A DNA stretch of 44,742 nucleotides from a virus. A program made the translations under genes and the position numbers. Below, piece by piece: positions 1 to 44,742 of this stretch. Location: IMG/VR virus record IMGVR_UViG_3300037474_000089; one strand, written 5' to 3'. The notes under the pieces are model-generated. The model saw only the letters and a list, made by a program, of their open reading frames with translations. It did not search any database and had not been told where the DNA came from. Positions within the stretch are counted from its first letter, which is position 1. Each line of letters opens with the position of its first letter.

Positions 1-127
1 AGTAACCAAAATCTGTCGTGGTTGATAAACGATCAACGGCTGCTGTAGCTACTGCTAAAGTAATCTTAGTACGGAAAGGATCAATCACATCACCGGATTG
101 ATTTCTTAATGCCGAAATAGATGTTAA
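1..127. repeat. Terminal overlap identical to 44616..44742; circular-assembly overlap, not a biological repeat
   Basis: I compared the first 127 nt (agtaaccaaaatctg...atagatgttaa) with the last 127 nt and they are identical. The overlap lies inside the capsid ORF and keeps its reading frame. Confidence 0.9.
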
Positions 128-811
128 AATATCGCGTTGAATTTCAGCATATGTTTTGGTTGACCATTGTGGTGTACCAGCGGCACCGTTTGCAACGGTA
201 ACGTAAGCTGGCAAACTTGGGTCATTCAAGAATCCATATGTTTGATTCGCGCCATTGTTATATCCAAAGAAACCAACCGCATTACGTTGAATTTCTAAAG
301 CTAATGCGCATGATTCTCGTTTTTCTTTAGAAGAATCAACTCGCATACGAGCACTACGTGCTTCTTCCAATCGATCAACTTGCATACCTTGCTCGAAACG
401 AACTACAGTACGATAGTTGAAATTGGTGTTCCAGCTAGCTTCCGGAACATTTTGCACGTCGCCGTAAGGACGAGCGCGGTTTGTTAATTCAACAATACCT
501 TGGACGACTTGTTCGTCTTCCCAGGAACCAACCGTGTCAATACCAACGAACTCATCGATGTTACGAGCTTGAGTGATTACATACACAAAACCAGGTAACC
601 ATTCTTGCAAGAATTGAAGAGGTGTTGCAATAGAAGCGGTTGTAACCGTAGCTTGGAGAGCATCCATAGCCCAGTTCGTCATTTGTTGCAATTCACGAGC
701 AGGTAAATGAATACCGAGCTTCGTTAAAGATTGATACTCTTTATGATCAAAATTCGCTAGGGCTGAAATACCTCGAGCCGGAAGCGAAGTGTGTATTCTT
801 GAGACTGTCAT
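1..811 (-). CDS. Major capsid protein, N-terminal part (DUF2184/HK97-fold type). It continues in 44332..44742 across the circular junction, about 364 aa in total.
   Basis: ATG at 811-809 begins MTVSRIHTSLPARGISALANFDHKEYQSL... and the frame stays open to base 1. Base 127 and base 44742 are both first codon positions, so the frame is continuous. The gene sits after scaffold and decoration-like genes. Confidence 0.75.
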   Translation of the reverse strand, partial: MTVSRIHTSLPARGISALANFDHKEYQSLTKLGIHLPARELQQMTNWAMDALQATVTTASIATPLQFLQEWLPGFVYVITQARNIDEFVGIDTVGSWEDEQVVQGIVELTNRARPYGDVQNVPEASWNTNFNYRTVVRFEQGMQVDRLEEARSARMRVDSSKEKRESCALALEIQRNAVGFFGYNNGANQTYGFLNDPSLPAYVTVANGAAGTPQWSTKTYAEIQRDILTSISALRNQSGDVIDPFRTKITLAVATAAVDRLSTTTDFGY

Positions 812-823
812 GTTATTTCACTC

Positions 824-1333
824 CTAAGCTAAAACGATTAATTTGGGATCAATGGTGATAACCGCTAATCCGGCTGCCGAAACTGTATAATAATTAACAT
901 AAGCATTGGCAAAAGTGCTACCTACGGGTACTGCCGTAACTGGAGTAATCGTGGAGATAGCGCCAGTCGTGTTATTGAATATCACGTAGTCGCCAATAGC
1001 TGCTGCTGCCGGCAATGTAACTACCATATCGCCCATGCTAACTATGTCAGCTTGAGTTTCGTTTGGTAAAGTCATGCTTGGAGTTAAAGTTTGTCCGCCT
1101 GTAGCAAACAATGCATATTGTTTGGGATCAGCTAGAAAACCGCAAAATACGCCAGTTCCACCAGCTTGAGCAATACCTTCACTCACTAATGTATAAGCTG
1201 TAGCTCCAATAATATTCAAAGATGAAGTTGTGGAACGTAAAATATAAGATTGAGCGCGGGTAGGACCATCGGTATACAGTTCACCTGGCACTCCAAATCC
1301 CGATAAGCGAGATACTGTAGTTTGAAAAGCCAT
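824..1333 (-). CDS. Head decoration/cement-like structural protein (169 aa)
   Basis: ORF lies between the scaffold-like gene and the capsid gene. It is Gly/Ala/Thr-rich and looks like a beta protein. The call rests on synteny only. Confidence 0.45.
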   Translation of the reverse strand: MAFQTTVSRLSGFGVPGELYTDGPTRAQSYILRSTTSSLNIIGATAYTLVSEGIAQAGGTGVFCGFLADPKQYALFATGGQTLTPSMTLPNETQADIVSMGDMVVTLPAAAAIGDYVIFNNTTGAISTITPVTAVPVGSTFANAYVNYYTVSAAGLAVITIDPKLIVLA

Positions 1334-1335
1334 GA

Positions 1336-2667
1336 TTATTTACCTCCATTAAGTGCATTAGCAATATATGCGTCAACTGAACTTGATGGTATGTCCACGT
1401 TGTCCATAGCCGCTTTTTTGTGAGATTCTTTCTTAGCGGCAGCTAAATAGCCTTCTAAAATTGAGGTCTCATGTCCTTTTTTGCAAGTTAAGCCTAATCT
1501 TTTAACGCCGTATTCTGCAACTTCTTTCAAAGTTTTATCAGAATGATCAAAAGTGCCTAAATGATACGATAATTTTTTAGCTAAAGAATCACGAGCTGAT
1601 AATTCTCTAAGTAATGATTTCTTAATCGCATCCCGTGAGTCCATTCCAGGTTTCTTCATGTCTCCTGGTTTTTCATCTTTCATTTCGACTTTTTCTTCTT
1701 CCTCTTCATCACCATCTTCTTCGATGTAGTCATCATCGTCTTCGGCTTTTTTCTCTTCTTTCTTTTCTTCATCTGGTTCAACATCAGCGGCTGCTTTGTT
1801 AGAACCCATCATTTGGTTCATGCATTCTTTCAATTCCTGAACTGCGGCATGGAGAGATTCTAGGGTAACTTCTTCATCCATTCCTTTTTTCTCTAACTCG
1901 AGATTATCTGCCATTTTCTTAAACTCCTTTGCGTCTAGTGTAATCCTAAAATCTGAATTTTTACTATCTAATACTGCCACGTCAGGACCTGCCCGGCCTT
2001 CATCAACTAAAGCTACATGGTTGCCCCTAATTTCACGCTGAATGGCATCATATGGTTGACCATTATACACCCCAGGCGTTAAATCATACAAGCACCTATA
2101 GCCAATGCTGAGTTCTTTTTTACCGCTTTTAATCAAATTCATTAATTTTTCAGAAAATACTTTAATGTTTCCATTTAGATATTCTCCGTCAAATTTTATC
2201 TCTTCTCCGATAACTCCTTGTACGCCTTTCTTTTCTGCCGGAGTTAATCCTTCTGAAGAAGATCCCAACATCACGTGGTCATCAATCCACGGTAATAAAC
2301 GGAAAGATTTTAATGTTTCTTCATTAGATAGTTCATCTGCTGGACGATAGACATTATATATTTTATCGGGGTCTAAGGATTCATGAATAGTTCTGCCAAA
2401 ATATGGAAAAACTCCAACTTTAGATAGAGGATTTTCTTTAATTTCATACCATCCGTTGACGTCAACTATTCTTTTTGAGTTAGATTCATCTGGAGTTTCT
2501 GACATACCAAAAGGTACAATGTTCTCACCAATAATGGGAGAATCTTTACCTTGACGTTGCTTACTGTACGCAATTGCAACAGCTTGTTTTTCTGGGTAAC
2601 CCGAATTAACCAATTCTGCAATATTTTGAGAAAGAATTTTCTTGCTTTTACCTTTCTTTAATGGCAT
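1336..2667 (-). CDS. Scaffolding/prohead-protease-like protein (DUF2213-like)
   Basis: I prefer the start at ATG 2667, preceded by GGAGAGGAAAT. N-terminus is MPLKKGKSKKILSQNIAELVNSGYPEKQAVAIAYS. It has a central acidic tract (EEDGDEEEEEK). Position is portal - MuF - this gene - capsid. Confidence 0.6.
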   Translation of the reverse strand: MPLKKGKSKKILSQNIAELVNSGYPEKQAVAIAYSKQRQGKDSPIIGENIVPFGMSETPDESNSKRIVDVNGWYEIKENPLSKVGVFPYFGRTIHESLDPDKIYNVYRPADELSNEETLKSFRLLPWIDDHVMLGSSSEGLTPAEKKGVQGVIGEEIKFDGEYLNGNIKVFSEKLMNLIKSGKKELSIGYRCLYDLTPGVYNGQPYDAIQREIRGNHVALVDEGRAGPDVAVLDSKNSDFRITLDAKEFKKMADNLELEKKGMDEEVTLESLHAAVQELKECMNQMMGSNKAAADVEPDEEKKEEKKAEDDDDYIEEDGDEEEEEKVEMKDEKPGDMKKPGMDSRDAIKKSLLRELSARDSLAKKLSYHLGTFDHSDKTLKEVAEYGVKRLGLTCKKGHETSILEGYLAAAKKESHKKAAMDNVDIPSSSVDAYIANALNGGK

Positions 2668-2668
2668 T

Positions 2669-3556
2669 TTATATTTCCTCTCCATCCTCAAATTCTATCA
2701 CTGGTAGCATGGTGCATCTACAATTAATGGCTTGTCCGGGAAATTGACCATTAACAAATCCCTCTTCACCTTTAAGCGGCAGATCATTAAAACTAAATAT
2801 TTTACCATCTAGTTTCATATGGGAAATTCTCGGATGCTGACCGCCACCTGAATGAATCCATTCGAATTTTTTGACGCCTATGGACTGCATTCTTTGTTTA
2901 TTAATTGTATTATAGGCTTTTCTTGTTTGATCTAAAGCCAATAATGACACACGTCGGTCAGTTTGTCCACTGTACTTTTTTATCTCTGGTTCTAAATCTG
3001 CTAACCCGTTACCAGTAGTTATCGAACGCATTACTGCCCCCGATACTTTATCTAAATATTCTGAAGGGATAGATTTTATTAAAGATACATTTTCATTTAT
3101 TATCGCCTGACTTACGTCTTCCATCCCTTTTGGTACGACACCTGTGTTCAATGCCACTCCGCCACTCAACTGTTTCAAACTAGTTTTAAGAGTAGACTGA
3201 CTTGTCTTTAGTGAGTTAGATAGCATTCCTTCAGCTAACTCAGTAGCTTTCGAGCTGAATAGTTTTTCAAACTTTTTCATCAGCTCATTTAATAATTTTT
3301 TGGATTTTGAAGACACGCTTGCGTCAGTGGCAGCTTTTCTTTGTTGCTTAAAGAATTCTTTAGAATTCTCGGTTCTAAATAAATCTAATACTCTTCTTTG
3401 TACTTCTGACACCATGGATCGCGTTAGCTTCATTAGTTCTCTTTTATATTTAAGTTGATCGCTCACATTATAGTTTAAACGAGTTCCCTTGAGGGCAACA
3501 GTTCTTTTGCCTACCCATTGAGACTTCTTATCTGTGAGCTTGATCTTATTATTCAT
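2669..3556 (-). CDS. Head morphogenesis protein, Mu F / SPP1 gp7-like
   Basis: C-terminal region [20 protein letters not shown]...[13 protein letters not shown] is typical of this family. The gene lies directly downstream of the portal gene. Confidence 0.8.
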
Positions 3557-5075
3557 TCTCTAATTCTTCTTGATAATCTTCATCTGGCTCAAATCCTTCT
3601 TCATGTACTAATCCATTATACCCAGAGTCCGGGTCATTTATTATTCTTTTTCTTTCATCTTCTCCATTTATTGCCCCGCTGTTAACCAGAACTTGGCCGG
3701 TTTCAGCTTTTGCTTTATTAACTAAAGCTTGCTCTTCTTCTGTCATTGCATCCAGTTTAGTCCACATGATATGGGTATCAACTGGTTCAATTCCCAAACT
3801 TGGGGCAATCTCGGAGTGCATTAATAATAAATGATGTCTTTGAACTAAAGCTGTTGCAGATTCTTGCAAAGTTTCCAAAAACTCATGATAGCTTGATTCT
3901 TCATGCTCACCAGTTGCGTTAAACCCTTTTGGGCTAGTGCCTAATAATTTGGCAGCCGGTACGTTGGAAGCCGCCGCGACTATTTGATATTGAGTCATTA
4001 TCACTGCATCTAATTCAGCTAATGAAACATCAAATTGCTGGTATTCTTCTGTTTCATCAATTGCAAAAATCCCATAGTTATCTTGGATTTCCGTATTGCA
4101 TTGCATTCTTTTCTGAAAGTTCCCTATGTTAGCTAAGGCTTGACTCATGTCTGTTTTTATAACTTTCATCCTTTTTGTCATTGCTAACATTGGTGCTTCA
4201 TTTGCGGTACGCTCTGCCGCGTATACTCTTTCATATATCTTCTGTGGGATTGGCACGCCGCCGTACATGTAAGTAGGTTTTAAAATATCTGAAAGTTCTT
4301 CTGTTTTATAAATAATCAAGTGGCTTCTATGAATTAAAGTTCCGTTTATCTGCCACCAGGTTGGTTCATAAAAATATTCGCTCGCTGGATTACCAGCAGC
4401 CTCATCATCTAATAAAAATGACATCCAGTAAGGGTCAATTTGGGAAATACCCTTATATGAACCAGGAGTAACCCCATCTATATTAAAAGGCTTGTAATAG
4501 TATTCGGGGTCATCAGAATCAACTATGAACATTGCGACCCTAATACCAAAAACTCTTCCCATTTGAAGGAATTGCACGAGATTGTGATTAAGATTATATT
4601 TTAAATCTCCATCTCTGAAAGCATTGATTACTTCTGGATCAAGTTCTTCACCATCATTAGAAGTTGTTTCATAACCTTTTCTTATGGCATCTTGAGCGGG
4701 CATTAAGCAAGCTTTACTAATAAGCCAATGCTGAGCAAGCAACGCGGCATTTTGATATCCAATAAATCCTTGAGATGCGTACCACAGAAGAACAGATTCT
4801 GACATTCCGGTAGCATTACTGACCGATTTAAAAGAACCTATCGCTGAATCTGTAACATTTTTAGCTAAAGTTTTAGCGGAGTCCATAGCGACAGTGGTAG
4901 AGGCTTTTATATTTTTTTGGTTCAAAGGGGTAAATGTTTTGCTCAATAGCCCTTCTATTTCCATTTTTCTAGAAAGATCATCTTTGGTAAAATCAGTGGT
5001 GAAAATCTTCCTTTCTGGTTTCTTATCTTCCACTGGTTTATTCTTTTTTCTAAAAATATTTTTAAGGAATTGCAT
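3549..5075 (-). CDS. Portal protein (DUF1073-like)
   Basis: 508-aa ORF immediately after terL with a 14-nt overlap, and an acidic C-terminus. Size and synteny are typical of a portal. Confidence 0.8.
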
Positions 5076-6690
5076 CGAACATACCTCCGCCTCTTTTTTT
5101 CGATGGTGAAAAAGCTATCATAACAGCATCTGCAAGATTTGGCGATGCCACTCCATCTGGAGTTTTGTCAACGATAATTTTTCCGACGTTATTTTGTTTA
5201 TAGGTTGGTCTTGATAATTCAATAGTCAACTTAGTAAGTTCTGGTAATTCTTTAGGTATACTTATGATATTATCGGGATCATATTCTGTCCCTTCAGTTA
5301 CTGCACGATGTGTATTTTGGAATCTTAATCTTAGCGACCACCACGCTTGTGCTTTTGCATTAGCGAAGAAGTCAAAATTAGTTCGGCCCTTCCCTGGGCC
5401 CCGAGCTTGTCCTTGTTTCAAATATGGGTCTTTATCTGGGTCGACAACTTCTCCAGACCCTCTGAAACCATTGAAGCGTATTTCTGATAGTTTTTGATTA
5501 TCTCGTCTTGCGTTAATAACTCTAGCGTCTCCTCTAACACCGGCACCCAGACCGTCTGCGTCATATAACACGCTAGCATAATCCAGAATATCGCATAAAG
5601 TAAAAACTTTTTCAACACTTTTGAATATGTCTTCGCCTTTTCCAGACCATGACTCAATATATTCGAGTAGTATTCCAAACCTGCCGCAGAAAGCATTTTT
5701 ATCTTTTCCTTCATCAGCAACGTCCATCCCAGCAATTCTAATGCCGGACGGTACTATATTTAACTTCTTATGGGCATCGATAGCGGATTGTACCCATGAA
5801 CTAGGAATGAGCACTCCTTCGATTGAAGCAGAATAGTCTAAATCTATCTCTTGTGCAATTACTACTGGATCATCGAGTTGCTCGCATATTCTTTTGTACC
5901 AAGCATCATTTTTGCGAGGATCATCTCTCCAATGCAAAGTGAATACTGATACTTTTCCAGACCATCTTTTTTGAGCAAAAGGGTTATTCATGCCTCTGGG
6001 GGTGCTGATATCAATCCTGCAATTCGTGGTGTTAGATAAAGATGCTTCAACGGAATTTGGTCTTGGCAACCAAGCCGCCTCATCTACAAAATAAATAGCC
6101 CGTCGATCTCCTCGTCCAATACCGTCGCCCGCTTCACCTGACATAATTGCATTCGTGCCAGGAAATGAAATCCTCATGTGTGCGCAATGCTTTCTCTTAT
6201 CCCATCCGTTCTTAAATTCTGGAGGAAGAAGGTTTATGAACTGTCGTGCTTTTTCGAAGATAGATTTAGGGTCGCCACGTTGATCTACATATTCTTCTTT
6301 TCTGCTTCCGAAACCAATTGCCATGCCGTCGTAGAATAAGCACATGGTACAAGCGAAAGCCACTGAGAGCCAGCTAAGCCCCATATCTCGGCTCTTATCG
6401 CTAATTCCTCTCTCTCCTCCTTTCCATTTCTCCATTGCCCACTGCACCCATTCTTCTTGTTTAGGGAATAATAGAAACGGCACATTAGCAGGAAGTCCTC
6501 TTTCGACATTTCTTGGGTCGCTAGTGCACCCCCAATCGATTATAAATTGAGAAGGATTTTCTTTGTAGAATAGTTTTAAAGCAGATAGTGATTCTGGTTT
6601 CTTACGAAGATTATCAAGGCATTCCAATCTATGCTGAAATACCTTGATGTAATCTGGGTTTTTGAAATCAAACTCAAAAGGGATTGGCAT
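5062..6690 (-). CDS. terL: Terminase large subunit
   Basis: 542 aa. The N-terminal ATPase region contains [13 protein letters not shown] and [13 protein letters not shown], followed by a C-terminal nuclease region. It lies upstream of the portal gene. Confidence 0.88.
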
Positions 6691-6905
6691 TACTCAGCCT
6701 TATCAGCTTCCTCTTTTGCTTTTTGTTCAGCTTCAAGTTTTTCTCTTTGTAACTTAGCATGAGAATCTTGAATAGAGGAATTCAATTTACTACGCACGGA
6801 GTCTACATACTTTTGCGGCAAATTGATGCTAGCTTCGTTTATTAATGTTCCGATTTCTTGCAATAAGCTAAATTTAAGTTCAACAATAAAATCATTATTA
6901 TCCAT
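6690..6905 (-). CDS. Small coiled-coil protein translationally coupled to terL; possible packaging accessory or small terminase
   Basis: Its TAA stop shares one base with the terL ATG (TAATG at 6688-6692). RBS is GAGGAAAAT. The C-terminus is Lys/Glu-rich. Confidence 0.5.
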
Positions 6906-6936
6906 ATTTTCCTCGAAAATAGTTATTTATACACCT

Positions 6937-6965
6937 ATTATATACCATCTATAGATTAGAGTCTA
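6937..6965 (-). promoter_or_regulatory. Sigma70-like promoter for the packaging/head operon (TAGACT-17-TATAAT)
   Basis: On the minus strand the -35 is 6965-6960 and the -10 is 6942-6937. It lies just after the stop of the upstream fibre-cassette ORF. Confidence 0.4.
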
Positions 6966-7484
6966 CTAATAAACTTCAAGTATTGAAGAAATTGAAGTTA
7001 CGCCTGTTCCTGAAGCCATCAAACGATAAGTAGCTCCGGCTGGAACAAAAAAACTCAAAGTGTTAGATGCTCCCGATAAGGCCAATGCTCCTAACCCCCA
7101 TTGAGCGATTGTCACGTACCCGGAACCAGTGTCGACTTGAGCCGTAATAAGACTGCTTTGTAATACAGTAATAGAAATACCAACAAGGGCATTGACATGG
7201 GAATCCTTACTGACACTTGGAATACGCGGAGAATTAAATGCGGGGCTACTAACTGAATGAATAGTTTTATTTGCTGGGGGTGCACCACTGAGTGTAGCCC
7301 AATACATCCACTCTAAATCAGTATTATCGCTATTTGGAGCTGAGGTACAAAACCAAAGAGTATTATTTACATAATTTCTCCAAAATATACCATATTGTAT
7401 AATACCATCCCACGGTTCTGAAGCACCTGGATTATGGTCTGCCGTTAAACCGCCACTGTACCAATCGTATGTTGGGTTAGCCAT
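6966..7484 (-). CDS. Fibre-cassette protein, unknown (172 aa), possibly receptor-binding/adhesin
   Basis: Last ORF of the fibre cassette. It is Trp/Asn-rich at the N-terminus and Ser/Gly/Thr-rich in the C-terminal half. Confidence 0.4.
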   Translation of the reverse strand: MANPTYDWYSGGLTADHNPGASEPWDGIIQYGIFWRNYVNNTLWFCTSAPNSDNTDLEWMYWATLSGAPPANKTIHSVSSPAFNSPRIPSVSKDSHVNALVGISITVLQSSLITAQVDTGSGYVTIAQWGLGALALSGASNTLSFFVPAGATYRLMASGTGVTSISSILEVY

Positions 7485-7496
7485 TTTTTAAATCCT

Positions 7497-7961
7497 CTAT
7501 CCTATGTATCTAACAAAAAACCAACTGATGTAAGGCGCATTGCCCCCCGCAATTCCTACGGAGGCCGTACTTCCATTATTCAATTGGGCTGACATACTCA
7601 AAGTGTCTCCTGCCGCGGCAGTAACTACATTCATTCCATTTGTGCAAAAAGTATTGCTGAGTGTTTTAGAAGCGGTTGTTGCATATTCAGATATTCGATA
7701 CGCAAATCCACTTTGATTTAAAGTTGCAAGATTTCCATTTGCGCCATTTATTATGGTGGTATATTTAAAAGAGCCGCAAAGTAAGTAATTTCCGGCTACT
7801 GGAACTGTATATAAACCTGTTGCTGTATTGTAACCAGACCCAAATAAAACAGTGTCAAATTTAATGACATATGTTGTCCCATTTCCAGTCACGTTTGATA
7901 CGGGCGTATTTAAATAAGCAAACATTGCCGGGACTGTATCCCTAATTAAAATACTTGTCAT
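7497..7961 (-). CDS. C1q/TNF-like jelly-roll domain protein, paralog 3
   Basis: I prefer the start MTSILIRD (ATG 7961). The stretch FAYLNTPVSNVTGNGTTYVIKFDTVLFGSGYNTATGLYTVPVAGNYLLCGSF ... AAGDTLSMS ... ISWFFVRYI follows the C1q globular-domain pattern F-x5-N-x4-Y-x6-F-x5-G-x-Y-x-F. Confidence 0.7.
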   Translation of the reverse strand: MTSILIRDTVPAMFAYLNTPVSNVTGNGTTYVIKFDTVLFGSGYNTATGLYTVPVAGNYLLCGSFKYTTIINGANGNLATLNQSGFAYRISEYATTASKTLSNTFCTNGMNVVTAAAGDTLSMSAQLNNGSTASVGIAGGNAPYISWFFVRYIG

Positions 7962-8398
7962 TAAAATAACCTCGTTGCTTGACACCATCCAAATACCCCT
8001 GCTACTTGGGTAGATCCTGATATCTGTAAAGTAACAGTAGCTGTATCGCCTGCTGCCATTGGCGCAATAACATATCCCGCTATAGATGAAACAACTGCCT
8101 GACTTCGTATTGCGCCGACATTATAATTAGCAAATGTAAATGTTCTTTGAGTAGTTACTAAATTACATATAGCATTTGTCATTGATGAATTCGTATTTGA
8201 AAAACTAGGGTAATTGCAAAATAAAAAGACTCCTGCAACAGTGCACGTAAATACTCCAGTTGCAATAACGATACCAGAACCCTGAGATAATGTATTGTAA
8301 ACATAAGTGTATACAGTACCATTCCCTGTAACGTTGGCTACACCAGATTGAACTACAACAAATCTTTGGGCAGTATCAGTGCTTACTATATTAGTCAT
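7961..8398 (-). CDS. C1q/TNF-like jelly-roll domain protein, paralog 2
   Basis: MTNIVSTD...ANVTGNGTVYTYVYNTLSQGSGIVIATGVFTCTVAGVFLFC...AAGDTATVTL. Its start overlaps the upstream stop as TAATG. Confidence 0.7.
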   Translation of the reverse strand: MTNIVSTDTAQRFVVVQSGVANVTGNGTVYTYVYNTLSQGSGIVIATGVFTCTVAGVFLFCNYPSFSNTNSSMTNAICNLVTTQRTFTFANYNVGAIRSQAVVSSIAGYVIAPMAAGDTATVTLQISGSTQVAGVFGWCQATRLF

Positions 8399-8847
8399 TA
8401 TGGTAGCCTCACTATTGATAAAGTGCTTAAAGTATCAAAACTTAATGTTTTTGTACTTCCACTTATCAGTATATTCCATTGAGCCGTATCATTAACCGCC
8501 ATTCTTACTGGTACAACACATGGTGTAAGGGTAGTGGAATTAGAGGGGTTACGGTAGTTACCTATTCTAAATTCGCACGTTTGAAAACTTCCCCCAGTTG
8601 CTACTAGGGTTGCAGTACAGAAAGTAAAAGAAGCAGTCAAATTGCTAATTTGGACTACTGGAGTAAATAAATAATCTCCAGCTACTGGACAAGTAAAAAC
8701 CCCTGTGCTCGTATTATATCCGCTACCATAAACTACGTTATTCCAAACCAAAGTGTAAACTGTTCCGTCTCCAGTAACGTTAGTTGCTGCAGATGTAAGT
8801 GTTGCAAGTAAACTAGTATTTGATGAACCATTTACAATATTAGTCAT
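8398..8847 (-). CDS. C1q/TNF-like jelly-roll domain protein, paralog 1
   Basis: I prefer the start MTNIVNGSS (ATG 8847-8845), which overlaps the fibre gene stop as TAATG. Sequence includes TNVTGDGTVYTLVWNNVVYGSGYNTSTGVFTCPVAGDYLF. Confidence 0.7.
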   Translation of the reverse strand: MTNIVNGSSNTSLLATLTSAATNVTGDGTVYTLVWNNVVYGSGYNTSTGVFTCPVAGDYLFTPVVQISNLTASFTFCTATLVATGGSFQTCEFRIGNYRNPSNSTTLTPCVVPVRMAVNDTAQWNILISGSTKTLSFDTLSTLSIVRLP

Positions 8848-11800
8848 TAAGCCACCGTTAAGTTTAAACCAGCTGCAGGATACACTACCCATAAACCAGA
8901 CGCTTCGTCAGTTAATGTCGCACAATCAACGGCTGATCCAACGGTTGAAGTTAGAGTACTTCCAGCTGCTCCTAATGCTCCCATAAACTGTATCTTGTCC
9001 GTACCATTAGCAGTTATCTTCCATCCAGAAGTACTTGCCGTAGTGAGAGACACTAAAACTATTTGTTTCCCGCTACCAGTAGCCGCAGGTAATGTGTATG
9101 CACATTGGCCGCCAGAGTAATTATTAATATAACGAGTATTGACTGCCATTGCTTGGCTTGAACCTGTAACTACTACTCTTGCAGTAATACCGTAACTAGG
9201 AACGCTGGTAAACGCTCCACTTCCGTCTGTAGCTACGATAGAAGAAGCACTTACTGAATTTACATAGAACTTACCTAAAGAATCAGCAGTCCATGCAGTA
9301 ACCCACGATATCGTGCTACCTTGTGCAACTCCGGCTTCACATTCTAATACAAATAAATCAAAGCTTTTGTTAAGTCTAAAGTTACTTCCACCACTATAAG
9401 ATGACCTAGAAAAAGTTCCATCAAAATAACAATCAAAATTTAAGTATTGTGTACCGTGCGCATAAGCTACAAGGTTAACTAAGGGAAATCCATCGGTTTG
9501 CGTATATAAATTTATCGAACTGTTTGTTGTTGTATTATTACCGACAATATTTAATCTTGCAGCTTGAGTTAAAGTAGGGGGAGCAACTGAGTTCAACATT
9601 AACTGCGCTAAATCAAAGCTACCTCCACTAGCAGTGGTGATCGTGCCACTAACTCTCGCCATTATTGTGTTATCAGTTACAAATGGAATATCGATAGCAC
9701 CAGCGGCTTGCATTTGAAAACCTATTGCTGGAACGATCGGTGTTCCTGCGCTTCCACTGGTAGCGCTCTTAAAGAATATTCCGCTTGGTCCAACTTCAAC
9801 AGTAAATGCATTACCTGTTCCGTTGAATTTATAGGTAGCTAAACCTCCATCCCAATCTAAATTGTAAGATAAGAATCCCGTTCCTGCCGAAGTAACACCA
9901 ATATTACGTCCTGAACCACCTAAGCTAATGTAATCTCCATCGGATAATACAGGAGCAAAAATCATAGGTGCTACGGTTCCCAATAGAGGCCCGCCACTTC
10001 CACCATTGTTAAAAGTCAAGCCACCTAAAGTATAGAAACCAGTAGCACTATCAACATTTCTTCCAGAATCAACGGCCAATAAAGAACTGTTATTAGTTAG
10101 GTATGGCAACTGAATAAAACCATCATTCTTAAGAAGAAAGCTAGTACTTAAAGATGCTGTTGCACCCCCTACTCCGCTCTGTTGCCTTTTTAAAGCAATC
10201 CCAGCCGAACCAATTTCAGCGACAAAGACATCTCCAGAGGATGATACTTGGTAAGTAGCAATGCCTGCATTGTAATTAGCATTGTACGTTAGGAACATTA
10301 ACCCTGTTTGGAAACCAATGTTTCTACCAGAACCTGCTAAATTTAGAAGGTTACCTGCGCCATAATTTGCGCTAAATGAAATAGCTGGTGTTGTAGTATT
10401 TAATGCTGAAGAACTAGTTCCTAGTCTTAGGGTTTCTAAATTACCGCCTTGGGGAATGGTCACTCTTCCTGCGGAGTCTATCTCCATGCCGAGCGTAGTG
10501 CTTATTATATTACCTTGAGCTCCAGTACCATATAGGAAGTTAAGATGACCTGAGCTTTTATTAATTTGCCAAGCGATAGCACCCGTTGATGCGCGAAGAA
10601 ATGACCCATCATAGTAGCAGTCAAAATTTAAATCGATACTATCGTGATTTAACGGCGAAATATTCAACAAGGGATAATTGTCAGTATCATTATACCAATT
10701 TTGCGCATTAGCCCCCGCGGTTCCGGCTGCATACAGATTCAACATTTTTGGAGAAACTAAAGACGTTGGGGGTGTTATACCAAAGTAAATTCCCGAATCT
10801 CCCTGTTTCACGAATCCAGATAGCGCTAAACCTGAGTCTTGTAACTTACCTCCAACTGTGTTGAAAGTAGCCACATTGCCAACAACTACTGGGAGCGCAT
10901 TTACGTTTTGAAAAGTTGTTCCGCCATCTTGGCTGGCATACCAATTCAATGCACCTTGTGCAAGATTATCGGTAGACGCAAATCCCCCAAATTGGGAAGT
11001 ATCTAATATGGTTACAGCTCCACGTAAGATGACAACTGGATCTGCTGTTGCGCTATCGTTTGATATCCAGAATTGAATTGATTCACTTGGCCCCGTGACT
11101 GGTAGATTATAAGTCAAGCTTATTTCTTGAGGTCCTGGTGCACCACCCGGATCTAAGGTAACCGTAGTGATTGCAGGAGTAGTGAGCGATGGGCTACCAG
11201 CGATTACTAAGTAAATCGAATATGTTTGAGTAAGCACGCTTGATGTTCGAAGAGTGAACACCGCGTCAACTTTTATCTGTCTCAAAGCGGCTGTCAGAAA
11301 ATTGACATTGAATGAATCTGCAACTAGCGTTCCGTTAAAATTGTTCTGATAAATGACATGCATGTTATCAGATAGAATGGGGGTAGCGGTGAAGGGAGCT
11401 GAGAACACCGTGTCCATTGCGTTATTAGATATGTAAAAATTGCATTGTCCTGACGTAACGGCAGAAGGGCCGCTGGTAGCAGCGATAGCAATTGTACCGT
11501 CCCCATTATTGATAATGCTGACATTCGCTCCAGGTAGAACTTTACCAACCGTTAGCATGTTTAAAAACTGAGTGCCGTCCCATTGGTCGACACTTTGGAA
11601 ATCTGTGTTGTAAACCATTAAACCGCTGTCAGTAAGATCTAAAGTTGTGCCTAAGGCACTTTCATCAGTCACACTCATTCTAGGGAAAGGGAGTGTTCCC
11701 TGGGTAGTAGAATCTACTTGGAACGAAGCATTGGGATTTGCTGTCCCCATGTTTATTCCAAAAGTACCATTTATAAAATTCAAGTTCCCAGCAGAAATAT

Positions 11801-11933
11801 CAATCTGCTTGGGGGATGAATTATCATATGCAACTTGCAGGGAGACCGTAGTCGGTGGGTTGCCGCCAGTGGCCACGTGGAATACTTCACACCATGTTAA
11901 GAACTCTGAGGCTGTTATCATTGGGCTATCCAT
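8847..11933 (-). CDS. Long tail fibre / receptor-binding protein (1028 aa) with internally repeated modules
   Basis: Gly/Ser/Thr/Asn-rich. Repeated segment GSGRNIGFQTGLMFLTYNANYNAGIATYQV... matches GSGRNIGVTSAGTGFLSYNLDWDGGLATYKF.... A second pair is YPLLNISPLNHDSIDLNFDCYYDGSF and FPLVNLVAYAHGTQYLNFDCYFDGTF. Confidence 0.7.
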   Translation of the reverse strand: MDSPMITASEFLTWCEVFHVATGGNPPTTVSLQVAYDNSSPKQIDISAGNLNFINGTFGINMGTANPNASFQVDSTTQGTLPFPRMSVTDESALGTTLDLTDSGLMVYNTDFQSVDQWDGTQFLNMLTVGKVLPGANVSIINNGDGTIAIAATSGPSAVTSGQCNFYISNNAMDTVFSAPFTATPILSDNMHVIYQNNFNGTLVADSFNVNFLTAALRQIKVDAVFTLRTSSVLTQTYSIYLVIAGSPSLTTPAITTVTLDPGGAPGPQEISLTYNLPVTGPSESIQFWISNDSATADPVVILRGAVTILDTSQFGGFASTDNLAQGALNWYASQDGGTTFQNVNALPVVVGNVATFNTVGGKLQDSGLALSGFVKQGDSGIYFGITPPTSLVSPKMLNLYAAGTAGANAQNWYNDTDNYPLLNISPLNHDSIDLNFDCYYDGSFLRASTGAIAWQINKSSGHLNFLYGTGAQGNIISTTLGMEIDSAGRVTIPQGGNLETLRLGTSSSALNTTTPAISFSANYGAGNLLNLAGSGRNIGFQTGLMFLTYNANYNAGIATYQVSSSGDVFVAEIGSAGIALKRQQSGVGGATASLSTSFLLKNDGFIQLPYLTNNSSLLAVDSGRNVDSATGFYTLGGLTFNNGGSGGPLLGTVAPMIFAPVLSDGDYISLGGSGRNIGVTSAGTGFLSYNLDWDGGLATYKFNGTGNAFTVEVGPSGIFFKSATSGSAGTPIVPAIGFQMQAAGAIDIPFVTDNTIMARVSGTITTASGGSFDLAQLMLNSVAPPTLTQAARLNIVGNNTTTNSSINLYTQTDGFPLVNLVAYAHGTQYLNFDCYFDGTFSRSSYSGGSNFRLNKSFDLFVLECEAGVAQGSTISWVTAWTADSLGKFYVNSVSASSIVATDGSGAFTSVPSYGITARVVVTGSSQAMAVNTRYINNYSGGQCAYTLPAATGSGKQIVLVSLTTASTSGWKITANGTDKIQFMGALGAAGSTLTSTVGSAVDCATLTDEASGLWVVYPAAGLNLTVA

Positions 11934-12124
11934 TGAGAAATGTTAGTAACGTCGCTCCCATTGTACGTAAAGGTCTGCACATAAACAGTATCAAGACCTG
12001 TCTGCACGCTTGCATAGGTAACTGATATTGTTTGAACGTTTGACCCTGCGTATGTAAAAGTTGTTTCCAACGAGCTTAGGGGTAATTGGGTACCGTCTGA
12101 TGCGGTAACTGTTTCGGTAGACAT
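11918..12124 (-). CDS. Small fibre-associated protein (68 aa) with a tandem repeat
   Basis: TFTYAGSNVQTIS and TFTYNGSDVTNIS are repeated. The gene overlaps the fibre gene start by 16 nt. Confidence 0.4.
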   Translation of the reverse strand: MSTETVTASDGTQLPLSSLETTFTYAGSNVQTISVTYASVQTGLDTVYVQTFTYNGSDVTNISQWIAQ

Positions 12125-12128
12125 TTGA

Positions 12129-12560
12129 CTAACTCCCTGTTGTCATTATCTGTTCGTATATCTTACCCGCTTCTACGGGATCAGTGGTAGTTATTTTTAA
12201 CTCAATGGGCGAATTTTTATCCGTTTTGATCTTTGCGTCAAGTTTTAAACTGCTTTCGGATAGCCATTTCGCCTTTCGTTCTAGATAAAACAATATGCAC
12301 TTAGTGTCGCCTTGTTCTACCTTTTCTAAAAACTTATTTACTACAAATTCTAATAGCTGACTCCTGCCTTTTTTTATTCTTTTACTTATCTCTGGGTATT
12401 TCTGTTTTGTATGATACCAACATGATTTTTTTACGCCAAAATAATCTCTTATCTGTTCCTGGGTAAACTGTTTTCTAGCCAATGACTCAACTTTGTCCAA
12501 AAACTCCTCAGTCATTTCTATTGCAGGTTTAGGACCAGATTTTTCTTTCTTCTTAGCCAT
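12129..12560 (-). CDS. HTH DNA-binding protein, terminase small subunit-like
   Basis: FTQEQIRDYFGVKKSCWYHTKQKYPEISKRIKKG...CILFYLERKAKW resembles small-terminase/gp3-type HTH proteins. It is the first gene of the late block and has an RBS AGGAGGA. Confidence 0.45.
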   Translation of the reverse strand: MAKKKEKSGPKPAIEMTEEFLDKVESLARKQFTQEQIRDYFGVKKSCWYHTKQKYPEISKRIKKGRSQLLEFVVNKFLEKVEQGDTKCILFYLERKAKWLSESSLKLDAKIKTDKNSPIELKITTTDPVEAGKIYEQIMTTGS

Positions 12561-12579
12561 GTTAAATCCTCCTGCCTAA

Positions 12580-12608
12580 ATTATACCCTTCCTTCCTCCT
12601 ACAGTAAA
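12580..12608 (-). promoter_or_regulatory. Sigma70-like promoter for the late block (TTTACT-17-TATAAT)
   Basis: On the minus strand the -35 is 12608-12603 and the -10 is 12585-12580, about 20 nt upstream of ATG 12560. Confidence 0.4.
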
Positions 12609-12614
12609 CACGTA

Positions 12615-12938
12615 CCCGAAGCAGTCGTAATCCCCGAACGTTTTTTGTTTAGTCCATTCGTTCGGTCTTATATCTATCTTATTGTTTTTATTAATAATAT
12701 TAATATATTGGACTGAAGGACTGAATGAATAACATTGCTCCCAGAAATCTATACATAGTATACATTTTATGGTATATTGTATAGCGTATACATGTACGTA
12801 TAACCATGTATAGATTTATGTAAAGGAGTTTTATGGATTTCGTTCGGATTTTGGTAATACAAATCGCTACAACCCACGTCTACCAAGGGATGCCCGAGAA
12901 CTGGAGCAAATTTTGTCCGTTCGGGCTTGTTCGGGCTT
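12615..12938. repeat. Repeat-dense intergenic hub with iteron-like CGTTCGG copies and several other short repeats
   Basis: CGTTCGG(G) occurs at 12632-12640 (inverted), 12659-12665, 12841-12847 and 12918-12925. GTTCGGGCTT is a tandem pair (12919-12928, 12929-12938). TATTAATA occurs twice (12689-12705), GGACTGAA twice (12710-12725), and TATACAT three times direct (12750, 12759, 12787) plus once inverted (12806-12812). Confidence 0.7.
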
Positions 12939-12978
12939 AAGTCCAAATGTTTGATGAATTAAAATGAGAGGAAACAAG

Positions 12979-13245
12979 ATGATATCAAAAGATTACGCCA
13001 TGTGCAATAAGTTAATTACTTACGATGATTGTCGTCCGTGCTACAGGAATCATCCGCCCCAGAGATATACTAAAACCGGAAAGTGTGTATATTGTCATCG
13101 TGAGAAAGCTAAAATAAACAGAAGGTCTCTCAATCAACATAAAGCTCACGAGCTTGGATTAGTCCAGATGGAGGTATTAGTACATCCAGACGATGTTGAA
13201 ACGGTGAAATCCCTGATTAAAGCTCTTAGAATTGACAGGATGTAG
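12979..13245 (+). CDS. Small Cys-rich (CxxC...CxxC) protein, unknown function
   Basis: I prefer ATG 12979, preceded by GAGAGGAAACAAG. The sequence contains CRPC...CVYC. The track ORF starts at 12964. Confidence 0.5.
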   Translation: MISKDYAMCNKLITYDDCRPCYRNHPPQRYTKTGKCVYCHREKAKINRRSLNQHKAHELGLVQMEVLVHPDDVETVKSLIKALRIDRM

Positions 13246-13277
13246 TATACTAAACTATCAATCATAGGAGGTTTACC

Positions 13278-13454
13278 ATGAAAGACCGACCCAAGAAAGA
13301 TAGCCAAAAGTTTTTTAAAGAAATAAAACAGGAGCATCCAGAAGTCTCTATGATACAAACTACAACGGTCACCGTGAACATTGATCAAAAGGATGATTGC
13401 ATGACCGGATGTTTCAAAGCGTTATCTGATTGTTTTAAACGCAAAAGTAGTTGA
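13278..13454 (+). CDS. Hypothetical 58-aa protein
   Basis: Strong RBS ATAGGAGGT 8 nt upstream. Sequence begins MKDRPKKDSQKFFKEIKQEHPE. Its TGA stop lies inside the -35 box of promoter P1. It falls below the 60-aa threshold of the ORF track. Confidence 0.5.
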   Translation: MKDRPKKDSQKFFKEIKQEHPEVSMIQTTTVTVNIDQKDDCMTGCFKALSDCFKRKSS

Positions 13455-13479
13455 CATAATATAGATAATATTCTATAGT
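13443..13479 (+). promoter_or_regulatory. Promoter P1: conserved cassette AAAAGTAGTTGACA-N3-TATAGA-N6-TC-TATAGT
   Basis: TTGACA (13451-13456), a 17-nt spacer, then TATAGT (13474-13479). It has the same 37-bp architecture as 28439-28475 (+) and 14834-14798 (-). Confidence 0.65.
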
Positions 13480-13486
13480 TTGTTAT

Positions 13487-13630
13487 ATGGTGATTTCGGC
13501 GTGGACAGTGACACGTATTGCGTATGGTTACGCGTTTACAGTGAGACTTCGAATTCTCACCGGGCGGCGGCCAGGATTATGGTTCGATTCCAGACGAAGG
13601 CGAGCCGGTGCAATTCCGGCAGATCACCTC
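13487..13630 (+). ncRNA. Unclassified structured RNA / 5' leader with tRNA-like T-loop hairpins (about 140 nt)
   Basis: It starts about 7 nt after the P1 -10 box. A closing helix pairs GGTGATTT (13489-96) with AGATCACC (13621-28). Internal hairpins lie at 13500-15, 13520-33, 13541-60 (loop CTTCGAAT), 13578-94 (TATGG-TTCGATT-CCAGA) and 13604-20 (GCCGG-TGCAATT-CCGGC). By my count 46 of 74 nt in 13555-13628 are G/C, in an AT-rich genome. Confidence 0.5.
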
Positions 13631-13649
13631 TAACTATAAAGGAGTTGGT

Positions 13650-14063
13650 ATGTTTCTTAAAACACTAGCAGTTGGCATAATGTCTATTATTACAACAAAT
13701 ATTGCGTTAGCATTAGACAATGTACATATAGCCACATGCGCTATGGATGTAATCTTATCTCAACATTCTTTAATGCCTACGGATTTTTTCAGCAAGCATG
13801 CGTTCTCTATCACTAACAATTCTCCAATACCTATGAACTACAAGATTGTATATCAGCATGAAGTAATGAATATGTTTTCTGAAAAGAAAGCTGTTAACAT
13901 CGTGGTCAACCCTGGCCAAACGGTGATGGAAGTTAAAACCTTCTCAAATAAGAAAGTGTGGGAAAATAACGGTCAGTTTCAAACTCGTGCAATGACCATC
14001 ATATTCTTGGATGGTAAACGAGTTGATAGCTGCGCTAATAACAATTATGCGTACATTACATGA
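13650..14063 (+). CDS. Secreted protein with signal peptide (137 aa), unknown function
   Basis: RBS AAAGGAG. N-terminus is MFLKTLAVGIMSIITTNIALA|LDN. The track ORF 13608.. begins upstream, inside the RNA element. Confidence 0.6.
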   Translation: MFLKTLAVGIMSIITTNIALALDNVHIATCAMDVILSQHSLMPTDFFSKHAFSITNNSPIPMNYKIVYQHEVMNMFSEKKAVNIVVNPGQTVMEVKTFSNKKVWENNGQFQTRAMTIIFLDGKRVDSCANNNYAYIT

Positions 14064-14296
14064 AAAAATACTCAACTAAAGAAGTAGCAAAGATTCTGGG
14101 GGTGTGTCACCAAAGGATTTTTGCAAAAATTAAACAAGGTCACTTCCCCGGATCGCACAATTGCGAATGCGGCCGTAGTATACTAATACCTGAACATGAC
14201 GTTCTTAACCAACCTAAGAAAAGGAATGGCAGGTATGAAAAAACTAATGGCGGTAATCCTCCTAACGATTGCGATAGCGGCACAAGCAGGAAGTAG
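14060..14296 (+). CDS. Excisionase/AlpA/MerR-type HTH DNA-binding protein
   Basis: YSTKEVAKILGVCHQRIFAKIKQGHFPG....ILIPEHDV. Its start overlaps the upstream stop as ATGA. Confidence 0.6.
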   Translation: MKKYSTKEVAKILGVCHQRIFAKIKQGHFPGSHNCECGRSILIPEHDVLNQPKKRNGRYEKTNGGNPPNDCDSGTSRK

Positions 14297-14633
14297 TGGC
14301 TCCTGCGGCACAAAAATAACCTGTAAGCCTGGTAATGAAGCTAAATGCGAAATGACCAACGGCAGCAGCGATATCTTCATGCAAGTATCTTACCTAAACT
14401 TATCTGAAAAAACAGATTTAGCTCTGAGCGATTTATATGCGTACACGATTAAAAATAACGGGGTGATAGATTGTTATTACTCTTTGGCTTTTAATCCAGA
14501 TGATGTGATAGTGTTCAAAACAGTACCTCATCACAATGTTGTACCAAGGGATGCTTCAGAGTGGGTAAAGAGATATGATACTTTGTATTGCGATCCCGAT
14601 ATCCACTCTTGCTTGATTTACATTTTATATTAA
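14235..14633 (+). CDS. Secreted Cys-rich protein with signal peptide (132 aa), unknown function
   Basis: MKKLMAVILLTIAIAAQA|GSSGSC. The start is uncertain (the track ORF starts at 14196). It overlaps the HTH gene by about 60 nt. Confidence 0.5.
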   Translation: MKKLMAVILLTIAIAAQAGSSGSCGTKITCKPGNEAKCEMTNGSSDIFMQVSYLNLSEKTDLALSDLYAYTIKNNGVIDCYYSLAFNPDDVIVFKTVPHHNVVPRDASEWVKRYDTLYCDPDIHSCLIYILY

Positions 14634-14730
14634 GTAAGTTAATGCATTTAAAAACAGGGTGACCGATACACCAAAACAAAAGAAGGTTAGTATTTGACAA
14701 TTGGTCATCCATGCTTTAAAACGGTAGGTC

Positions 14731-14797
14731 AGTGAGGTCCGGTTAACTCTGATAGCTTGTGGCATAGCTTAAGTCCCTTTAATTGATTGACCTCACT
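14731..14797. repeat. Inverted repeat AGTGAGGTC ... GACCTCACT (9 bp arms, 49-nt loop) between convergent gene blocks
   Basis: The arms lie at 14731-14739 and 14789-14797. The loop contains ATAGCTT twice. On the minus strand the hairpin is followed by ...CCGTTTT. Confidence 0.6.
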
Positions 14798-14834
14798 ACT
14801 GTAGAACATCATCTATAGCTTGTCAACTACTTTT
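14798..14834 (-). promoter_or_regulatory. Promoter P3: third copy of the conserved cassette (AAAAGTAGTTGACA-AGC-TATAGA-TGATGT-TC-TACAGT)
   Basis: On the minus strand the -35 is 14826-14821 and the -10 is 14803-14798. It fires into the hairpin region and runs antisense to the 13650-14633 operon. Confidence 0.55.
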
Positions 14835-15025
14835 AATGAATCGATTGCTCTACACAGTTGGTCATGTACATGGTCAAAACAATCTGTACATATATCTTCG
14901 TATTTGAACCTTTCTTTGAATACTGCAACTACTGACATTGCAGCGCCCGTTTTGGGCGCATACAATAGTTTTGCATCTCTAGATTCTTTCTTACATAGAT
15001 CACACTTGTAAATGGTTATCTTCAT
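14813..15025 (-). CDS. Small Cys-rich (zinc-finger-like) protein, 70 aa
   Basis: CDLC...CTDC. ATGA-type coupling to the primase-helicase gene. The C-terminus LKVVDKL is encoded by promoter cassette P3. Confidence 0.5.
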   Translation of the reverse strand: MKITIYKCDLCKKESRDAKLLYAPKTGAAMSVVAVFKERFKYEDICTDCFDHVHDQLCRAIDSLKVVDKL

Positions 15026-17346
15026 GCTTGCGAGTCCTTATATGCTTTAACGATTTCTTTGGGATCTTTCAGTTCACAATCTTCATGGTTGGTTCGTATG
15101 TACAGTCTTGGCTTCGTACTTTCTCCTGCCATAACCGTAGGAGTCCTACCTTCTTTAAGATGCGGGTGCCAGTCGTATCCAATTGACTTAAGAAGTTCAC
15201 GTCTCTTATTACGTGCAATCCTCTTATCAGCTCCAATATCTTTAAGAAGTGCATCAAATGCGGTAGAGCAAATCCATCCTCCTTTAAAACCAACACGTTC
15301 GGATTCAACCGCTTCAAGAATTTCATGCTCCACTCTACCAAATCCATGTTCGATTGCAGCTTCAGTACTTGAGGTTGACGGTGCGCGCGAGCATTTAAGA
15401 GGGTTAAATTCATCTTTAATAGGGTAAGAGAGTAAGAAGTCTGCAATGGCTGCGTATCCACCGTTCTTCGCCCAGTTATAGAGGTCAGGACAGTATGCAC
15501 CCATCATCCCATCGCGATGTAAATCTTCAACTGATTGTTGCGGCGTATAGAAGATCGCAAATCGTCGATCATCTTTAGACTTACGAAGAGCATCCTTATG
15601 GTTCGTGTTGATGATATAGTTGCAGCAAATGTCTTTCATGGTTTTCTTCTTGCCTTTGCCTTCGACCATTTGTCTCTCGAGGTCAAGCATTGGCTTTAGG
15701 GTTTCCATGATTTCAGCACGTGAATCAGGATAATAAGCGTCTTCAATTGATACAAATATGGCGCCATCTGCCCAATCGTTGAACCTACTAGCTATTTCAT
15801 CCGCGCGAGGAAACTGTGTATATCGATCGCCTATAATATAAGATATGACTCTTGAGAAGAAAGTCTTACCGTTCCCTTGGGTGCCTTGCAATACTATACA
15901 CCATTTAAACTTCTTACCTATAAACTGAACTAACGCTGCTAAATAGCTTAAAATAATATCTTGGTCGCGTTTATTAGGAAAAAGCTTTTCAACATGGTCT
16001 AAGAATAATGATACGTCCCCTTTCTGTCTAACGCACTGATAAGGCCAATATGTATTAACAACCAGTTCACCATCTTTATTGTATACGTGTCCAGATTCCA
16101 TATCCGGTTTGAATGTACAACTGTTCACTCTAGTAAACTTAACTGCTGTTGAAAGAGTGAAAGCTTCCCAAGCTTTATTGGTAGTCTTGGCATTCTCACC
16201 GCTAGTTACGAAAATATAACCGCCATACATTACATTGAACCGTTCTCTATCCAACAGATATCCCCCGGGGACAAGTATCATGTTTTCATGACATACGTAC
16301 ACGCACCCCCGAAAGTGCTCTAACTGCTCTTGAATGGTCATAAAACCGCTCCCACTCGTGCCAATTATTTGACTAGGAGTTTCAGTCTTGGTAACATTCT
16401 GTTTAGTTTGTTTCGAATAAACGTTTGAACACTTACCGCGGGCGCTCCTGATCGTTCGCGGTAAATAATCCTCGCGATCCCATTTGTCTCTAGCCAACTT
16501 TGATTGTCTCATTAAGCTCAACATTCGCTCTGCGTTACATCCAGTCCAGAAAGCAAGATGCTGCGCAAGAGCTGCATCAGCACTAGATCGGTTATAAGTG
16601 TCAGAATCATGTGGATATGACTTAGCTAATACTTCTTCATTGTTTTCCCAAAGATCAGCAAAAGTCGCGCCGTCGTGCCCAAATTTCGATCTGTTACTTT
16701 TAGAAGCTAACGCCATACGGATTAGTTCATTGTCATCTATGGGCCCGTTATATTCGGGCAAAGGTTCTGTAGACCACCACTCTTTCTCCGTGGGAGTTGA
16801 AATAGTTGCTTGCAAATAGGAGGTAGATATTTCCTTAAGTGCTTCGGTACAATCTATGCTGGCGTCACCTGCTGCATGTATGCCAGTTAGCGCAACAAAA
16901 CGTTTGGATGTATAAAACTCTAAACCGAGTTTATCATTTCTGCACCCGTGGTTGAAGTCACTGCATTTACCTATAATGTGCAAACCTTTACCGGATGCTG
17001 AAACTTCCACAGCGGCACCAGCTAGTTTCTGTAAAAGAGTTTTTGACAAATCAGACCATCCAGCTTCAGGTTCGTAACAAGAATCGATGTCTAATAAGAA
17101 GAATGGATCGGACTCAGTAAGAACGAATCCGACTCCATAAGACTCACCCAAACGCTTTGAGGCTGACGAAGCTGAATCAAAATCAGTCCAAATGGTTGAA
17201 TCATGAGCATCCCAAGTCTGTCCATTCTGATAGTTAACAGGTCTTTTGATCTTCTTGTTAACATTAGTTGGATTATTGGTTATTGAATAAACTATAAATT
17301 GATGATAATTTTTAAGTGCATAAAACGCCGTTGGTAATATATCCAT
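15022..17346 (-). CDS. Bifunctional primase-polymerase (AEP) / SF3 helicase replication protein
   Basis: N-terminal motifs FFLLDIDSC and SASGKGLHII are AEP prim-pol motifs. The C-terminal Walker A is VLQGTQGNGKTFF. Length is 774 aa. Confidence 0.85.
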   Translation of the reverse strand: MDILPTAFYALKNYHQFIVYSITNNPTNVNKKIKRPVNYQNGQTWDAHDSTIWTDFDSASSASKRLGESYGVGFVLTESDPFFLLDIDSCYEPEAGWSDLSKTLLQKLAGAAVEVSASGKGLHIIGKCSDFNHGCRNDKLGLEFYTSKRFVALTGIHAAGDASIDCTEALKEISTSYLQATISTPTEKEWWSTEPLPEYNGPIDDNELIRMALASKSNRSKFGHDGATFADLWENNEEVLAKSYPHDSDTYNRSSADAALAQHLAFWTGCNAERMLSLMRQSKLARDKWDREDYLPRTIRSARGKCSNVYSKQTKQNVTKTETPSQIIGTSGSGFMTIQEQLEHFRGCVYVCHENMILVPGGYLLDRERFNVMYGGYIFVTSGENAKTTNKAWEAFTLSTAVKFTRVNSCTFKPDMESGHVYNKDGELVVNTYWPYQCVRQKGDVSLFLDHVEKLFPNKRDQDIILSYLAALVQFIGKKFKWCIVLQGTQGNGKTFFSRVISYIIGDRYTQFPRADEIASRFNDWADGAIFVSIEDAYYPDSRAEIMETLKPMLDLERQMVEGKGKKKTMKDICCNYIINTNHKDALRKSKDDRRFAIFYTPQQSVEDLHRDGMMGAYCPDLYNWAKNGGYAAIADFLLSYPIKDEFNPLKCSRAPSTSSTEAAIEHGFGRVEHEILEAVESERVGFKGGWICSTAFDALLKDIGADKRIARNKRRELLKSIGYDWHPHLKEGRTPTVMAGESTKPRLYIRTNHEDCELKDPKEIVKAYKDSQA

Positions 17347-17369
17347 AATTAGATACTTCCTATGAAAGA

Positions 17370-17675
17370 TTATTTAGATAGGTACAGTAAGACCTTCTCC
17401 TTAAGCTGAGGAGGTAGCCGTTTCGTAAGAGGGTCTTTTCGTACCAAGCCTTGTGCAATTATTTCCAATACTTCGGTTCTGATAGCCTCTTTAAGCACCA
17501 AGCGTCTGAGGTTATCCATAGATTGAAAATAACGAGTCACTAAACCATACGATACTCCTGCTCGTTCTGCAACACCATCCCTCGTTATGTGGCTATATCC
17601 TATTTCTTTTGACAGTTCTACAGCTTCTGTTAATAATTCGTTCTTACGATCATCAGGTAGTTTTCGCTCTCTCAT
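17370..17675 (-). CDS. Mini TetR-family HTH protein (DNA-binding domain only, 101 aa)
   Basis: I prefer the start MRERKLP (ATG 17675, RBS GGAGAAC). RKNELLTEAVELSKEIGYSHITRDGVAERAGVSYGLVTRYFQSMDNLRRLVL matches the TetR_N pattern. There is no ligand-binding domain. Confidence 0.6.
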   Translation of the reverse strand: MRERKLPDDRKNELLTEAVELSKEIGYSHITRDGVAERAGVSYGLVTRYFQSMDNLRRLVLKEAIRTEVLEIIAQGLVRKDPLTKRLPPQLKEKVLLYLSK

Positions 17676-17862
17676 TTTGTTCTCCACAGTCTTTGCATAC
17701 TGTACGTATACCTTCATTAGATTTATAAACCTTAGAACGTGTATGTTTACATCCGTTCTTTTTAGCATGACATTGTTTGCACAATATTTGCTTTTCATGA
17801 ATCATGATCTTTAATCCATCTAATCTGCCGCAATCCCTGCACATCATTTTAATCATCTCCAT
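17653..17862 (-). CDS. Zinc-ribbon protein (four CxxC pairs), 69 aa
   Basis: CRDC...CKQC...CKDC. It overlaps the TetR-like gene by 23 nt. Confidence 0.5.
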   Translation of the reverse strand: MEMIKMMCRDCGRLDGLKIMIHEKQILCKQCHAKKNGCKHTRSKVYKSNEGIRTVCKDCGEQNERAKTT

Positions 17863-17915
17863 TTAACAATCTTTCAAGTTCATCTGTTTGTTGCTCTTCT
17901 AAATCTTGCCAATCT

Positions 17916-18113
17916 TTAAAGTTTTCCATTGTTAATTTCCTTCCAGTTAAATCCAAGTAAAAATTTCATCCAAAAACGTTGCCATTTGCTTGGTTTATAC
18001 CAAGTTGAAAGATAGTGATGGTTGTTGTTTCCAAGACCTAACGACCAATAACCTACTTCTGGAGGTGTAATTCTATACTCCATTGTCCTAACATCTAATC
18101 TACTCGATTCCAT
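17916..18113 (-). CDS. Hypothetical Trp-rich protein
   Basis: ORF only. The start is uncertain (MEYRITPP is possible). Confidence 0.35.
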   Translation of the reverse strand: MESSRLDVRTMEYRITPPEVGYWSLGLGNNNHHYLSTWYKPSKWQRFWMKFLLGFNWKEINNGKL

Positions 18114-18291
18114 CTTTCGCTCTCCTAATTAAATTTTCAACAATGTAATCAATACAGTCACCGCAGATCTCTTTGTCTCCATGTAGCCCATTGATCACTG
18201 CGGCTTCCGTATCTTTAAAGTGGAAGGAAACGTCTAGCTCTTTCCCGCACCACGATCTATTCTCTTCCGTAGTATTTTTAATATGGTTCAT
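18100..18291 (-). CDS. Hypothetical small protein (63 aa)
   Basis: I prefer the start MNHIKNT (ATG 18291), which overlaps the VRR-NUC stop as ATGA. Confidence 0.45.
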   Translation of the reverse strand: MNHIKNTTEENRSWCGKELDVSFHFKDTEAAVINGLHGDKEICGDCIDYIVENLIRRAKDGIE

Positions 18292-18764
18292 AAAGTTCCT
18301 TCTCCTGTTGCGAAACAAGCATCGCCGCCTAAGCTAGTTATTAATTCAATCCATCTCATTTGTGCAACTTCATCGTTTGTACCTTTGTAAGTCCAGTTAC
18401 TATGTTTTATTTCCCTGCTTACAAATTGACCTATTATCATTCCGACCATCGTTTCCCGTATCTTGATTGGCCGTATTCCTATTAGGTCTGCTGACTTAAT
18501 GAAGTCATTCATCTTTCCTGATTCATTAGCCAACCCGTACCGTACGAAATCCCCGTTTCGTGTGTAGGTTGCCCCTACGTTGTTTCTCCATAAACGACAG
18601 TTCTTTTTACTAGCTTCTAATCTCACCAGGCTAGTTACGGCTGCTTCTGATTTACCTTCTTCACAATTAATTACTTCTAACATCCCTGCACCTAAAGATT
18701 TCTTCAGGTCTTCAATTGCGACATCTGGTATCCCCCACTTACTTGCCCATGTTGTCAGTTTCAT
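18288..18764 (-). CDS. VRR-NUC (PD-(D/E)xK) nuclease
   Basis: LWRNNVGA...SADLIGIRP...GQFVSREIK...AQMRWIE follows the VRR-NUC layout. It is paired with an SF2 helicase, as in many phage replication modules. Confidence 0.75.
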   Translation of the reverse strand: MKLTTWASKWGIPDVAIEDLKKSLGAGMLEVINCEEGKSEAAVTSLVRLEASKKNCRLWRNNVGATYTRNGDFVRYGLANESGKMNDFIKSADLIGIRPIKIRETMVGMIIGQFVSREIKHSNWTYKGTNDEVAQMRWIELITSLGGDACFATGEGTL

Positions 18765-18788
18765 AACGTATCCCTCATTAATTGAGAT

Positions 18789-18819
18789 ATGCTAACCTCT
18801 ATTAACTATTTCGTCAATA
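18789..18819 (-). promoter_or_regulatory. Promoter with operator half-match (TATTGAC-gaaata-GTTAATA; TTGACG-17-TAGCAT) upstream of the VRR-NUC gene
   Basis: On the plus strand 18800-18819 reads TATTAAC-N6-GTCAATA, one mismatch from the palindrome found at 20425 and 23851. Confidence 0.4.
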
Positions 18820-20408
18820 GTATTTTTTAATTTTTCTGCATCTGCTGTATTTAAAGTTTGCGCTGTTAGTATATCTGTACCAAAAGTGTAAAAGAACTTA
18901 CGGTATATCTCAGCATCGTTAAGCGCAGGATGATGATATCCTGCCCATTGAGCAATAGAAGCTCGAAGTTCGTGCTGAGCTTCTTGTCTCATCTTGTGTC
19001 TTTTCTTAATAGCCAGTTCAGCAGGTAAAGGCAGCCCGCTTGGTATCCTAGCCACATCATCTATTCTTGATATCTCACCGCGAAGTTGCGCCAGTACCGT
19101 AGGGTCTAGTTCATATAAATCCCCTTCGACATGTTCAGGCGATGAACGTTCTTTTGGTGGCGTAAAGTATCCGCAATAAGGGCAAGTTTTACGATAGGCT
19201 TCATAGACACTGAAACAACTAACATTAAGACAGGTCTTAACTTGCATTGCATCTTGAGGCTTATTTCGAGCACGACGTTCACGGCGATCTAAAGTCCATT
19301 CGCGCGGTGCATCAGGCAGTCCATGCAGCTTCACATTATCCACGTGGTCAATGATAATAGCATGAGATTTACCTGGAAGTGGACGAAGTGCGCGCCCAAA
19401 CTGTTGACTATATAACCCATATGATTGCGTAGGTCTCGCCATTGATACAACTTCTAATGCAGGTACGTCCACCCCCTCGCCCAATAAATCAACATTGACT
19501 ATCTGAAGTATCTCTCTGTTTCTAAAGCGACGCATAATAGTTTGTCGAAGAAGATCGGGAGTTTTAGCGCAAATGGCTTCCGCAGGAATTCCTTGTTGTT
19601 TAAAAGCCATGGCAATTTCTGTTGCAGCTTTTACGTCTACCGCGAATGTAACCCCCAATTTACCGGGAGCTATTTTTAGATAATGGTCTACAACGTCTCC
19701 AGTGATATGTGATTTGTGTACAGCTTCTCTCAGACTTGGGTTGTTGTAGTCACCCCCAGCACTGATTGGCACTGATGATAAGTCAAGGTCAGAAGGCGGT
19801 GCGAATATTCTGTAGTCAGTGAGGTAACCTTCTTTTATCAATTCTCTCATTTGGGGTCCTTGAACCATATCGTCTATTATCCCATCAGCATGTCTTCCCA
19901 ATCCTTTTCCATCTGTTCTGCATGGGGTAGCCGTCGGATATAACCCTATTGCATTAGGGAATAAACTGGCGGCTTTCCCCCATTTGTTGTTCCTTAAAGG
20001 ATGATGGCCTTCATCCTGAATTACCAACGTGATATCTTTAAACCATGGCGTATGTTCATCTAGTCTGATCAAAGTATCCACTCCTGCAACAATACATCGC
20101 GCAGATGGGTCATAATATCTCTTTCCTGTTTCTTGTACTTGTATTGATATGATATCTCGTATGGCAGCTTTTTGGGCTATTATATTATGTCTTATGCCAT
20201 ACCTTGCCAAAGTGAGACATATTTGACTTACAAGTTCCATGCGGTGCGCGATAGCTATGGGGAATCCCCTATGTTCTTTTATTATTGATGAGAAAACTAC
20301 GGTCTTTCCACCTCCAGTTGGAATCACTAATGCTACATTTCTAGCTCCTTTTTGCCAAGATGAATAAACATTGTTTATAGCATCGTATTGGTATTTTCTT
20401 AATTCCAT
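18792..20408 (-). CDS. SF2 DEAD/DEAH-box (ResIII-type) DNA helicase
   Basis: Motifs are PTGGGKT (motif I) and VIQDEGHH (motif II), with C-terminal helicase motifs and a CPYC zinc motif. Confidence 0.88.
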   Translation of the reverse strand: MELRKYQYDAINNVYSSWQKGARNVALVIPTGGGKTVVFSSIIKEHRGFPIAIAHRMELVSQICLTLARYGIRHNIIAQKAAIRDIISIQVQETGKRYYDPSARCIVAGVDTLIRLDEHTPWFKDITLVIQDEGHHPLRNNKWGKAASLFPNAIGLYPTATPCRTDGKGLGRHADGIIDDMVQGPQMRELIKEGYLTDYRIFAPPSDLDLSSVPISAGGDYNNPSLREAVHKSHITGDVVDHYLKIAPGKLGVTFAVDVKAATEIAMAFKQQGIPAEAICAKTPDLLRQTIMRRFRNREILQIVNVDLLGEGVDVPALEVVSMARPTQSYGLYSQQFGRALRPLPGKSHAIIIDHVDNVKLHGLPDAPREWTLDRRERRARNKPQDAMQVKTCLNVSCFSVYEAYRKTCPYCGYFTPPKERSSPEHVEGDLYELDPTVLAQLRGEISRIDDVARIPSGLPLPAELAIKKRHKMRQEAQHELRASIAQWAGYHHPALNDAEIYRKFFYTFGTDILTAQTLNTADAEKLKNTIDEIVNRG

Positions 20409-20424
20409 TTTATTTCATTCTCCC

Positions 20425-20444
20425 TATTGACTAGTTCGTCAATA
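20425..20444. promoter_or_regulatory. Palindromic operator TATTGAC-tagttc-GTCAATA in the divergent promoter region
   Basis: The 7-bp arms are perfect. The same arms recur at 23851-23870, and with one mismatch at 18800-18819. Confidence 0.6.
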
Positions 20445-20456
20445 ATACTATATCAT
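20427..20456 (+). promoter_or_regulatory. Promoter of the plus-strand early operon (TTGACT-18-TATCAT)
   Basis: The -35 box is the left operator arm. The RBS AAGGAG and ATG 20487 lie downstream. Confidence 0.4.
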
Positions 20457-20469
20457 CTGATTTTGTCAA
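20442..20469 (-). promoter_or_regulatory. Promoter of the minus-strand replication operon (TTGACA-16-TATTAT)
   Basis: The -35 is 20469-20464 and the -10 is 20447-20442. The operator lies at or just after the predicted start site. Confidence 0.5.
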
Positions 20470-20486
20470 CTAGTAAGGAGTAACGA

Positions 20487-20657
20487 ATGATTTACAACAT
20501 GGAAGATATAGAAAAAGAAAGAGTAGTAAAAGATATAGTTAAAGGATTTAAAGCATTAAGAAATGCTGTTCAAAAAGATTTAGAATATTTGGAAGACTTA
20601 CAGAAATGCGAAGTTATACCTTTTTCACATTACTTTAACAAAGGAGTTAAACGATGA
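20487..20657 (+). CDS. Hypothetical 56-aa protein
   Basis: RBS AAGGAG. MIYNMEDIEKERVVKD.... ATGA overlap with the next ORF. It falls below the track threshold. Confidence 0.45.
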   Translation: MIYNMEDIEKERVVKDIVKGFKALRNAVQKDLEYLEDLQKCEVIPFSHYFNKGVKR

Positions 20658-20851
20658 GCATTAAAGATATTTTAAAGAACATTTTAGATTGGTTTAAAGA
20701 AGCTGAAAAACCGGTGGCTGTTCAAGGCATTATAGCTGCTACTGCTAAAGCGCTACATAAATCAGTTAACCAATGCCAAAAGATACAACCAGAGTTACAG
20801 GAAGTTGAAGTGCTTAATCGTATCCTGAAGGAATATAATGATGAGCGTTGA
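20654..20851 (+). CDS. Hypothetical protein (65 aa)
   Basis: ORF is translationally coupled on both sides. Confidence 0.45.
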   Translation: MSIKDILKNILDWFKEAEKPVAVQGIIAATAKALHKSVNQCQKIQPELQEVEVLNRILKEYNDER

Positions 20852-21146
20852 TGAGAGAGTTATTAAAATTAACGATATAGCTGATGAAGTTTTGAAAGAG
20901 CTATATGTTAAGTACTTAGAACTTTACAAAGAAAGGCTTACCTCGGAGATGGGTGAGTACAGCACACAAGAGTATGCTTCTGGATTAATGGCCTTGGCAG
21001 TCAATTTTTCAGGAAACTTACTTAGTAGGATAGCTAATCTTCATGAAGCGATCGAAATAGAAGGCGTGTACATGGCATTTGTTGAGATGCTTTCTATGGG
21101 TTTGAAAAGAGTTGATAAGATGAAGACCAGCGGTTCGATGCATTAG
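20838..21146 (+). CDS. Hypothetical protein (102 aa)
   Basis: ORF only. Helical composition. Confidence 0.45.
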   Translation: MMSVDERVIKINDIADEVLKELYVKYLELYKERLTSEMGEYSTQEYASGLMALAVNFSGNLLSRIANLHEAIEIEGVYMAFVEMLSMGLKRVDKMKTSGSMH

Positions 21147-21266
21147 TTTCACCGCCAAGTCGTGAGTGGCGTAAAACCGCGACAGCCCTTGCAGTAGCGT
21201 CTCCTTGACTATCATGCAAATGACTACTGGTGAAGGGCACCTAATTTAACTTAATGGAGAATGAAA

Positions 21267-21461
21267 ATGTTTAATAAACAAAAAATTGATGTAGAACATG
21301 AAATAGGGGAAATCTTAGGATTAAACAGAGAGTACATAAGCATGCATAGGAATGAGATCAGTAAAATAGAAGCACAAATATTAGATGTCAAAAATGAAAT
21401 AAAAGATCTTGAAACTAAAATTGATTTAATTTTTAGATTAATAAAAGGAAGAAATTTATGA
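21267..21461 (+). CDS. Small coiled-coil protein
   Basis: GGAGA lies 7 nt upstream of the second ATG. Heptad-like sequence EISKIEAQILDVKNEIKDLETKIDLIF. Confidence 0.45.
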   Translation: MFNKQKIDVEHEIGEILGLNREYISMHRNEISKIEAQILDVKNEIKDLETKIDLIFRLIKGRNL

Positions 21462-21634
21462 ACTTATCAGAGGAATTAAGAAATGCAAGAGATAAGCAAA
21501 TAGATTCTGTTGTCTATTGCAGTTATGAAATAGAAATAAAAGAAAAAGAAATTAAAAAAATAAAAGAAAAAATTAGAGAATTTAATATACAAGTAGATCT
21601 ATTCATTAAATTATTATCAGGAGAGCAATCATGA
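21458..21634 (+). CDS. Small coiled-coil protein (58 aa), likely a paralog of the preceding ORF
   Basis: ATGA overlaps at both ends. Sequence EIEIKEKEIKKIKEKIREFNIQVDLFIKLL. Confidence 0.4.
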   Translation: MNLSEELRNARDKQIDSVVYCSYEIEIKEKEIKKIKEKIREFNIQVDLFIKLLSGEQS

Positions 21635-22242
21635 CAATCCGAATTGAAATTATTGATCCAACGATTAAAGACGAAAAGATGTTAGTGGCAACGGCTAGGT
21701 TCTTAATGGAGCTTGCGGGTCATCAAATGGTTCCAGCTCCAAAGGAAGAGACAGTAGCTAGTCGTTTCACTAAGGAGATAGTTGATGCAGCCGTTAAAAT
21801 TGACGAAGATATTGCAATGGAAGTTATTAAGGAAAATCAAGAACAACCCCCCGCGGAAATAGAAAAAAATAAAAGTAAACGTAAGAAAAAAGATTCTATG
21901 ACTTTAGAAGAAGCTAAAAAAATCCAAGAATCATATTTTAGTGTAGGATTTCCAGGGGCAGATAAATCTAAATCGGAAGTACCAGTTCCTACTGCACCCC
22001 CATTTGCGCACTGCGGAACCCCCGAACCTCTGGCGCCACCACCGCCAGTTGAAACTAAAATAGACTTCAATTCGTTAATAGCTAAAATCACGAAGTTAAC
22101 TGATGAAAAGAAACTGGAAAACGCAGATGTGTTACGGATTGTCAGGACACACGGTTTAGATAAGACGCATTACTTATCAACTAATCCACATCTCATTGAA
22201 GCAGTGAATGCAGATATTGATAAATTTGTGGAGGGTAAATAA
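21631..22242 (+). CDS. Hypothetical protein with a Lys-rich and Pro-rich linker (203 aa)
   Basis: ORF only. Confidence 0.45.
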   Translation: MTIRIEIIDPTIKDEKMLVATARFLMELAGHQMVPAPKEETVASRFTKEIVDAAVKIDEDIAMEVIKENQEQPPAEIEKNKSKRKKKDSMTLEEAKKIQESYFSVGFPGADKSKSEVPVPTAPPFAHCGTPEPLAPPPPVETKIDFNSLIAKITKLTDEKKLENADVLRIVRTHGLDKTHYLSTNPHLIEAVNADIDKFVEGK

Positions 22243-22622
22243 TGAAACTAGAAGACCAAGTAACCTCCCTAGAACTATCAAAACACTTAAAACAACTAGG
22301 AGTTAAACAAGACGGATTATTTTTTTACCATAAACAGAAATTCGGTAATTATTTATTAGGTAATTCACCTGATTATCATGATTTTTTAGGAGGCGAACAT
22401 TACTCCGCATTCACCGCATCAGAGCTATTAGAATTATTACCACATATTATTAGATTAAAAAACAAAAACAACAATCTACTTAATATGAGTAAGCATGAAA
22501 TTTATTATTACGATATTTATAGTCACGGCCGTTTAGTTAGATTTAACAATGAAACATTTGTTAATTTACTAGCAAAAATGCTAATCCACCTTATAGAAAA
22601 CAATTTGTTGGAGATTAAATAA
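22242..22622 (+). CDS. Hypothetical protein (126 aa)
   Basis: ORF only. ATGA-type coupling. Confidence 0.45.
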   Translation: MKLEDQVTSLELSKHLKQLGVKQDGLFFYHKQKFGNYLLGNSPDYHDFLGGEHYSAFTASELLELLPHIIRLKNKNNNLLNMSKHEIYYYDIYSHGRLVRFNNETFVNLLAKMLIHLIENNLLEIK

Positions 22623-23686
22623 TGTCCGAACATTCTAAACTTCCTCCTTCCTCAGCGGCGCGTCGCATGGCGTGCCCTGGGTCTAGGAGAATGGAAGCGC
22701 TGTATCCGCAAGTAGATTCTAATGCATCAAAAGAAGGTACTTTGGCACATGAAGTATGTAAAAGATTATTGAATGAGGAAAAGATGGATTTGGAATTACC
22801 TCCTGAGATGTTAGGTTTCTGCGAGTTATATGCAAACTATATTAAAAGATTAAGTAAGGGACATCAGCTTTGTATCGAAGAAACCATTAGTATCTCGAAT
22901 ATTCATCCTGATATGTGGGGTACTCCGGATGCATGGTTTTGGGTCGGGGATCATTTACATATCGTTGACTTCAAGTATGGTTTCAAAGCTGTTGAAGTAT
23001 TTGAAAATTGGCAGTTGATAGCTTACTCAGCAGGGATAATAGAAGACGAAGTACTTTGCGAGCGGGTAACTTTCCATATCATACAACCCCGTGCAATGCA
23101 TAAAGATGGCGCCATTAGAACTTGGAGTATTTTATTCGATGACCTACTTAGTTATTGGGATCGTCTTCGCGCATCAGAATCCATAGCGGCAACTGAAGAG
23201 GCACCGCTAATAATCGGCGAAGGATGTGAATATTGCCACGCATGCCATGCATGCCCAGTCTTACGTAAACATGTATTAGAAGGAATTGAGAATATGAAAG
23301 ACCTACCTGAAGAACTAACAGATGATGAGTTAGGAAAAGAACTTAAAAGAATCCATGATTTTGCAGAATTGCTGAAAGCCCGTGCTACAGCTTTGGAAGA
23401 AGAAGCTCTAGCTAAATTGAAGATTGGTAAGCGTATTCCTTTCTACCAATTGGGACGTTCACAACCTAGGGAAAAATGGGTAAAACCAGTATCTGAAGTG
23501 CTTGCGCTCGGCGATTTATTTGAAGTGAACTTAGCTAAACCTAAAGAAGCCATAACGCCTAAACAAGCTATTAAAGCAGGGGTTCCCGCAGATTTAGTGC
23601 GGCAATACTCTGATACACCGCTCGGGGAGTTAAAGTTAGAACAAGTGAAAGAATCAGAAACCAGGCAAATATTTGGAGGTAAGTAG
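22622..23686 (+). CDS. Cas4/RecB-like PD-(D/E)xK nuclease (DUF2800-like) with a Cys cluster
   Basis: N-terminus is KLPPSSAARRMACPGS. The core is DAWFWVGDHLHIVDFKYG. The C-terminal Cys cluster is CEYCHACHAC. Synteny with the SSB-like and PolA genes. Confidence 0.7.
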   Translation: MSEHSKLPPSSAARRMACPGSRRMEALYPQVDSNASKEGTLAHEVCKRLLNEEKMDLELPPEMLGFCELYANYIKRLSKGHQLCIEETISISNIHPDMWGTPDAWFWVGDHLHIVDFKYGFKAVEVFENWQLIAYSAGIIEDEVLCERVTFHIIQPRAMHKDGAIRTWSILFDDLLSYWDRLRASESIAATEEAPLIIGEGCEYCHACHACPVLRKHVLEGIENMKDLPEELTDDELGKELKRIHDFAELLKARATALEEEALAKLKIGKRIPFYQLGRSQPREKWVKPVSEVLALGDLFEVNLAKPKEAITPKQAIKAGVPADLVRQYSDTPLGELKLEQVKESETRQIFGGK

Positions 23687-23688
23687 AA

Positions 23689-23856
23689 ATGCCTAAACAA
23701 TATAAAACATTGACTACTATTGATAGTAAAGAAAGTTTAGATGATCAAGTTACAAAGCATCTTAATGAAGGTTGGGAGTTATACGGTAATCCTTATATGT
23801 GCGTTATCGATTACACTATGATAATTTTTCAAGCTTTAATTAAAAATAACTATTGA
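23689..23856 (+). CDS. DUF1737-like small protein (55 aa)
   Basis: RBS GGAGG. LDDQVTKHLNEGWELYGNPYM. The stop lies inside the next promoter's -35 box. Confidence 0.45.
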   Translation: MPKQYKTLTTIDSKESLDDQVTKHLNEGWELYGNPYMCVIDYTMIIFQALIKNNY

Positions 23857-23881
23857 CGAACCCGTCAATAAGAGTTAATAT
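23851..23881 (+). promoter_or_regulatory. Promoter plus operator: TATTGAC-gaaccc-GTCAATA; TTGACG-17-TAATAT
   Basis: Second perfect copy of the palindrome. It lies upstream of the SSB-like gene. Confidence 0.55.
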
Positions 23882-23913
23882 GTCTTTGTCATTAATTATT
23901 AGGAGAGTTAGAA

Positions 23914-24720
23914 ATGGAAAATGTATTATTTCCAACAGGTAGATTAGTAATGGGTTCTTTATATAAATCCCAAGATAAGAATGCAGAAGGTGCACCTTTA
24001 GTAGATAGAGATGGTAAACCACGAGTTCAGTATTTCATTGCATATGCTATTCCTAAAGCAGGAGAAACTCACTGGTCACAAACAGCATGGGGTAAGAAAA
24101 TTCATGATATCGGAGTTAAAGGTTTCCCAAATGGCCAAGCTCAATCTCCTCAGTTTGCATGGAAGATAGTGGATGGCGATAGCAATATACCGAACAAAAA
24201 AGGCAAGAAACCATGTGATCGAGAAGGTTATCCAGGGAATTGGGTGTTGAGTTTCACAAGTGGGTATGCACCTGTGCTCTGTAAAGAAGATGGTTCTTTG
24301 TTAAACCAACCGGAAGATTTCATTAAATTAGGAGACTGGGTACAGGTTTATGCACGTATTGATGACAACGGAAGCCAACAACAACCGGGAGTATTTTTAA
24401 ATCAAACTCATGTTGCATTCATTGCGTATGGCGATCGTATTGTGGCAGGCATTGACCCAACGACCATTGGGTTTGGTGGGCAACCTTTACCGGCTGGCGC
24501 AAGTAAAACACCAATCGGTAATGCGGCATTTATTCCGATGGAGGCTTTACCTTCGACACCAATTCCAGCACCCGTGGTTGCACCCCCAGTAGCCCCATAT
24601 CCTAATATTTTAAAACCAAAAGTTATGACGGCTAAAGCAAATGGCGCAACGTATGAAGCTTTCATTCAACAAGGTTGGACGGACGAAGGATTGATTCAAC
24701 ACGGATATTTACAAGTTTAA
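23914..24720 (+). CDS. Putative ssDNA-binding protein (DUF2815-like OB fold) with a Pro/Ala-rich C-terminal tail
   Basis: LFPTGRLVMGSLYKSQDKNAEGAPLVDRDGKPRVQYFIAYAIPK. It sits between the Cas4-like nuclease and PolA. Confidence 0.55.
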   Translation: MENVLFPTGRLVMGSLYKSQDKNAEGAPLVDRDGKPRVQYFIAYAIPKAGETHWSQTAWGKKIHDIGVKGFPNGQAQSPQFAWKIVDGDSNIPNKKGKKPCDREGYPGNWVLSFTSGYAPVLCKEDGSLLNQPEDFIKLGDWVQVYARIDDNGSQQQPGVFLNQTHVAFIAYGDRIVAGIDPTTIGFGGQPLPAGASKTPIGNAAFIPMEALPSTPIPAPVVAPPVAPYPNILKPKVMTAKANGATYEAFIQQGWTDEGLIQHGYLQV

Positions 24721-24728
24721 TTATCAAC

Positions 24729-24750
24729 GCCCCTGGCAACGGGGGCTTTA
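24729..24750 (+). terminator. Weak hairpin (GCCCC/GGGGC) followed by TTT
   Basis: 5-bp GC stem at 24729-33 and 24742-46. The T run is short. Confidence 0.25.
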
Positions 24751-24763
24751 AGGAGATAGTGAA

Positions 24764-24913
24764 ATGAAGAAATTAATATGCATCATGTTAATAATATTCA
24801 CATCGCAAGCTTTTGCAAAGATAAGACCAGTGGATATTGAGATAGCTCTTTGCGATCAACTGCCAAAGAATAAGATTTTTGGTTGTCTAATGAAGATAAG
24901 GAACAAACCATGA
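24764..24913 (+). CDS. Small secreted peptide (49 aa) with signal peptide
   Basis: RBS AAGGAG. MKKLICIMLIIFTSQAFA|K. ATGA overlap with the next ORF. Confidence 0.4.
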   Translation: MKKLICIMLIIFTSQAFAKIRPVDIEIALCDQLPKNKIFGCLMKIRNKP

Positions 24914-25104
24914 ACTCAATTGACAGACAAAAATTTAAAGAACATTTAGCAAAACAGAAGGCAGACTTGTTAGATAAGATAAATAAAGAAAATAGCATTG
25001 TAAGAACGGGAAGAGATAAAAGTCGATTGCCCACCTTAACAAATGAACTAAAAGTTCTTGAGGCGCTTGAAAGACAATTGCTTAAGTTGGAGGGGAAGAA
25101 ATGA
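24910..25104 (+). CDS. Small coiled-coil protein (64 aa)
   Basis: Start MNSIDRQ at the ATGA overlap. Coupled to PolA. Confidence 0.45.
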   Translation: MNSIDRQKFKEHLAKQKADLLDKINKENSIVRTGRDKSRLPTLTNELKVLEALERQLLKLEGKK

Positions 25105-27386
25105 TTCCCGCACCTCCTCCAAAACTTCAAGACCTACGTGCCGGCGCTAAATTAAACGCCGGCTTAGGAACTTCAACCATATTACCAGATATTGACTTTG
25201 AAACTTATTCTCCCGCTGGATTTGAGTGGGATGATGCTCAATGCAAGTTTTCACCCCCAAGAGGTGCAAGCATTAAGGGTTTACCCGTAACTGGAGCAGC
25301 ACGTTACACCGAGCACCCAGAAGCTGAAGTTTTATGTTTAGCATATAACTTAAAAGATGGCACGGGGGCAAAACTCTGGGTTCCAGGTAATAATCTACCA
25401 GAAGATTTATTGAATTATATTTCATCAGGGCACGTAATTGAGGCCTGGAATGTTGCATTCGAATACTGGGTATGGAATAATATCTGTGTATCAAAGTACA
25501 ATTTTCCTCCTCTTTCTCCTCTCCAAATACGGTGCGCGGCTGCCAAGAGTCGCGCTCACGCCCTTCCAGGTTCTCTTGATCCTGCAGGCGAAGTAGTCGA
25601 TATTAAGAATAAAAAAGATAAAGATGGTAAACGTTTAATCACTAAATTCAGTATTCCTAGAAACCCAACTTTAAAAAACAAATCATTAAGGACTTTACCA
25701 ACAGACGATCCACAAGATGCCAACAACTTATACAACTATTGTCTAAGGGATATTGAGGCAGAATCAGAATTGTCGTCTAAAACACCAGATTTATCAGAAA
25801 ATGAATTAAAGTTCTGGCAATGTGACCATGCTATTAATGTTCGTGGCATACAGATAGACATGCCTTTAATCAATAATTGCATAAACATATTAGAACAAGC
25901 TTATAAGAAATACGACGAGGAATTATGCCGGATAACTAATGGTCAAGTTAAATCAGCAAGTCAACTTCCAAGCCTGAAGAAATGGCTTATATCCCAAGGG
26001 ATACAGATTGATAAGTTAACTTCAGACGACGTAGAAGATTTAAAAAAAATAGTTCCTTGGAATAGACCCGAGGTTCATAGAGCCTTAGACATACGAGCCA
26101 TGACCGGGTCTGCCTCAGTTAAGAAACTGTACGCAATGGCCAATCAAGTTACACGCGATAATCGGCTGCATGATTTATTCATATATCATTCTGCACGTAC
26201 TGGGCGCGCGGCGGGAACTGGGCCACAACCCCAGAACTTGCCGAATAGTGGACCAATGGTAAAAGAGTGTAAATGTAAGAAACATTACAGAACAGATAAA
26301 GGATGCCCCTGGTGCGGAATATCTTTTTGTGAAGGGGAAAATACATATTGCGACGATTGTGATAGAGGCGAAGATAATAGTGCTCTTACATTTAAGGAAA
26401 CCGAATGGAATCCGAAAGCTGTAGAAGACGCTATTGAAATCCTAAATACGGGAAGTCTAGCATGCGTCGAATATTATTTTGGTGATGCGGTTGAAATAAT
26501 CTCATCTTGTCTGCGAGGAATGTTTATCTCGGCGCCAGGCAAAGATTTAATATGTTCCGACTATAGCGCGATTGAAGCAGTAGTATTAGCGGCTCTAGCT
26601 GGGGAACAATGGAGATTAGATGTATTCAACACCCACGGCAAGATTTATGAAACTTCAGCTTCTAAGATAACTGGCACGTCTTTAGAAGAATATGAGCTAT
26701 ATAAGGCTTCTTCGGGTTCTCACCATCCAGACCGTAAGATAGGGAAAGTGGCAGAGCTAGCCTCCGGTTACCAAGGTGCCGTAGGTGCATGGAAAGCTTT
26801 TGGAGCCGATGAGTTCTTTTCTGATGAAGTCATTTTAGAGAAAGTAAAAGCATGGCGAGCAGCTTCTCCAAATATCGTAAAACTTTGGTATGGTTTAGAA
26901 AAAGCTGCAACTAGCGCAGTGCTCACCCCCGGAGAGGAATTTGAGTACAGAGGTCTTAAGTACATCTGTAAACAAAATGTACTATATTGCAAATTGTTAT
27001 CAGGACGTCTAATCACATATCACCGACCAATATTATCCCCTCATGAAAAATTCGAAGGGAAATTATCTTTAAGCTTTGAAGGTTGGAATACTAATCCGAA
27101 GTATGGAAAGATCGGTTGGGTTCGCATGAGCACATATGGAGGTAAGTTAACGGAGAATGTAGTTCAAGCAACCGCTAGAGACATTTTGGCTAACGCCGTT
27201 ATTAACTTGGAAGATAAAGGTTATCCAGTGGTTTTACATGTGCATGATGAAATCGCGGTCGAAATGGAAGAAGGCAAAGGAACCATACAAGAAGTAGAGA
27301 CAATCATGAGCACAATGCCAGAGTGGGCAAAAGGGTGGCCTGTTAAGGCTAAAGGGGGCTGGAGAGCTAAGAGGTACAACAAATGA
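25101..27386 (+). CDS. Family A DNA polymerase with 3'-5' exonuclease domain and a Cys-rich insertion
   Basis: Exo motifs are DIDFETYS and EAWNVAFEY. Polymerase motifs are SARTGRAAGTGPQPQNLP, SDYSAIEAVVLA, RKIGKVAELASGYQG and VLHVHDEI. Confidence 0.93.
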   Translation: MIPAPPPKLQDLRAGAKLNAGLGTSTILPDIDFETYSPAGFEWDDAQCKFSPPRGASIKGLPVTGAARYTEHPEAEVLCLAYNLKDGTGAKLWVPGNNLPEDLLNYISSGHVIEAWNVAFEYWVWNNICVSKYNFPPLSPLQIRCAAAKSRAHALPGSLDPAGEVVDIKNKKDKDGKRLITKFSIPRNPTLKNKSLRTLPTDDPQDANNLYNYCLRDIEAESELSSKTPDLSENELKFWQCDHAINVRGIQIDMPLINNCINILEQAYKKYDEELCRITNGQVKSASQLPSLKKWLISQGIQIDKLTSDDVEDLKKIVPWNRPEVHRALDIRAMTGSASVKKLYAMANQVTRDNRLHDLFIYHSARTGRAAGTGPQPQNLPNSGPMVKECKCKKHYRTDKGCPWCGISFCEGENTYCDDCDRGEDNSALTFKETEWNPKAVEDAIEILNTGSLACVEYYFGDAVEIISSCLRGMFISAPGKDLICSDYSAIEAVVLAALAGEQWRLDVFNTHGKIYETSASKITGTSLEEYELYKASSGSHHPDRKIGKVAELASGYQGAVGAWKAFGADEFFSDEVILEKVKAWRAASPNIVKLWYGLEKAATSAVLTPGEEFEYRGLKYICKQNVLYCKLLSGRLITYHRPILSPHEKFEGKLSLSFEGWNTNPKYGKIGWVRMSTYGGKLTENVVQATARDILANAVINLEDKGYPVVLHVHDEIAVEMEEGKGTIQEVETIMSTMPEWAKGWPVKAKGGWRAKRYNK

Positions 27387-27547
27387 GATATTTATTAGCA
27401 CTGTTTTTGATAAAAGGTTGTACTGGAGAGATTCAAGTTAAGCCAATTGGCATATATGAAACAAGAGAGTCATGCGAAATTCAACAATCTTTTTTAAATG
27501 AATACCATAACAGCAAACATTTTTTATGCGTAGTGGAGGACAAATGA
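27383..27547 (+). CDS. Hypothetical 54-aa protein with a hydrophobic N-terminus
   Basis: ATGA overlaps at both ends. MRYLLALFLIKGC.... Confidence 0.35.
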   Translation: MRYLLALFLIKGCTGEIQVKPIGIYETRESCEIQQSFLNEYHNSKHFLCVVEDK

Positions 27548-27714
27548 TTATATATCTAGTGAGTTTACGCATAGCAGAAAGAAATGAAATTATAGTAGAA
27601 GCTTTTCTTTCGAAAGTAAAAGCGGAAAATCGAGTTAATCAATTCAATTCAGGTATGGGCTGTTCAAGCTCATTTCCAAAAGCGCAGTATGTAGAAGTCG
27701 AGGTAATAGAATGA
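27544..27714 (+). CDS. Hypothetical 56-aa protein
   Basis: Start MIIYLVSL at an ATGA overlap. Coupled to the methyltransferase gene. Confidence 0.4.
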   Translation: MIIYLVSLRIAERNEIIVEAFLSKVKAENRVNQFNSGMGCSSSFPKAQYVEVEVIE

Positions 27715-28460
27715 AACACCTAGATATGTTTAGTGGAATAGGAGGTTTTGCATTAGCGGCACAATGGGCTGGAATTGATACTATTGGGTTTAGTGAGATA
27801 GACAAATTCTGCTGCAAAGTTTTAAAGAAGCATTGGCCTCACATCACTAACTACGGCGACATACGTCAAATAGAGGAACTTCCTCATGTAGATTTGATGA
27901 CAGGCGGATTTCCATGTCAACCATTCAGTAGTGCAGGAAAGAAAAGGGGAAAGGAAGATGAACGATATTTGTGGCCACAATTCTACAGAGCAATCAAACT
28001 CTCTAAGCCAACTTGGATTGTTATCGAAAATGTTAAGGGAGCAGTTGACCTGGTACTCGAAACAATCTGTTCTGATTTGGAAGCACAAGATTACGAAGTG
28101 CAATCGCTCATTATACCAGCTTGTGGCACCGATGCGCCGCATAGACGGGAAAGGTTATGGATTGTTGCCCACTCCAACAGCAAGCGAGTTAACTTCAGGT
28201 TCAGTGATTGGGAAGAACGACGTGTACAAAAAGACCCGTACGGGGACATGGCGCAAATACAATCAGAATGGGAAGAACTCAAGCCTAACTCTTGGTCGTC
28301 TTATGATTTTGAGCAATACCTATCCTTTAACGCCTTATCTCATGGAGATGGTTATGGGATACCCAATAGGTTGGACAGAGGTAAATCTTTAGGCAACTCT
28401 ATAGTACCTCAAGTAATATTTCCTATATTAAGATTGATAAAAGTAGTTGACAATCTATAG
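27711..28460 (+). CDS. DNA (cytosine-5)-methyltransferase (compact, 249 aa). See the finding on methyltransferase-like motifs in the +1 frame.
   Basis: Motif I is DMFSGIGGF, IV is GGFPCQPFS, VI is ENVKG, VIII is PHRRERLWIVA and X is LGNSIVPQV. Confidence 0.88.
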   Translation: MKHLDMFSGIGGFALAAQWAGIDTIGFSEIDKFCCKVLKKHWPHITNYGDIRQIEELPHVDLMTGGFPCQPFSSAGKKRGKEDERYLWPQFYRAIKLSKPTWIVIENVKGAVDLVLETICSDLEAQDYEVQSLIIPACGTDAPHRRERLWIVAHSNSKRVNFRFSDWEERRVQKDPYGDMAQIQSEWEELKPNSWSSYDFEQYLSFNALSHGDGYGIPNRLDRGKSLGNSIVPQVIFPILRLIKVVDNL

Positions 28461-28475
28461 AAGACGATCTATAGT
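28439..28475 (+). promoter_or_regulatory. Promoter P2: conserved cassette AAAAGTAGTTGACA-ATC-TATAGA-AGACGA-TC-TATAGT
   Basis: The -35 is 28447-28452 and the -10 is 28470-28475. It is embedded in the last codons of the methyltransferase gene (KVVDNL*). Confidence 0.6.
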
Positions 28476-28512
28476 TATCTTGTAACTTAAATTAATTCAG
28501 GAGACGGAACTT

Positions 28513-28683
28513 ATGAATACTTTATATGAAACAATTTTAACAGGCGCTTTAATTATACTTGTTGGTTATCAAATTCATGTTAATAACGAAGTAGTTAAAT
28601 TGATGACAGCTTCACAAATGCAAGCAGTTTCGGCGATGAATGACATGAATAACAAACTTCATATGACCTTCATAAAAAGCTAG
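28513..28683 (+). CDS. Small membrane protein (56 aa, one TM segment)
   Basis: RBS GGAGACGG. ILTGALIILVGY. Confidence 0.4.
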   Translation: MNTLYETILTGALIILVGYQIHVNNEVVKLMTASQMQAVSAMNDMNNKLHMTFIKS

Positions 28684-28692
28684 GAGCTAATC

Positions 28693-28800
28693 ATGAAAAT
28701 GCATAAAGAGTTTATTAGGATGATAAAGGAAATAATCCAACTGAAAATTGAAATAGATCGTCTGAAAAAAGAGTTAAGGGAGAAAAGTAATGAAAGATGA
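28693..28800 (+). CDS. Very small coiled-coil ORF (35 aa)
   Basis: RBS TAGGAG. Overlaps the next ORF. Confidence 0.25.
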   Translation: MKMHKEFIRMIKEIIQLKIEIDRLKKELREKSNER

Positions 28801-28924
28801 AATATTAAGTTTAATAGGTGAAGCGAAAAGTGAAGTTGAGATTTTAAAGAAAGCGCTATGTGAAGCATGTAAAGAGTTAAATAAAACACCAGAAGACTTT
28901 ATCAATAAAGCTAGAGGTAAGTAA
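28790..28924 (+). CDS. Very small helical ORF (44 aa)
   Basis: ORF ends just before the long terminator hairpin. Confidence 0.3.
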   Translation: MKDEILSLIGEAKSEVEILKKALCEACKELNKTPEDFINKARGK

Positions 28925-28931
28925 GAGTAAT

Positions 28932-29010
28932 CGGAGGCGTCAGAACCCTTATAGTTTCCGGCCAAAGAAACCAAACTATAAGGTATACAGAGAACGCCTC
29001 CATTTTTTTT
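28932..29010 (+). terminator. Compound long-stem intrinsic terminator (8-bp and 11-bp helices) followed by T9
   Basis: GGAGGCGT (28932-39) pairs with ACGCCTCC (28993-29000). CCTTATAGTTT (28946-56) pairs with AAACTATAAGG (28972-82). A run of nine T follows at 29002-29010. Confidence 0.7.
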
Positions 29011-29031
29011 ATTAAGGAAAGGAGCATCAAG

Positions 29032-29868
29032 ATGTTTAAAAAAGCTATAATCGGAGTTTCCTCTGTTTTAGTATGTGCGACAATGACAGCTTGTACAAAA
29101 GTACCAGCGGGTCATAAAGGCGTTATTGTCAATTTGTATGGTTCTGATAAAGGAGTTTCAGAAGAAACGGTTGGTGTGGGTAGATATTACTTAGGTTGGA
29201 ATAAAGAATTATATTTGTTTCCAGTTTTTCTTCAAAATTACACGTGGACTGGCGAAGAACAAATAACCATGCAAACTTCAGAAGGACTTTCTATATCGGC
29301 AGATGTTGGTGTTACTTATAATATTAGACCAGAAAATGTCAGCAAAGTTTTTCAAAAATACAGATTAGGTATTGACGAAATAACCCATACCTTTCTCCAC
29401 AACATGGTTAGAGACGCAATGAATCAAGTGTCTTCTACTATGACAGTCGAACAACTTTATGGTGAAAAGAAAGAGCAATTTATCATAAAAGTAAACAACA
29501 TTGTAAAAGAAGAATGTTTGGACGTTGGAATTGACATGGACAAAATCTATCTTATTGGTTCCTTTAAATTACCAGACAATGTCGTAAATTCAATAAACGC
29601 TAAAATTCAAGCAAGTCAAAATGCAATGAAAGTAGAAAATGAAGTTGCCACAGCAAAAGCAGAAGCTTTAAAAACAGTGGTAGTAGCAGAAGCTGAAGCA
29701 CAACGTATTTTAATTGACGCTAAAGCTAGAGCCGAATCTAACAGATTACTATCTGAAAGTTTAACCCCCTCATTTATTCAATACCAAACATTGCTTAAAT
29801 GGGATGGTAAATTACCTCAGATTACAGGTTCTTCCACTATACCTATGATCAACTTAAAGAGTAGTTAA
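29032..29868 (+). CDS. SPFH/Band-7 (prohibitin/HflC-like) lipoprotein
   Basis: Signal plus lipobox-like sequence VLVCATMTAC. SPFH core is VPAGHKGVIVNLYG...GLSISADVGVTYNI...VRDAMNQV, followed by a C-terminal coiled coil AEAEAQRILIDAKARAE. Confidence 0.8.
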   Translation: MFKKAIIGVSSVLVCATMTACTKVPAGHKGVIVNLYGSDKGVSEETVGVGRYYLGWNKELYLFPVFLQNYTWTGEEQITMQTSEGLSISADVGVTYNIRPENVSKVFQKYRLGIDEITHTFLHNMVRDAMNQVSSTMTVEQLYGEKKEQFIIKVNNIVKEECLDVGIDMDKIYLIGSFKLPDNVVNSINAKIQASQNAMKVENEVATAKAEALKTVVVAEAEAQRILIDAKARAESNRLLSESLTPSFIQYQTLLKWDGKLPQITGSSTIPMINLKSS

Positions 29869-29869
29869 T

Positions 29870-30058
29870 ATGAAAAAATCCGTATTAGCGTTAATTTTAA
29901 TATTCCTAGGTTTTTATGACCTAGGAATCGTTATACCCTGGATTATATCAACAGCTTTACTTCCAGTAATATTTATAGTCATTTTCTTATGCATACATGT
30001 AATTATTTTTTATTTCATAGGTTATAAAGTTTCAAAATTATTTAAAAAGGAGAAATAA
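29870..30058 (+). CDS. Small two-TM membrane protein (62 aa)
   Basis: Almost entirely hydrophobic with a basic C-terminus. Lies 1 nt after the SPFH stop. Confidence 0.5.
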   Translation: MKKSVLALILIFLGFYDLGIVIPWIISTALLPVIFIVIFLCIHVIIFYFIGYKVSKLFKKEK

Positions 30059-30059
30059 C

Positions 30060-30233
30060 ATGAGTTTTTTGAATATACTACAGTTAATATTAATAACTCT
30101 TAAACTATGCCAATTTATTAATTGGTCTTGGTGGTATGTCTTAGCGCCTTGCTTATTTCAAATAGTATTTTCTTTATTAACAATAGCGTTAGCTATTTAT
30201 GCGGCTGAAAAGAAAAAAGGTAAATACCTATGA
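30060..30233 (+). CDS. Small two-TM membrane protein (57 aa)
   Basis: ILQLILITLKLCQFINWSWWYVLAPCLF.... Falls below the track threshold. Confidence 0.45.
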   Translation: MSFLNILQLILITLKLCQFINWSWWYVLAPCLFQIVFSLLTIALAIYAAEKKKGKYL

Positions 30234-30397
30234 AGTACTTTGCTATTGTTATTCTAATTTTAACAATGGGTATTAACCTAGCTACTTATATCGAAATAAA
30301 AGAAATATCTCTTAAAATGGACGGGTTCCAAACTATAGAAGTAGAAGAACCTGCACTATTAAGATTACTAAAAGGGGCAATTAAATGGCTGATTTAA
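30230..30397 (+). CDS. Small N-terminally anchored membrane protein (55 aa)
   Basis: ATGA overlap. MKYFAIVILILTMGINLATY. Confidence 0.4.
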   Translation: MKYFAIVILILTMGINLATYIEIKEISLKMDGFQTIEVEEPALLRLLKGAIKWLI

Positions 30398-30609
30398 TAA
30401 ACCATCCTGAACATTATACTTCCTCAGAAGCCGCATGTGAATCATGCGGTTTCCCCATAGAATGCATAGATGTTACTAGACATATGGGATTCAATGTGGG
30501 GAACATAATAAAATACGTTTGGCGTTTTAATAAAAAGAACGGAGTGGAAGATCTAAAGAAAGCGCGTTGGTACTTGGAAGATTTGATTAAGAAATTGGAG
30601 GAAGAATGA
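30385..30609 (+). CDS. DUF3310-family protein
   Basis: HPEHYTS...ECIDV...GNIIKYVWRFNKKNGVEDLKKARWYLEDLI matches the DUF3310 pattern. Confidence 0.65.
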   Translation: MADLINHPEHYTSSEAACESCGFPIECIDVTRHMGFNVGNIIKYVWRFNKKNGVEDLKKARWYLEDLIKKLEEE

Positions 30610-30710
30610 AAGATCCATTCTACGATATAATATTTCCAATCTGCATGGCAATAATCACAGCTTCTTGTCTTATTATGATGATGTGCCACCTACAAGGACT
30701 TTCATTATGA
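30606..30710 (+). CDS. Tiny hydrophobic ORF (34 aa)
   Basis: ATGA overlaps at both ends. One TM segment. Confidence 0.25.
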   Translation: MKDPFYDIIFPICMAIITASCLIMMMCHLQGLSL

Positions 30711-30868
30711 CAAAAGAAGAATTATTAAAACTTGGATTAGATGCATATAACCGAGGAGTTAGAGATGGAATTTCTATGTCCTTTAACTGCATAAAGAGCA
30801 TGGAAATAGAACTTATTAAAATTGCAGAAAAACAGTCTTGCAATCAAGAACAGGTTAAAACACCATAA
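30707..30868 (+). CDS. Hypothetical 53-aa protein
   Basis: Start MTKEELLKLG at an ATGA overlap. It is the last plus-strand gene. Confidence 0.4.
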   Translation: MTKEELLKLGLDAYNRGVRDGISMSFNCIKSMEIELIKIAEKQSCNQEQVKTP

Positions 30869-30896
30869 AAAAAATCCGCCCTGCATCACGGGGCGG
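30867..30896 (-). terminator. Intrinsic terminator for the minus-strand RHH operon (CCGCCC/GGGCGG followed by T7)
   Basis: The stem is 30876-81 with 30891-96. The A run at 30867-74 gives a U run on the minus strand. It lies between convergent genes. Confidence 0.55.
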
Positions 30897-30918
30897 CTAA
30901 AAGGAAATCCACATGTGA

Positions 30919-31131
30919 TTAATCGTAACTGTAAATTGACTTTATTTCAAGCATTTTTTTACGTTTTATGTTTTCTTCGTCAATGTCTCTAAGACGAGCG
31001 ATTTCCATGTGCGCGCCATTAGGAAAAGAAATGGGGTCGTTAGGTAATAGTTTCCAACGTGACCACCATGAGCGTTTTATTTGTATTCCATAGCCGCCGC
31101 CTACAAATTCAACTACCCTGTATTTTTTCAT
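30919..31131 (-). CDS. Hypothetical 70-aa protein downstream of the RHH gene
   Basis: ORF overlaps the RHH gene by 23 nt. Trp/Arg-rich centre. Confidence 0.4.
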   Translation of the reverse strand: MKKYRVVEFVGGGYGIQIKRSWWSRWKLLPNDPISFPNGAHMEIARLRDIDEENIKRKKMLEIKSIYSYD

Positions 31132-31252
31132 CTTGTATGTACTCTTGAATGAACTGTACTAAGACTTCCGTCATTGATTTACTTTCTTCGATACATTTTG
31201 TTTTAAAACGAATAAATAGTTCTTTTTCTATTAGAAAATTCAAATTATGCAT
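31109..31252 (-). CDS. Ribbon-helix-helix (CopG/ParG/Arc-like) DNA-binding protein, about 47 aa
   Basis: MHNLNFLIEKELFIRFKTKCIEESKSMTEVLVQFIQEYI fits a beta-alphaA-alphaB layout. The longer track ORF (to 31333) starts inside the promoter -10 box. Confidence 0.45.
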   Translation of the reverse strand: MHNLNFLIEKELFIRFKTKCIEESKSMTEVLVQFIQEYIQDEKIQGS

Positions 31253-31262
31253 TAAATGAAGG

Positions 31263-31300
31263 CCGGCATATTGTATTAGTGATGTTTTGTAATATGCCGG
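31263..31300. promoter_or_regulatory. Perfect 10-bp inverted repeat CCGGCATATT-N18-AATATGCCGG (operator or leader hairpin)
   Basis: The arms lie at 31263-72 and 31291-300, between the promoter and the RHH start codon. Confidence 0.5.
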
Positions 31301-31331
31301 TCTTCCCTCCGAATCATTAATTACATAAATC

Positions 31332-31360
31332 ATTATATATTAATAATCCCAATGAGGCAA
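31332..31360 (-). promoter_or_regulatory. Near-consensus promoter TTGCCT-17-TATAAT for the RHH operon
   Basis: On the minus strand the -35 is 31360-31355 and the -10 is 31337-31332. Confidence 0.5.
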
Positions 31361-31423
31361 GTCCCGGACATAAACAAATTTAGGCTCCATGGAAAATAGG
31401 AAAAATTTATGGCAATCCCTAAT

Positions 31424-31582
31424 TCACTCAGAGTCTCTATTAGCGATAATATTCACGCTTTGCTGCAATTCTCGAATGCTGTCTTTAGCATCCATGAGTG
31501 CATTAGATTGTTGATATTGGGCTCCCCCAAGCAAAGTGATGATAGCGCTAAGTACGGCAATTACTATATTTTTCCAGTTCAT
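31424..31582 (-). CDS. Small N-terminally anchored membrane protein (52 aa), i-spanin-like or lysis accessory
   Basis: ATGA overlap with the holin-like gene. RBS AAAGGAGGAAAAG. MNWKNIVIAVLSAIITLLGG followed by a polar helix. Confidence 0.5.
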   Translation of the reverse strand: MNWKNIVIAVLSAIITLLGGAQYQQSNALMDAKDSIRELQQSVNIIANRDSE

Positions 31583-31824
31583 TTCTTTTCCTCCTTTTTG
31601 GTGGATTTTCCAGTTAGATGTAGGTTTATGCCAAACCCTACGGCCATAGCCGTACATCCACTAGCAAACTCCATTGCGGTCCATCCATGGCCTAAAAATG
31701 CATTGTAGAAAGCAAGCATGTAATAAATAGTGAAGCTCATAGCACAAATTATTCTGCCATTGTCGAAACTTTCATTATCGTGGGCGGTAATGCTATCTTT
31801 AAATATTTTAAATAAAACATTCAT
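31579..31824 (-). CDS. Holin-like two-TM protein (81 aa)
   Basis: Two hydrophobic segments and a charged tail KSTKKEEKK. It lies directly downstream of the endolysin gene. Confidence 0.55.
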   Translation of the reverse strand: MNVLFKIFKDSITAHDNESFDNGRIICAMSFTIYYMLAFYNAFLGHGWTAMEFASGCTAMAVGFGINLHLTGKSTKKEEKK

Positions 31825-32318
31825 ATCATAGCCCTCCTTATCCAGCCTTCTAAATTTTTAAGTTGCTTTCGATTTATACTAACACGGTTAAGGTAAAACT
31901 TCACTAGCTCTAGCCGTAGATGGTCTACTATATGACATTCTGGTAATTTATTTACCATCTGTACTGTTCTACTACCGAATACCCCATCTTCCGCTATGCT
32001 GTTGTTGATTCTATTAATTGCTTTTTGAACACAGGTTGCTGCCGAAGATGGCGATAGATTAACGAAAATTAGCAGTAACTGAGTTGATACTAAAGAACTA
32101 TTGATATCATTTAGTTTGTATTTTAACCAAAAATCATGGTAGTAAATATCGATTGCTTTATCTATTTGAAGAGTCTTGATGTCTAACTGAGGATATGATC
32201 TTTTACTTATTCCGAAATTTGTTTCGCCGCCGGGATCATCGGGGTCATTGACGTACCCTCCTTCCATCTGAAGGAGAACCCCGATTGCCTGTTTAAAATT
32301 TAAGTCTTTATAATCCAA
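31821..32318 (-). CDS. Endolysin, glycoside hydrolase family 108 with a PG_binding_3-like C-terminus
   Basis: QMEGGYVNDPDDPGGETNFGIS is the GH108 signature. The C-terminal part contains DGVFGSRTV. Confidence 0.85.
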   Translation of the reverse strand: MDYKDLNFKQAIGVLLQMEGGYVNDPDDPGGETNFGISKRSYPQLDIKTLQIDKAIDIYYHDFWLKYKLNDINSSLVSTQLLLIFVNLSPSSAATCVQKAINRINNSIAEDGVFGSRTVQMVNKLPECHIVDHLRLELVKFYLNRVSINRKQLKNLEGWIRRAMI

Positions 32319-33166
32319 TTCATCACCAATGATGGTTGAATATTATTATGTGGCTGCCCTGCACCCCCAACAACCCCACCTGTTTGGGTCACTGGGCCAC
32401 CAGTTTGCCATACTCTTGGTTGGCTATTCCCTGCGCTTATTTTAAATGGGCCAGAAATATGAAAACCAGGTACTGTTTCATGAGTGTGATCTCCATTTTG
32501 GGATGGGGTTAAAGCTACGTTTTCTGCGCCTCCAGTTGCACCAATCGTATTGGGTAACGTAGCACTTCCAGTACCACCAGCCCCGACAATAACTCTTCGT
32601 GCGGTAAAAGGTAAATTGAAAGTAGTTGACCCGTCTCCGGCTCCATAAGCAGTGCCTATGGCAGCAAATAATGCAGCATAAGTTGTTCTACTTACCGCAG
32701 TTCCATCACAGAACAAATAGCCGCCTGATGGCAATACTGATCCAGCAAAAGGTAATACTGATCCTGCCGGTATAGGATTACCGCTGACCACTTGCCACGA
32801 TGGGTCACTTGGGAGAGCGGTGTTACCTTGCACCTGATTTTCATATATTTTAAAACCAGAACCATCATCATATCTAACGTATGCATAAAGATCGTATGCA
32901 AAAGCACTTCCCAAATTATCAGCCGTCGTGATGAAATCGGGAGTTCCATGGGTCTGATATTGTCTAATTGCATCAGTTATGTCGTAATATAATTGATTAG
33001 TTTGATCGCGAGGAATTGGCAACGCATTAGGATCAGTGTCTAAATCTAATCCATAATCTGGCCCCCATCCTTCATTATAACTAACAGAACCGCTACCCTG
33101 GGTTGGTTCTGGAATAGCAGTTTTATCTCCTGCGACAGCAAATGGGTATACAAAAAACTTAGCCAT
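32300..33166 (-). CDS. Short tail fibre with phage tail-collar domain
   Basis: GSVLPFAGSVLPSGGYLFCDGTAVSRTTYAALFAAIGTAYGAGDGSTTFNLP is the collar-domain signature. The gene lies after the baseplate genes. Confidence 0.8.
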   Translation of the reverse strand: MAKFFVYPFAVAGDKTAIPEPTQGSGSVSYNEGWGPDYGLDLDTDPNALPIPRDQTNQLYYDITDAIRQYQTHGTPDFITTADNLGSAFAYDLYAYVRYDDGSGFKIYENQVQGNTALPSDPSWQVVSGNPIPAGSVLPFAGSVLPSGGYLFCDGTAVSRTTYAALFAAIGTAYGAGDGSTTFNLPFTARRVIVGAGGTGSATLPNTIGATGGAENVALTPSQNGDHTHETVPGFHISGPFKISAGNSQPRVWQTGGPVTQTGGVVGGAGQPHNNIQPSLVMNWIIKT

Positions 33167-33181
33167 TATTAGAGTCCTTTT

Positions 33182-33790
33182 CTATGGTGGAACAATATAA
33201 TTAACATTAACGCCTGCTGGTTTTGGTAATAAATTATACCCTGCAATGACGTTTAAAAGAACAGGATTTATTGCAAAACCAAATTCGTAGGTTATTGTCA
33301 TATCGAAATTATCTATCATCCAAGCACCACCCATGCCTCCAAAAATATAATTTAGAAACTGGTTGACTTCAGTAACAGCTCCTCGACTTACTAACTGGTA
33401 ATATCGTAATTTCAAAGCTATTCTTTGTTCTTCTTCTGTAAGGGTCGGTACGACTAAAGAGCCAGCTAAATTACCATGACCAAAATTTTGATTGTCATTA
33501 GTAAGAGGGTAAGGAAGTACGTTAAATCCCCAAACAGGCGGATCTCCAATTGGAGTAACAGGTACAAATAAAGGTAAGTTCAATATGATAGACCATACTG
33601 TTAAACCAAATAGATCAGCCGTATCTAAGTTAAATATATTTGCATACCATTGCTCCCAAAACAAAGTTCCGTAGAAAGCAGTCCAAATATTTTTATTAAG
33701 TACCAATTGTTGGATATTATTTGAATTTTCGTACTGCCATATCAAAACTTCAAATATGTTTATATTGTAATTAAATTGCTCAATCTTCAT
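33182..33790 (-). CDS. Baseplate/fibre-attachment protein (DUF2612-like, gpI-like position)
   Basis: VLIWQYENSNNIQQL...FNLDTADLFGLTVWSIILNLP. It lies downstream of the J-like gene. Confidence 0.55.
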   Translation of the reverse strand: MKIEQFNYNINIFEVLIWQYENSNNIQQLVLNKNIWTAFYGTLFWEQWYANIFNLDTADLFGLTVWSIILNLPLFVPVTPIGDPPVWGFNVLPYPLTNDNQNFGHGNLAGSLVVPTLTEEEQRIALKLRYYQLVSRGAVTEVNQFLNYIFGGMGGAWMIDNFDMTITYEFGFAINPVLLNVIAGYNLLPKPAGVNVNYIVPP

Positions 33791-35007
33791 AGTATGACTA
33801 CCGTTATGTCACTAACTTCAATAGTGGCCACTTCAAATATTGCTATTGGTAAAGTGTTGGTTGAGTAAGAGACTGGCGATTGTAAAGAGACTTCAACTAA
33901 AGTTACAAATATCGAACGGTTGTAGTAATTTATGGCACCTGCAATTTCAAATGGAGAAACACTCGTTCCTACAGTGAAACCTACTTCTCCAGGTATAAGA
34001 CCTGCTGCGTAGTTTAGAATAGAAGTTTTAACCAAAGTCTGAGGATCCGACAAAGTATCATTAACTCTAACCGTAACTCTTATTTTTACTGGAACTGGAG
34101 TTGGTCTATCGAATAAGATATTCATTACTTGCCCGCTAAATGGCTCAGTATATGAAACACTAACTGGTATTCCGGCGCCATTTGTATATTGGCAACCTCC
34201 ATTCTTTTTAGCCACCAAAGTAGCGGCAATGTCATTATCTGTGCCTCCATCAACACAAACATAAATGCTATTTGGTTCCATTGTTACGCCATCTATCACT
34301 TCCGTGGTTGTGAGAACGTTTTCCCTAAAAGTTGCACTTTTAACGTTTGGTACGGCGTATACCCCAGATAAGATAGCTTCAGCCAATCCTTGTCCTTGAA
34401 TCGCTAAAGTATTTTTACGGTAGGCTCTTAAAGCATCATCGCTTTGTGTGTCGGCGCCAACTGTTGCAGCGGCAGCATTGGTGACAGTTTCCCATCCTAA
34501 AACCACGCTGACAATTTGCGTTAATGTCCCTGGGCTTACTGCAATCGGCCCCGGATTCATGGCTTGAAAAGTTACATTTATGGTTCCGCCAACAGGTATC
34601 GTGACGGTTGAAACTGTTTGAAATATTTGTTGACTAACCGTTTCTTTAGCTTGCGAACCGGAGGGCACAATAGTACCTCCTACTCCACTCAGTGTTCCCA
34701 CCACCGTGCTATAAGTTGCCACTGTTCTTTGTATACCGGTTAATGCACAAATCGCATCTAGAAAGATGCCGCCCGCTAAATTTGGATTTATCTGATTGGC
34801 TACAGTTGCATTGTTGACCGCAATTCCATCGCGAGCTTGGGTTTCTGCGGCAATTAAAAGACCTTGAGGAGTGTTAGGAGTGGTAATCAAATCTTGACCA
34901 AATAGATCTTTGTATTCCGCAATTACTTGATCTTGAATAACTTGAGTATCCGGTATGATCACTCCATCTGGTTCAACGTACTGATACACATTATTAGACA
35001 GTGCCAT
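33787..35007 (-). CDS. Baseplate J-like wedge protein
   Basis: 406 aa. N-terminus PDTQVIQDQVIAEYKDLFGQDLITTPNTPQGLLIAAETQA is typical of the J/gp6-like family. Confidence 0.75.
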   Translation of the reverse strand: MALSNNVYQYVEPDGVIIPDTQVIQDQVIAEYKDLFGQDLITTPNTPQGLLIAAETQARDGIAVNNATVANQINPNLAGGIFLDAICALTGIQRTVATYSTVVGTLSGVGGTIVPSGSQAKETVSQQIFQTVSTVTIPVGGTINVTFQAMNPGPIAVSPGTLTQIVSVVLGWETVTNAAAATVGADTQSDDALRAYRKNTLAIQGQGLAEAILSGVYAVPNVKSATFRENVLTTTEVIDGVTMEPNSIYVCVDGGTDNDIAATLVAKKNGGCQYTNGAGIPVSVSYTEPFSGQVMNILFDRPTPVPVKIRVTVRVNDTLSDPQTLVKTSILNYAAGLIPGEVGFTVGTSVSPFEIAGAINYYNRSIFVTLVEVSLQSPVSYSTNTLPIAIFEVATIEVSDITVVIL

Positions 35008-35350
35008 TAACTACCCCCACACCATAAATTGTTCGAATCGTTATTGTATACGTTAACGTATTATCCGATAAATCAGCTAAAAAAGATACAACTTCTACTA
35101 CTCCGTCAACAGCTAATATAGTCGCACGTACCGCAGCTTCATATTGTTGGAGATTAGGAACCCCAACCCAAATCAATTGAAAGTTTGGCAATCCTTGATT
35201 GGTAGCGAATATCATTTCACCTAAAACTGTTTTTAATGCATGCTCGCATGCTTGTAAAGTTCCTTGCATATCAAATACGATTGCAAGATTACCATCTGTT
35301 CCCAGATAGATGTCATTATTTGAATTAACCGCAAAGCATTGTGCTGTCAT
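34994..35350 (-). CDS. Baseplate wedge protein, gp25/W-like
   Basis: VLGEMIFATNQGLPNF...ILAVDGVVEVV. It sits between the spike and J-like genes. Confidence 0.5.
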   Translation of the reverse strand: MTAQCFAVNSNNDIYLGTDGNLAIVFDMQGTLQACEHALKTVLGEMIFATNQGLPNFQLIWVGVPNLQQYEAAVRATILAVDGVVEVVSFLADLSDNTLTYTITIRTIYGVGVVNGTV

Positions 35351-35358
35351 AATTTATC

Positions 35359-36105
35359 CTATGGCGGAGGGGGTGCAGGTACCCCGGGATTAAATGAAGT
35401 AAGTGCATCGCCAATACCATTAACATAAATATTACCGCCAAAATAGGCAGCATATATCGTAGTAGCTATACCCGTACAACTAAACCCACCCTGTGATCTA
35501 GTAAGCCCTTGTACAACAAGTTCTCCAGTCACGGTTGTTATCGGAGAATCAATGGTTATACCTGTAGATTTAACTTCAATACTATTAGAGCCTGCTGATA
35601 TCGTAATCGAATCTGAAGATAGGGATAGTCTAACAGTACCATCTAAACTCTGTAATACCGCATTCCCATCTTCCCCGGTAGTTGTATAGTTTGCCAATAC
35701 AGACGGAATAAACACTGCGTCAGAGAAGCTTTTGACGCGTTGTGTATTTGGAGGTGACTCTGAATAACTTTGCAAAAACAAACTTATGTCACGATCGTTT
35801 GCAATTACAAAACCTAAATCCCCTACGGTCAAAGGGAAATTTAAAATGTACCCGCCGCCGCCAAAATTTATTACAGGGATATTCGCAATTTGAGCTCTGC
35901 TCACTTGGGCGCCGGAGGTAGACACCATTGCGATCATTAATTCAACCTGTACGCGATTGGCTGTCCTATCGTACGCTAGGACGCGAGCGGGTAGCATACC
36001 ATCTACACTGCGCATTAATTGGCTAAATGCAAAACGTAAAACACCAGCAAGCGTGTCATTGTCCGCAGGATTAATATTCGGATTATTTCCTCGACTATCG
36101 CTCAT
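35359..36105 (-). CDS. Baseplate central spike (Gp138-N / gpV-like)
   Basis: MLPARVLAYDRTANRVQVELMIAMV...IANIPVINFGGGGYILNFPLTVGDLGFVIANDRDIS. Confidence 0.6.
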   Translation of the reverse strand: MSDSRGNNPNINPADNDTLAGVLRFAFSQLMRSVDGMLPARVLAYDRTANRVQVELMIAMVSTSGAQVSRAQIANIPVINFGGGGYILNFPLTVGDLGFVIANDRDISLFLQSYSESPPNTQRVKSFSDAVFIPSVLANYTTTGEDGNAVLQSLDGTVRLSLSSDSITISAGSNSIEVKSTGITIDSPITTVTGELVVQGLTRSQGGFSCTGIATTIYAAYFGGNIYVNGIGDALTSFNPGVPAPPPP

Positions 36106-36926
36106 AATCTACGTGCCGCCTCCGCAATGTAATAAAACGGTGTATCTCTGTTAGCAATCTCAAAACCTAACTTGTAAATTATGTAACTTCCATTTATCGC
36201 AGGGTAAATTTCACTTATTATGTCCAATCCACCCCCCAACCGAGAAACATTGTCTAATAAATATTTAACTCGAATTCCTTGTTCTGTAATTTCAGGAATA
36301 CCGATCATACCGCTAGCTGAGTCTAATATACGACTTGCTCCTCGAATTGGTATCCCTTGGTCTTTAACTACTAGTATATCATCATCTACGAACGCAACGG
36401 TACCCGCAGCGCCTAATAATGCCACTTGGTCTAGAGAAGAACCATTAAAAGTGTAGTTGCTTATATTTTTGTTAGTAGCCTGGAAGTTTAATATCGTGTT
36501 AGTATCCTGTGCAATACCTGCGGCTATCTCTTGCAAGGTAGCTATTCCCGGTTTATTTCTTGCCAGAACCGTCCCTTTATTATAATTACCAGTCAAACAT
36601 TTTAGGGTAATCGTCACATCGGGAGGTTGGGATACGAGGGTACTAATAATATTACCGCTATAAATAAGAGTAGTTCCATATGATTCTCTCCCTGCATAAA
36701 GTTTTAAAACTTTTGGGGTTCGATTAGGGTTAAACGGAGAAGTTTCCGTTAAAATATAATCTTGGGTAACTTTATCCAAATTTGTTATTGTGATCTGAGC
36801 TTCATTTTGCAAAGGATTAGCGTACTTAGTCCCAGTAGCTTTAATGTAAATTTCATCATACGTATTTATTTGACCATTCACTTCGATGGAAACTTGAACT
36901 AACCTAGGATCTAATTGGTTTGTCAT
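36102..36926 (-). CDS. Baseplate hub / tail protein (putative)
   Basis: Synteny only: it lies between the tape-measure-proximal genes and the spike. Confidence 0.35.
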   Translation of the reverse strand: MTNQLDPRLVQVSIEVNGQINTYDEIYIKATGTKYANPLQNEAQITITNLDKVTQDYILTETSPFNPNRTPKVLKLYAGRESYGTTLIYSGNIISTLVSQPPDVTITLKCLTGNYNKGTVLARNKPGIATLQEIAAGIAQDTNTILNFQATNKNISNYTFNGSSLDQVALLGAAGTVAFVDDDILVVKDQGIPIRGASRILDSASGMIGIPEITEQGIRVKYLLDNVSRLGGGLDIISEIYPAINGSYIIYKLGFEIANRDTPFYYIAEAARRL

Positions 36927-36931
36927 ATTCT

Positions 36932-37243
36932 TTAAGAATTCCTAATAGCATCTATTTCAGCTTGGGATAAATAGTATAATTGTTGTGTAACCCCAAATTG
37001 ATCATAAGATGGATAATCTCCATTTTCTGTATTAAAAAAGAAATTACCATCTTCTAAGTATTTATAGGGAATTACGCCTACATATGGTACCAATCTTATC
37101 CCCATGACTATCGGCACATTGTTTCTAATCACGTCCATGGCCATAACATTAGTCGTCAAATACAAGGCAAGATCATATTGATTCCCATCCAGCGTGATGG
37201 AAAAAGATTGATTAGGAATTGCACTTATAGGCACGAATATCAT
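36932..37243 (-). CDS. Tail/baseplate assembly protein (putative)
   Basis: Synteny only. Confidence 0.3.
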   Translation of the reverse strand: MIFVPISAIPNQSFSITLDGNQYDLALYLTTNVMAMDVIRNNVPIVMGIRLVPYVGVIPYKYLEDGNFFFNTENGDYPSYDQFGVTQQLYYLSQAEIDAIRNS

Positions 37244-37794
37244 TAAAATAACCCTTTTAAGTATTTTGAAAACGATATTATCGCAGATTGTTCTTGGGGT
37301 GATGTAGGAACCGTTTTACCCTGTTGCGCACCTCTATTCACTTCGCTACTCTGTTTGACATTTTTGGGAGAATAATCAACTTTAGTTGTAGCAAATTGAG
37401 CTTGTTTTAGCGTTAAAGCTAAGGTTAACGCGTCATATTGATCAGGATTTTCCTCATGCGGCATAGACGCTATTAGTTGATCATAATATACGCCAGACTT
37501 AGTTTGAACGATAAGTAATGTAGCATTCAAATAAAATTGTCTTATTTGTCTGTAAGTATCCTGGTAAGAACCCGGTGGTAAAATAAAAGATAATTCTATT
37601 TCTACCGGCAATATAATTCTGTGATCAGTGATAGTAGCCCCGGTTTCTAAAGGATGCTCCATCACTTTTGCTTCTTCTTTAACCACTGCTTTTAGAGCAC
37701 GAGCCAAAGGAAAAACTTGATTGAAATCTTGGTCAAGTACTTGTACTTGATCGTAAGCTGACGTTGGTAATAAAGTTTCAAGTATATTAGGCAT
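37243..37794 (-). CDS. Distal tail / baseplate protein (putative)
   Basis: Synteny only. It lies immediately after the tape measure gene, with an ATGA-type overlap. Confidence 0.3.
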   Translation of the reverse strand: MPNILETLLPTSAYDQVQVLDQDFNQVFPLARALKAVVKEEAKVMEHPLETGATITDHRIILPVEIELSFILPPGSYQDTYRQIRQFYLNATLLIVQTKSGVYYDQLIASMPHEENPDQYDALTLALTLKQAQFATTKVDYSPKNVKQSSEVNRGAQQGKTVPTSPQEQSAIISFSKYLKGLF

Positions 37795-39098
37795 TATATT
37801 AGCACCCCGCCCGCGATATCATTTTGGGTTTGTCTCAATTGTTTTTGCAATTCCACGCCTAGCCCATATGCAATATCTCTTGGGTCAGTAGCCTGAGTGT
37901 TAATTTGTATTTCACTAATAGTTATGTTTACTTCTTTATTATTACCATTATTGGCGTTAAATATCCCAGCTCCAATTTGAGAAGTTAGAGGACTTTTACT
38001 AGCCGTTTCTATAGCTTCTTTGGCTCCAAAAAATTTAAAATCTGCACCTTGTCTAGCAAGTTCTGCCGTAAATTTATCAATATATGGAGAAGCTATATCG
38101 TATAAAAGTTTTGCGGCATCTATTATGGTATTAACTTTGTCCAACATTTGTTGTAAAAACCAAAGAAGTGCTTTTCCGCTTATTTTGATTATTTCAAAAA
38201 CACCTTTTATTACTTCTCCCAATTGAGGCCATCTTTCTAGCATCCTTCCAATAGCAGAATCGCCGCCACGTTGAAAAGTTTGTATATCATCATAGGCTAA
38301 GGCAAAAGCCGCAGCTAATGCTAAAACAATTCCAACTAACACTGCGGTTGAACCAGCAGTAATAACCATTTCTGCCGCTATCATCCCCAACACTGTTGCA
38401 ATCGGAATTAACGCGCCTTTCACTAATCCGGAATGCTTTCTTAGATAAATTGTAAATTCTGTAAACTTTTCTAATATTTTATCAATAACTGGAATAGCTG
38501 CTAGTATATAATCACGTATTAGGGATTTGAAGCCTCTTCCTGCATCTTGCATGCTATTTTGAAAATGCTTAAATATTATGGAATCTCGAGTAGTGACTAC
38601 CCCCAATTCTTTCTGTCTGGCAACTAAAGCTTCAACTTCTCGTCTGCCTTGTTGTAAGAGTAGGATAGTGGGGGTGTCAAGTCCTAACAGTTTTCCATAT
38701 CTTAATGCTTGTACCTGACCCAACTTCTTAAATTGATCGGCTACTTTTGGGAGAAGTTGTAAAGCAATTTTCGGAGATGTTCCCAAATGTTCGGCCATTG
38801 TTTCTAAAGACTTCGTAAAGCCTTCAACTGTTCCGCCTGTTTTTTGAACAGCACCGCCCCATGCATCCAGTTCACCGATATTAACATTCAGTGCTTGAGA
38901 AGCTTGAGTTAACTCAAAAGCATAACCTACCGCGCTAGTAAGCCCTTTGAATATTCCATAAAGAGATAGCCATTTACGTGCAAATTTATTTAAAGATTGA
39001 TCCATCCTTACAATAGAATCATTGACGCCTTTGAAACTTTTCTCAGCGTCTTTCGAATCTGCTTTAAATAAAATATAAAAGGTATCTAATATTGCCAC
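37794..39098 (-). CDS. Tape measure protein (434 aa)
   Basis: Helical, with hydrophobic segments (GALIPIATVLGMIAAEMVITAGSTAVLVGIVLALAAAFALA). It lies after the frameshifted chaperone pair. Confidence 0.7.
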   Translation of the reverse strand: MAILDTFYILFKADSKDAEKSFKGVNDSIVRMDQSLNKFARKWLSLYGIFKGLTSAVGYAFELTQASQALNVNIGELDAWGGAVQKTGGTVEGFTKSLETMAEHLGTSPKIALQLLPKVADQFKKLGQVQALRYGKLLGLDTPTILLLQQGRREVEALVARQKELGVVTTRDSIIFKHFQNSMQDAGRGFKSLIRDYILAAIPVIDKILEKFTEFTIYLRKHSGLVKGALIPIATVLGMIAAEMVITAGSTAVLVGIVLALAAAFALAYDDIQTFQRGGDSAIGRMLERWPQLGEVIKGVFEIIKISGKALLWFLQQMLDKVNTIIDAAKLLYDIASPYIDKFTAELARQGADFKFFGAKEAIETASKSPLTSQIGAGIFNANNGNNKEVNITISEIQINTQATDPRDIAYGLGVELQKQLRQTQNDIAGGVLI

Positions 39099-39099
39099 G

Positions 39100-39632
39100 T
39101 TACTTCCTCGCAGATTCTTTTTTAGCTGCTTTAGCGGCTAGCCATTCATTAAACTTCGGTACCGCTATAGTTTCCCAGAGTATAAAAGCATCTTCCAGAG
39201 TATATATTGTTCTTAATTCGTGGAGGGTGGCTTTTCCTTCTGAGATAATTGCCCCAAAGAGTCCATCAATGTTTTGGTAATCCACGCTGGAACCTTCTGG
39301 GCTAAACCGCTTAAGAAAGTCGAGGCTAGCCCGTTTTGAAAAAAACTGCAATTGTACTCAATAACGGCAGCTTCCAGTTTCATTAAAGTTTCCCAGTCAC
39401 CAGTGTGCTGATTAACTAATTCATTGGTAGTCAACGGTACGGTAATGTCATTAATCTGAACAGATACATGTCTCAGTAACTTAAGCATGATTTCTTGATT
39501 TGTTTTATATTCGCTCACTTTTGGTATTGATGTAAGCGGATAGTTACAAATAATTTCTCTGCCTTCTATAGCTGGGAATTTATGTATGATAAATTTTTTC
39601 CCATTAACCTCGATTTGTTTTGGTTGTAACAC
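39100..39632 (-). CDS. Tail assembly chaperone, -1 frameshift fusion product (about 177 aa)
   Basis: The zero frame reads AGT TTT TTT CAA. The -1 frame ORF (39351..39100) stays open to 1 nt before the tape measure ATG. Confidence 0.6.
39213..39632 (-). CDS. Tail assembly chaperone (zero-frame product, GTG start)
   Basis: It sits between the tube and tape measure genes. A slippery T7 run lies at codon 97-98. Confidence 0.65.
   Translation of the reverse strand: MLQPKQIEVNGKKFIIHKFPAIEGREIICNYPLTSIPKVSEYKTNQEIMLKLLRHVSVQINDITVPLTTNELVNQHTGDWETLMKLEAAVIEYNCSFFQNGLASTFLSGLAQKVPAWITKTLMDSLGQLSQKEKPPSTN
39339..39345 (-). other. Slippery heptamer T_TTT_TTT for the programmed -1 frameshift
   Basis: Seven A on the plus strand at 39339-39345, in X_XXY_YYZ register with the upstream ORF. 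Confidence 0.6.
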
Positions 39633-39635
39633 GTA

Positions 39636-40079
39636 TTATACCCCCACCTTGTTTTCAAAGCTAAATGAATAAGTTTTAGACTTCAGTCTTCCCTCAGTGG
39701 ATATCGAATTGCCAGGCATACCATCCGTGATAATACCGTTTGTTAAGTTTATAAAATTACCAAAAGGATAAACAATGTTTAAAGTAATGATATCTTTAGC
39801 TCCTTGTTTACCTTTACCAACACGATTTGCTTCAAATAAAATACTGAGGTTTATATCATCAATACTGTTAGGAACTACGCTAATACTTGCCTTAATCGAA
39901 TTTGCCTTAGACCATGAGATTAAATCTCCATTCAACCCCATCGCAGAATCCCCAATTTGTAAACTGGGGATATCGATAGGGTCTGCATCATCGGCAAATT
40001 GTGTAAGTACAAATCCAACCGGAAAAGTATTTGACGCTTTTATTGTGACGACTGCACCAAAACCAGTTATGTTAGTCAT
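39636..40079 (-). CDS. Tail tube protein (DUF3277-like)
   Basis: 147 aa, directly after the sheath gene. Confidence 0.65.
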
Positions 40080-40090
40080 GTTTAACTCCC

Positions 40091-41986
40091 TTAAATCAAT
40101 ACTTGTTGTCCGGTTATTAAATTAATATCATCGTCTTTACTATAGATCAATGTGTATTCTGCTTTGTATTCAGTCAAGTTGGTATTCGAGTTAACATAAG
40201 GAACGATAACACAGTTTACCCAGTAGCCAATCGTCTGTACTTGATACCATGCATTCGGATCATCAGCCGTAGAAGTAATGAATGCTTTTTGAGCAGCAGT
40301 CAAAGTCTTATTGGCACTAATCGTACCGTTATTAGTAGCTTCTTCTATAACAGACTGAAGAACCGCTAATATTTGACTTTTACCTTGCTCATTAGCCGGG
40401 ACTCTATTTTGCGTCAATAATAAATTCAATAACGCAGATTGCATTGCATCTTTTAACCACATTTCATTGGCATAAATATTTAAGAATTGTGGGGCACTAA
40501 CTGGTCCTTGCATAACGCCTCTTTGATAGAAAGCTAATAAAACACCAGCAGTTTGAGTAACCCCGTAATAGTTTATCTTTAGCCCATCATAAAAATTGGC
40601 GTCTGTATCAGTTGAAATACTAGGAGTCAAATTAGAGATCTGAAACATGTAATTTTGAACTGAATTTGGCTGTTCATAATTGGTAGCGGCCAATATCATC
40701 ATTGGGAATTGCTCTGGATATTCGGTTGCTACAGGAGCCAATGTAATTTGGGTACCAGCGAATCCATTCAGAACATTAGCATAAGAAATTGCCAATGTTT
40801 GATTAAGAACCGGCACGCAATAAATATAGCTTACATTTTGAGCAGCATTCCATTCTGCAACACTAACGATGTCATCTAAGCTAATAGCTTCAATGAATAA
40901 AAAAGAACCAAAATTATTAGAAGCTTGGGAAGAAGTGATCACGGAATCTAGAGGTGTTGGAGCCGTTAGCCCATTCATCCATACTAAAGTTGTACCGCTC
41001 ACCCATCCTAACAAGTTTCCTATTGGAGTACCAGCCGTTCCTTCTGCTACACTAATCACGACATCCGCAGCTTCTCCGCCTAGGAAATTAAAACTGCCTC
41101 TAGTCGTATCATAAGTTACTGTAGCTGATGTCCATTGTACGCCACCGGCGGTTACTGCTTGAATAGCGGATTGAATGGTTCCCGCGATGTTAGCTAAAGT
41201 TACATCTCCAGTAAAATCAATACCAGTAAGAGCTTGAGAAAAATCACCTATGGTTAAAGTAAAACTACCATCCGTAATAGGAGTGTACATCCCTGCTGTT
41301 TGTGATTGAATGTTGCCTAAGATTTGAGGAGGAGTAGCACCAATGCCATCAGAAACAATTAAAGTCGGGCCGGATATCCATCCTAATAATCCGCCAATAG
41401 GCTGACCAAAAGTTCCTTCAATTACTCTAATTACCGCAGGAGCACTATCATCTCCCCCTTGAATATTGAAGCTCCCTCGGACTGGATCGTACACAACTGT
41501 GGCGAGTGCCCATAAATTATCTAATGGAAATGCGGATTGAATAGCATTTTGTATACGAAGTGCTACATCGGAGAGACTGGTATCAGTCGTGAAATTGAAT
41601 GCAGAAAAAGAAACAGTGTGGGAACCGAGAGTTAAGCTCATTGTCCCGCCAGTAATAGTGTTATACGTACCCACTGATTGAGGCTGAATATTTCCGAATA
41701 TTTGAGGAAATGTAGCACCATCAGTATAACGAGCATAATCAATGGAAGGGGGCACTGTGCCATTTTTGCTAACCCAACCAAAATAATAAACTGCTCGTTT
41801 GTATTCATCAGAAGAGGTACCAAACCAACTTCCAACCTCAGAAGCGCTAGTGAAGGTAACAAAACCATTGGTGGGCACTAATTCATTTTGTGTGAAAATT
41901 CTACCAGTGAGACTTCTTCGGGGCACGGAAGAACCAGCGCCGACACTGGATATAATGTCTACATATCTAGTTATTGAAATTGCCAT
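40091..41986 (-). CDS. Tail sheath protein (DUF3383-like) with an internally duplicated insertion domain
   Basis: 631 aa. Supported by synteny. The duplicated segment is [28 protein letters not shown]... and [28 protein letters not shown].... Confidence 0.75.
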
Positions 41987-42001
41987 ATTAATAGTACTCC
42001 C

Positions 42002-42541
42002 TTAAACCCTAAAAATGTCATACTCAACGTGGTCAATAGCGTTACCGGTAGAAACCCTAGTCTGCGTATGCGTTAATGTAAAATCAAAACTTGGTGAAGC
42101 TTCAAAGTTATCCATGTCGTCGGTAAAGTAGCCATTGGAAACTTCTGTTATTCTTAAAATTGCTATGCCATTATTGTACAATATATTTAATGTATTATCA
42201 CTCTGCATTATTGCCGCAACTTCATTTACTATATCTGAAGCTGTATATTGATCTGGCGTACCGGGATTTTGTAAAGCCAGGGCACTTATCTGAAAGGTAG
42301 TCTCATAGGCTTGTTCTTCTGTATGTATCATTACTCCATTTATGGAATCCCAAGTATCATATCGTCTTAAGAATCCATACCTGTGGTCTCCTATTTTATA
42401 AAAGGTCACGGTAGGCACAAGTGGAGTACCCTGTTGGGTAGGTTGATTAGCGGCAATAACGTTAACGCCTACAAATCCATCAGCAATTAATCCATTTTGG
42501 ATTATCGGAAAAAAAATTTGTATTAGTTGGTTATCTCGCAT
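42002..42541 (-). CDS. Neck / tail-completion protein (putative)
   Basis: Synteny only. Confidence 0.35.
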   Translation of the reverse strand: MRDNQLIQIFFPIIQNGLIADGFVGVNVIAANQPTQQGTPLVPTVTFYKIGDHRYGFLRRYDTWDSINGVMIHTEEQAYETTFQISALALQNPGTPDQYTASDIVNEVAAIMQSDNTLNILYNNGIAILRITEVSNGYFTDDMDNFEASPSFDFTLTHTQTRVSTGNAIDHVEYDIFRV

Positions 42542-42554
42542 TTTATCAAAAACC

Positions 42555-42920
42555 TTAATGTATTAAACAGCACAGAACCCCTTTCCATTTATCTACTGCA
42601 AACCAGTCGTTATTTGATTCACATTGGAAACGCTGATTGTTGAAAACTATTTGATCATTAGATACGTCTCTTTGTAGATCAATTATGTCATTAAGTGTAT
42701 AGAAAGTGTAATAGTTTTTCTGAAAATCTAACCCATAGGCTTCATACAGATTACGGGGTACCGCCTGAAAACTTCCTCGGATATTTACAGGTTCGTCATA
42801 AGGGGTAACCCATTGACCAACGGAATTTAGCGTTCGAGTTAAAGCTTTATAGTAAGCAACAGTTTGTGGTACAATCACTGTTAGAGCCTGTTTTAATAAA
42901 TTTGAACCTGGAGTTCCCAT
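42555..42920 (-). CDS. Head-tail joining / head-closure-like protein (putative)
   Basis: Synteny and size only. Confidence 0.35.
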   Translation of the reverse strand: MGTPGSNLLKQALTVIVPQTVAYYKALTRTLNSVGQWVTPYDEPVNIRGSFQAVPRNLYEAYGLDFQKNYYTFYTLNDIIDLQRDVSNDQIVFNNQRFQCESNNDWFAVDKWKGVLCCLIH

Positions 42921-43432
42921 TATTTATCCTCAACCACATTTATTAATGTGGCTAACATATGTCCGGTATCCACTAATGGTTTATATAGATTTCCTATTTC
43001 TGTCTTAGTATACGGCCTTCCTTTTGCCCCAAGACCCCTACGGCTTAATCTAGCTTGGATAGTGCTAAATTTTAACGAAGGTGTATATATTTGGGTTATT
43101 TTCTTTCTAATGTTTCCCGCTGCATTTTGACCGATAGCTTCCATCATTTTAGATGGAGTAGATTTACCTTCAAGGATAAGCTTACTTTCAGCTTTAGCAA
43201 TTCTATCCCAAGTATTTCTATATTTAACAATTGTTGGTCTCATAAAAGGACGAGGTGGAATATTTTTTGGAGAATACCCGTACTCTTGAATAGTGGCCAC
43301 ATACGCTACTTGAGTTCCGTCAGGGTATTTAGCTCCTTCAAACCAACCCACTTTGCCAACTTTATTCCCTAAAGTTTGCAGAGCAACTTCTAAAGCTTTT
43401 CTTCCGTTGCCAGAGACATGGCGTACTCTCAT
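42920..43432 (-). CDS. HK97 gp10-like neck protein
   Basis: [55 protein letters not shown]. Confidence 0.5.
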
Positions 43433-43875
43433 GAGAAATATCCCCCAACCCTTCTGAAAGCAGAAAGTTCAGGAAGTCCTCCAATGTAAATGCCCCCAAC
43501 TGAATTAACTTGAAGAAGTGCCCAAAGCTGTTGGCCATAAGGAGAGGTGCTTAACCACCATTGCCATTGGTTTCTAATGGGGGCTACCGTTAAATTAACA
43601 GTTATCTTATCAACAGTAGAACTATTAATAAGAATCGCGGTTTGACCATCGGCCACTAACCCGGCGATATATAGTAAATGAGCCGTCATTAAATTAAGAG
43701 CTAATGTCCTACAATGCTCATCTAAATCCCAACAAAATCCATAGGTTTGGTCAGATACGTAACAGATCGCCATATCCCAATACATTTGAAGCATGGCATC
43801 AGGATACGTAGTGACGTTAGCATATGCCGGAAATTGTTGACGAAATAAAGTCGGGTCAAAAATTATTGTGGCCAC
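43429..43875 (-). CDS. Head-tail adaptor (DUF4054-like)
   Basis: [31 protein letters not shown] is typical of the N-terminus. Confidence 0.5.
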
Positions 43876-43877
43876 AG

Positions 43878-44264
43878 TTATCCTCTCTTACGTTTAACTC
43901 CTTTCGGAATAGGATCACTTTCGTGAGATTCCTGAAAATCGTCGGGGGTGATGGGAGCCGAATTATCTCTTTTCTTCATACGAGTTATTACTTTTTCTAC
44001 TTCTTCTTGTTTCTTTTCAACAAGAATGTGTCCTTCTTTTATGTGCTCTTTGAATGAATAGTTGTCTTTTAAGATCTCATAGTCTTCATCATTTACTGAA
44101 GTTATGGCACCACGGGGGGTGATAAGATTTTTATTAGCAACACCAACCTTGCCGTTAATGAGCACTTCATGCTCAATTACTGCTGGACCGGATTGACCAG
44201 GATGTTGTTCTTTATATTTTGCATATCTTACATCATTAGCTAAAGTTGAATAAACATAGTACAT
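43878..44264 (-). CDS. Hypothetical structural-region protein (128 aa)
   Basis: I prefer the start MYYVYSTL (ATG 44264, RBS GAGGAGAAAT). The longer track ORF would run through the terminator hairpin. Confidence 0.45.
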
Positions 44265-44282
44265 TTTTATTTCTCCTCGGTT

Positions 44283-44323
44283 ATAAAAACCTGCTCGTGC
44301 ATTTTGCAATGTAGAGGAGCAGG
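44283..44323 (-). terminator. Intrinsic terminator/attenuator after the capsid gene (CCTGCTC/GAGCAGG followed by TTTTTAT)
   Basis: The stem is 44317-23 with 44290-96. The U run comes from 44283-89. Confidence 0.55.
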
Positions 44324-44331
44324 CCGTATTA

Positions 44332-44742
44332 CTAAATACTAGAATATCGAACAACTGCCCATGGGCGTTTCAGCATGATGCCAGCTGACGCATTGGAATA
44401 GTCTTCAATATATCCTTTTGCTAATTGTTGTACGCCAAGTACGTAAAATTTAGCAGGAACAATTTGCATGAAAGTTTTACCGTTGTCGGTAGAACGATCT
44501 TGAATTGAATCTGCATATAAGTAGAACACATTTGCTCCACCATTAGCTGCGTTCAATTCAGGAGCAGATACTACTCGAACCAAAGGATACGTTTCTTTCA
44601 ACCATTGCATTACAGAGTAACCAAAATCTGTCGTGGTTGATAAACGATCAACGGCTGCTGTAGCTACTGCTAAAGTAATCTTAGTACGGAAAGGATCAAT
44701 CACATCACCGGATTGATTTCTTAATGCCGAAATAGATGTTAA
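44332..44742 (-). CDS. Major capsid protein, C-terminal part (continues from 1..811 across the circular junction)
   Basis: ...DPFRTKITLAVATAAVDRLSTTTDFGYSVMQWLKETYPLVRVVSAPELN.... It is in frame with the 5' window part. Confidence 0.75.
   Translation of the reverse strand, partial: LTSISALRNQSGDVIDPFRTKITLAVATAAVDRLSTTTDFGYSVMQWLKETYPLVRVVSAPELNAANGGANVFYLYADSIQDRSTDNGKTFMQIVPAKFYVLGVQQLAKGYIEDYSNASAGIMLKRPWAVVRYSSI
44616..44742. repeat. Terminal overlap identical to 1..127
   Basis: See the first feature. Confidence 0.9.

What the first reader, a model, noticed from the sequence alone, without database searches (positions are those of the whole stretch)
7497..8847. Three tandem, translationally coupled C1q/TNF-like jelly-roll genes
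Three diverged paralogs of 145-154 aa each carry a C1q globular-domain-like pattern (...NVTG(N/D)GT.Y...(F/W/Y)(D/N)....GSG(Y/I)....TG.FT.PVAG.Y(L/F)...). Each starts with MT(N/S)I and overlaps the previous stop as TAATG, so the fibre and the three C1q genes form one coupled chain. C1q-like heads trimerise and bind ligands. Three different heads behind one long fibre suggests interchangeable or hetero-trimeric receptor-binding tips, or host-range expansion by gene duplication.
Basis: partly seen in the sequence, partly recalled or inferred. Interest (0 to 1): 0.65.

Follow-up and report, generated by a model that had tools for sequence, protein, structure and literature searches.

The report
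Three split C1q-like tail-fibre heads
An uncultured phage encodes three small C1q-shaped proteins right behind its long tail-fibre gene; this trio is kept in the same order in at least 14 related phage lineages, so it is probably the fibre's detachable host-binding tip and could be a three-subunit head like human C1q.

Summary
On the minus strand, three paralogous genes follow a 1028-aa fibre gene: A 8398..8847 (149 aa), B 7961..8398 (145 aa) and C 7497..7961 (154 aa). All three junctions are TAATG stop/start overlaps. The C1q/TNF jelly-roll is confirmed. An AlphaFold2 model (pLDDT 90) matches C1QL1-3, collagen X NC1 and phage fibre tips, and 41 of 71 relatives hit Pfam C1q.

New findings:
- The triplication is ancient. 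Eleven lineages resolve in a tree into three orthologue groups, always in the order A-B-C with coupled junctions. Three further lineages show the same arrangement by best match, one of them weakly. One lineage has two heads.
- The trio always travels with a conserved ~110-150-aa fibre C-terminal domain. This domain structurally resembles the CBA120 TSP4-N / T4 gp10-type assembly region.
- The fibre tip plus A, B and C is exchanged as a unit between phages whose fibre shafts are otherwise 94-100% identical.

This fits a host-recognition cassette with separately encoded head subunits. It argues against recent duplication and against freely interchangeable tips. Whether the head is an A·B·C hetero-trimer or three homotrimers is unresolved. 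C1q-like phage receptor-binding domains are already known, so this is a new variant of a known kind.

The parts
8847..11933 (-). Long tail-fibre gene (1028 aa), first gene of the coupled chain
   Evidence: ORF. Composition is rich in G/T/S/A/N and poor in charged residues. There is an internal duplication, aa 505-639 vs 645-778. Orthologues carry a precomputed Pfam PF26696 PTL_trimer hit. There is no match in cultured phages, so the 'fibre' label is an inference.
8850..9386 (-). Distal fibre segment (about aa 850-1028). The last ~110 aa (8850..9179) form a conserved all-beta tip domain ending in GLNLTVA, proposed here as the docking platform for the heads.
   Evidence: It is shared at 64-78% identity with fibres that are otherwise unrelated (L002, L091, L092). 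The recombination breakpoint against L094 lies near aa 850. In the AF2 model, residues 50-160 have pLDDT of about 77-93. The top Foldseek PDB hits are CBA120 TSP4 N-terminal residues 1-335 (E 5.6e-6, TMq 0.50-0.56).
8398..8847 (-). C1q-like head gene A (149 aa)
   Evidence: Pfam C1q E 1.5e-4, 22.4 bits. AF2 pLDDT 90.2, pTM 0.80. Foldseek hits C1QL3 at E 3e-10 with TMt 0.77. Belongs to orthologue group A.
7961..8398 (-). C1q-like head gene B (145 aa)
   Evidence: Pfam C1q E 0.011. PHROG 15750. 39% identical to A. Belongs to orthologue group B.
7497..7961 (-). C1q-like head gene C (154 aa)
   Evidence: Pfam C1q E 0.0018. PHROG 15750 E 7e-9. Belongs to orthologue group C, which has group-specific conserved stretches (NIINGANGNL, AQLNNGS.ASVGI.GG).
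8845..8849 (-). TAATG stop/start overlap, fibre to A
   Evidence: Overlapping or abutting junctions are conserved in the related loci, except L099 fibre-to-A, which has a 14-nt gap.
8396..8400 (-). TAATG stop/start overlap, A to B. A GAGG Shine-Dalgarno-like motif lies inside the last codons of A.
   Evidence: GTGAGGCTACCATAATG.
7959..7963 (-). TAATG stop/start overlap, B to C. A GAGG motif lies inside the last codons of B.
   Evidence: ACGAGGTTATTTTAATG.
6966..7484 (-). Fifth cassette gene 'g4' (172 aa), with its own Shine-Dalgarno sequence and a 12-nt spacer. Function unknown; candidate fibre-assembly factor.
   Evidence: Its N-terminal ~75-aa domain recurs after the C gene in most cassettes: BLASTP E 1e-88 to 3e-18 for L001, L093, L094, L097, L099 and L002, and weak for L098 (1e-4), L092 (0.004) and L004 (2.3). 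No hit in Pfam, PHROGs, NCBIfam or PDB, and only unannotated close relatives.

Best explanation
A, B and C are separately encoded head subunits of the long tail fibre. Each is a bare C1q/TNF-type jelly-roll with only about 11 flexible N-terminal residues and no stalk. As in other C1q-family proteins, three protomers should pack into a globular trimer. I infer that the base of this trimer, where the N- and C-termini lie, docks non-covalently on the conserved C-terminal domain of the homotrimeric fibre. The exposed loops would then bind a host surface ligand.

The fibre tip domain, A, B, C and usually the small g4 protein form one co-translated, horizontally exchanged host-recognition cassette. 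All three heads are needed together: they are ancient, non-redundant paralogues rather than spare copies. The simplest geometry is one A·B·C hetero-trimeric head per fibre, and a stack of three homotrimers is the alternative.

Shown here: the gene anatomy, the fold, the orthology, and co-inheritance with the fibre tip. Inferred: presence in the virion, docking, ligand binding and stoichiometry.

My sub-probabilities: C1q/TNF fold about 0.97; virion-borne fibre-tip receptor-binding role about 0.65-0.7; all three required together about 0.55; strictly hetero-trimeric about 0.35.
For: Fold:
- The AF2 model of A has pLDDT 90.2 and ten or more beta strands.
- Top PDB neighbours are C1QL1/2/3, collagen X and VIII NC1, Caprin-2 C1q and TNF-family ligands. 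Phage parts also match: the phi812 central spike knob and the cyanophage A-1(L) gp33 short-fibre distal domain 8KE9.
- In A-1(L), the stem plus that distal domain binds host cells (PMC10966104).
- BFVD neighbours (TMq up to 0.91) are mostly much longer phage proteins, several named C1q-domain or tail-fibre proteins.

Homology:
- All three genes hit Pfam C1q just below threshold.
- 41 of 71 relatives hit it at E<=1e-3, the best at 6.5e-12.

Tip role by homology:
- In 80 IMG/VR loci the domain most often ends a protein of about 200-790 aa.
- The stand-alone 145-157-aa form in this cassette arrangement occurs only behind fibres that end in GLNL(T/V)V(A/T) or a close variant.

Non-redundancy:
- A neighbour-joining tree gives three monophyletic groups with one member each in 11 lineages.
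- Three more lineages were classified by best BLASTP match. L097 and L098 B are marginal, and L099 g2 scores higher to A.
- The order A-B-C is constant, and stop/start junctions overlap or abut in phages with different backbones.

Cassette behaviour:
- Window versus L094: fibre aa 1-850 are mostly 94-100% identical per 50-aa block (three blocks at 76-88%). The last 180 aa are 44-60% identical, A 45%, B 51%, C 59% and g4 72%.
- Conversely, the L002, L091 and L092 fibres share mainly their last ~150 aa with the window.

Docking platform:
- The fibre tip model resembles CBA120 TSP4-N. The XD domains of TSP4-N are the T4 gp10-type modules that hold partner trimers (PMC8825819).
Against: - There is no direct evidence that A, B or C is in the virion or touches the fibre. 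The phage is uncultured and no cultured relative carries the cassette.
- The structural match of the fibre tip is moderate: TMq about 0.5, from a model built on a 7-sequence alignment with 30 disordered residues. I could not tell which TSP4-N domain it matches. If it is XD1, that domain does not bind trimeric partners in TSP4, and its fold also occurs in glycan-binding modules. The tip could therefore itself be the receptor-binding domain.
- One lineage (L004/L005/L102) has two heads, not three.
- Phage receptor-binding proteins are almost always homotrimers (general knowledge).
- Conservation by structural region showed no clean variable-apex, conserved-base pattern.
- Three of the 14 triplets (contigs 9114, 14634, 2358) are inferred from shared contig length, not from inspected loci.
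Confidence: 0.55

Rival explanations
1. Three independent homotrimeric tips (A3, B3, C3) compete for, or alternate on, the same fibre end. A virion then carries a mixture of specificities.
For: Phage receptor-binding proteins are normally homotrimers (general knowledge). All three paralogues keep a similar N-terminus, M-[TSA]-N-[ILM]-[IVL]; between-group identity there is 0.42 versus 0.14-0.27 in most strands. This fits one shared docking site. Tandem arrays of 2-5 C1q-headed fibre genes are common in other uncultured phages, with pairs at least as common as triplets. One lineage has two heads.
Against: Independent tips predict gain, loss, lineage-specific duplication and reshuffling. Instead one member of each orthologue group is kept in fixed order with coupled junctions in all 14 triplet lineages. 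No cassette with a single stand-alone head was seen. Group C keeps long group-specific loop motifs across all lineages, which is unlike an arms-race receptor-binding surface.
Confidence: 0.22
2. A, B and C are tail-fibre assembly factors or chaperones. They help the fibre C-terminus trimerise and either leave or stay as passive caps. They are not receptor binders.
For: They sit directly downstream of the fibre gene, the classical position of tail-fibre assembly genes (general knowledge). They co-vary with the fibre tip.
Against: There is no similarity to any chaperone family in Pfam, PHROGs or NCBIfam. The fold is that of ligand-binding trimeric heads, and homologues form the C-terminal end of fibre-like proteins. 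A separate small conserved gene, g4, is available for a chaperone role. Three chaperones for one ~110-aa domain would be unusual.
Confidence: 0.12
3. The proteins are C1q-like lectins with a role unrelated to the fibre, for example capsid or tail decoration, or a secreted or cell-surface factor. Their position behind the fibre gene only reflects co-regulation.
For: Structural neighbours include non-fibre virion parts, such as the phi812 central spike knob and a chain of the cyanophage A4 portal-tail complex. A neighbour of the fibre tip model is a capsid spike, Pa223.
Against: The trio is found only with one particular fibre C-terminal domain, across fibres that are otherwise unrelated and across different genome positions. 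It is exchanged together with that domain.
Confidence: 0.06

Closest known systems
Phage tail-fibre or receptor-binding proteins with a C-terminal C1q-like domain. These include 'C1q domain containing protein' entries of uncultured Caudovirales, and the C1q-domain putative receptor-binding genes in metagenomic islands of marine and cryoconite phages (PMC7468147).
   Same: Same domain family: profile E down to 1e-56 and BFVD TMq 0.8-0.9. Same genomic theme of variable, exchanged host-recognition genes. Tandem paralogues also occur.
   Different: There the C1q domain is fused to its own shaft or anchor of 40-640 aa, so the head is necessarily a homotrimer of one gene product. Here the head is a bare 145-154-aa protein. 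It comes in three fixed orthologue groups, behind a fibre that ends in a different, conserved domain.
Cyanophage A-1(L) short tail fibre gp33 distal domain (PDB 8KE9)
   Same: Structural neighbour of protein A: E 1.1e-8, TMq 0.68. It is the distal domain of a virion fibre, and the stem plus this domain binds host cells (PMC10966104).
   Different: It is covalently part of the fibre and homotrimeric. There is no sequence-level relationship.
Vertebrate complement C1q globular head (A, B and C chains; single-chain form PDB 5HKJ) and C1QL1-3
   Same: Best sequence-profile hit in the PDB (5HKJ, E 0.006) and best structural hits (C1QL3/1/2). The shared core motif is Y-x3-[ST]-G-x-[FY]-T-x-x-V-x-G-x-[YF]-x-[FL]. 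By general knowledge, C1q is built from three paralogous genes whose products form one hetero-trimeric head.
   Different: No collagen-like stalk. The window proteins fall below the Pfam gathering score. The full PROSITE-type C1q signature, as I recall it, is absent in 0 of 42 sequences. Hetero-trimerisation is not shown here. The resemblance in gene organisation is an analogy, not evidence of shared descent of the triplication.
Branched receptor-binding complexes built on T4 gp10-type XD domains (CBA120 TSP4-N and TSP2, G7C gp66, T4 gp10-gp11-gp12)
   Same: The fibre's C-terminal domain is a structural neighbour of TSP4 residues 1-335. In those systems one protein carries the platform and separately encoded trimers dock on it, with gene number and order conserved (PMC8825819).
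   Different: In those systems the platform is N-terminal and next to the baseplate, and the partners are large tailspikes with their own adaptor domains. Here the platform would be the distal end of a long fibre and the partners are minimal heads. Which XD domain is matched is unknown, and there is no sequence similarity.
T2/S16-type gp38 adhesin capping the gp37 long tail fibre (general knowledge)
   Same: A small separately encoded protein, placed just downstream of the fibre gene, forms the receptor-binding tip.
   Different: gp38 has a different fold and is a single gene. No similarity was detected here.

Membership tests
C1q domain (Pfam PF00386) | Score at or above the Pfam gathering threshold (23.7 bits) | tested here: not met
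   A scores 22.4, B 16.4 and C 18.9 bits, with partial coverage of the model.
C1q domain (Pfam PF00386) | Homology through intermediate sequences | tested here: met
   41 of 71 aligned relatives hit PF00386 at E<=1e-3, the best at 6.5e-12. Orthologues P0022-P0024 and the L004 second head (32 bits) pass the threshold.
C1q/TNF superfamily fold | Compact ten-stranded jelly-roll beta-sandwich superposable on gC1q or TNF domains | tested here: met
   AF2 pLDDT 90.2. Foldseek PDB: C1QL3 E 3e-10, TMt 0.77, followed by many C1q and TNF ligands. Modelled only for A; B and C are assigned by 35-39% identity to A.
C1q/TNF superfamily fold | Assembly into a trimer around a three-fold axis | not testable with these tools
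C1q domain (PROSITE-type signature, pattern recalled from memory) | F-x5-[ND]-x4-[FYWL]-x6-F-x5-G-x-Y-x-F | tested here: not met
   The full pattern occurs in 0 of 42 A/B/C sequences. A relaxed C-terminal half ([FYWL]-x6-[FY]-x5-G-x-[YF]-x-[FLI]) occurs in 31 of 42.
Canonical C1q-family proteins (collagen-like stalk plus gC1q) | N-terminal collagen Gly-X-Y stalk | tested here: not met
   Only about 11 residues precede the first strand and there are no Gly-X-Y repeats.
Phage fibres with a fused C-terminal C1q head | C1q domain covalently at the C-terminus of a shaft-bearing protein | tested here: not met
   A, B and C are separate ORFs with their own ATG. The fibre ends in a different domain.
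T4 gp10 / CBA120 TSP4-N XD assembly domains (for the fibre tip) | XD-type beta-sandwich or jelly-roll fold | tested here: inconclusive
   Foldseek E 5.6e-6, probability 1.00, but TMq only 0.50-0.56. The model pLDDT is 75 overall, and the matched sub-domain was not resolved.
T4 gp10 / CBA120 TSP4-N XD assembly domains (for the fibre tip) | Binds a partner trimer across its three-fold axis | not testable with these tools
   Inferred only from strict co-occurrence and co-exchange with A, B and C.
Tail-fibre assembly chaperones (Tfa / gp38 / gp57-like) | Sequence membership in a known chaperone family | tested here: not met
   No such hit in Pfam, PHROGs or NCBIfam for A, B, C or g4.

The most novel reading that the evidence does not exclude
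A, B and C assemble into one obligate A·B·C hetero-trimeric C1q-like head that caps a homotrimeric fibre. This would be a phage counterpart of the three-gene complement C1q head. Splitting the head from the shaft would be what allowed three different subunits to sit on a single-gene fibre, giving an asymmetric, combinatorially evolvable receptor-binding surface.
Probability: 0.35. Interest if true: 0.75.

Novelty: new variant of a known kind. Interest (0 to 1): 0.55.

Why it matters
Phage receptor-binding tips are treated as homotrimers encoded on the fibre itself. A conserved cassette in which the head is split from the shaft into three fixed, co-translated paralogues would be a different design for host recognition. 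If the head is hetero-trimeric, it has three distinct faces instead of three identical ones. That would be relevant to predicting host range from metagenomes and to engineering modular phage or tailocin tips. It would also give a simple prokaryotic-virus model for how C1q-type hetero-trimers evolve from tandem duplicates. If the heads are ordinary homotrimers, the finding is still a clean and portable fibre-tip-plus-heads exchange module, but of modest interest.

Tried and rejected
- DNA search of 6900-12200 against cultured phages: no match.
- tblastn of protein A and of the whole fibre against cultured phages: no match. No virion proteomics can therefore be borrowed.
- Host identification failed. 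The genome-collection scan returned only distant C1q relatives in MAGs (Parachlamydiales, Caulobacteraceae and others) and not the cassette. The first attempt, with the broad alignment, had no usable pattern. Terminase relatives at about 60% identity infect Bordetella, Burkholderia and enterobacteria, which is too distant to assign a host.
- Net charge and pI of A, B and C showed only small differences, with no clear complementarity.
- Conservation by strand and loop showed no clean apex/base or inner/outer-sheet pattern.
- Group-specific conserved columns were few.
- Fibre tip: no sequence hit in the PDB or Pfam. The protein-database search with the tip profile returned only 6 proteins because of its candidate limit. 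IMG/VR and metagenome scans added few new cassettes.
- g4: no annotation anywhere. An apparent alignment of g4 to the C1q genes is not supported by BLASTP, so g4 is not a fourth C1q paralogue.
- Promoter and terminator scan of 6500-13300: counts are not above shuffled expectation, and nothing separates the four coupled genes.
- Rejected the idea of recent duplication for host-range expansion, on the orthology tree.
Full report
**Anatomy**

All genes of interest lie on the minus strand.
- A 1028-aa ORF (8847..11933) is followed by three small ORFs: A 8398..8847 (149 aa), B 7961..8398 (145 aa) and C 7497..7961 (154 aa).
- At each of the three junctions the stop codon TAA shares its last A with the next ATG, giving TAATG at 8849..8845, 8400..8396 and 7963..7959.
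- The last codons of A and B (…R-L-P*, …R-L-F*) contain a GAGG Shine-Dalgarno-like motif about 10 nt before the next ATG.
- A fifth gene, g4 (6966..7484, 172 aa), follows after a 12-nt spacer with its own ribosome-binding site.
- A, B and C are 35-39% identical pairwise by BLASTP, with E 1e-21 to 2e-14. A against shuffled C reaches at most 23 bits, versus 59 bits observed.

The strand was not stated.

**Context**

The window is a complete circular phage genome: 44.7 kb, 38.8% GC, with a 127-nt terminal direct repeat that looks like an assembly overlap.
- It encodes a contractile-tail virion whose structural genes belong to families named after Pseudomonas phages E217 and Pa193. The window's own hits are a DUF3383 protein (which I read as the tail sheath), the E217 gp29 and gp41 families and Baseplate_J. 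The portal, Mu-F, Pa193_gp24, cement and major-capsid families were seen in the syntenic relatives.
- The large terminase is about 60% identical to those of Bordetella, Burkholderia and enterobacterial myoviruses.
- A second, short fibre-like gene with a Collar domain (32300..33166) sits next to the baseplate genes and the endolysin.
- The long-fibre chain studied here lies elsewhere, between the early/replication genes and the terminase.

No cultured phage has DNA or protein similarity to the fibre or to A.

**Fold**
- All three proteins hit Pfam C1q just below the gathering score: 22.4, 16.4 and 18.9 bits against 23.7.
- A profile of the three finds the single-chain human C1q head 5HKJ as the best PDB sequence hit, at E 0.006.
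- A database search found 95 relatives, many with a precomputed PF00386 hit. Of 71 aligned relatives, 41 hit PF00386 at E<=1e-3, the best at 6.5e-12.
- An AlphaFold2 model of A built on this alignment is confident (pLDDT 90.2, pTM 0.80) and all-beta. Only the first ~11 residues are at lower confidence.
- Foldseek against the PDB returns C1QL3, C1QL1, C1QL2, collagen X and VIII NC1, Caprin-2 C1q, adiponectin-family and TNF-family ligands. It also returns phage parts: the phi812 central spike knob, the cyanophage A-1(L) gp33 short-fibre distal domain 8KE9, and a chain of the cyanophage A4 portal-tail complex. E-values run from 3e-10 to 1e-7 and TMt reaches 0.77.
- Against predicted viral structures, the best matches (TMq 0.8-0.9) are mostly much longer phage proteins, several named 'C1q domain containing protein' or tail fibre.

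The C1q/TNF jelly-roll is therefore confirmed. The full PROSITE-type C1q signature, as I recall it, is not present; only its second half is. There is no collagen stalk.

**What is new: the trio is ancient and fixed**

I collected the same arrangement from other contigs (29/30).
- In a neighbour-joining tree of 11 triplets, the proteins fall into three monophyletic groups. Every triplet contributes exactly one member to each group, always in the gene order A-B-C.
- Three further lineages (L097, L098, L099) show the same arrangement by best BLASTP match. Their A and C assignments are clear. B is marginal for L097 and L098, and for L099 the second gene scores higher to A than to B.
- The stop/start junctions overlap or abut (TAATG, ATGA, TGATG, TTGA, or gaps of 0-2 nt) in all of them, except the L099 fibre-to-A junction, which has a 14-nt gap.
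- These contigs have different backbones. In L091, L092, L097 and L098 the chain follows other tail genes or precedes lysis genes, and fibre length ranges from 709 to 1096 aa. In L097 the tip sits on a separate 225-aa protein.
- One lineage (L004/L005/L102) has two heads, an A-like one and one that branches beside the C group.
- Three of the 14 triplets are inferred only from shared contig lengths.

Orthologues are 44-52% identical on average, while paralogues within a phage are about 30-39% identical. The triplication therefore predates the divergence of these phages. This argues against recent duplication for host-range expansion. Freely interchangeable tips would be expected to show gain and loss, and that is not seen.

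**The trio travels with a specific fibre end**
- All fibres that precede the heads end in a conserved ~110-150-aa domain (…TLPAATG.GK.I…STASTSGW…G.DKIQF…GSATDCATL…GLWVVYPA.GLNLTVA). This holds even where the rest of the fibre is unrelated: window versus L002 or L092 is 14-38% identical over most of the length but 64-78% at the end.
- Conversely, the window and L094 fibres are mostly 94-100% identical per 50-aa block through about residue 850 (three blocks at 76-88%). They then fall to 44-60%, with A 45%, B 51%, C 59% and g4 72%.

The unit of exchange is therefore fibre tip + A + B + C, which is the behaviour of a host-range cassette. C1q-domain genes next to tail fibres have already been reported as variable, co-existing receptor-binding variants in cryoconite and marine phages (PMC7468147).

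**The fibre tip**

A model of the last 160 residues was built on only seven sequences. It has pLDDT 75 overall and about 77-93 for residues 50-160.
- Its only significant PDB neighbours are the N-terminal 335 residues of CBA120 tailspike 4, a baseplate protein of Klebsiella phage KP1, and the Pa223 capsid spike (E 6e-6 to 1e-3, TMq about 0.42-0.56).
- TSP4-N consists of an anchor plus XD1-XD3 domains homologous to T4 gp10. XD2 and XD3 hold partner trimers across their three-fold axis (PMC8825819).

This makes a docking-platform role plausible. I could not determine which sub-domain is matched. XD1 does not bind trimers in TSP4, and its fold also occurs in glycan-binding modules. The tip may therefore be a receptor-binding domain itself. 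No sequence-level link exists.

**Mechanism proposed**

The homologous domain most often forms the C-terminal end of fibre-like proteins, and a structural neighbour is an experimentally supported host-binding fibre domain. From this I infer that A, B and C are head subunits split off from the shaft.
- In the C1q fold the N- and C-termini lie together at the base (general knowledge). The short N-terminal tail M-[TSA]-N-[ILM]-[IVL] is more conserved between the three groups than most strands.
- The base would face the fibre tip, and the loops would face the host.
- Tight coupling would deliver the proteins together.
- g4, whose N-terminal ~75-aa domain recurs after C in most cassettes (clearly in seven, weakly in three), is a candidate assembly factor. 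It has no annotation anywhere.

**Stoichiometry is the open point**

For a single A·B·C hetero-trimer:
- Strict 1:1:1 retention and fixed gene order.
- No cassette with a single stand-alone head was seen.
- A small trimeric tip offers only one on-axis docking face.
- Splitting head from shaft is the only way to put three different subunits on a one-gene fibre.
- C1q-family paralogues commonly hetero-trimerise (general knowledge).

Against it:
- The homotrimer rule for phage receptor-binding proteins.
- The two-head lineage.
- Pairs of tandem C1q fibre genes are as common as triplets elsewhere.

I could not run a multimer prediction. Sequence-only tests (charge, region-wise conservation, group-specific columns) were uninformative. 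I put the hetero-trimer at about 0.35, three homotrimers (alternative or stacked) at about 0.3, and a chaperone or unrelated role at about 0.2 combined.

**Verdict**

The functional reading is partly supported: 'receptor-binding tips behind one fibre' is the best reading, 'recent duplication' is rejected, and 'hetero-trimeric' remains open and is the most interesting possibility. C1q-like receptor-binding domains in phages are known. The stand-alone, three-orthologue, coupled form tied to a specific fibre tip is, as far as my searches show, undescribed. I rate it a new variant of a known kind.

Noticed in passing
window 1-127 and 44616-44742: The first and last 127 nt are identical. The window therefore looks like a complete circular phage genome assembled with an overlap (GC 38.8%).
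   Followed up: partly
window 6966..7484 (-): g4 is a 172-aa protein of unknown function. Its N-terminal ~75-aa domain (…EPWD.G.IQYG..W.N…W.C…L.W.Y) recurs directly after the third C1q gene in most cassettes, as a long (169-179 aa) or a short (76-83 aa) form. The match is clear in seven loci and weak in L098, L092 and L004. It has no annotation in any library.
   Followed up: partly
window 8847..11933 (-), fibre aa 505-639 vs 645-778: Internal duplication inside the fibre (local alignment score 195 versus 46±7 for shuffles). A second repeated module (around aa 400-490 and 790-880, motif …LNFDCY[YF]DG[ST]F.R.S…) was seen by eye only.
   Followed up: partly
window 9386 region (fibre aa ~850) versus L094: Sharp recombination breakpoint. 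Upstream the two fibres are mostly 94-100% identical per 50-aa block. Downstream (fibre tip, A, B, C) they are 44-60% identical, recovering to 72% in g4.
   Followed up: yes
window 32300..33166 (-) and 31821..32318 (-): A second, short fibre-like protein (288 aa) with a Phage Tail Collar domain lies next to Baseplate_J and DUF2612 genes. It is followed by a GH108 / PG_binding_3 endolysin. The phage therefore probably has two kinds of fibre.
   Followed up: no
window 11918..12124 (-) and 12129..12560 (-): Two small genes (68 and 143 aa) directly upstream of the fibre are conserved in position and size in the closest relatives (L001, L002, L093, L094). The 68-aa gene overlaps the fibre start by 16 nt. 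Function unknown.
   Followed up: no
L097 3642-4319: In this relative the conserved fibre tip domain sits on its own 225-aa protein, after a 722-aa fibre protein. The fibre itself can therefore be split into proximal and distal genes ahead of the three heads.
   Followed up: no
L091 7371-8522: Here the gene after the trio is a 383-aa glycine-rich-domain protein (Pfam Gly_rich_2, E 1e-8). It begins MTNIIGLSS, the same N-terminal motif as the C1q heads.
   Followed up: no
IMG/VR loci L026, L039/L040, L043, L084, L021, L011, L018, L059, L072: Many unrelated uncultured phages carry tandem arrays of 2-5 similar-length C1q-headed proteins (for example 3 x ~185 aa, 3 x ~220 aa, 3 x ~250 aa, 2 x ~240 aa), each with its own N-terminal extension. 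Whether these are hetero-oligomeric fibres or alternative fibres is unknown.
   Followed up: no
window 15022..17346 (-): A 774-aa NrS-1-type primase-polymerase / DUF5906 replication protein, conserved in the closest relatives.
   Followed up: no

Follow-up and report, generated by a model that had tools for sequence, protein, structure and literature searches.

A covarying, non-coding phage RNA family with tRNA-like ends and a variable central domain

An RNA element of approximately 140 nt, at positions 13489–13628 on the plus strand of the viral record IMGVR_UViG_3300037474_000089, is one member of a widespread and apparently undescribed family of phage RNAs. The whole stretch of DNA analysed, 44,742 nt in length, is referred to here as the window. 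More than 200 phage contigs in IMG/VR match one of the two core motifs of the family, as do seven contigs of bacterial MAGs or genomes, which represent six phyla. The 18-mer of the first hairpin matches 100 contigs in IMG/VR and 21 in GTDB, and the 17-mer of the last hairpin is present in at least 119 IMG/VR contigs. Covariance-model matches of 49–72 bits include contigs of Planctomycetota, Chloroflexota, Acidobacteriota, Bacteroidota, Nitrospirota and Legionella, and 117 distinct members were extracted. The reading favored here, with moderate confidence, is that of a tRNA mimic that is handled by host tRNA-processing enzymes and presents a variable payload domain.

All members share a common plan. 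In the 5′ half of the core, a closing stem (P1) of 7–8 bp leads through a CG linker to a 5-bp stem with the invariant loop GACAGUGA. The 3′ half consists of an insert of 30–333 nt and, after a conserved A, a 5-bp stem that carries the T-loop UGCAAUU and adjoins the closing stem. The linker is CG in 82 of 89 loop-anchored members, the dinucleotide NA stands just 5′ of the T-like stem in 88 of 89, and the residues of the D-like loop are either invariant or at least 90% conserved in alignment A1. An eighth P1 pair is possible in 84% of members.

In the window, the element follows a sigma-70-type promoter at 13451–13479 (+), comprising TTGACA (13451–13456), a 17-nt spacer and TATAGT (13474–13479). 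A first-pass annotation of this DNA had proposed this promoter, which agrees with the consensus at 11 of 12 positions and is the best promoter-like site within 12500–15100. Because its −10 box ends 10 nt upstream of the closing stem, transcription probably starts at about 13485–13487, and the RNA 5′ end lies ~3 nt past this predicted start. The region had also been described as G+C-rich, and the count is borne out: 46 of the 74 bases in 13555–13628 are G or C, and the G+C content of the RNA is 55.7% vs. 38.8% for the window.

The acceptor-like 5′ strand of P1, GGTGATTT, occupies 13489–13496 (+), with its seven core nucleotides, GTGATTT, at 13490–13496. The 3′ strand, AGATCACC, lies at 13621–13628 (+) and is made up of AGATCAC plus C13628, with no spacer between it and the T stem. 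Together they form the 8-bp closing helix, including one G-U pair, that had been predicted from this copy; G13489, at position −1, forms the eighth pair with C13628. A CCA is not encoded in the window copy, where TCTAAC comes after P1. The 2-nt linker CG at 13497–13498 (+) takes the place of tRNA residues 8–9, and is followed at 13499–13516 (+) by the D-like arm, with the stem G-CGTG/CACG-T and the invariant 8-nt loop GACAGTGA at 13504–13511. This loop could close further through tandem G-A pairs around a CAGU tetraloop. The variable central domain, or payload, extends over 13517–13602 (+). Beyond it, the invariant A at 13603 (+), column A114 of A1, precedes the T-like arm at 13604–13620 (+), which has a 5-bp stem (GCCGG/CCGGC) and the 7-nt T-loop TGCAATT. 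Both 13497–13516 and 13603–13620 fit the core motifs of the family exactly.

Folding of the window RNA as a single sequence is unremarkable (z = −1.08); it is comparison that sets the element apart from chance. Covariance model R1, built from relatives, finds 13490–13627 at 71 bits (E = 1.8e-15) and has no second match anywhere else in the window. Across the three core helices, 99.3% of cells are paired and double-sided changes occur at 15 of 17 pairs, distributed as 7/7 in P1, 4/5 in the D-like stem and 4/5 in the T-like stem. None of 500 shuffles reaches the observed pairing or covariation, and slid controls are only 30–41% paired. The same three helices are produced by RNAalifold, unaided. 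In a non-circular test anchored on the loops, at least six of the seven P1 pairs are in register in 92% of 97 loci, with 49 distinct P1 sequences, vs. 0–3% when the register is shifted. Members found via the 5′ motif alone tell the same story at the other end of the molecule, where the T-like stem covaries (GCAGG, GCCAG, GTCGG, GCACG, AATGG and others) while the T-loop stays TGCAATT. The compensatory changes by which the proposed helices were to be judged are thus present in the closing, first and last helices.

Comparative support is confined to these three elements, and this bears on the five hairpins originally drawn inside the closing helix. All five can be formed at the predicted positions, and two of them belong to the conserved core. 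The other three, GCGTA-TGGT-TACGC (13520–13533), GTGAGA-CTTCGAAT-TCTCAC (13541–13560) and TATGG-TTCGATT-CCAGA (13578–13594), are specific to this copy. Since no homologue of their domain was found in IMG/VR or the JGI metagenomes, they rest on single-sequence folding; a JGI metagenome member of similar architecture (L254) has a sequence unrelated to the window insert. The same holds for the proposed switch between CACCGG (13558–13563) and CCGGTG (13605–13610): both segments exist, and the pairing involves the copy-specific insert, so that the term "switch-like" gains nothing from the comparison. The third of the middle hairpins, with its loop TTCGATT, is a look-alike of a canonical T-arm. As a general feature of the family, an extra hairpin of this kind was rejected as weak, being found in 8 of 117 members vs. 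3.65 expected from shuffles.

The family is non-coding. Two reading frames are open in the window, ORF 13487–13633 (48 aa) and ORF 13480–13668 (62 aa), and an ATG stands right before P1 here as well as in 51 of 117 members, so that a small protein gene deserves a hearing. This ATG frame is open in only 5 of the 51, however, and stops occur in all three frames in 85 of the 117 members. Member lengths modulo 3 are evenly spread (44/38/35), and no Shine–Dalgarno (SD) sequence lies upstream of 13487. The judgement that the region lacks a credible ORF holds, and a protein-coding explanation can be given practically no weight.

As the first-pass annotation had surmised, no catalogued class accommodates the RNA. 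Rfam 15 yields no match to the window RNA, even at E ≤ 10, and gathering and permissive Rfam scans of the window, the shortest member and 12 related loci returned true tRNAs only. ARAGORN reports 0 genes in the window and called no member across 54 loci. A BLAST search of 50,697 GenBank phages gave no match, and a later GenBank phage search gave chance matches of 16–23 nt inside real CDSs, which were rejected by model R1. Searches of the literature by keywords or by sequence motif did not find the family; a catalogue of 10,006 viral candidate RNAs (PMC10690425) may include it without a name. Among relatives of the window phage recognized by their primase (30 loci), no member was found. A weak, partial match of 15.6 bits within the primase gene of two of the loci (L019 and L025) is taken as chance.

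While the frame is nearly constant, the middle almost never repeats. The inserts of the 117 members, 30 to 333 nt long, fall into 106 unrelated clusters. Frame and insert are also combined freely: for instance, 13 unrelated inserts are found with the P1 sequence GCAATCG, and a single cluster of inserts occurs with four different P1 sequences. Complementarity gives no hint of targets. A search for antisense matches to the phage found none of 11 nt or more, the longest being 10 nt and within the conserved T-loop, and perfect complementarity of at least 9 nt between the insert and the 400 nt downstream is not enriched over permuted pairs.

The likeness to tRNA lies in geometry and in genomic setting. 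The T-arm adjoins the acceptor-like stem, as noted from the first copy, and the result is a coaxial stack of 7/8 + 5 bp without spacer. The 2-nt linker and the U-N-C-R-A pattern of the T-loop complete the match. The T-loop keeps U54, C56, R57 and A58, with G at position 55, and the D-like loop lacks the G18-G19 consensus. For both of these reasons, a tRNA-type elbow is treated here as hypothetical. Position −1 is usually G and is paired to +73. Such a pair is atypical among RNase P substrates, tRNA-His excepted. Some members share the genomic niche of tRNA genes, inside phage tRNA arrays. For example, one member (L238) lies between tRNA-Pro and tRNA-Met in an array of seven tRNAs, with gaps of 7 and 10 nt. 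A tRNA on the same strand is found no more than 60 nt away in 8 of 117 members, and about 86% of members are located away from tRNA genes. NCCA is encoded after the stem in 19 of the 117 members (16%) and is absent in 84%. For the shortest member (L201, 80 nt), the fold is a cloverleaf with a terminal ACCA (z = −2.8). The earlier suggestion of a tRNA mimic is strengthened by the members in tRNA arrays, by the NCCA ends and by this cloverleaf.

Such features could also belong to a non-canonical tRNA that is aminoacylated or linked to translation, such as a derivative of tRNA-Sec or an allo-tRNA, or a charged tmRNA-like molecule active on the ribosome or in the transfer of aminoacyl groups. In the non-proteinogenic tRNA-Gly of Staphylococcus, U-G-C likewise stands in place of T-Psi-C. 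The cloverleaf ending in ACCA, the NCCA of some members and the 8-bp acceptor stem open to most would fit a molecule of this type, and the long D-like stem with its tetraloop and the long extra region recall tRNA-Sec and allo-tRNAs (PMC5389517). Nonetheless, a standard anticodon arm (5-bp stem, 7-nt loop) was not found in any member. The window copy, for which the lack of a 7-nt anticodon loop had been claimed from the start, has instead the 8-nt loop CUUCGAAU on a 6-bp stem, a departure from the standard arm. No member is recognized by ARAGORN or by the tRNA and tmRNA models of Rfam, and neither G3-U70 nor a tag reading frame is present. Since the inserts are unrelated in sequence and length, decoding or a single synthetase identity is hard to square with the family, and a role as a charged tRNA is judged improbable.

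The distribution of the element raises the matter of whether it acts as DNA. It behaves as a cassette, being present in one phage and missing from its close relative; core and insert are shuffled among members; and members are often located in regions of replication and recombination genes. These observations would suit a site for recombination or attachment, a signal for single-strand initiation, or a tRNA pseudogene that is decaying and does not function as RNA. Against this, the compensatory changes include G-U pairs on one strand only, with 23 sense-strand G-U cells vs. 7 non-pairs, and the orientation of members always matches that of adjacent tRNAs and ORFs. The window ORFs that were scanned include no integrase. 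Furthermore, loops that are invariant across host phyla point to selection rather than decay. A purely DNA-level role is accordingly considered very improbable.

A 137-aa ORF lies downstream of the RNA, and outside it, at 13640–14063 (+), with the ribosome-binding site AAGGAG at 13640–13645 and an ATG at 13650. Its N-terminus resembles a signal peptide, it belongs to no Pfam or PHROG family, and it is probably co-transcribed with the RNA. This arrangement underlies another explanation, in which the element is a cis-acting 5′ leader or "punctuation" mark: the fold would mainly direct an endonucleolytic cut or cap the 5′ end, and would thereby govern how stable the downstream mRNA is or how well it is translated, with no role for the RNA once excised. 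In the window, the RNA starts close behind the predicted transcription start, and 11 nt separate the end of its closing stem from the SD sequence. An ORF start (mechanical call, ≥30 aa) follows no more than 80 nt downstream in 41 of 54 members, mostly within ~30 nt. Since this applies to about three quarters of members, the element may also have a cis role on the downstream gene. A consensus-like promoter ending no more than 20 nt from P1 is present in 5–6 of 114 members scanned, with a background of ~1 per 10-nt bin. There is precedent for such handling, in that RNase P processes polycistronic mRNAs and that the C4 RNA of phage P1 and the CI RNA of phage P4 are cut from operon leaders.

Several observations run counter to a leader that works only in cis. 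The downstream genes of different members are mutually unrelated, and in some cases tRNAs or another member take the place of the ORF. Neither a terminator-like site nor a platform for sequestering the SD sequence was found in the window, and with these results the former proposal of a riboswitch or leader controlling a secreted-protein operon loses its footing. An antisense leader of the C4/CI type may still act through short, imperfect pairings, although perfect complementarity of at least 9 nt is not enriched and Rfam gives no C4 match. Loops invariant across six host phyla and a structured insert of 30–333 nt, moreover, go beyond what a pure processing signal would require. Finally, the closest relative of the phage (L001) keeps the promoter and the 137-aa ORF and runs the same operon without the RNA. 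An exclusively cis-acting leader is thus regarded as unlikely, although less so than a tRNA that is charged. The wider neighborhood offers no partner in the form of a conserved protein: members are surrounded by ordinary early genes, and the commonest of these, a Sak4-like gene, occurs at only 16 of 117 loci.

In the favored reading, that of a tRNA mimic with a payload, the two conserved loops (GACAGUGA and UGCAAUU) would form a tRNA-type elbow, and the elbow would in turn bring about handling by host tRNA-processing enzymes. RNase P would act on the 5′ side, and the 3′ side would be trimmed in the manner of tRNA 3′ ends, its CCA being either encoded or added afterwards. The outcome would be a stable small RNA excised from the operon transcript, and in the window the same cut would also give the downstream mRNA its 5′ end. 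The conserved frame might then serve as a scaffold for processing and stability, and possibly as a docking surface, with the variable middle as the effector, e.g., a decoy or a binding module that acts in trans.

A broader and more tentative version of this proposal, possible rather than probable, is that the family constitutes a modular platform, in which a tRNA-elbow frame is read by pan-bacterial machinery and carries quickly exchanged, trans-acting payloads. The frame could be read by RNase P, by the CCA-adding enzyme or by a different factor that binds elbows, and the payloads might serve as specificity modules or as decoys and sponges aimed at host defence or RNA-binding proteins. If so, the family would be the natural counterpart of the engineered tRNA scaffold, and could hint at a role for the small stable RNAs of phage tRNA clusters, T4 species 1/2 among them. 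Whichever version applies, a strongly covarying family exists in hundreds of uncultivated phage genomes, with hosts in at least six phyla. Its invariant frame and nearly never-repeated middle suggest a general route by which phages express and stabilize diverse small RNAs via host tRNA processing. The family is ready for annotation by covariance model and provides a tractable entry to an old question, namely the purpose of the non-tRNA stable RNAs in phage tRNA clusters.

Among known systems, canonical tRNA (RF00005) is the obvious point of reference. In both, a 7-bp acceptor-like stem stacks on a T stem of 5 bp and two linker nucleotides lead to a D-like arm, and the presence of some members in tRNA arrays, and of NCCA in some, further recalls phage tRNA genes. 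Unlike tRNA, the family has a variable domain where the anticodon arm would be, a D-like loop (GACAGUGA) in place of one with G18-G19, a G at position 55 and, usually, an 8-bp stem. With the tRNA model of Rfam, no match was obtained in the window at E ≤ 10 and none to the members scanned. The species 1 and 2 RNAs of T4 (rnaC and rnaD) are similar in being stable, ~120–140 nt long and located beside tRNAs in a phage cluster, and rnaC has a T-arm at its end. By eye, they lack the GACAGUGA and UGCAAUU motifs, and homology is not supported, there being no R1 match in T4 66000–76000, which leaves an analogy of niche and size only.

The tRNA-like domain of tmRNA, a molecule that phages can encode, also consists of an acceptor stem and T-arm around a large non-tRNA insertion. 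In contrast to tmRNA, the family RNA is far smaller, has a real D-like stem and has no conserved pseudoknots. Membership in the tmRNA class was dismissed since pair 3-70 is U-A rather than G3-U70, there is no tag ORF, and the ARAGORN and Rfam tmRNA models are negative.

A closer parallel in terms of handling is the YrlA module, a tRNA mimic with D- and T-like arms (PMC4201824). In Mycobacterium smegmatis, YrlA is cleaved by RNase P and receives CCA, a precedent for the processing proposed here (PMC4201824). The topology is permuted, however: in YrlA it is the RNA ends that pair as the Ro-binding stem, and an internal hairpin takes the part of the acceptor-like stem (PMC4201824). The YrlA gene adjoins rsr, which encodes Ro60 (PMC4201824), and Ro60 was not found among the window ORFs scanned (those near the RNA and the largest ones) or in the gene clusters of member neighborhoods. 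With the different topology and the lack of an Rfam YrlA match, the Y-RNA-like identity once offered for this element was abandoned.

The tRNA-Sec and allo-tRNA types share with the family an 8-bp acceptor stem, a long D stem that closes a tetraloop and a long extra region, and some have been found in phages and metagenomes (PMC5389517). These molecules decode, with anticodon arms and 8/4, 9/3 or 8/5 branches (PMC5389517), whereas members of the family lack an anticodon arm and carry an insert that does not correspond to a single variable arm. The ncRNA arrays of UG27 resemble the family in a different respect, as phage-encoded units of ~150 nt with a conserved fold and diverse sequence that are sometimes arrayed, and are gained and lost (bioRxiv 10.64898/2026.09.22.753630). 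A UG27 unit folds into a single long hairpin, as opposed to the three-way fold of the family; it contains a pseudoknot and the motifs AUCN7UANAG and UUYA, and depends on an adjacent RT and two accessory proteins (bioRxiv 10.64898/2026.09.22.753630). This candidate was discarded, given that AUCN7UANAG is, on inspection, absent from the window RNA and no RT occurs in the window ORFs scanned or the recurrent neighbor clusters. AcrIIIA1 was likewise considered and set aside.

A further comparison is with an artificial system. In the "tRNA scaffold" engineered by Ponchon and Dardel, a foreign RNA reportedly replaces the anticodon arm, and the cell is said to process and stabilize the product. The same design logic is proposed here for the family; the scaffold is man-made, and the natural likeness is a proposal.

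All of the features that the first-pass annotation had listed for the region 13443–13649 are present, as judged by reading of the sequence and by script. The promoter (TTGACA-17-TATAGT, 13451–13479) agrees with the consensus at 11 of 12 positions and ranks first within the surrounding 2.6 kb; an 8-bp closing helix pairs 13489–13496 with 13621–13628 and encloses five hairpins, and the count of 46 G or C residues in 74 nt (13555–13628) was reproduced. The RNA itself (13489–13628, plus strand) has a GC content of 55.7% versus 38.8% for the window, and its single-sequence folding is unimpressive (z = -1.08). The statement that it fits no named class also held: a scan against Rfam 15 gave no match on 13300–13800, even at E ≤ 10, and ARAGORN called no tRNA or tmRNA gene in the window.

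At least 119 IMG/VR contigs contain an exact copy of the last hairpin (17-mer GCCGGTGCAATTCCGGC), and a single architecture is common to most of them. It consists of the 5′ strand of a closing stem (P1; 7 nt, free in sequence), a CG linker, a first, D-like hairpin (G-CGTG-GACAGTGA-CACG-C), an insert of 30–333 nt with unrelated sequences, a single A, a last, T-like hairpin with a 5-bp stem and the loop TGCAATT, and, with zero spacer, a 3′ strand complementary to the 5′ strand. A second search with the first hairpin only (GGCGTGGACAGTGACACG), leaving the T-like stem free to vary, recovered 100 contigs in IMG/VR and 21 in GTDB genomes. Across these hits, that stem covaries (GCAGG/CCTGC, GCCAG/CTGGC, GTCGG/CCGAC, GCACG/CGTGC, AATGG/CCATT, and others), and the loop TGCAATT is constant despite these changes. 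In total, 117 distinct members were extracted. Judging by MAG and genome contigs, the hosts include Planctomycetota, Chloroflexota, Acidobacteriota, Bacteroidota, Nitrospirota, and Legionella; a sequence search of GenBank phages found no cultured phage with the element.

R1, a covariance model built from relatives of the window RNA, matches the window at 13490–13627 (71 bits, E = 1.8e-15) and reveals no second copy there. Another contig, L045, has four R1 matches within 1 kb (6646–7570; 59 and 62 bits on the minus strand, 30 and 54 bits on the plus strand), which represent a divergent cluster of members. A weak partial match (15.6 bits, E = 0.32) containing GGGGACAaaGTGAC occurs in L019 (643–709) and L025 (7382–7448); it is probably due to chance, and in L025 it falls within a primase match (6001–8568).

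Three-helix statistics were computed on an alignment of 56 members, in which 99.3% of cells are paired and 15 of 17 pairs show double-sided changes. The covariation score is 0.64 versus 0.17 for shuffled alignments (reached by 0 of 500 shuffles), and slid controls pair at just 30–41%. RNAalifold, unaided, gives exactly P1 and the first and last hairpins. Since member extraction had required pairing, a test anchored on the two loops alone was added: at least six of seven P1 pairs are in register at 92% of 97 loci, with 49 distinct P1 sequences among them, compared with 0–3% when shifted by ±1 to 3. On the sense strand, G-U pairs are more frequent than non-pairs (23 versus 7 cells), which points to transcription from this strand. 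Protein coding was considered and rejected, as member lengths are spread evenly over the three modulo-3 classes, 85 of the 117 members are interrupted by stops in every frame, and the frame from an ATG that often precedes P1 stays open in just 5 of 51 cases. Comparative analysis of sequences establishes a family of non-coding RNAs that covary in their helices and combine a tRNA-like frame with a hypervariable middle, in a genomic niche that resembles that of tRNA genes.

The frame matches that of tRNA in its 7-bp stem, 2-nt linker, and 5-bp T stem stacked directly on P1, and the T-loop keeps tRNA residues U54, C56, R57, and A58. An eighth P1 pair (-1:+73) is possible in 84% of members and is G-1:C73 in 57%, including the window (G13489:C13628). 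NCCA is encoded immediately after the stem in 19 of 117 members, and a same-strand tRNA lies within 60 nt of eight. For example, a seven-tRNA array (L238) has a member between tRNA-Pro and tRNA-Met, separated from them by 7 and 10 nt, and another contig (L067) has the order member, tRNA-Gln, member. L201, which at 80 nt plus ACCA is the shortest member, is predicted to fold as a cloverleaf with 64% ensemble frequency. In contrast to tRNAs, all members lack a standard anticodon arm, position 55 of the T-loop is G, and the D-like loop is GACAGUGA, probably a CAGU tetraloop closed by two tandem G-A pairs; tRNA models fail on all members. A few members have insertions in the otherwise invariant loops (GGACAGTGAGGAATTATGTTCCAAGACACG in the D-like loop of L137; TGCTAATT in L217 and TGAGCCAATT in L244, with T-like loops of 8–10 nt) and could reveal positions tolerant of change.

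The insert is modular. Clustering of the inserts from the 117 members gave 106 clusters, 98 with a single member, and the central domain is practically never shared between members. P1 GCAATCG is paired with 13 unrelated inserts, and one insert cluster has four different P1 sequences. Because no homologue of the window insert was found in IMG/VR or JGI metagenomes, its three hairpins and the CACCGG/CCGGTG switch that had been proposed are left without comparative support. A 12-mer of this domain (CAGTGAGACTTC, 13538–13549) recurs once in the window, near chance expectation, in the tail-sheath gene region (41905–41916). In L001, the relative closest to the window phage (77% identity in the primase), the promoter and downstream ORF are retained and a different leader of ~85 nt takes the place of the RNA; the element therefore behaves as an exchangeable cassette. 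This leader (reverse complement of 4704–4790, corresponding to window 13482–13649) is closed by the stem GGGCAGG/CCTGTCC and contains two small hairpins.

A second unclassified RNA-like unit of ~110 nt (start ATG|GCCGACGATACT, end GGGAAAATAGGCCACCA|GTTTATG) recurs beside members of the GCAATCG subgroup, either upstream or downstream (L125, L145, L188, L037, L045, L076, L220, L137, and L197), and L082 has further units of ~70 nt ending in CCAGTTTA(T/C)G. It thus seems that small structured RNAs of several kinds are arrayed in some phages, with (C)CA GTTTATG spacers between the units.

The window is a ~45-kb myovirus-like phage genome (terminase, portal, sheath, baseplate, PolA, primase-polymerase, and DEAD-box helicase), with no integrase, RT, or Ro60 among the ORFs scanned. 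Behind the RNA, an operon (13650–14633) includes genes for two small proteins whose N-termini resemble signal peptides (13650–14063 and 14196–14633, the latter probably starting internally at MKKLMAV), neither matching a Pfam or PHROG family; between them, and overlapping the second, is an HTH_17/excisionase-like DNA-binding protein (14060–14296). Accessory genes at 17370–17798, 27711–28460, and 29032–29868 include a TetR-N-domain protein adjoining the primase, a C-5 cytosine DNA methylase, and an SPFH/Band-7 (flotillin-like) protein. Across the family, members lie beside early genes of ordinary kinds (Sak4-like, SSB-like, DnaD-like, exonuclease, and DUF3310), none of them universal, and a consensus promoter abuts P1, as in the window, in 5–6 of 114 members scanned.

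Downstream ORFs are mutually unrelated, and a mechanically called start lies within 80 nt in 41 of 54 members, mostly within ~30 nt. This tight spacing favors the main rival explanation, in which the RNA acts solely in cis as a signal for processing or 5′ protection of the downstream mRNA. This explanation is opposed by the invariance of the loops, the size of the inserts, the members with tRNAs next downstream, and the relative without the RNA. No support for a C4/CI-type antisense role came from antisense matches in the phage or complementarity to flanking sequence. In the proposed mechanism, the two invariant loops would make a tRNA-type elbow, and the RNA would therefore be a substrate of RNase P and tRNA 3′-end processing, to be freed as a stable species with the variable domain as its working part. 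A precedent is YrlA of M. smegmatis, a tRNA mimic that is cut by RNase P and given CCA (PMC4201824).

No description of the family was found in Rfam 15 or the searchable literature, and the 10,006 candidate viral RNAs catalogued in PMC10690425 may include it without a name. Its closest analogues include tRNAs, the tRNA-like domain of tmRNA, YrlA, and the engineered tRNA scaffold. Further analogues are tRNA-Sec and allo-tRNAs (PMC5389517), which resemble the family in the 8-bp acceptor and in a long D stem with a tetraloop, and the T4 species 1 and 2 RNAs, which share niche and size with no homology seen. UG27 ncRNA arrays, a conceptual analogue, differ in fold and motifs and require an RT. Membership tests gave no fit with any of these analogues; the family would fall among the phage tRNA mimics.

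Follow-up and report, generated by a model that had tools for sequence, protein, structure and literature searches.

A phage genome in which two copies of one promoter-like sequence face each other raises the question of why a single promoter should have been copied into a convergent pair. The window (the whole stretch of 44,742 nucleotides that was analysed, IMG/VR record IMGVR_UViG_3300037474_000089) presents this situation, with two facing copies of a 37-bp cassette, P1 and P3. An earlier note on this DNA had taken their convergence to imply transcriptional interference or antisense control. Our comparisons suggest another answer: the cassettes are most likely identical because of a shared built-in operator for co-regulation and not because they converge, and the convergence itself looks secondary. 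We consider it probable, from the sequences compared, that the three copies in the window form one small regulon run by a small HTH_17 protein through this operator.

The three copies are as follows.

13443-13479, plus strand: P1 cassette, AAAAGTAGTTGACATAATATAGATAATATTCTATAGT, with the -35 TTGACA at 13451-13456, the -10 TATAGT at 13474-13479, dyad half-sites TATAGA at 13460-13465 and TCTATA at 13472-13477, and a predicted start at about 13485-13487
14834-14798, minus strand: P3 cassette, AAAAGTAGTTGACAAGCTATAGATGATGTTCTACAGT, with the -35 TTGACA at 14826-14821, the -10 TACAGT at 14803-14798, dyad half-sites TATAGA at 14817-14812 and TCTACA at 14805-14800, and a predicted start at about 14791
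28439-28475, plus strand: third copy of the cassette

The full pattern GTTGACANNNTATAGANNNNNNTCTAYAGT (GTTGACA-N3-TATAGA-N6-TCTAYAGT) matches the window three times, at 13450 (plus strand), 14827 (minus strand) and 28446 (plus strand), and was never found in 100 shuffles (mean 0.00, maximum 0), which confirms the two facing copies described in the earlier note. A 14-mer, AAAAGTAGTTGACA, recurs exactly at 13443 (plus), 14834 (minus) and 28439 (plus). Each copy presents TTGACA-like and TATAAT-like hexamers within the 16-18 bp spacing of sigma-70 promoters. In the promoter scan, P1 (TTGACA-17-TATAGT, 11/12 matches) has the top rank in the region and P3 (TTGACA-17-TACAGT, 10/12) is joint second, while the third copy reads TTGACA-17-TATAGT at 28447. 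Judged by their sequences, the cassettes look like genuine promoters, near-consensus for sigma-70. In all three the stop codon of the upstream ORF falls within the cassette, as for ORF 13278-13454 at P1, and 9-40 nt past each copy lies either a gene with a ribosome-binding site or the closing stem of an RNA. The third copy and these ORF ends inside the cassettes were absent from the earlier note, as were the dyad and the 46-aa ORF described below.

The cassette also contains a dyad, TATAGA-N6-TCTATA, an inverted repeat matching three times in the window versus 0.21 expected. Its half-sites are 12 bp apart from centre to centre, and its centre lies at about -17/-18, overlapping the -10, with a promoter spacer of 17 bp. 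The consensus of 18 distinct cassettes from 12 loci (from a table of 19 rows, in which the L040 794 cassette also appears in its reverse-strand reading) is gTaGTTGACaa.cTATAGat.a.g.TCTATAgT. Across relatives N3 and N6 vary freely, and the -35, both half-sites and the -10 are kept; that is, the same dyad stands in several promoters and is conserved while neighbouring positions drift, as expected of an operator serving a regulon. Other contigs with the cassette pattern (L034-L036, L039, L041-L043) have unrelated flanks and no HTH homologue in the available sequence and, because by our own estimate their count is about that of chance among real promoters, they were not used as evidence. A megablast of 12900-15100 against 50,697 phage records returned no match and no cultured reference turned up, and the literature searched contained nothing relevant on promoters of Jedunavirus-like phages.

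Downstream of P1, three genes follow a structured RNA that is considered further below.

13650-14063, plus strand: gene of a 137-aa protein combining an N-terminal hydrophobic helix with an Ig-like beta-sandwich
14060-14296, plus strand: gene of the 78-aa HTH_17 protein, its start overlapping the previous stop (ATGA)
14235-14633, plus strand: gene of a 132-aa protein with a signal-peptide-like N-terminus

P1 would thus produce a tRNA-shaped RNA, two exported proteins and the HTH_17 protein. The earlier note had these contents right, as a structured RNA, an HTH protein and two unrelated signal-peptide proteins; the 137-aa and 132-aa proteins have N-terminal hydrophobic leaders and showed no relation to each other or to any family found. 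PADLOC, PHROGs and Pfam searches with the module proteins yielded no informative family, the only matches being a weak mad1 HTH and a weak DUF7685. The 137-aa protein (SP137) has 23 homologue clusters, named only "hypothetical protein" plus one evident mislabel; for 9 of the 23 the contigs are 28-47 kb long, and the six that were looked up proved to be phages of this group. Its structure, a generic Ig-like sandwich, offered no functional lead. The last 9 nt of the 132-aa gene overlap the end of a small ORF on the opposite strand, which brings us to P3.

14765-14625, minus strand: gene of a 46-aa protein, basic at its N-terminus (MPQAIRVNR...) and with a single transmembrane segment at its C-terminal end
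14813-15025, minus strand: 70-aa Cys-rich ORF, its last codons (KVVDKL and the stop) encoded by the P3 cassette
14731-14797, minus strand: inverted repeat with arms AGTGAGGTC (14797-14789) and GACCTCACT (14739-14731)

The 46-aa ORF lies directly downstream of P3. Its homologues are found 3' of the primase gene in L001, L033, L037, L044, L046, L047 and L049 and, in L040 (a short contig in which the primase region is not on the contig), at the same spot downstream of a P3-type cassette; small membrane ORFs occupy the equivalent position in L051-L054. Across nine lineages the small ORF (34-54 aa) shows in-frame indels together with a conserved N-terminal motif and transmembrane segment. By this comparison the ORF is coding. 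It would be the target of P3, which would then have a conserved protein-coding target of its own and be more than the antisense promoter it had been taken for. The overlapping 70-aa ORF has homologues of 42-70% identity in L047/48, L049, L052, L053 and L054. It is absent in L001, L033, L037, L044 and L051, where P3 is nevertheless kept, there overlapping the stop codon of the primase gene in another reading frame. As P3 is kept with or without this ORF and across reading frames, it is not just coding sequence, and the possibility raised at the outset that it is conserved only as part of 14813-15025 is ruled out.

Between the arms of the inverted repeat downstream of P3 lie the ribosome-binding site and the start codon of the 46-aa ORF, and the arm AGTGAGGTC begins at the first base after the P3 -10. 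Equivalent pairings of unrelated sequence, with arms that likewise begin right after the -10, occur in seven lineages (L001, L049, L051, L052, L054, L044 and, weakly, L053) and are absent in L047 and L040. In read-through RNA from the primase operon, pairing of the arms would make the ribosome-binding site of the membrane-protein gene inaccessible; in P3-initiated RNA, the upstream arm would lie just before the start, so that the site would stay open. The arrangement resembles the fold-back inhibition of transposase translation in IS10, as in both the upstream arm of the inverted repeat precedes the element's own start site. In IS10, masking of the ribosome-binding site is confined to read-through transcripts from outside; in the phages the fold-back effect is read purely from the arm positions in the seven lineages. 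The idea depends on a start at least 6 nt after the -10.

The surroundings of the third copy are different.

28513-28683, plus strand: gene of a 56-aa membrane protein downstream of the third copy, followed by two small coiled-coil ORFs
About 28925-29012: hairpin with a T-run, after the two coiled-coil ORFs

This copy overlaps the end of a DNA methyltransferase ORF (..KVVDNL and the stop) and is retained even in L001, a genome without the methyltransferase gene. From its position it would drive the 56-aa membrane protein and the two coiled-coil ORFs, adding further small membrane proteins to the set. It lies 13.6 kb away in direct orientation, and is convergent with nothing.

The facing pair itself was found in the window and in L001, L037, L040, L044, L047, L051, L052, L053 and L054, lineages of uncultured myoviruses whose primase is 39-98% identical to that of the window. 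P1 is kept at the equivalent place in L001, L037/38, L047, L050-L054 and L044, and in 10 lineages P3 directly follows the gene for the primase or p70. The two promoters are separated by 1.2-2.2 kb, or by 400 bp in L040, and the orientation of the segment between them relative to its flanks is the same in 10/10 lineages. The comparative check suggested in the earlier note, whether relatives carry different cargo between the same cassettes, gave a positive result. L044 has genes for 40-aa and 212-aa proteins, the HTH protein, a 59-aa protein and DUF3310 on one strand and for 67-aa and 49-aa proteins on the other, and in L040 the HTH gene is accompanied by nothing but a 41-aa membrane ORF. L046 has P1 without P3, and in L045 and L167 the cassette is present upstream of the HTH gene only. 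The module is not compositionally foreign (GC 0.389 vs 0.388 for the window), contrary to its description as an insulated, moron-type cassette. The opposing units overlap tail to tail by 4-47 nt in 10/10 lineages and no terminator-like site was found between the two units of the window, so that converging transcripts must meet; to this extent the earlier proposal stands.

Could the convergence itself be the control? P1 and P3 polymerases would then collide, or the overlapping 3' ends would pair, each unit limiting the other, with P1 read-through RNA antisense to the membrane-protein mRNA. The tail-to-tail overlap in 10/10 lineages, the lack of a terminator-like site in the window and the resemblance of the small hydrophobic protein, with its guarded ribosome-binding site, to tightly controlled toxic peptides would all suit such a mechanism, which we nevertheless regard as unlikely. 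Interference needs no identical sequence, whereas shared operator control does, and the third cassette faces no partner. Outside L040 the promoters stand 1.2-2.2 kb from each other. L045 and L167 show no facing copy in the approximately 0.5-0.6 kb before the primase gene, and L046 has its membrane ORF coupled to the primase without P3. In coliphage 186, pR and pL are likewise convergent phage promoters whose transcripts must overlap; they differ in sequence and strength, lie 62 bp apart and decide between lysis and lysogeny. Here, in contrast, the same cassette occurs twice at 1.2-2.2 kb, each copy with its own coding targets. Alternatively, the inverted copies could be recombination sites and the 1.36-kb segment between them an invertible or exchangeable DNA cassette, as inverted repeats with an internal dyad do bracket a segment whose cargo varies among relatives. 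This we find barely credible: no recombinase was found among the larger ORFs, the segment never changes orientation in the 10 lineages, the third copy is distant and direct, and the repeat coincides exactly with promoter hexamers at the correct spacing. Under the shared-operator reading, the face-to-face layout would simply follow from the layout of the genome, P3 standing at the distal end of a leftward replication operon and P1 at the head of a short rightward unit, both units ending in overlapping stop regions.

The candidate for the regulator is encoded within the P1 unit. The 78-aa protein matches Pfam HTH_17 with 29.8 bits (cut-off 27), and its AF2 model is a winged helix (strand-helix-helix-strands-helix; pLDDT about 90 for residues 1-50) followed by a C-terminal tail that is disordered in the model (pLDDT 55-60) and not conserved in the alignment. 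According to this model it is a stand-alone MerR-type winged helix-turn-helix in residues 1-50. The best structural matches in Foldseek are HiNmlR, MtaN, RacA, BldC and Xis. The recognition region is nearly invariant in a family of 16 clusters, and tblastn with the HTH protein returned no match. The earlier label of excisionase-type HTH is appropriate for the domain and not for the function: no integrase or recombinase was found among the approximately 40 larger ORFs scanned, in the genome of a myovirus with its own replication genes.

The dyad, allowing one mismatch at most, is present in all HTH_17-bearing loci compared, vs 0/25 of the HTH-less relatives L002-L026 (about 366 kb). The HTH-bearing L044, L045 and L046 do not stand nearer to the window than the HTH-less relatives do, with primase identities of 39-51% vs 40-49%. 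In a prospective test, L167, whose HTH protein is 52% identical, proved to have, immediately 5' of its HTH gene, a promoter with a perfect dyad, and in L045 and L040 the cassette is likewise directly upstream of that gene. L168 carries an HTH homologue without the dyad; it is the one member examined with a divergent recognition helix, and its repeat is changed to TATACTT-N7-TATACTT. The gene of a putative cognate DNA-binding protein thus tracks the dyad, and from the confinement of the dyad to genomes with the HTH_17 gene we infer an autoregulated three-promoter regulon, with the HTH_17 protein as the most likely binder. The co-occurrence could in part reflect common ancestry of the HTH-bearing phages. 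Some features speak against binding to a dyad: the protein has no counterpart of the coiled-coil through which MerR proteins dimerise, direct and not inverted repeats are the targets of some domain-only relatives (BldC, Xis), and the 12-bp half-site distance is a little long for a simple dimer.

Two other readings concern the identity of the binder and the sign of its action. A TetR-like protein (17370-17798, minus strand) could bind TATAGA-N6-TCTATA in place of the HTH_17 protein, since TetR-family dimers bind palindromic operators and its gene adjoins that of the primase in the window as in every close relative. We consider this very improbable. Of the 25 relatives L002-L026, 24 have the gene and none has the dyad; they carry TTGACG-N4-CGTCAA instead, often immediately upstream of the TetR-like gene. 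Sites of this second palindrome lie at 20427 and 23853. Its identity to the window does not track the presence of the dyad either, being 37-45% in L044, L045 and L046 vs 36-47% in the HTH-less relatives. The HTH_17 protein, for its part, might act positively, as a MerR-type activator that reshapes the spacer or as an AlpA/Q-type antitermination factor loaded on RNA polymerase. Its MerR-like fold and a site placed in the spacer, as for MerR operators, are consistent with the first option. However, MerR-type promoters usually have a spacer of 19-20 bp, whereas the spacer here is the optimal 17 bp, and with hexamers near consensus no activator would be needed. As for the second option, AlpA too has its binding element between -35 and -10 (PMC9371919). 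In AlpA, the HTH is formed by the C-terminal helices H7-H8 with DNA-contact residues at about 128-142, an N-terminal segment lies as a ring within the RNA exit channel, and a 6-bp site is occupied by a single molecule (PMC9371919). The phage protein has only a winged helix of approximately 50 residues and its site is a dyad, in contrast to AlpA/Q-type factors, and no conserved terminator or -10-like pause element was found after the three starts. Positive action of either kind is therefore quite improbable.

We thus favour repression by the HTH_17 protein, a sign read only from the operator position and from the near-consensus promoter with its 17-bp spacer. In this proposal, the cassette would be a strong host sigma-70 promoter whose operator extends over the spacer and into the -10 from its upstream side. 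The HTH_17 protein would bind the dyad as two subunits and repress all three promoters, including its own and the one putatively driving the 46-aa membrane protein, with Cro-like negative feedback and shut-off. As in lambda Cro with OR/OL, a small DNA-binding protein would be made from a promoter under its own control, and one operator is copied into several outward- and inward-facing early promoters, so that negative feedback and shut-off would be expected. In contrast to Cro, the predicted binding would be through a MerR-type winged helix (HTH_17) and not a Cro/HTH_3 fold, and there is one dyad per promoter instead of three graded sites. As no CI partner or integrase was found, no lysogeny switch is proposed. 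The MerR family shares the winged HTH (HiNmlR, MtaN and BmrR in Foldseek) and a dyad between the -35 and -10 of a sigma-70 promoter. Nevertheless, the 78-aa protein has neither the coiled-coil dimerisation helix nor an effector domain, the spacer differs from the 19-20 bp of that family, and the centre of the dyad is displaced towards and onto the -10, from which occlusion would be predicted rather than activation. In size class and fold the protein matches domain-only BldC, the RacA N-domain and phage Xis (TM-score, target-length normalised, of 0.6-0.8 to BldC, RacA and Pukovnik Xis). In contrast, BldC and Xis bend DNA and bind it head to tail at direct repeats, while here an inverted repeat lies inside promoters, and Xis acts with an integrase, of which none was found.

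The first product of the P1 unit remains to be described.

13489-13628, plus strand: scaffold RNA of 140 nt, GC 0.557 vs 0.388 for the genome
13489-13496 and 13621-13628, plus strand: 8-bp closing stem, GGUGAUUU pairing with AGAUCACC
13498-13514, plus strand: invariant core GGCGUGGACAGUGACAC, a 17-mer forming a D-like hairpin two bases after the closing stem
About 13516-13602, plus strand: variable insert with the T-loop-like GGUUCGAUUCC
13604-13620, plus strand: T-like hairpin GCCGG-UGCAAUU-CCGGC, its 5-bp stem abutting the 3' strand of the closing stem

We defined a scaffold family by a closing stem, the core GGCGUGGACAGUGACAC, a variable insert and a 5-bp hairpin with a UGCAAUU loop that abuts the 3' strand of the closing stem; the window RNA has all of these parts. 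The core occurs in 112 stretches of IMG/VR viral contigs. Among 53 distinct scaffolds, 95.4% of cells are paired vs 28-42% in slid controls, and 261 double-sided changes were counted vs 71 in shuffles, the observed count being reached in 0 of 500 shuffles. The inserts, of 31-421 nt, are unrelated and occupy the place of the anticodon and variable region. For twelve members of the family a tRNA gene is found on the same strand within 500 nt, one of these members being inside a 7-tRNA array, and the same slot in close relatives holds real tRNAs and two other recurrent RNA modules. Rfam 15 (gathering and permissive thresholds, tRNA and tmRNA included) and ARAGORN gave no match at the RNA element in the window, 18 relatives and compact family members; the same tools detect the real tRNAs in L053, L054, L100 and L153. 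The literature searched contained nothing relevant on the core sequence. A 48-aa ORF (13487-13633) was rejected as the cause of the conserved RNA ends, as insert lengths are not multiples of three and its ATG is found in one subfamily only. A CCA tail was also discarded as a family feature (only 7/80 at the strict position), and sigma-70 promoters are not enriched upstream of other family members (4/96 vs 6/96 in controls).

With its acceptor-like 8-bp stem abutting a 5-bp T-like hairpin, the RNA resembles tRNA, the tRNA-like domain of tmRNA, YrlA and engineered "tRNA scaffolds". It differs from tRNA in that the T-loop is UGCAAUU and that only a minority of the family encode CCA; the bacterial Y RNA (YrlA) is permuted relative to the scaffold layout (PMC4201824). 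We tentatively propose, as a serious possibility and not yet as the probable reading, that it belongs to a previously undescribed and widespread class of phage RNAs with a tRNA-shaped scaffold and a freely exchangeable insert at the place of the anticodon arm. If true, these would be natural "tRNA scaffolds" from which variable small RNAs are expressed, or decoys for host enzymes that target tRNAs, and in this phage group a hypervariable RNA slot would lie immediately after a repressible early promoter. The RNA data point to a large family of phage RNAs that shows clear covariation and has no counterpart in Rfam.

For the regulon, the outcome is a regulatory map, open to testing, of a group of uncultured myoviruses that have NrS-1-type primase-polymerases; in this map two promoter-operator types would be assignable to two small regulators by sequence comparison alone. 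A minimal winged-helix protein, of a kind usually annotated "excisionase", may act as a Cro-like repressor of early genes, and a conserved, tightly guarded small membrane protein would be its constant partner.

The window looks to be a complete genome of about 44.7 kb, and the contigs carrying its proteins measure 44.6-45.0 kb. Family searches recovered myovirus genes (tail sheath, baseplate, tape measure), head and terminase genes, and a replication set of helicase, NrS-1-type primase-polymerase, DNA polymerase, exonuclease, Gp2.5-like SSB and DNA methyltransferase, with no integrase among the ~40 larger ORFs. No nucleotide match to the window was present in 50,697 cultured phage records; its primase shares 42-47% identity with the enzymes of Shewanella phage SppYZU01, Acinetobacter phage Scuro and Klebsiella JD001-like phages. 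The features discussed here are the following.

13443-13479, plus strand: P1 cassette, AAAAGTAGTTGACATAATATAGATAATATTCTATAGT (from the sequence reading of 13000-15400)
13489-13628, plus strand: RNA, first element of the plus-strand content between the cassettes
14060-14296, plus strand: gene of the HTH_17 protein
14765-14625, minus strand: 46-aa ORF directly downstream of P3, not on the earlier note's list
14834-14798, minus strand: P3 cassette, AAAAGTAGTTGACAAGCTATAGATGATGTTCTACAGT (from the same reading)
15022-17346, minus strand: NrS-1-type primase-polymerase (family searches)
17370-17798, minus strand: TetR-like gene, candidate regulator
20427-20442 and 23853-23868, with a weaker copy at 18817 (minus strand): palindrome TTGACG-N4-CGTCAA
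31821-32318, minus strand: GH108-type endolysin (family searches)

The facing pair of promoter cassettes described in the earlier note is real and far beyond chance. A consensus promoter scan of the region ranked P1 top (11/12 matches) and P3 joint second (10/12), with 17-bp spacers, and the pattern GTTGACA-N3-TATAGA-N6-TCTAYAGT matched three times in the window against 0.00 in shuffles. However, the cassette has three members rather than two and holds a dyad. Indeed, the 14-mer AAAAGTAGTTGACA occurs exactly in three places, the third at 28439 (plus strand), and the inverted repeat TATAGA-N6-TCTATA, whose right half has four bases in common with the -10, has 3 matches in the window vs 0.21 expected. 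All three upstream ORFs (13278-13454, 14813-15025 and 27711-28460) stop inside a cassette, and two of them share the cassette-encoded end KVVD(K/N)L*, whose stop is the TAG of CTATAG. The last of these ORFs, a cytosine-type DNA methyltransferase gene, is missing from the closest IMG/VR relative (comparison with L032; L-numbers denote the related viral loci and contigs compared with the window) and is therefore a variable gene. The third cassette would drive a short unit that is closed by a long GC-rich hairpin with a T run (28925-29012), located just before an SPFH/band-7-like lipoprotein gene (29032-29868), after which comes a series of small membrane-protein ORFs (29870-30397).

Relatives were gathered via the primase, via the cassette pattern, and via homologues of the HTH protein and of a 137-aa protein. 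The facing pair was found in 10 lineages (window, L001, L037, L040, L044, L047, L051, L052, L053 and L054), with primase identities to the window of about 39-99% where measurable, and in the 18 aligned cassettes the -35, the two half-sites and the -10 are retained and the variation falls in N3 and N6. The earlier note had considered that P3 might be conserved only as coding sequence of the 70-aa ORF 14813-15025. This ORF is found in L047, L048, L049, L052, L053 and L054 and is missing from L001, L033, L037, L044 and L051, where P3 is nevertheless kept and the primase stop lies inside the cassette in another frame (..AQK* vs ..KVVDKL*). Similarly, L001 keeps the third cassette but has no methyltransferase gene; in the window the two overlap.

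The plus-strand genes of the window's module encode the 137-aa protein, which combines an N-terminal helix and an Ig-like sandwich, the 78-aa HTH_17 protein, the ATG of which overlaps the preceding stop, and a 132-aa protein with a signal-like N-terminus. Homologues of the minus-strand 46-aa ORF follow the primase gene in L001, L033, L037, L044, L046, L047 and L049, and the short contig L040 has another, downstream of its P3-type cassette. All have in common the motif M-x-Q-A-I/V-R-V-N-R and, at the C-terminus, a transmembrane segment, and their lengths (34-54 aa) differ by in-frame indels, indicating a true gene. A 48-aa ORF over the RNA (13487-13633) is almost certainly spurious, as its conserved 'MxIxAWTVTR' reading is confined to a single subfamily and the frame is lost as the insert changes length. 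Between the same two cassettes, L044 carries ORFs of 40 and 212 aa, HTH, 59 aa and DUF3310 on one strand and of 67 and 49 aa on the other, whereas the cassettes of L040 enclose, within 400 bp, just the HTH gene and a membrane ORF of 41 aa. This changing cargo backs the idea of an accessory module with three constant components: cassette, HTH gene and small membrane ORF.

Two candidate regulators could read the dyad, the TetR-like protein, whose gene adjoins the primase gene in 24/25 relatives (L002-L026), and the HTH_17 protein, whose family comprises 16 clusters, every one from uncultured sequences. Scanning every locus for TATAGA-N6-TCTATA with at most 1 mismatch, we found the dyad in every HTH_17-bearing locus scanned for co-occurrence and in none of the 25 HTH-less relatives (~366 kb). 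Ancestry alone is a weak explanation of this split, since the HTH-bearing L044, L045 and L046 are not nearer to the window than HTH-less phages. The HTH gene is immediately preceded by the cassette in L045, L040 and L167, and L167, picked as a prospective test, has a perfect dyad. Within the HTH family, the recognition region is almost invariant; the sole divergent member examined, L168, has after its primase gene a promoter with the direct repeat TATACTT-N7-TATACTT and no dyad. The AF2 model of the HTH_17 protein is a winged helix (pLDDT ~90 for residues 1-50), with MerR-family DNA-binding domains and the domain-only BldC, RacA-N and Xis as nearest folds. Taken together, the co-occurrence, the L167 test, the change in L168 and the model lead us to assign the dyad, on balance, to the HTH_17 protein as its predicted site.

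The promoter comes close to consensus, its spacer is optimal and the dyad spans about -26 to -9, so that binding of the HTH_17 protein should occlude RNA polymerase; the protein would then repress its own promoter P1 and co-repress P3 and the copy at 28439. An AlpA/Q-like factor, loading at the promoter instead of blocking it, is unlikely: the AlpA site likewise lies between -35 and -10, but AlpA binds a 6-bp site as a single molecule, unlike the dyad here, and places in the RNA exit channel a segment N-terminal to its HTH (PMC9371919) that the HTH_17 protein lacks, and no pause or terminator elements are conserved at these promoters. The best reading is a putative regulon of three promoters under operator control, with a mini winged-helix regulator that it encodes itself.

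The TetR-like protein would have a different predicted site, the palindrome TTGACG-N4-CGTCAA (TATTGACG-N4-CGTCAATA), which contains the -35 TTGACG and is common among TetR-bearing relatives. Its frequent position directly upstream of the TetR-like gene (L003, L012, L013, L018, L020, L024/25, L026) suggests that this protein autoregulates and controls the replication arms. More distant relatives (L002, L003-L008, L013, L015-L017) each have several copies of their own promoter-with-palindrome cassette (e.g., GTTGACATAGATAAATWATTTATCTATACT, CTTGACYTTATACCACCATTGAGGTATACT), often with one copy directly after the primase gene. Judging from these sequences, the cassette architecture is conserved and the operator sequence lineage-specific.

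The earlier note had read the identical convergent promoters as implying interference or antisense control. In 10/10 lineages the small membrane ORF and the final rightward gene overlap at their 3' ends, usually by 9 nt (range 4-47 nt), and the window has no terminator-like site between the two units; P1 and P3 transcripts must therefore overlap, making interference or antisense pairing possible. Nevertheless, such control is at most secondary. Convergence is not universal (L046 is without P3, L045 and L167 show just the copy beside the HTH gene, and the third copy faces nothing), and convergence is not needed to explain the identical cassette sequence. In L045 and L167 the space separating the HTH unit from the primase gene holds short repeats, tandem or clustered: five copies of a ~52-bp unit in L045 (5417-6011) and clusters of ATGACAC/GTGTCAT in L167 (2030-2520). 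These iteron-like repeats could mark an origin. A feature relevant to insulation is found at P3, where a 6-10 nt arm beginning at the first base after the -10 pairs with a stretch that lies within the small ORF or just ahead of it; the two arms bracket the ribosome-binding site and AUG of that ORF. Such pairing is seen in the window, L001, L051, L052, L049, L054 and L044 and is weak in L053, with arms unrelated in sequence (AGUGAGGUC/GACCUCACU, GGUGAA/UUCACC, UGAUAGCGU/ACGCUAUCA, UGAACCUC/GAGGUUCA). With a start 6-9 nt past the -10, P3 transcripts would lack most of the upstream arm, and the hairpin would thus be restricted to read-through RNA of the primase operon, a prediction that hangs on the true start site. 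Fold-back inhibition in IS10 works by the same logic.

The RNA between the cassettes leads to a family of tRNA-shaped scaffolds. Their invariant 17-mer GGCGTGGACAGTGACAC is present in 112 stretches of IMG/VR viral contigs (about 5-225 kb for the 80 stretches listed); of its 118 occurrences in all sequence searched, 113 fall within those viral loci and 92 have the 3' hairpin in range. The 5' part consists of an 8-bp closing stem of nearly any sequence, one unpaired base, G, and the hairpin GCGUG-GACAGUGA-CACGC; after a 31-421 nt insert come a 5-bp hairpin with a UGCAAUU loop and, at once, the 3' strand of the closing stem. Among 53 distinct scaffolds, 95.4% of cells are paired vs 28-42% in slid controls, where extraction imposed the pairing of the 3' hairpin and not that of the closing stem. 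Double-sided changes number 261 vs 71 in shuffles (0/500 shuffles reached 261), and every closing-stem pair shows several Watson-Crick types.

The stretch from P1 to the first ORF is hypervariable among close relatives: ~40 nt without the RNA element in L047, a different leader of ~90 nt in L001, and leaders of ~140 to 650 nt in the window, L037/38 and L050-L054 (L051 ~140-150 nt; L053 up to ~650 nt). The ends of the window RNA are conserved in L037/38, L050 and L054, and the two stems show compensatory changes when the window is compared with L050/L054; in L054 the conserved ends flank a tRNA. A true tRNA (54.6 and 47 bits; also ARAGORN) is present in the slots of L053 and L054; it is called tRNA-Phe with the unusual anticodon AAA (2194-2269 and 2294-2369) and in L054 sits within the insert of a scaffold RNA. 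A second recurrent RNA-like module in this slot (L051 2174-2320, L033 1-116, L053 1845-1965, L054 2084-2215) has a closing stem GUGAGGC..GCCUCAC or GAGAGC..GCUCUC and conserved internal motifs CCGGUCUUAGGGGCC and UUCCUCUA. A third, with conserved ends UGGCCGACGAUACU ... GGGAAAAUAGGCCAC and a variable middle, occurs in L052 (2275-2385, 2385-2490), L054 (2399-2485), L066, L077, L102 and L130; it adjoins the scaffold RNA in several unrelated viral contigs, and phages may therefore carry arrays of such RNA cassettes.

The scaffold RNA is laid out like a tRNA: its acceptor stem stacks on a T-arm, and a D-like arm follows the stem after two bases. Unlike in a tRNA, the T-loop has U55 changed to G and an arbitrary insert replaces the anticodon and variable arms. 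It also differs from YrlA Y RNAs, which mimic tRNA in a permuted layout (PMC4201824). A tRNA lies within 500 nt, always on the same strand, for 12 of the 113 viral-locus occurrences, and one scaffold RNA is placed between tRNA-Pro and tRNA-Met of a seven-tRNA array. Rfam 15 models did not match it, ARAGORN did not call it, no cultured phage record contained it, and a literature search gave no paper with its core sequence. This family, for which we found no prior description, is the most novel element within the module, and the leading ideas are that it may serve as a natural tRNA scaffold carrying variable small RNAs, or act as a decoy for tRNA-directed enzymes.

Follow-up and report, generated by a model that had tools for sequence, protein, structure and literature searches.

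The cytosine-5 DNA methyltransferase locus analysed in this study is probably a nested-gene alpha/beta enzyme, in which two chains are encoded by overlapping genes of the same strand; our estimate for this reading is a probability of roughly 0.7. The locus lies in a stretch of 44,742 nucleotides of DNA from an uncultured phage (IMG/VR record IMGVR_UViG_3300037474_000089), and this whole stretch is referred to here as the window. As judged from the sequences, both frames are open, both are subject to frame-specific purifying selection, and the order alpha(N)-beta-alpha(C) is collinear with that of a single-chain relative, and these points are established by the present analysis. From them we infer the separate initiation of beta, the assembly of the two chains, the activity and the biological role of the enzyme.

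In the proposed arrangement, alpha would form the catalytic large domain with motifs I-VIII, followed by a tether of about 60 residues with little sequence constraint and by the motif X helix, which would fold back onto the AdoMet-binding domain of alpha. Beta would supply what alpha is without, namely a conserved beta-hairpin, one or more modules of the LLPTP type at the target-recognition position and motif IX. By the precedent of M.EcoHK31I, alpha and beta would assemble into one active enzyme.

Reading frames and motif content

The initial annotation had described frame 0 as open over the whole alpha gene with motifs I, IV, VI, VIII and X, and all of these coordinates hold (Table 1). The five motifs (FxGxGG, PCQ, ENV, RxR and GNxxxP, respectively) are found on one chain, alpha. 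This chain matched PF00145 with 165.8 bits (cut-off 22) over residues 1-186 only and TIGR00675 with 140.9 bits (cut-off 100.65) up to about residue 189. Since the Pfam match is restricted to residues 1-186, frame 0 is without a recognisable motif IX, as had been pointed out earlier, and the motif-IX-like sequence is present solely in the +1 frame. Moreover, between its motifs VIII and X alpha has neither a motif IX recognisable by Pfam nor a target-recognition domain that is folded in the AlphaFold model.

In the +1 frame, the previously reported GLLPTPTASE element from 28159 and the stretch LTPYLMEMVMGYPIGWTE ending at 28380 were both recovered, and the frame is open even earlier than had been described, over 27901-28392, directly after the TGA at 27898-27900 (ORF reading). 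The motif-IX-like stretch contains MGYPIGWT, and the same bases read GIPNRLDRGKSLGN in frame 0 against MGYPIGWTEVNL and then a stop in the +1 frame. Beta, as predicted from ATG 27958, begins with MNDICGHNSTEQ, and its hairpin segment at 28053-28142 ends in LIWKHKITKCNRSLYQLVAP. The +1 product obtained no family match in Pfam or NCBIfam; a search with PF00145, the check that had been proposed for all frames, thus picked out alpha and left the +1 product unmatched, yet the latter is aligned by tblastn and phmmer. In PHROGs, the phrog_363 profile spans the whole of alpha and beta matches phrog_1008 (E 2.6e-11); these are two separate families, both of them labelled DNA methyltransferase.

The relation of the two chains to an ordinary enzyme was seen in the comparison with P0223, a single-chain protein of 589 aa. 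The segments follow one another along P0223 in the order alpha 4-191 (E 3e-31), beta 69-115, beta 113-144 and alpha 219-246. Beta 69-115 aligns to P0223 237-283 with 55% identity over 47 aa (E 4e-15), beta 113-144, which contains motif IX, aligns to P0223 496-527 (E 8e-5), and alpha 219-246, which contains motif X, aligns to P0223 557-584 (E 1e-4). By this collinearity, beta corresponds to the part of an ordinary enzyme that separates motif VIII from motif X, and alpha to the rest. The resemblance of the +1 elements to those of phage-type C5 methyltransferases, pointed out at the start, is borne out, as beta aligns to the PTP and motif IX regions of P0223.

Table 1. Features of the methyltransferase locus, in positions of the window
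Feature	Position	Strand	Frame and remarks
Alpha gene	27711..28460	+	Frame 0; 249 aa; ATG 27711 to TAG 28460; C5-methyltransferase large-domain chain with motifs I, IV, VI, VIII, X
Motif I, FSGIGG	27729	+	Frame 0
Motif IV, GGFPCQ, with catalytic Cys	27903..27920	+	Frame 0; the open +1 frame starts at 27901, two bases before the motif
Beta alternative start	GTG 27931	+	+1 frame; ORF listed as 27931-28392
Purine-rich run AGAAAAGGGGAAAGGAAG	27940..27957	+	GKKRGKE in alpha; Shine-Dalgarno-like, AAGG-type match 5' of ATG 27958; putative role
Beta gene	27958..28392	+	+1 frame; 144 aa; likely start ATG 27958, stop TAG 28390-28392; wholly inside alpha; predicted small-domain chain with hairpin, PTP module and motif IX
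Motif VI, ENV	28026	+	Frame 0
Doubly constrained zone	28053..28142	+	Alpha motif VII-VIII (DLE..IIPACGTDAPH) over the beta hairpin (YSKQSVLIWKHKITKCNRSLYQLVAP)
Motif VIII, HRRERLWI	28140..28163	+	Frame 0
GLLPTPTASE module	28159..28188	+	+1 frame; one to four copies in relatives
Alpha linker between motifs VIII and X	28174..28355	+	Frame 0; open, but evolves as the shadow of beta
Motif-IX-like stretch LTPYLMEMVMGYPIGWTE	28327..28380	+	+1 frame; shares bases with GIPNRLDR of alpha
Motif X, GNSIVPQV	28392..28415	+	Frame 0; its first base is the last base of the beta stop TAG

Homologues and distribution of the two-frame layout

Homologues of the frame-0 protein are about 250 aa long and align end to end with 50-89% identity, with Q173, Q184, W187 and W195 invariant; the closest relatives (P0001-P0003) share 74-89% identity. 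The +1 peptide (28147-28389) obtained 302 matches with E<=1e-3, of which 68 had E<=1e-10, among 1.8 billion representative proteins (phmmer), and its best match in phage genomes had an E-value of 2e-11 (tblastn). The initial annotation had expected that end-to-end homologues of frame 0, together with an absence of significant hits for the +1 translation, would speak against coding in two frames. The homologue evidence is split on this point: the end-to-end homologues exist, but the +1 translation also has highly significant matches.

The tblastn matches in the phages Lilo (Paenibacillus) and BS-TP4 (Bacteroides) fall within the CDS annotated as methyltransferase, in its +1 frame, and the two-frame structure is therefore present there too. 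In BS-TP4 the annotated frame-0 middle looks low-complexity, and the +1 frame has three PTP modules and GFPPDWT. In Paenibacillus phage Shelly (L083, NC_041909.1), RefSeq annotates both frames, at 324-1361 and 508-1212; gp55 is the DNA-cytosine methyltransferase and gp56, in the +1 frame, is entered as 'g55 internal gene', whereas most other records annotate a single frame. A search of the literature for a description of this layout as a phage-wide feature found none.

For a wider comparison, 80 IMG/VR loci were picked by similarity of the catalytic core, and the roughly 80 metagenomic loci reach down to about 35% protein identity. The two-frame layout with both frames open was seen in about 60-73 unrelated IMG/VR phage loci, and 83 loci were used for the count of frame-0 openness. 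In every locus with locatable motifs the assignment is the same: I, IV, VIII and X are read in frame 0, whereas G[FY]PxxW and the one to four copies of [LW]PTP are read in the +1 frame. Of the 83 loci, 78-80 have no frame-0 stop as far as motif X. The comparison of orthologs that had been suggested therefore shows related phages with the same two frames, both of them open. Ten loci were removed by the filter. Five of them fit the layout, two run off the end of their contig, two (L006 and L008) have a frame-0 stop and one (L025) is M.AquI-like; the frame-0 result is biased by the filter only to a slight degree.

Some members of the family depart from the common layout. In L006 (about 642-646) and L008 (about 1098-1102), a single frame-0 stop is found between motifs VIII and X, which would leave alpha without motif X; these loci may be pseudogenes, errors or another split form. 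In L025 (IMGVR_UViG_3300030107_006646, about 650-1465), the frame-0 ORF ends 46 codons past motif VIII, and the +1 ORF bears both the PTP module and motif X. Further, in the proteins P0132 (230 aa) and P0145 (237 aa), the motif I region is joined straight to beta-type sequence from the motif IV position, and motifs IV-VIII are absent. The beta-type part contains ..SHAKTS.. in P0132 and ..DSPAKT.. in P0145, and continues in the form ..SGMMRNG..LLPT..GWT; on its sequence this arrangement points to additional frame variants in the family or to gene calls that are mixed.

Stop codons and selection in the two frames

The density of stop codons was compared between the frames across the loci. In the +1 frame it was 0.035 per codon from motif I to IV, zero from IV to VIII (0 of 5187 codons), 0.0035 from VIII to X and 0.081 from X to the end. 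The corresponding values in the +2 frame were 0.081, 0.063, 0.068 and 0.053, and avoidance of particular k-mers as the source of the depletion was ruled out by this normal +2 density. When the synonymous codons of frame 0 were shuffled, 78+-5.6 stops were expected in the +1 frame between motifs IV and VIII, against none observed. Likewise, shuffling of the synonymous codons of the +1 frame gave an expectation of 219+-11 frame-0 stops between VIII and X, again against none observed. In each of the 60 loci measured, the open stretch of the +1 frame begins ahead of motif IV. In the window itself, synonymous shuffles keep the +1 frame open from IV to VIII in 3% of the cases and frame 0 open from VIII to X in 0 of 200, which agrees with the earlier remark that two open frames are unusual here. 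The comparative layout and the stop depletion together exclude sequencing error, recent indels and chance.

Mismatch rates were obtained from pairwise nucleotide alignments among loci, split by frame-0 codon position, and were also computed in ten-codon bins. For positions 1/2/3 the rates were 0.215/0.130/0.447 from motif I to IV, 0.249/0.168/0.429 from IV to VIII, 0.316/0.133/0.190 in the middle (VIII to X) and 0.174/0.098/0.437 from X to the end. In the flanks position 3 varies most, which is the usual signature of coding in frame 0. In the middle the highest rate falls on frame-0 position 1, equivalent to position 3 of the +1 frame, and the middle is therefore selected as +1-coded sequence. 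The ten-codon bins place the switch in selection about ten codons past the start of motif VIII and its reversal exactly at motif X, in whose bin the frame-0 substitution pattern is back (0.12/0.04/0.50). By these rates, the conservation of frame 0 across 28170-28380 appears to be largely a shadow of selection on the +1 frame. The frame-0 residue facing the Trp of beta is L, V or M only (NTG codons).

Constraint on the +1 frame was seen before motif VIII as well. Over codons +50 to +79 counted from motif IV, distant loci have a +1 identity of 0.33-0.46, compared with 0.21-0.24 after synonymous shuffling. In one bin of this segment the +1 identity is higher than the frame-0 identity, and the frame-0 position-3 rate of the segment is down to 0.28. 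From these identities, amino-acid constraint on the +1 frame is already present some 30 codons ahead of motif VIII. Over the 50 codons that directly follow motif IV, the +1 frame shows stop avoidance only, and its amino-acid conservation is no greater than that of the +2 control. A region-wide shuffle test of the +1 frame from IV to VIII gave a nearly equal excess in the +2 control, and only the binned version localised the signal. As far as substitution patterns can tell, both frames are under purifying selection and hence both are translated. The dual coding that the initial annotation had listed among its explanations is in this way supported by the stop depletion and by the frame-specific substitution patterns.

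Initiation of beta and structural models

Beta would be initiated at a start codon of its own, most likely ATG 27958, which follows the purine-rich run AGAAAAGGGGAAAGGAAG. A +1 ATG is present at the aligned position in 40 of 60 loci; the other 20 are without it and would need other starts.

AlphaFold models alpha with confidence over residues 1-157 and over the motif X helix (232-248) and gives residues 158-230 a pLDDT below 50, with an alignment of 20 rows only behind the prediction; the alpha middle is thus modelled as unstructured, which is supporting evidence and not proof. In the model of beta, the hairpin (28053-28142) is the most confident part with a pLDDT of 80-95, and the C-terminal half is confident too. 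Comparison of the beta model with the PDB (Foldseek) and of the alignment A2 profile with PDB sequences gave nothing meaningful, an isolated extended subunit being a poor query.

Alternative explanations

The main surviving rival to the two-chain reading is a double programmed frameshift, which we disfavour and consider unlikely. According to it, ribosomes would shift by +1 after motif VIII (28145-28160) and by -1 back near 28378-28392, giving one canonical chain with motifs I-VIII, TRD, IX and X. The reading spliced in this manner is collinear with single-chain relatives such as P0223, and a canonical-looking chain results. A GFPxxW placed 21 codons before GN fits the usual spacing between motifs IX and X, and the relatives having this placement would obtain that spacing from the shifts. 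The metagenomic protein P0126 (227 aa) has alpha motifs I-VIII fused in frame to the beta frame, at the junction of HRRDR with FGLLPT. It ends after GWTELNH, without motif X, and is the sole datum resembling a frameshift product; an indel of one base or a fault in assembly may account for it.

The two-chain reading is favoured because frame 0 is kept open through the middle, with no stop past the proposed shift in 78-80 of 83 loci against 219 stops expected, and a frameshifting gene has no need of this. A second reason is that the +1 frame is already open ahead of motif IV, a long way 5' of where any shift could take place (60 of 60 loci; 0 against 78 stops), and a third is that its constrained segment of 30 codons upstream of motif VIII would never be read by a ribosome shifting after VIII; the rival needs none of these features. 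Between motif VIII and the first PTP module there are 10 to about 100 codons, and the position of the +1 stop ranges from -15 to +96 codons around motif X; judged from these widely varying junction positions, a conserved shift site was not seen. In the window, the motif VIII strand LWIVA would be cut off by the shift. To our knowledge, there is no precedent for two efficient frameshifts in one gene. The recoding from frame 0 to +1 and back that had been put forward at the outset is accordingly disfavoured, as both frames are kept open, constraint on the +1 frame sets in well before the proposed shift and no zero-frame stop is present.

It is improbable, in our view, that beta is a real nested protein which does not complete the methyltransferase, for example an independent regulator or DNA-binding protein, in which case alpha would either work by itself or have no activity. 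Selection on the +1 frame shows translation only and not function, and beta-type proteins have been called as stand-alone proteins in metagenomes (P0124, P0128 and P0133). On the other hand, the PTP modules and motif IX are the very elements found between motifs VIII and X of single-chain enzymes and missing from alpha, and in the M.EcoHK31I precedent both chains are needed.

Far less credible is the explanation that frame 0 encodes the only protein and that the +1 similarity is a passive shadow of frame-0 conservation. The end-to-end homologues with 50-89% identity, the four invariant residues and the coverage of alpha by phrog_363 would all be in agreement with it. Against it stand the middle, which varies most at +1 position 3, the absence of stops over thousands of +1 codons, the NTG-only codons opposite the beta Trp and the predicted lack of structure in the alpha middle. 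Least tenable of all are two compensating indels, by error or recent mutation, in an ordinary single-frame gene (a pseudogene or an assembly artefact): short homopolymers do occur at both junctions (GGGAAAGG and AAATCTTT), but this proposal of the initial annotation is refuted by a two-frame layout that is conserved in dozens of distant phage loci, among them the independently sequenced Lilo, BS-TP4 and Shelly and about 80 metagenomic loci, with frame 0 held open by selection.

Genomic neighbourhood and implications

The methyltransferase gene adjoins a DNA polymerase gene and a lipoprotein gene (PHROGs), the latter encoding the downstream 278-aa protein at 29032-29868 (phrog_200 'lipoprotein', E 4e-74). 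No nuclease gene was recognised in the list of ORFs within about 1 kb on each side. A phage enzyme without an adjacent nuclease would probably methylate the DNA of the phage itself and so evade restriction by the host. A promoter-like sequence (TTGACA-17-TATAGT, 11 of 12 matches) is located at 28447-28475 over the stop codon of alpha. The octamer ATCTATAG occurs twice there, at 28453-28460 and 28467-28474, and its second copy includes the -10 hexamer. On its sequence, 28447-28475 may be a putative promoter of the small genes from 28513 on.

A broader reading, in which we place about as much belief as doubt, is that the whole recognition half (hairpin, PTP modules and motif IX) is a separate +1 specificity subunit across the phage family, that alpha reads the same DNA only as a stop-free tether to motif X, and that the single-chain, AquI-like and nested forms interconvert by one-base indels. 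If this is true, the overlap of 144 to about 400 codons would be among the longest conserved same-strand overlaps in phages, and such genes would be missed systematically by annotation. The locus should carry two gene annotations, since the one frame given by standard gene callers loses either the recognition subunit or the catalytic core. It is also a clear-cut natural example of dual coding over a long stretch, with one frame dominating selection in some segments and the other frame elsewhere, and it can serve as a test case for methods that detect overlapping genes. Further, if beta alone sets the specificity, the phage enzymes would be natural two-part methyltransferases.

Comparison with known systems

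The chains of M.EcoHK31I have about 309 aa (alpha) and 176 aa (beta), and those of the window locus are similar in size, with 249 aa for alpha and 144-163 aa for beta. M.EcoHK31I, from E. coli HK31, recognises YGGCCR and is an alpha/beta C5-methyltransferase described by Lee, Kam and Shaw in 1995 (PMC2836561, PMC3404938). Its beta gene is placed wholly inside the alpha gene in a different frame, alpha contains motifs I-VIII and X, beta contains motif IX, and both chains are required; internal methionines can also act as starts of beta, and the predicted target-recognition domain is placed in alpha (PMC2836561, PMC3404938). The enzyme has been used as a platform for targeted methylation (PMC2836561). 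The phage locus is likened to it by layout: in both, beta is nested on the same strand in another frame, with motifs I-VIII and X in alpha and motif IX in beta. Unlike in M.EcoHK31I, the stretch between motifs VIII and X of the phage genes is selected in the beta frame, the PTP modules belong to beta, and in alpha this stretch resembles a tether free of constraint. Moreover, the phage copy is an orphan gene and not a member of a restriction-modification pair.

The two genes of M.AquI are adjacent and overlap only slightly. M.AquI (CYCGRG) is a two-subunit heterodimer, split in the variable region between motifs VIII and IX, with motifs IX and X in the small subunit (PMC3404938). The phage enzyme resembles it in having two chains divided in the VIII-IX variable region, whereas its motif X is on alpha and its beta is fully nested; the relative L025 does have the AquI-like layout. 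With single-chain phage enzymes such as P0223, the locus has in common the catalytic core, the LxPTPxAxD modules, the LNPxWVExLMGxPxGWT form of motif IX, the NRVDRLKAIGN lead-in to motif X and the order of these elements. In contrast to those enzymes, which are encoded in one frame, the middle of the window gene is displaced to +1 and overlaps motif VII-VIII and the motif X lead-in of alpha.

In the Rz/Rz1 pair of phage lambda, a second gene is likewise nested wholly in the +1 frame and the two products cooperate, and Rz1 is short. The nesting is similar in the present case, but the overlap is much longer (144 codons in the window, reaching about 400 in relatives), and what it joins are the two halves of a single ancestral enzyme. 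Among the systems compared, the locus is most likely an instance of the known but rarely recognised architecture of the M.EcoHK31I type.
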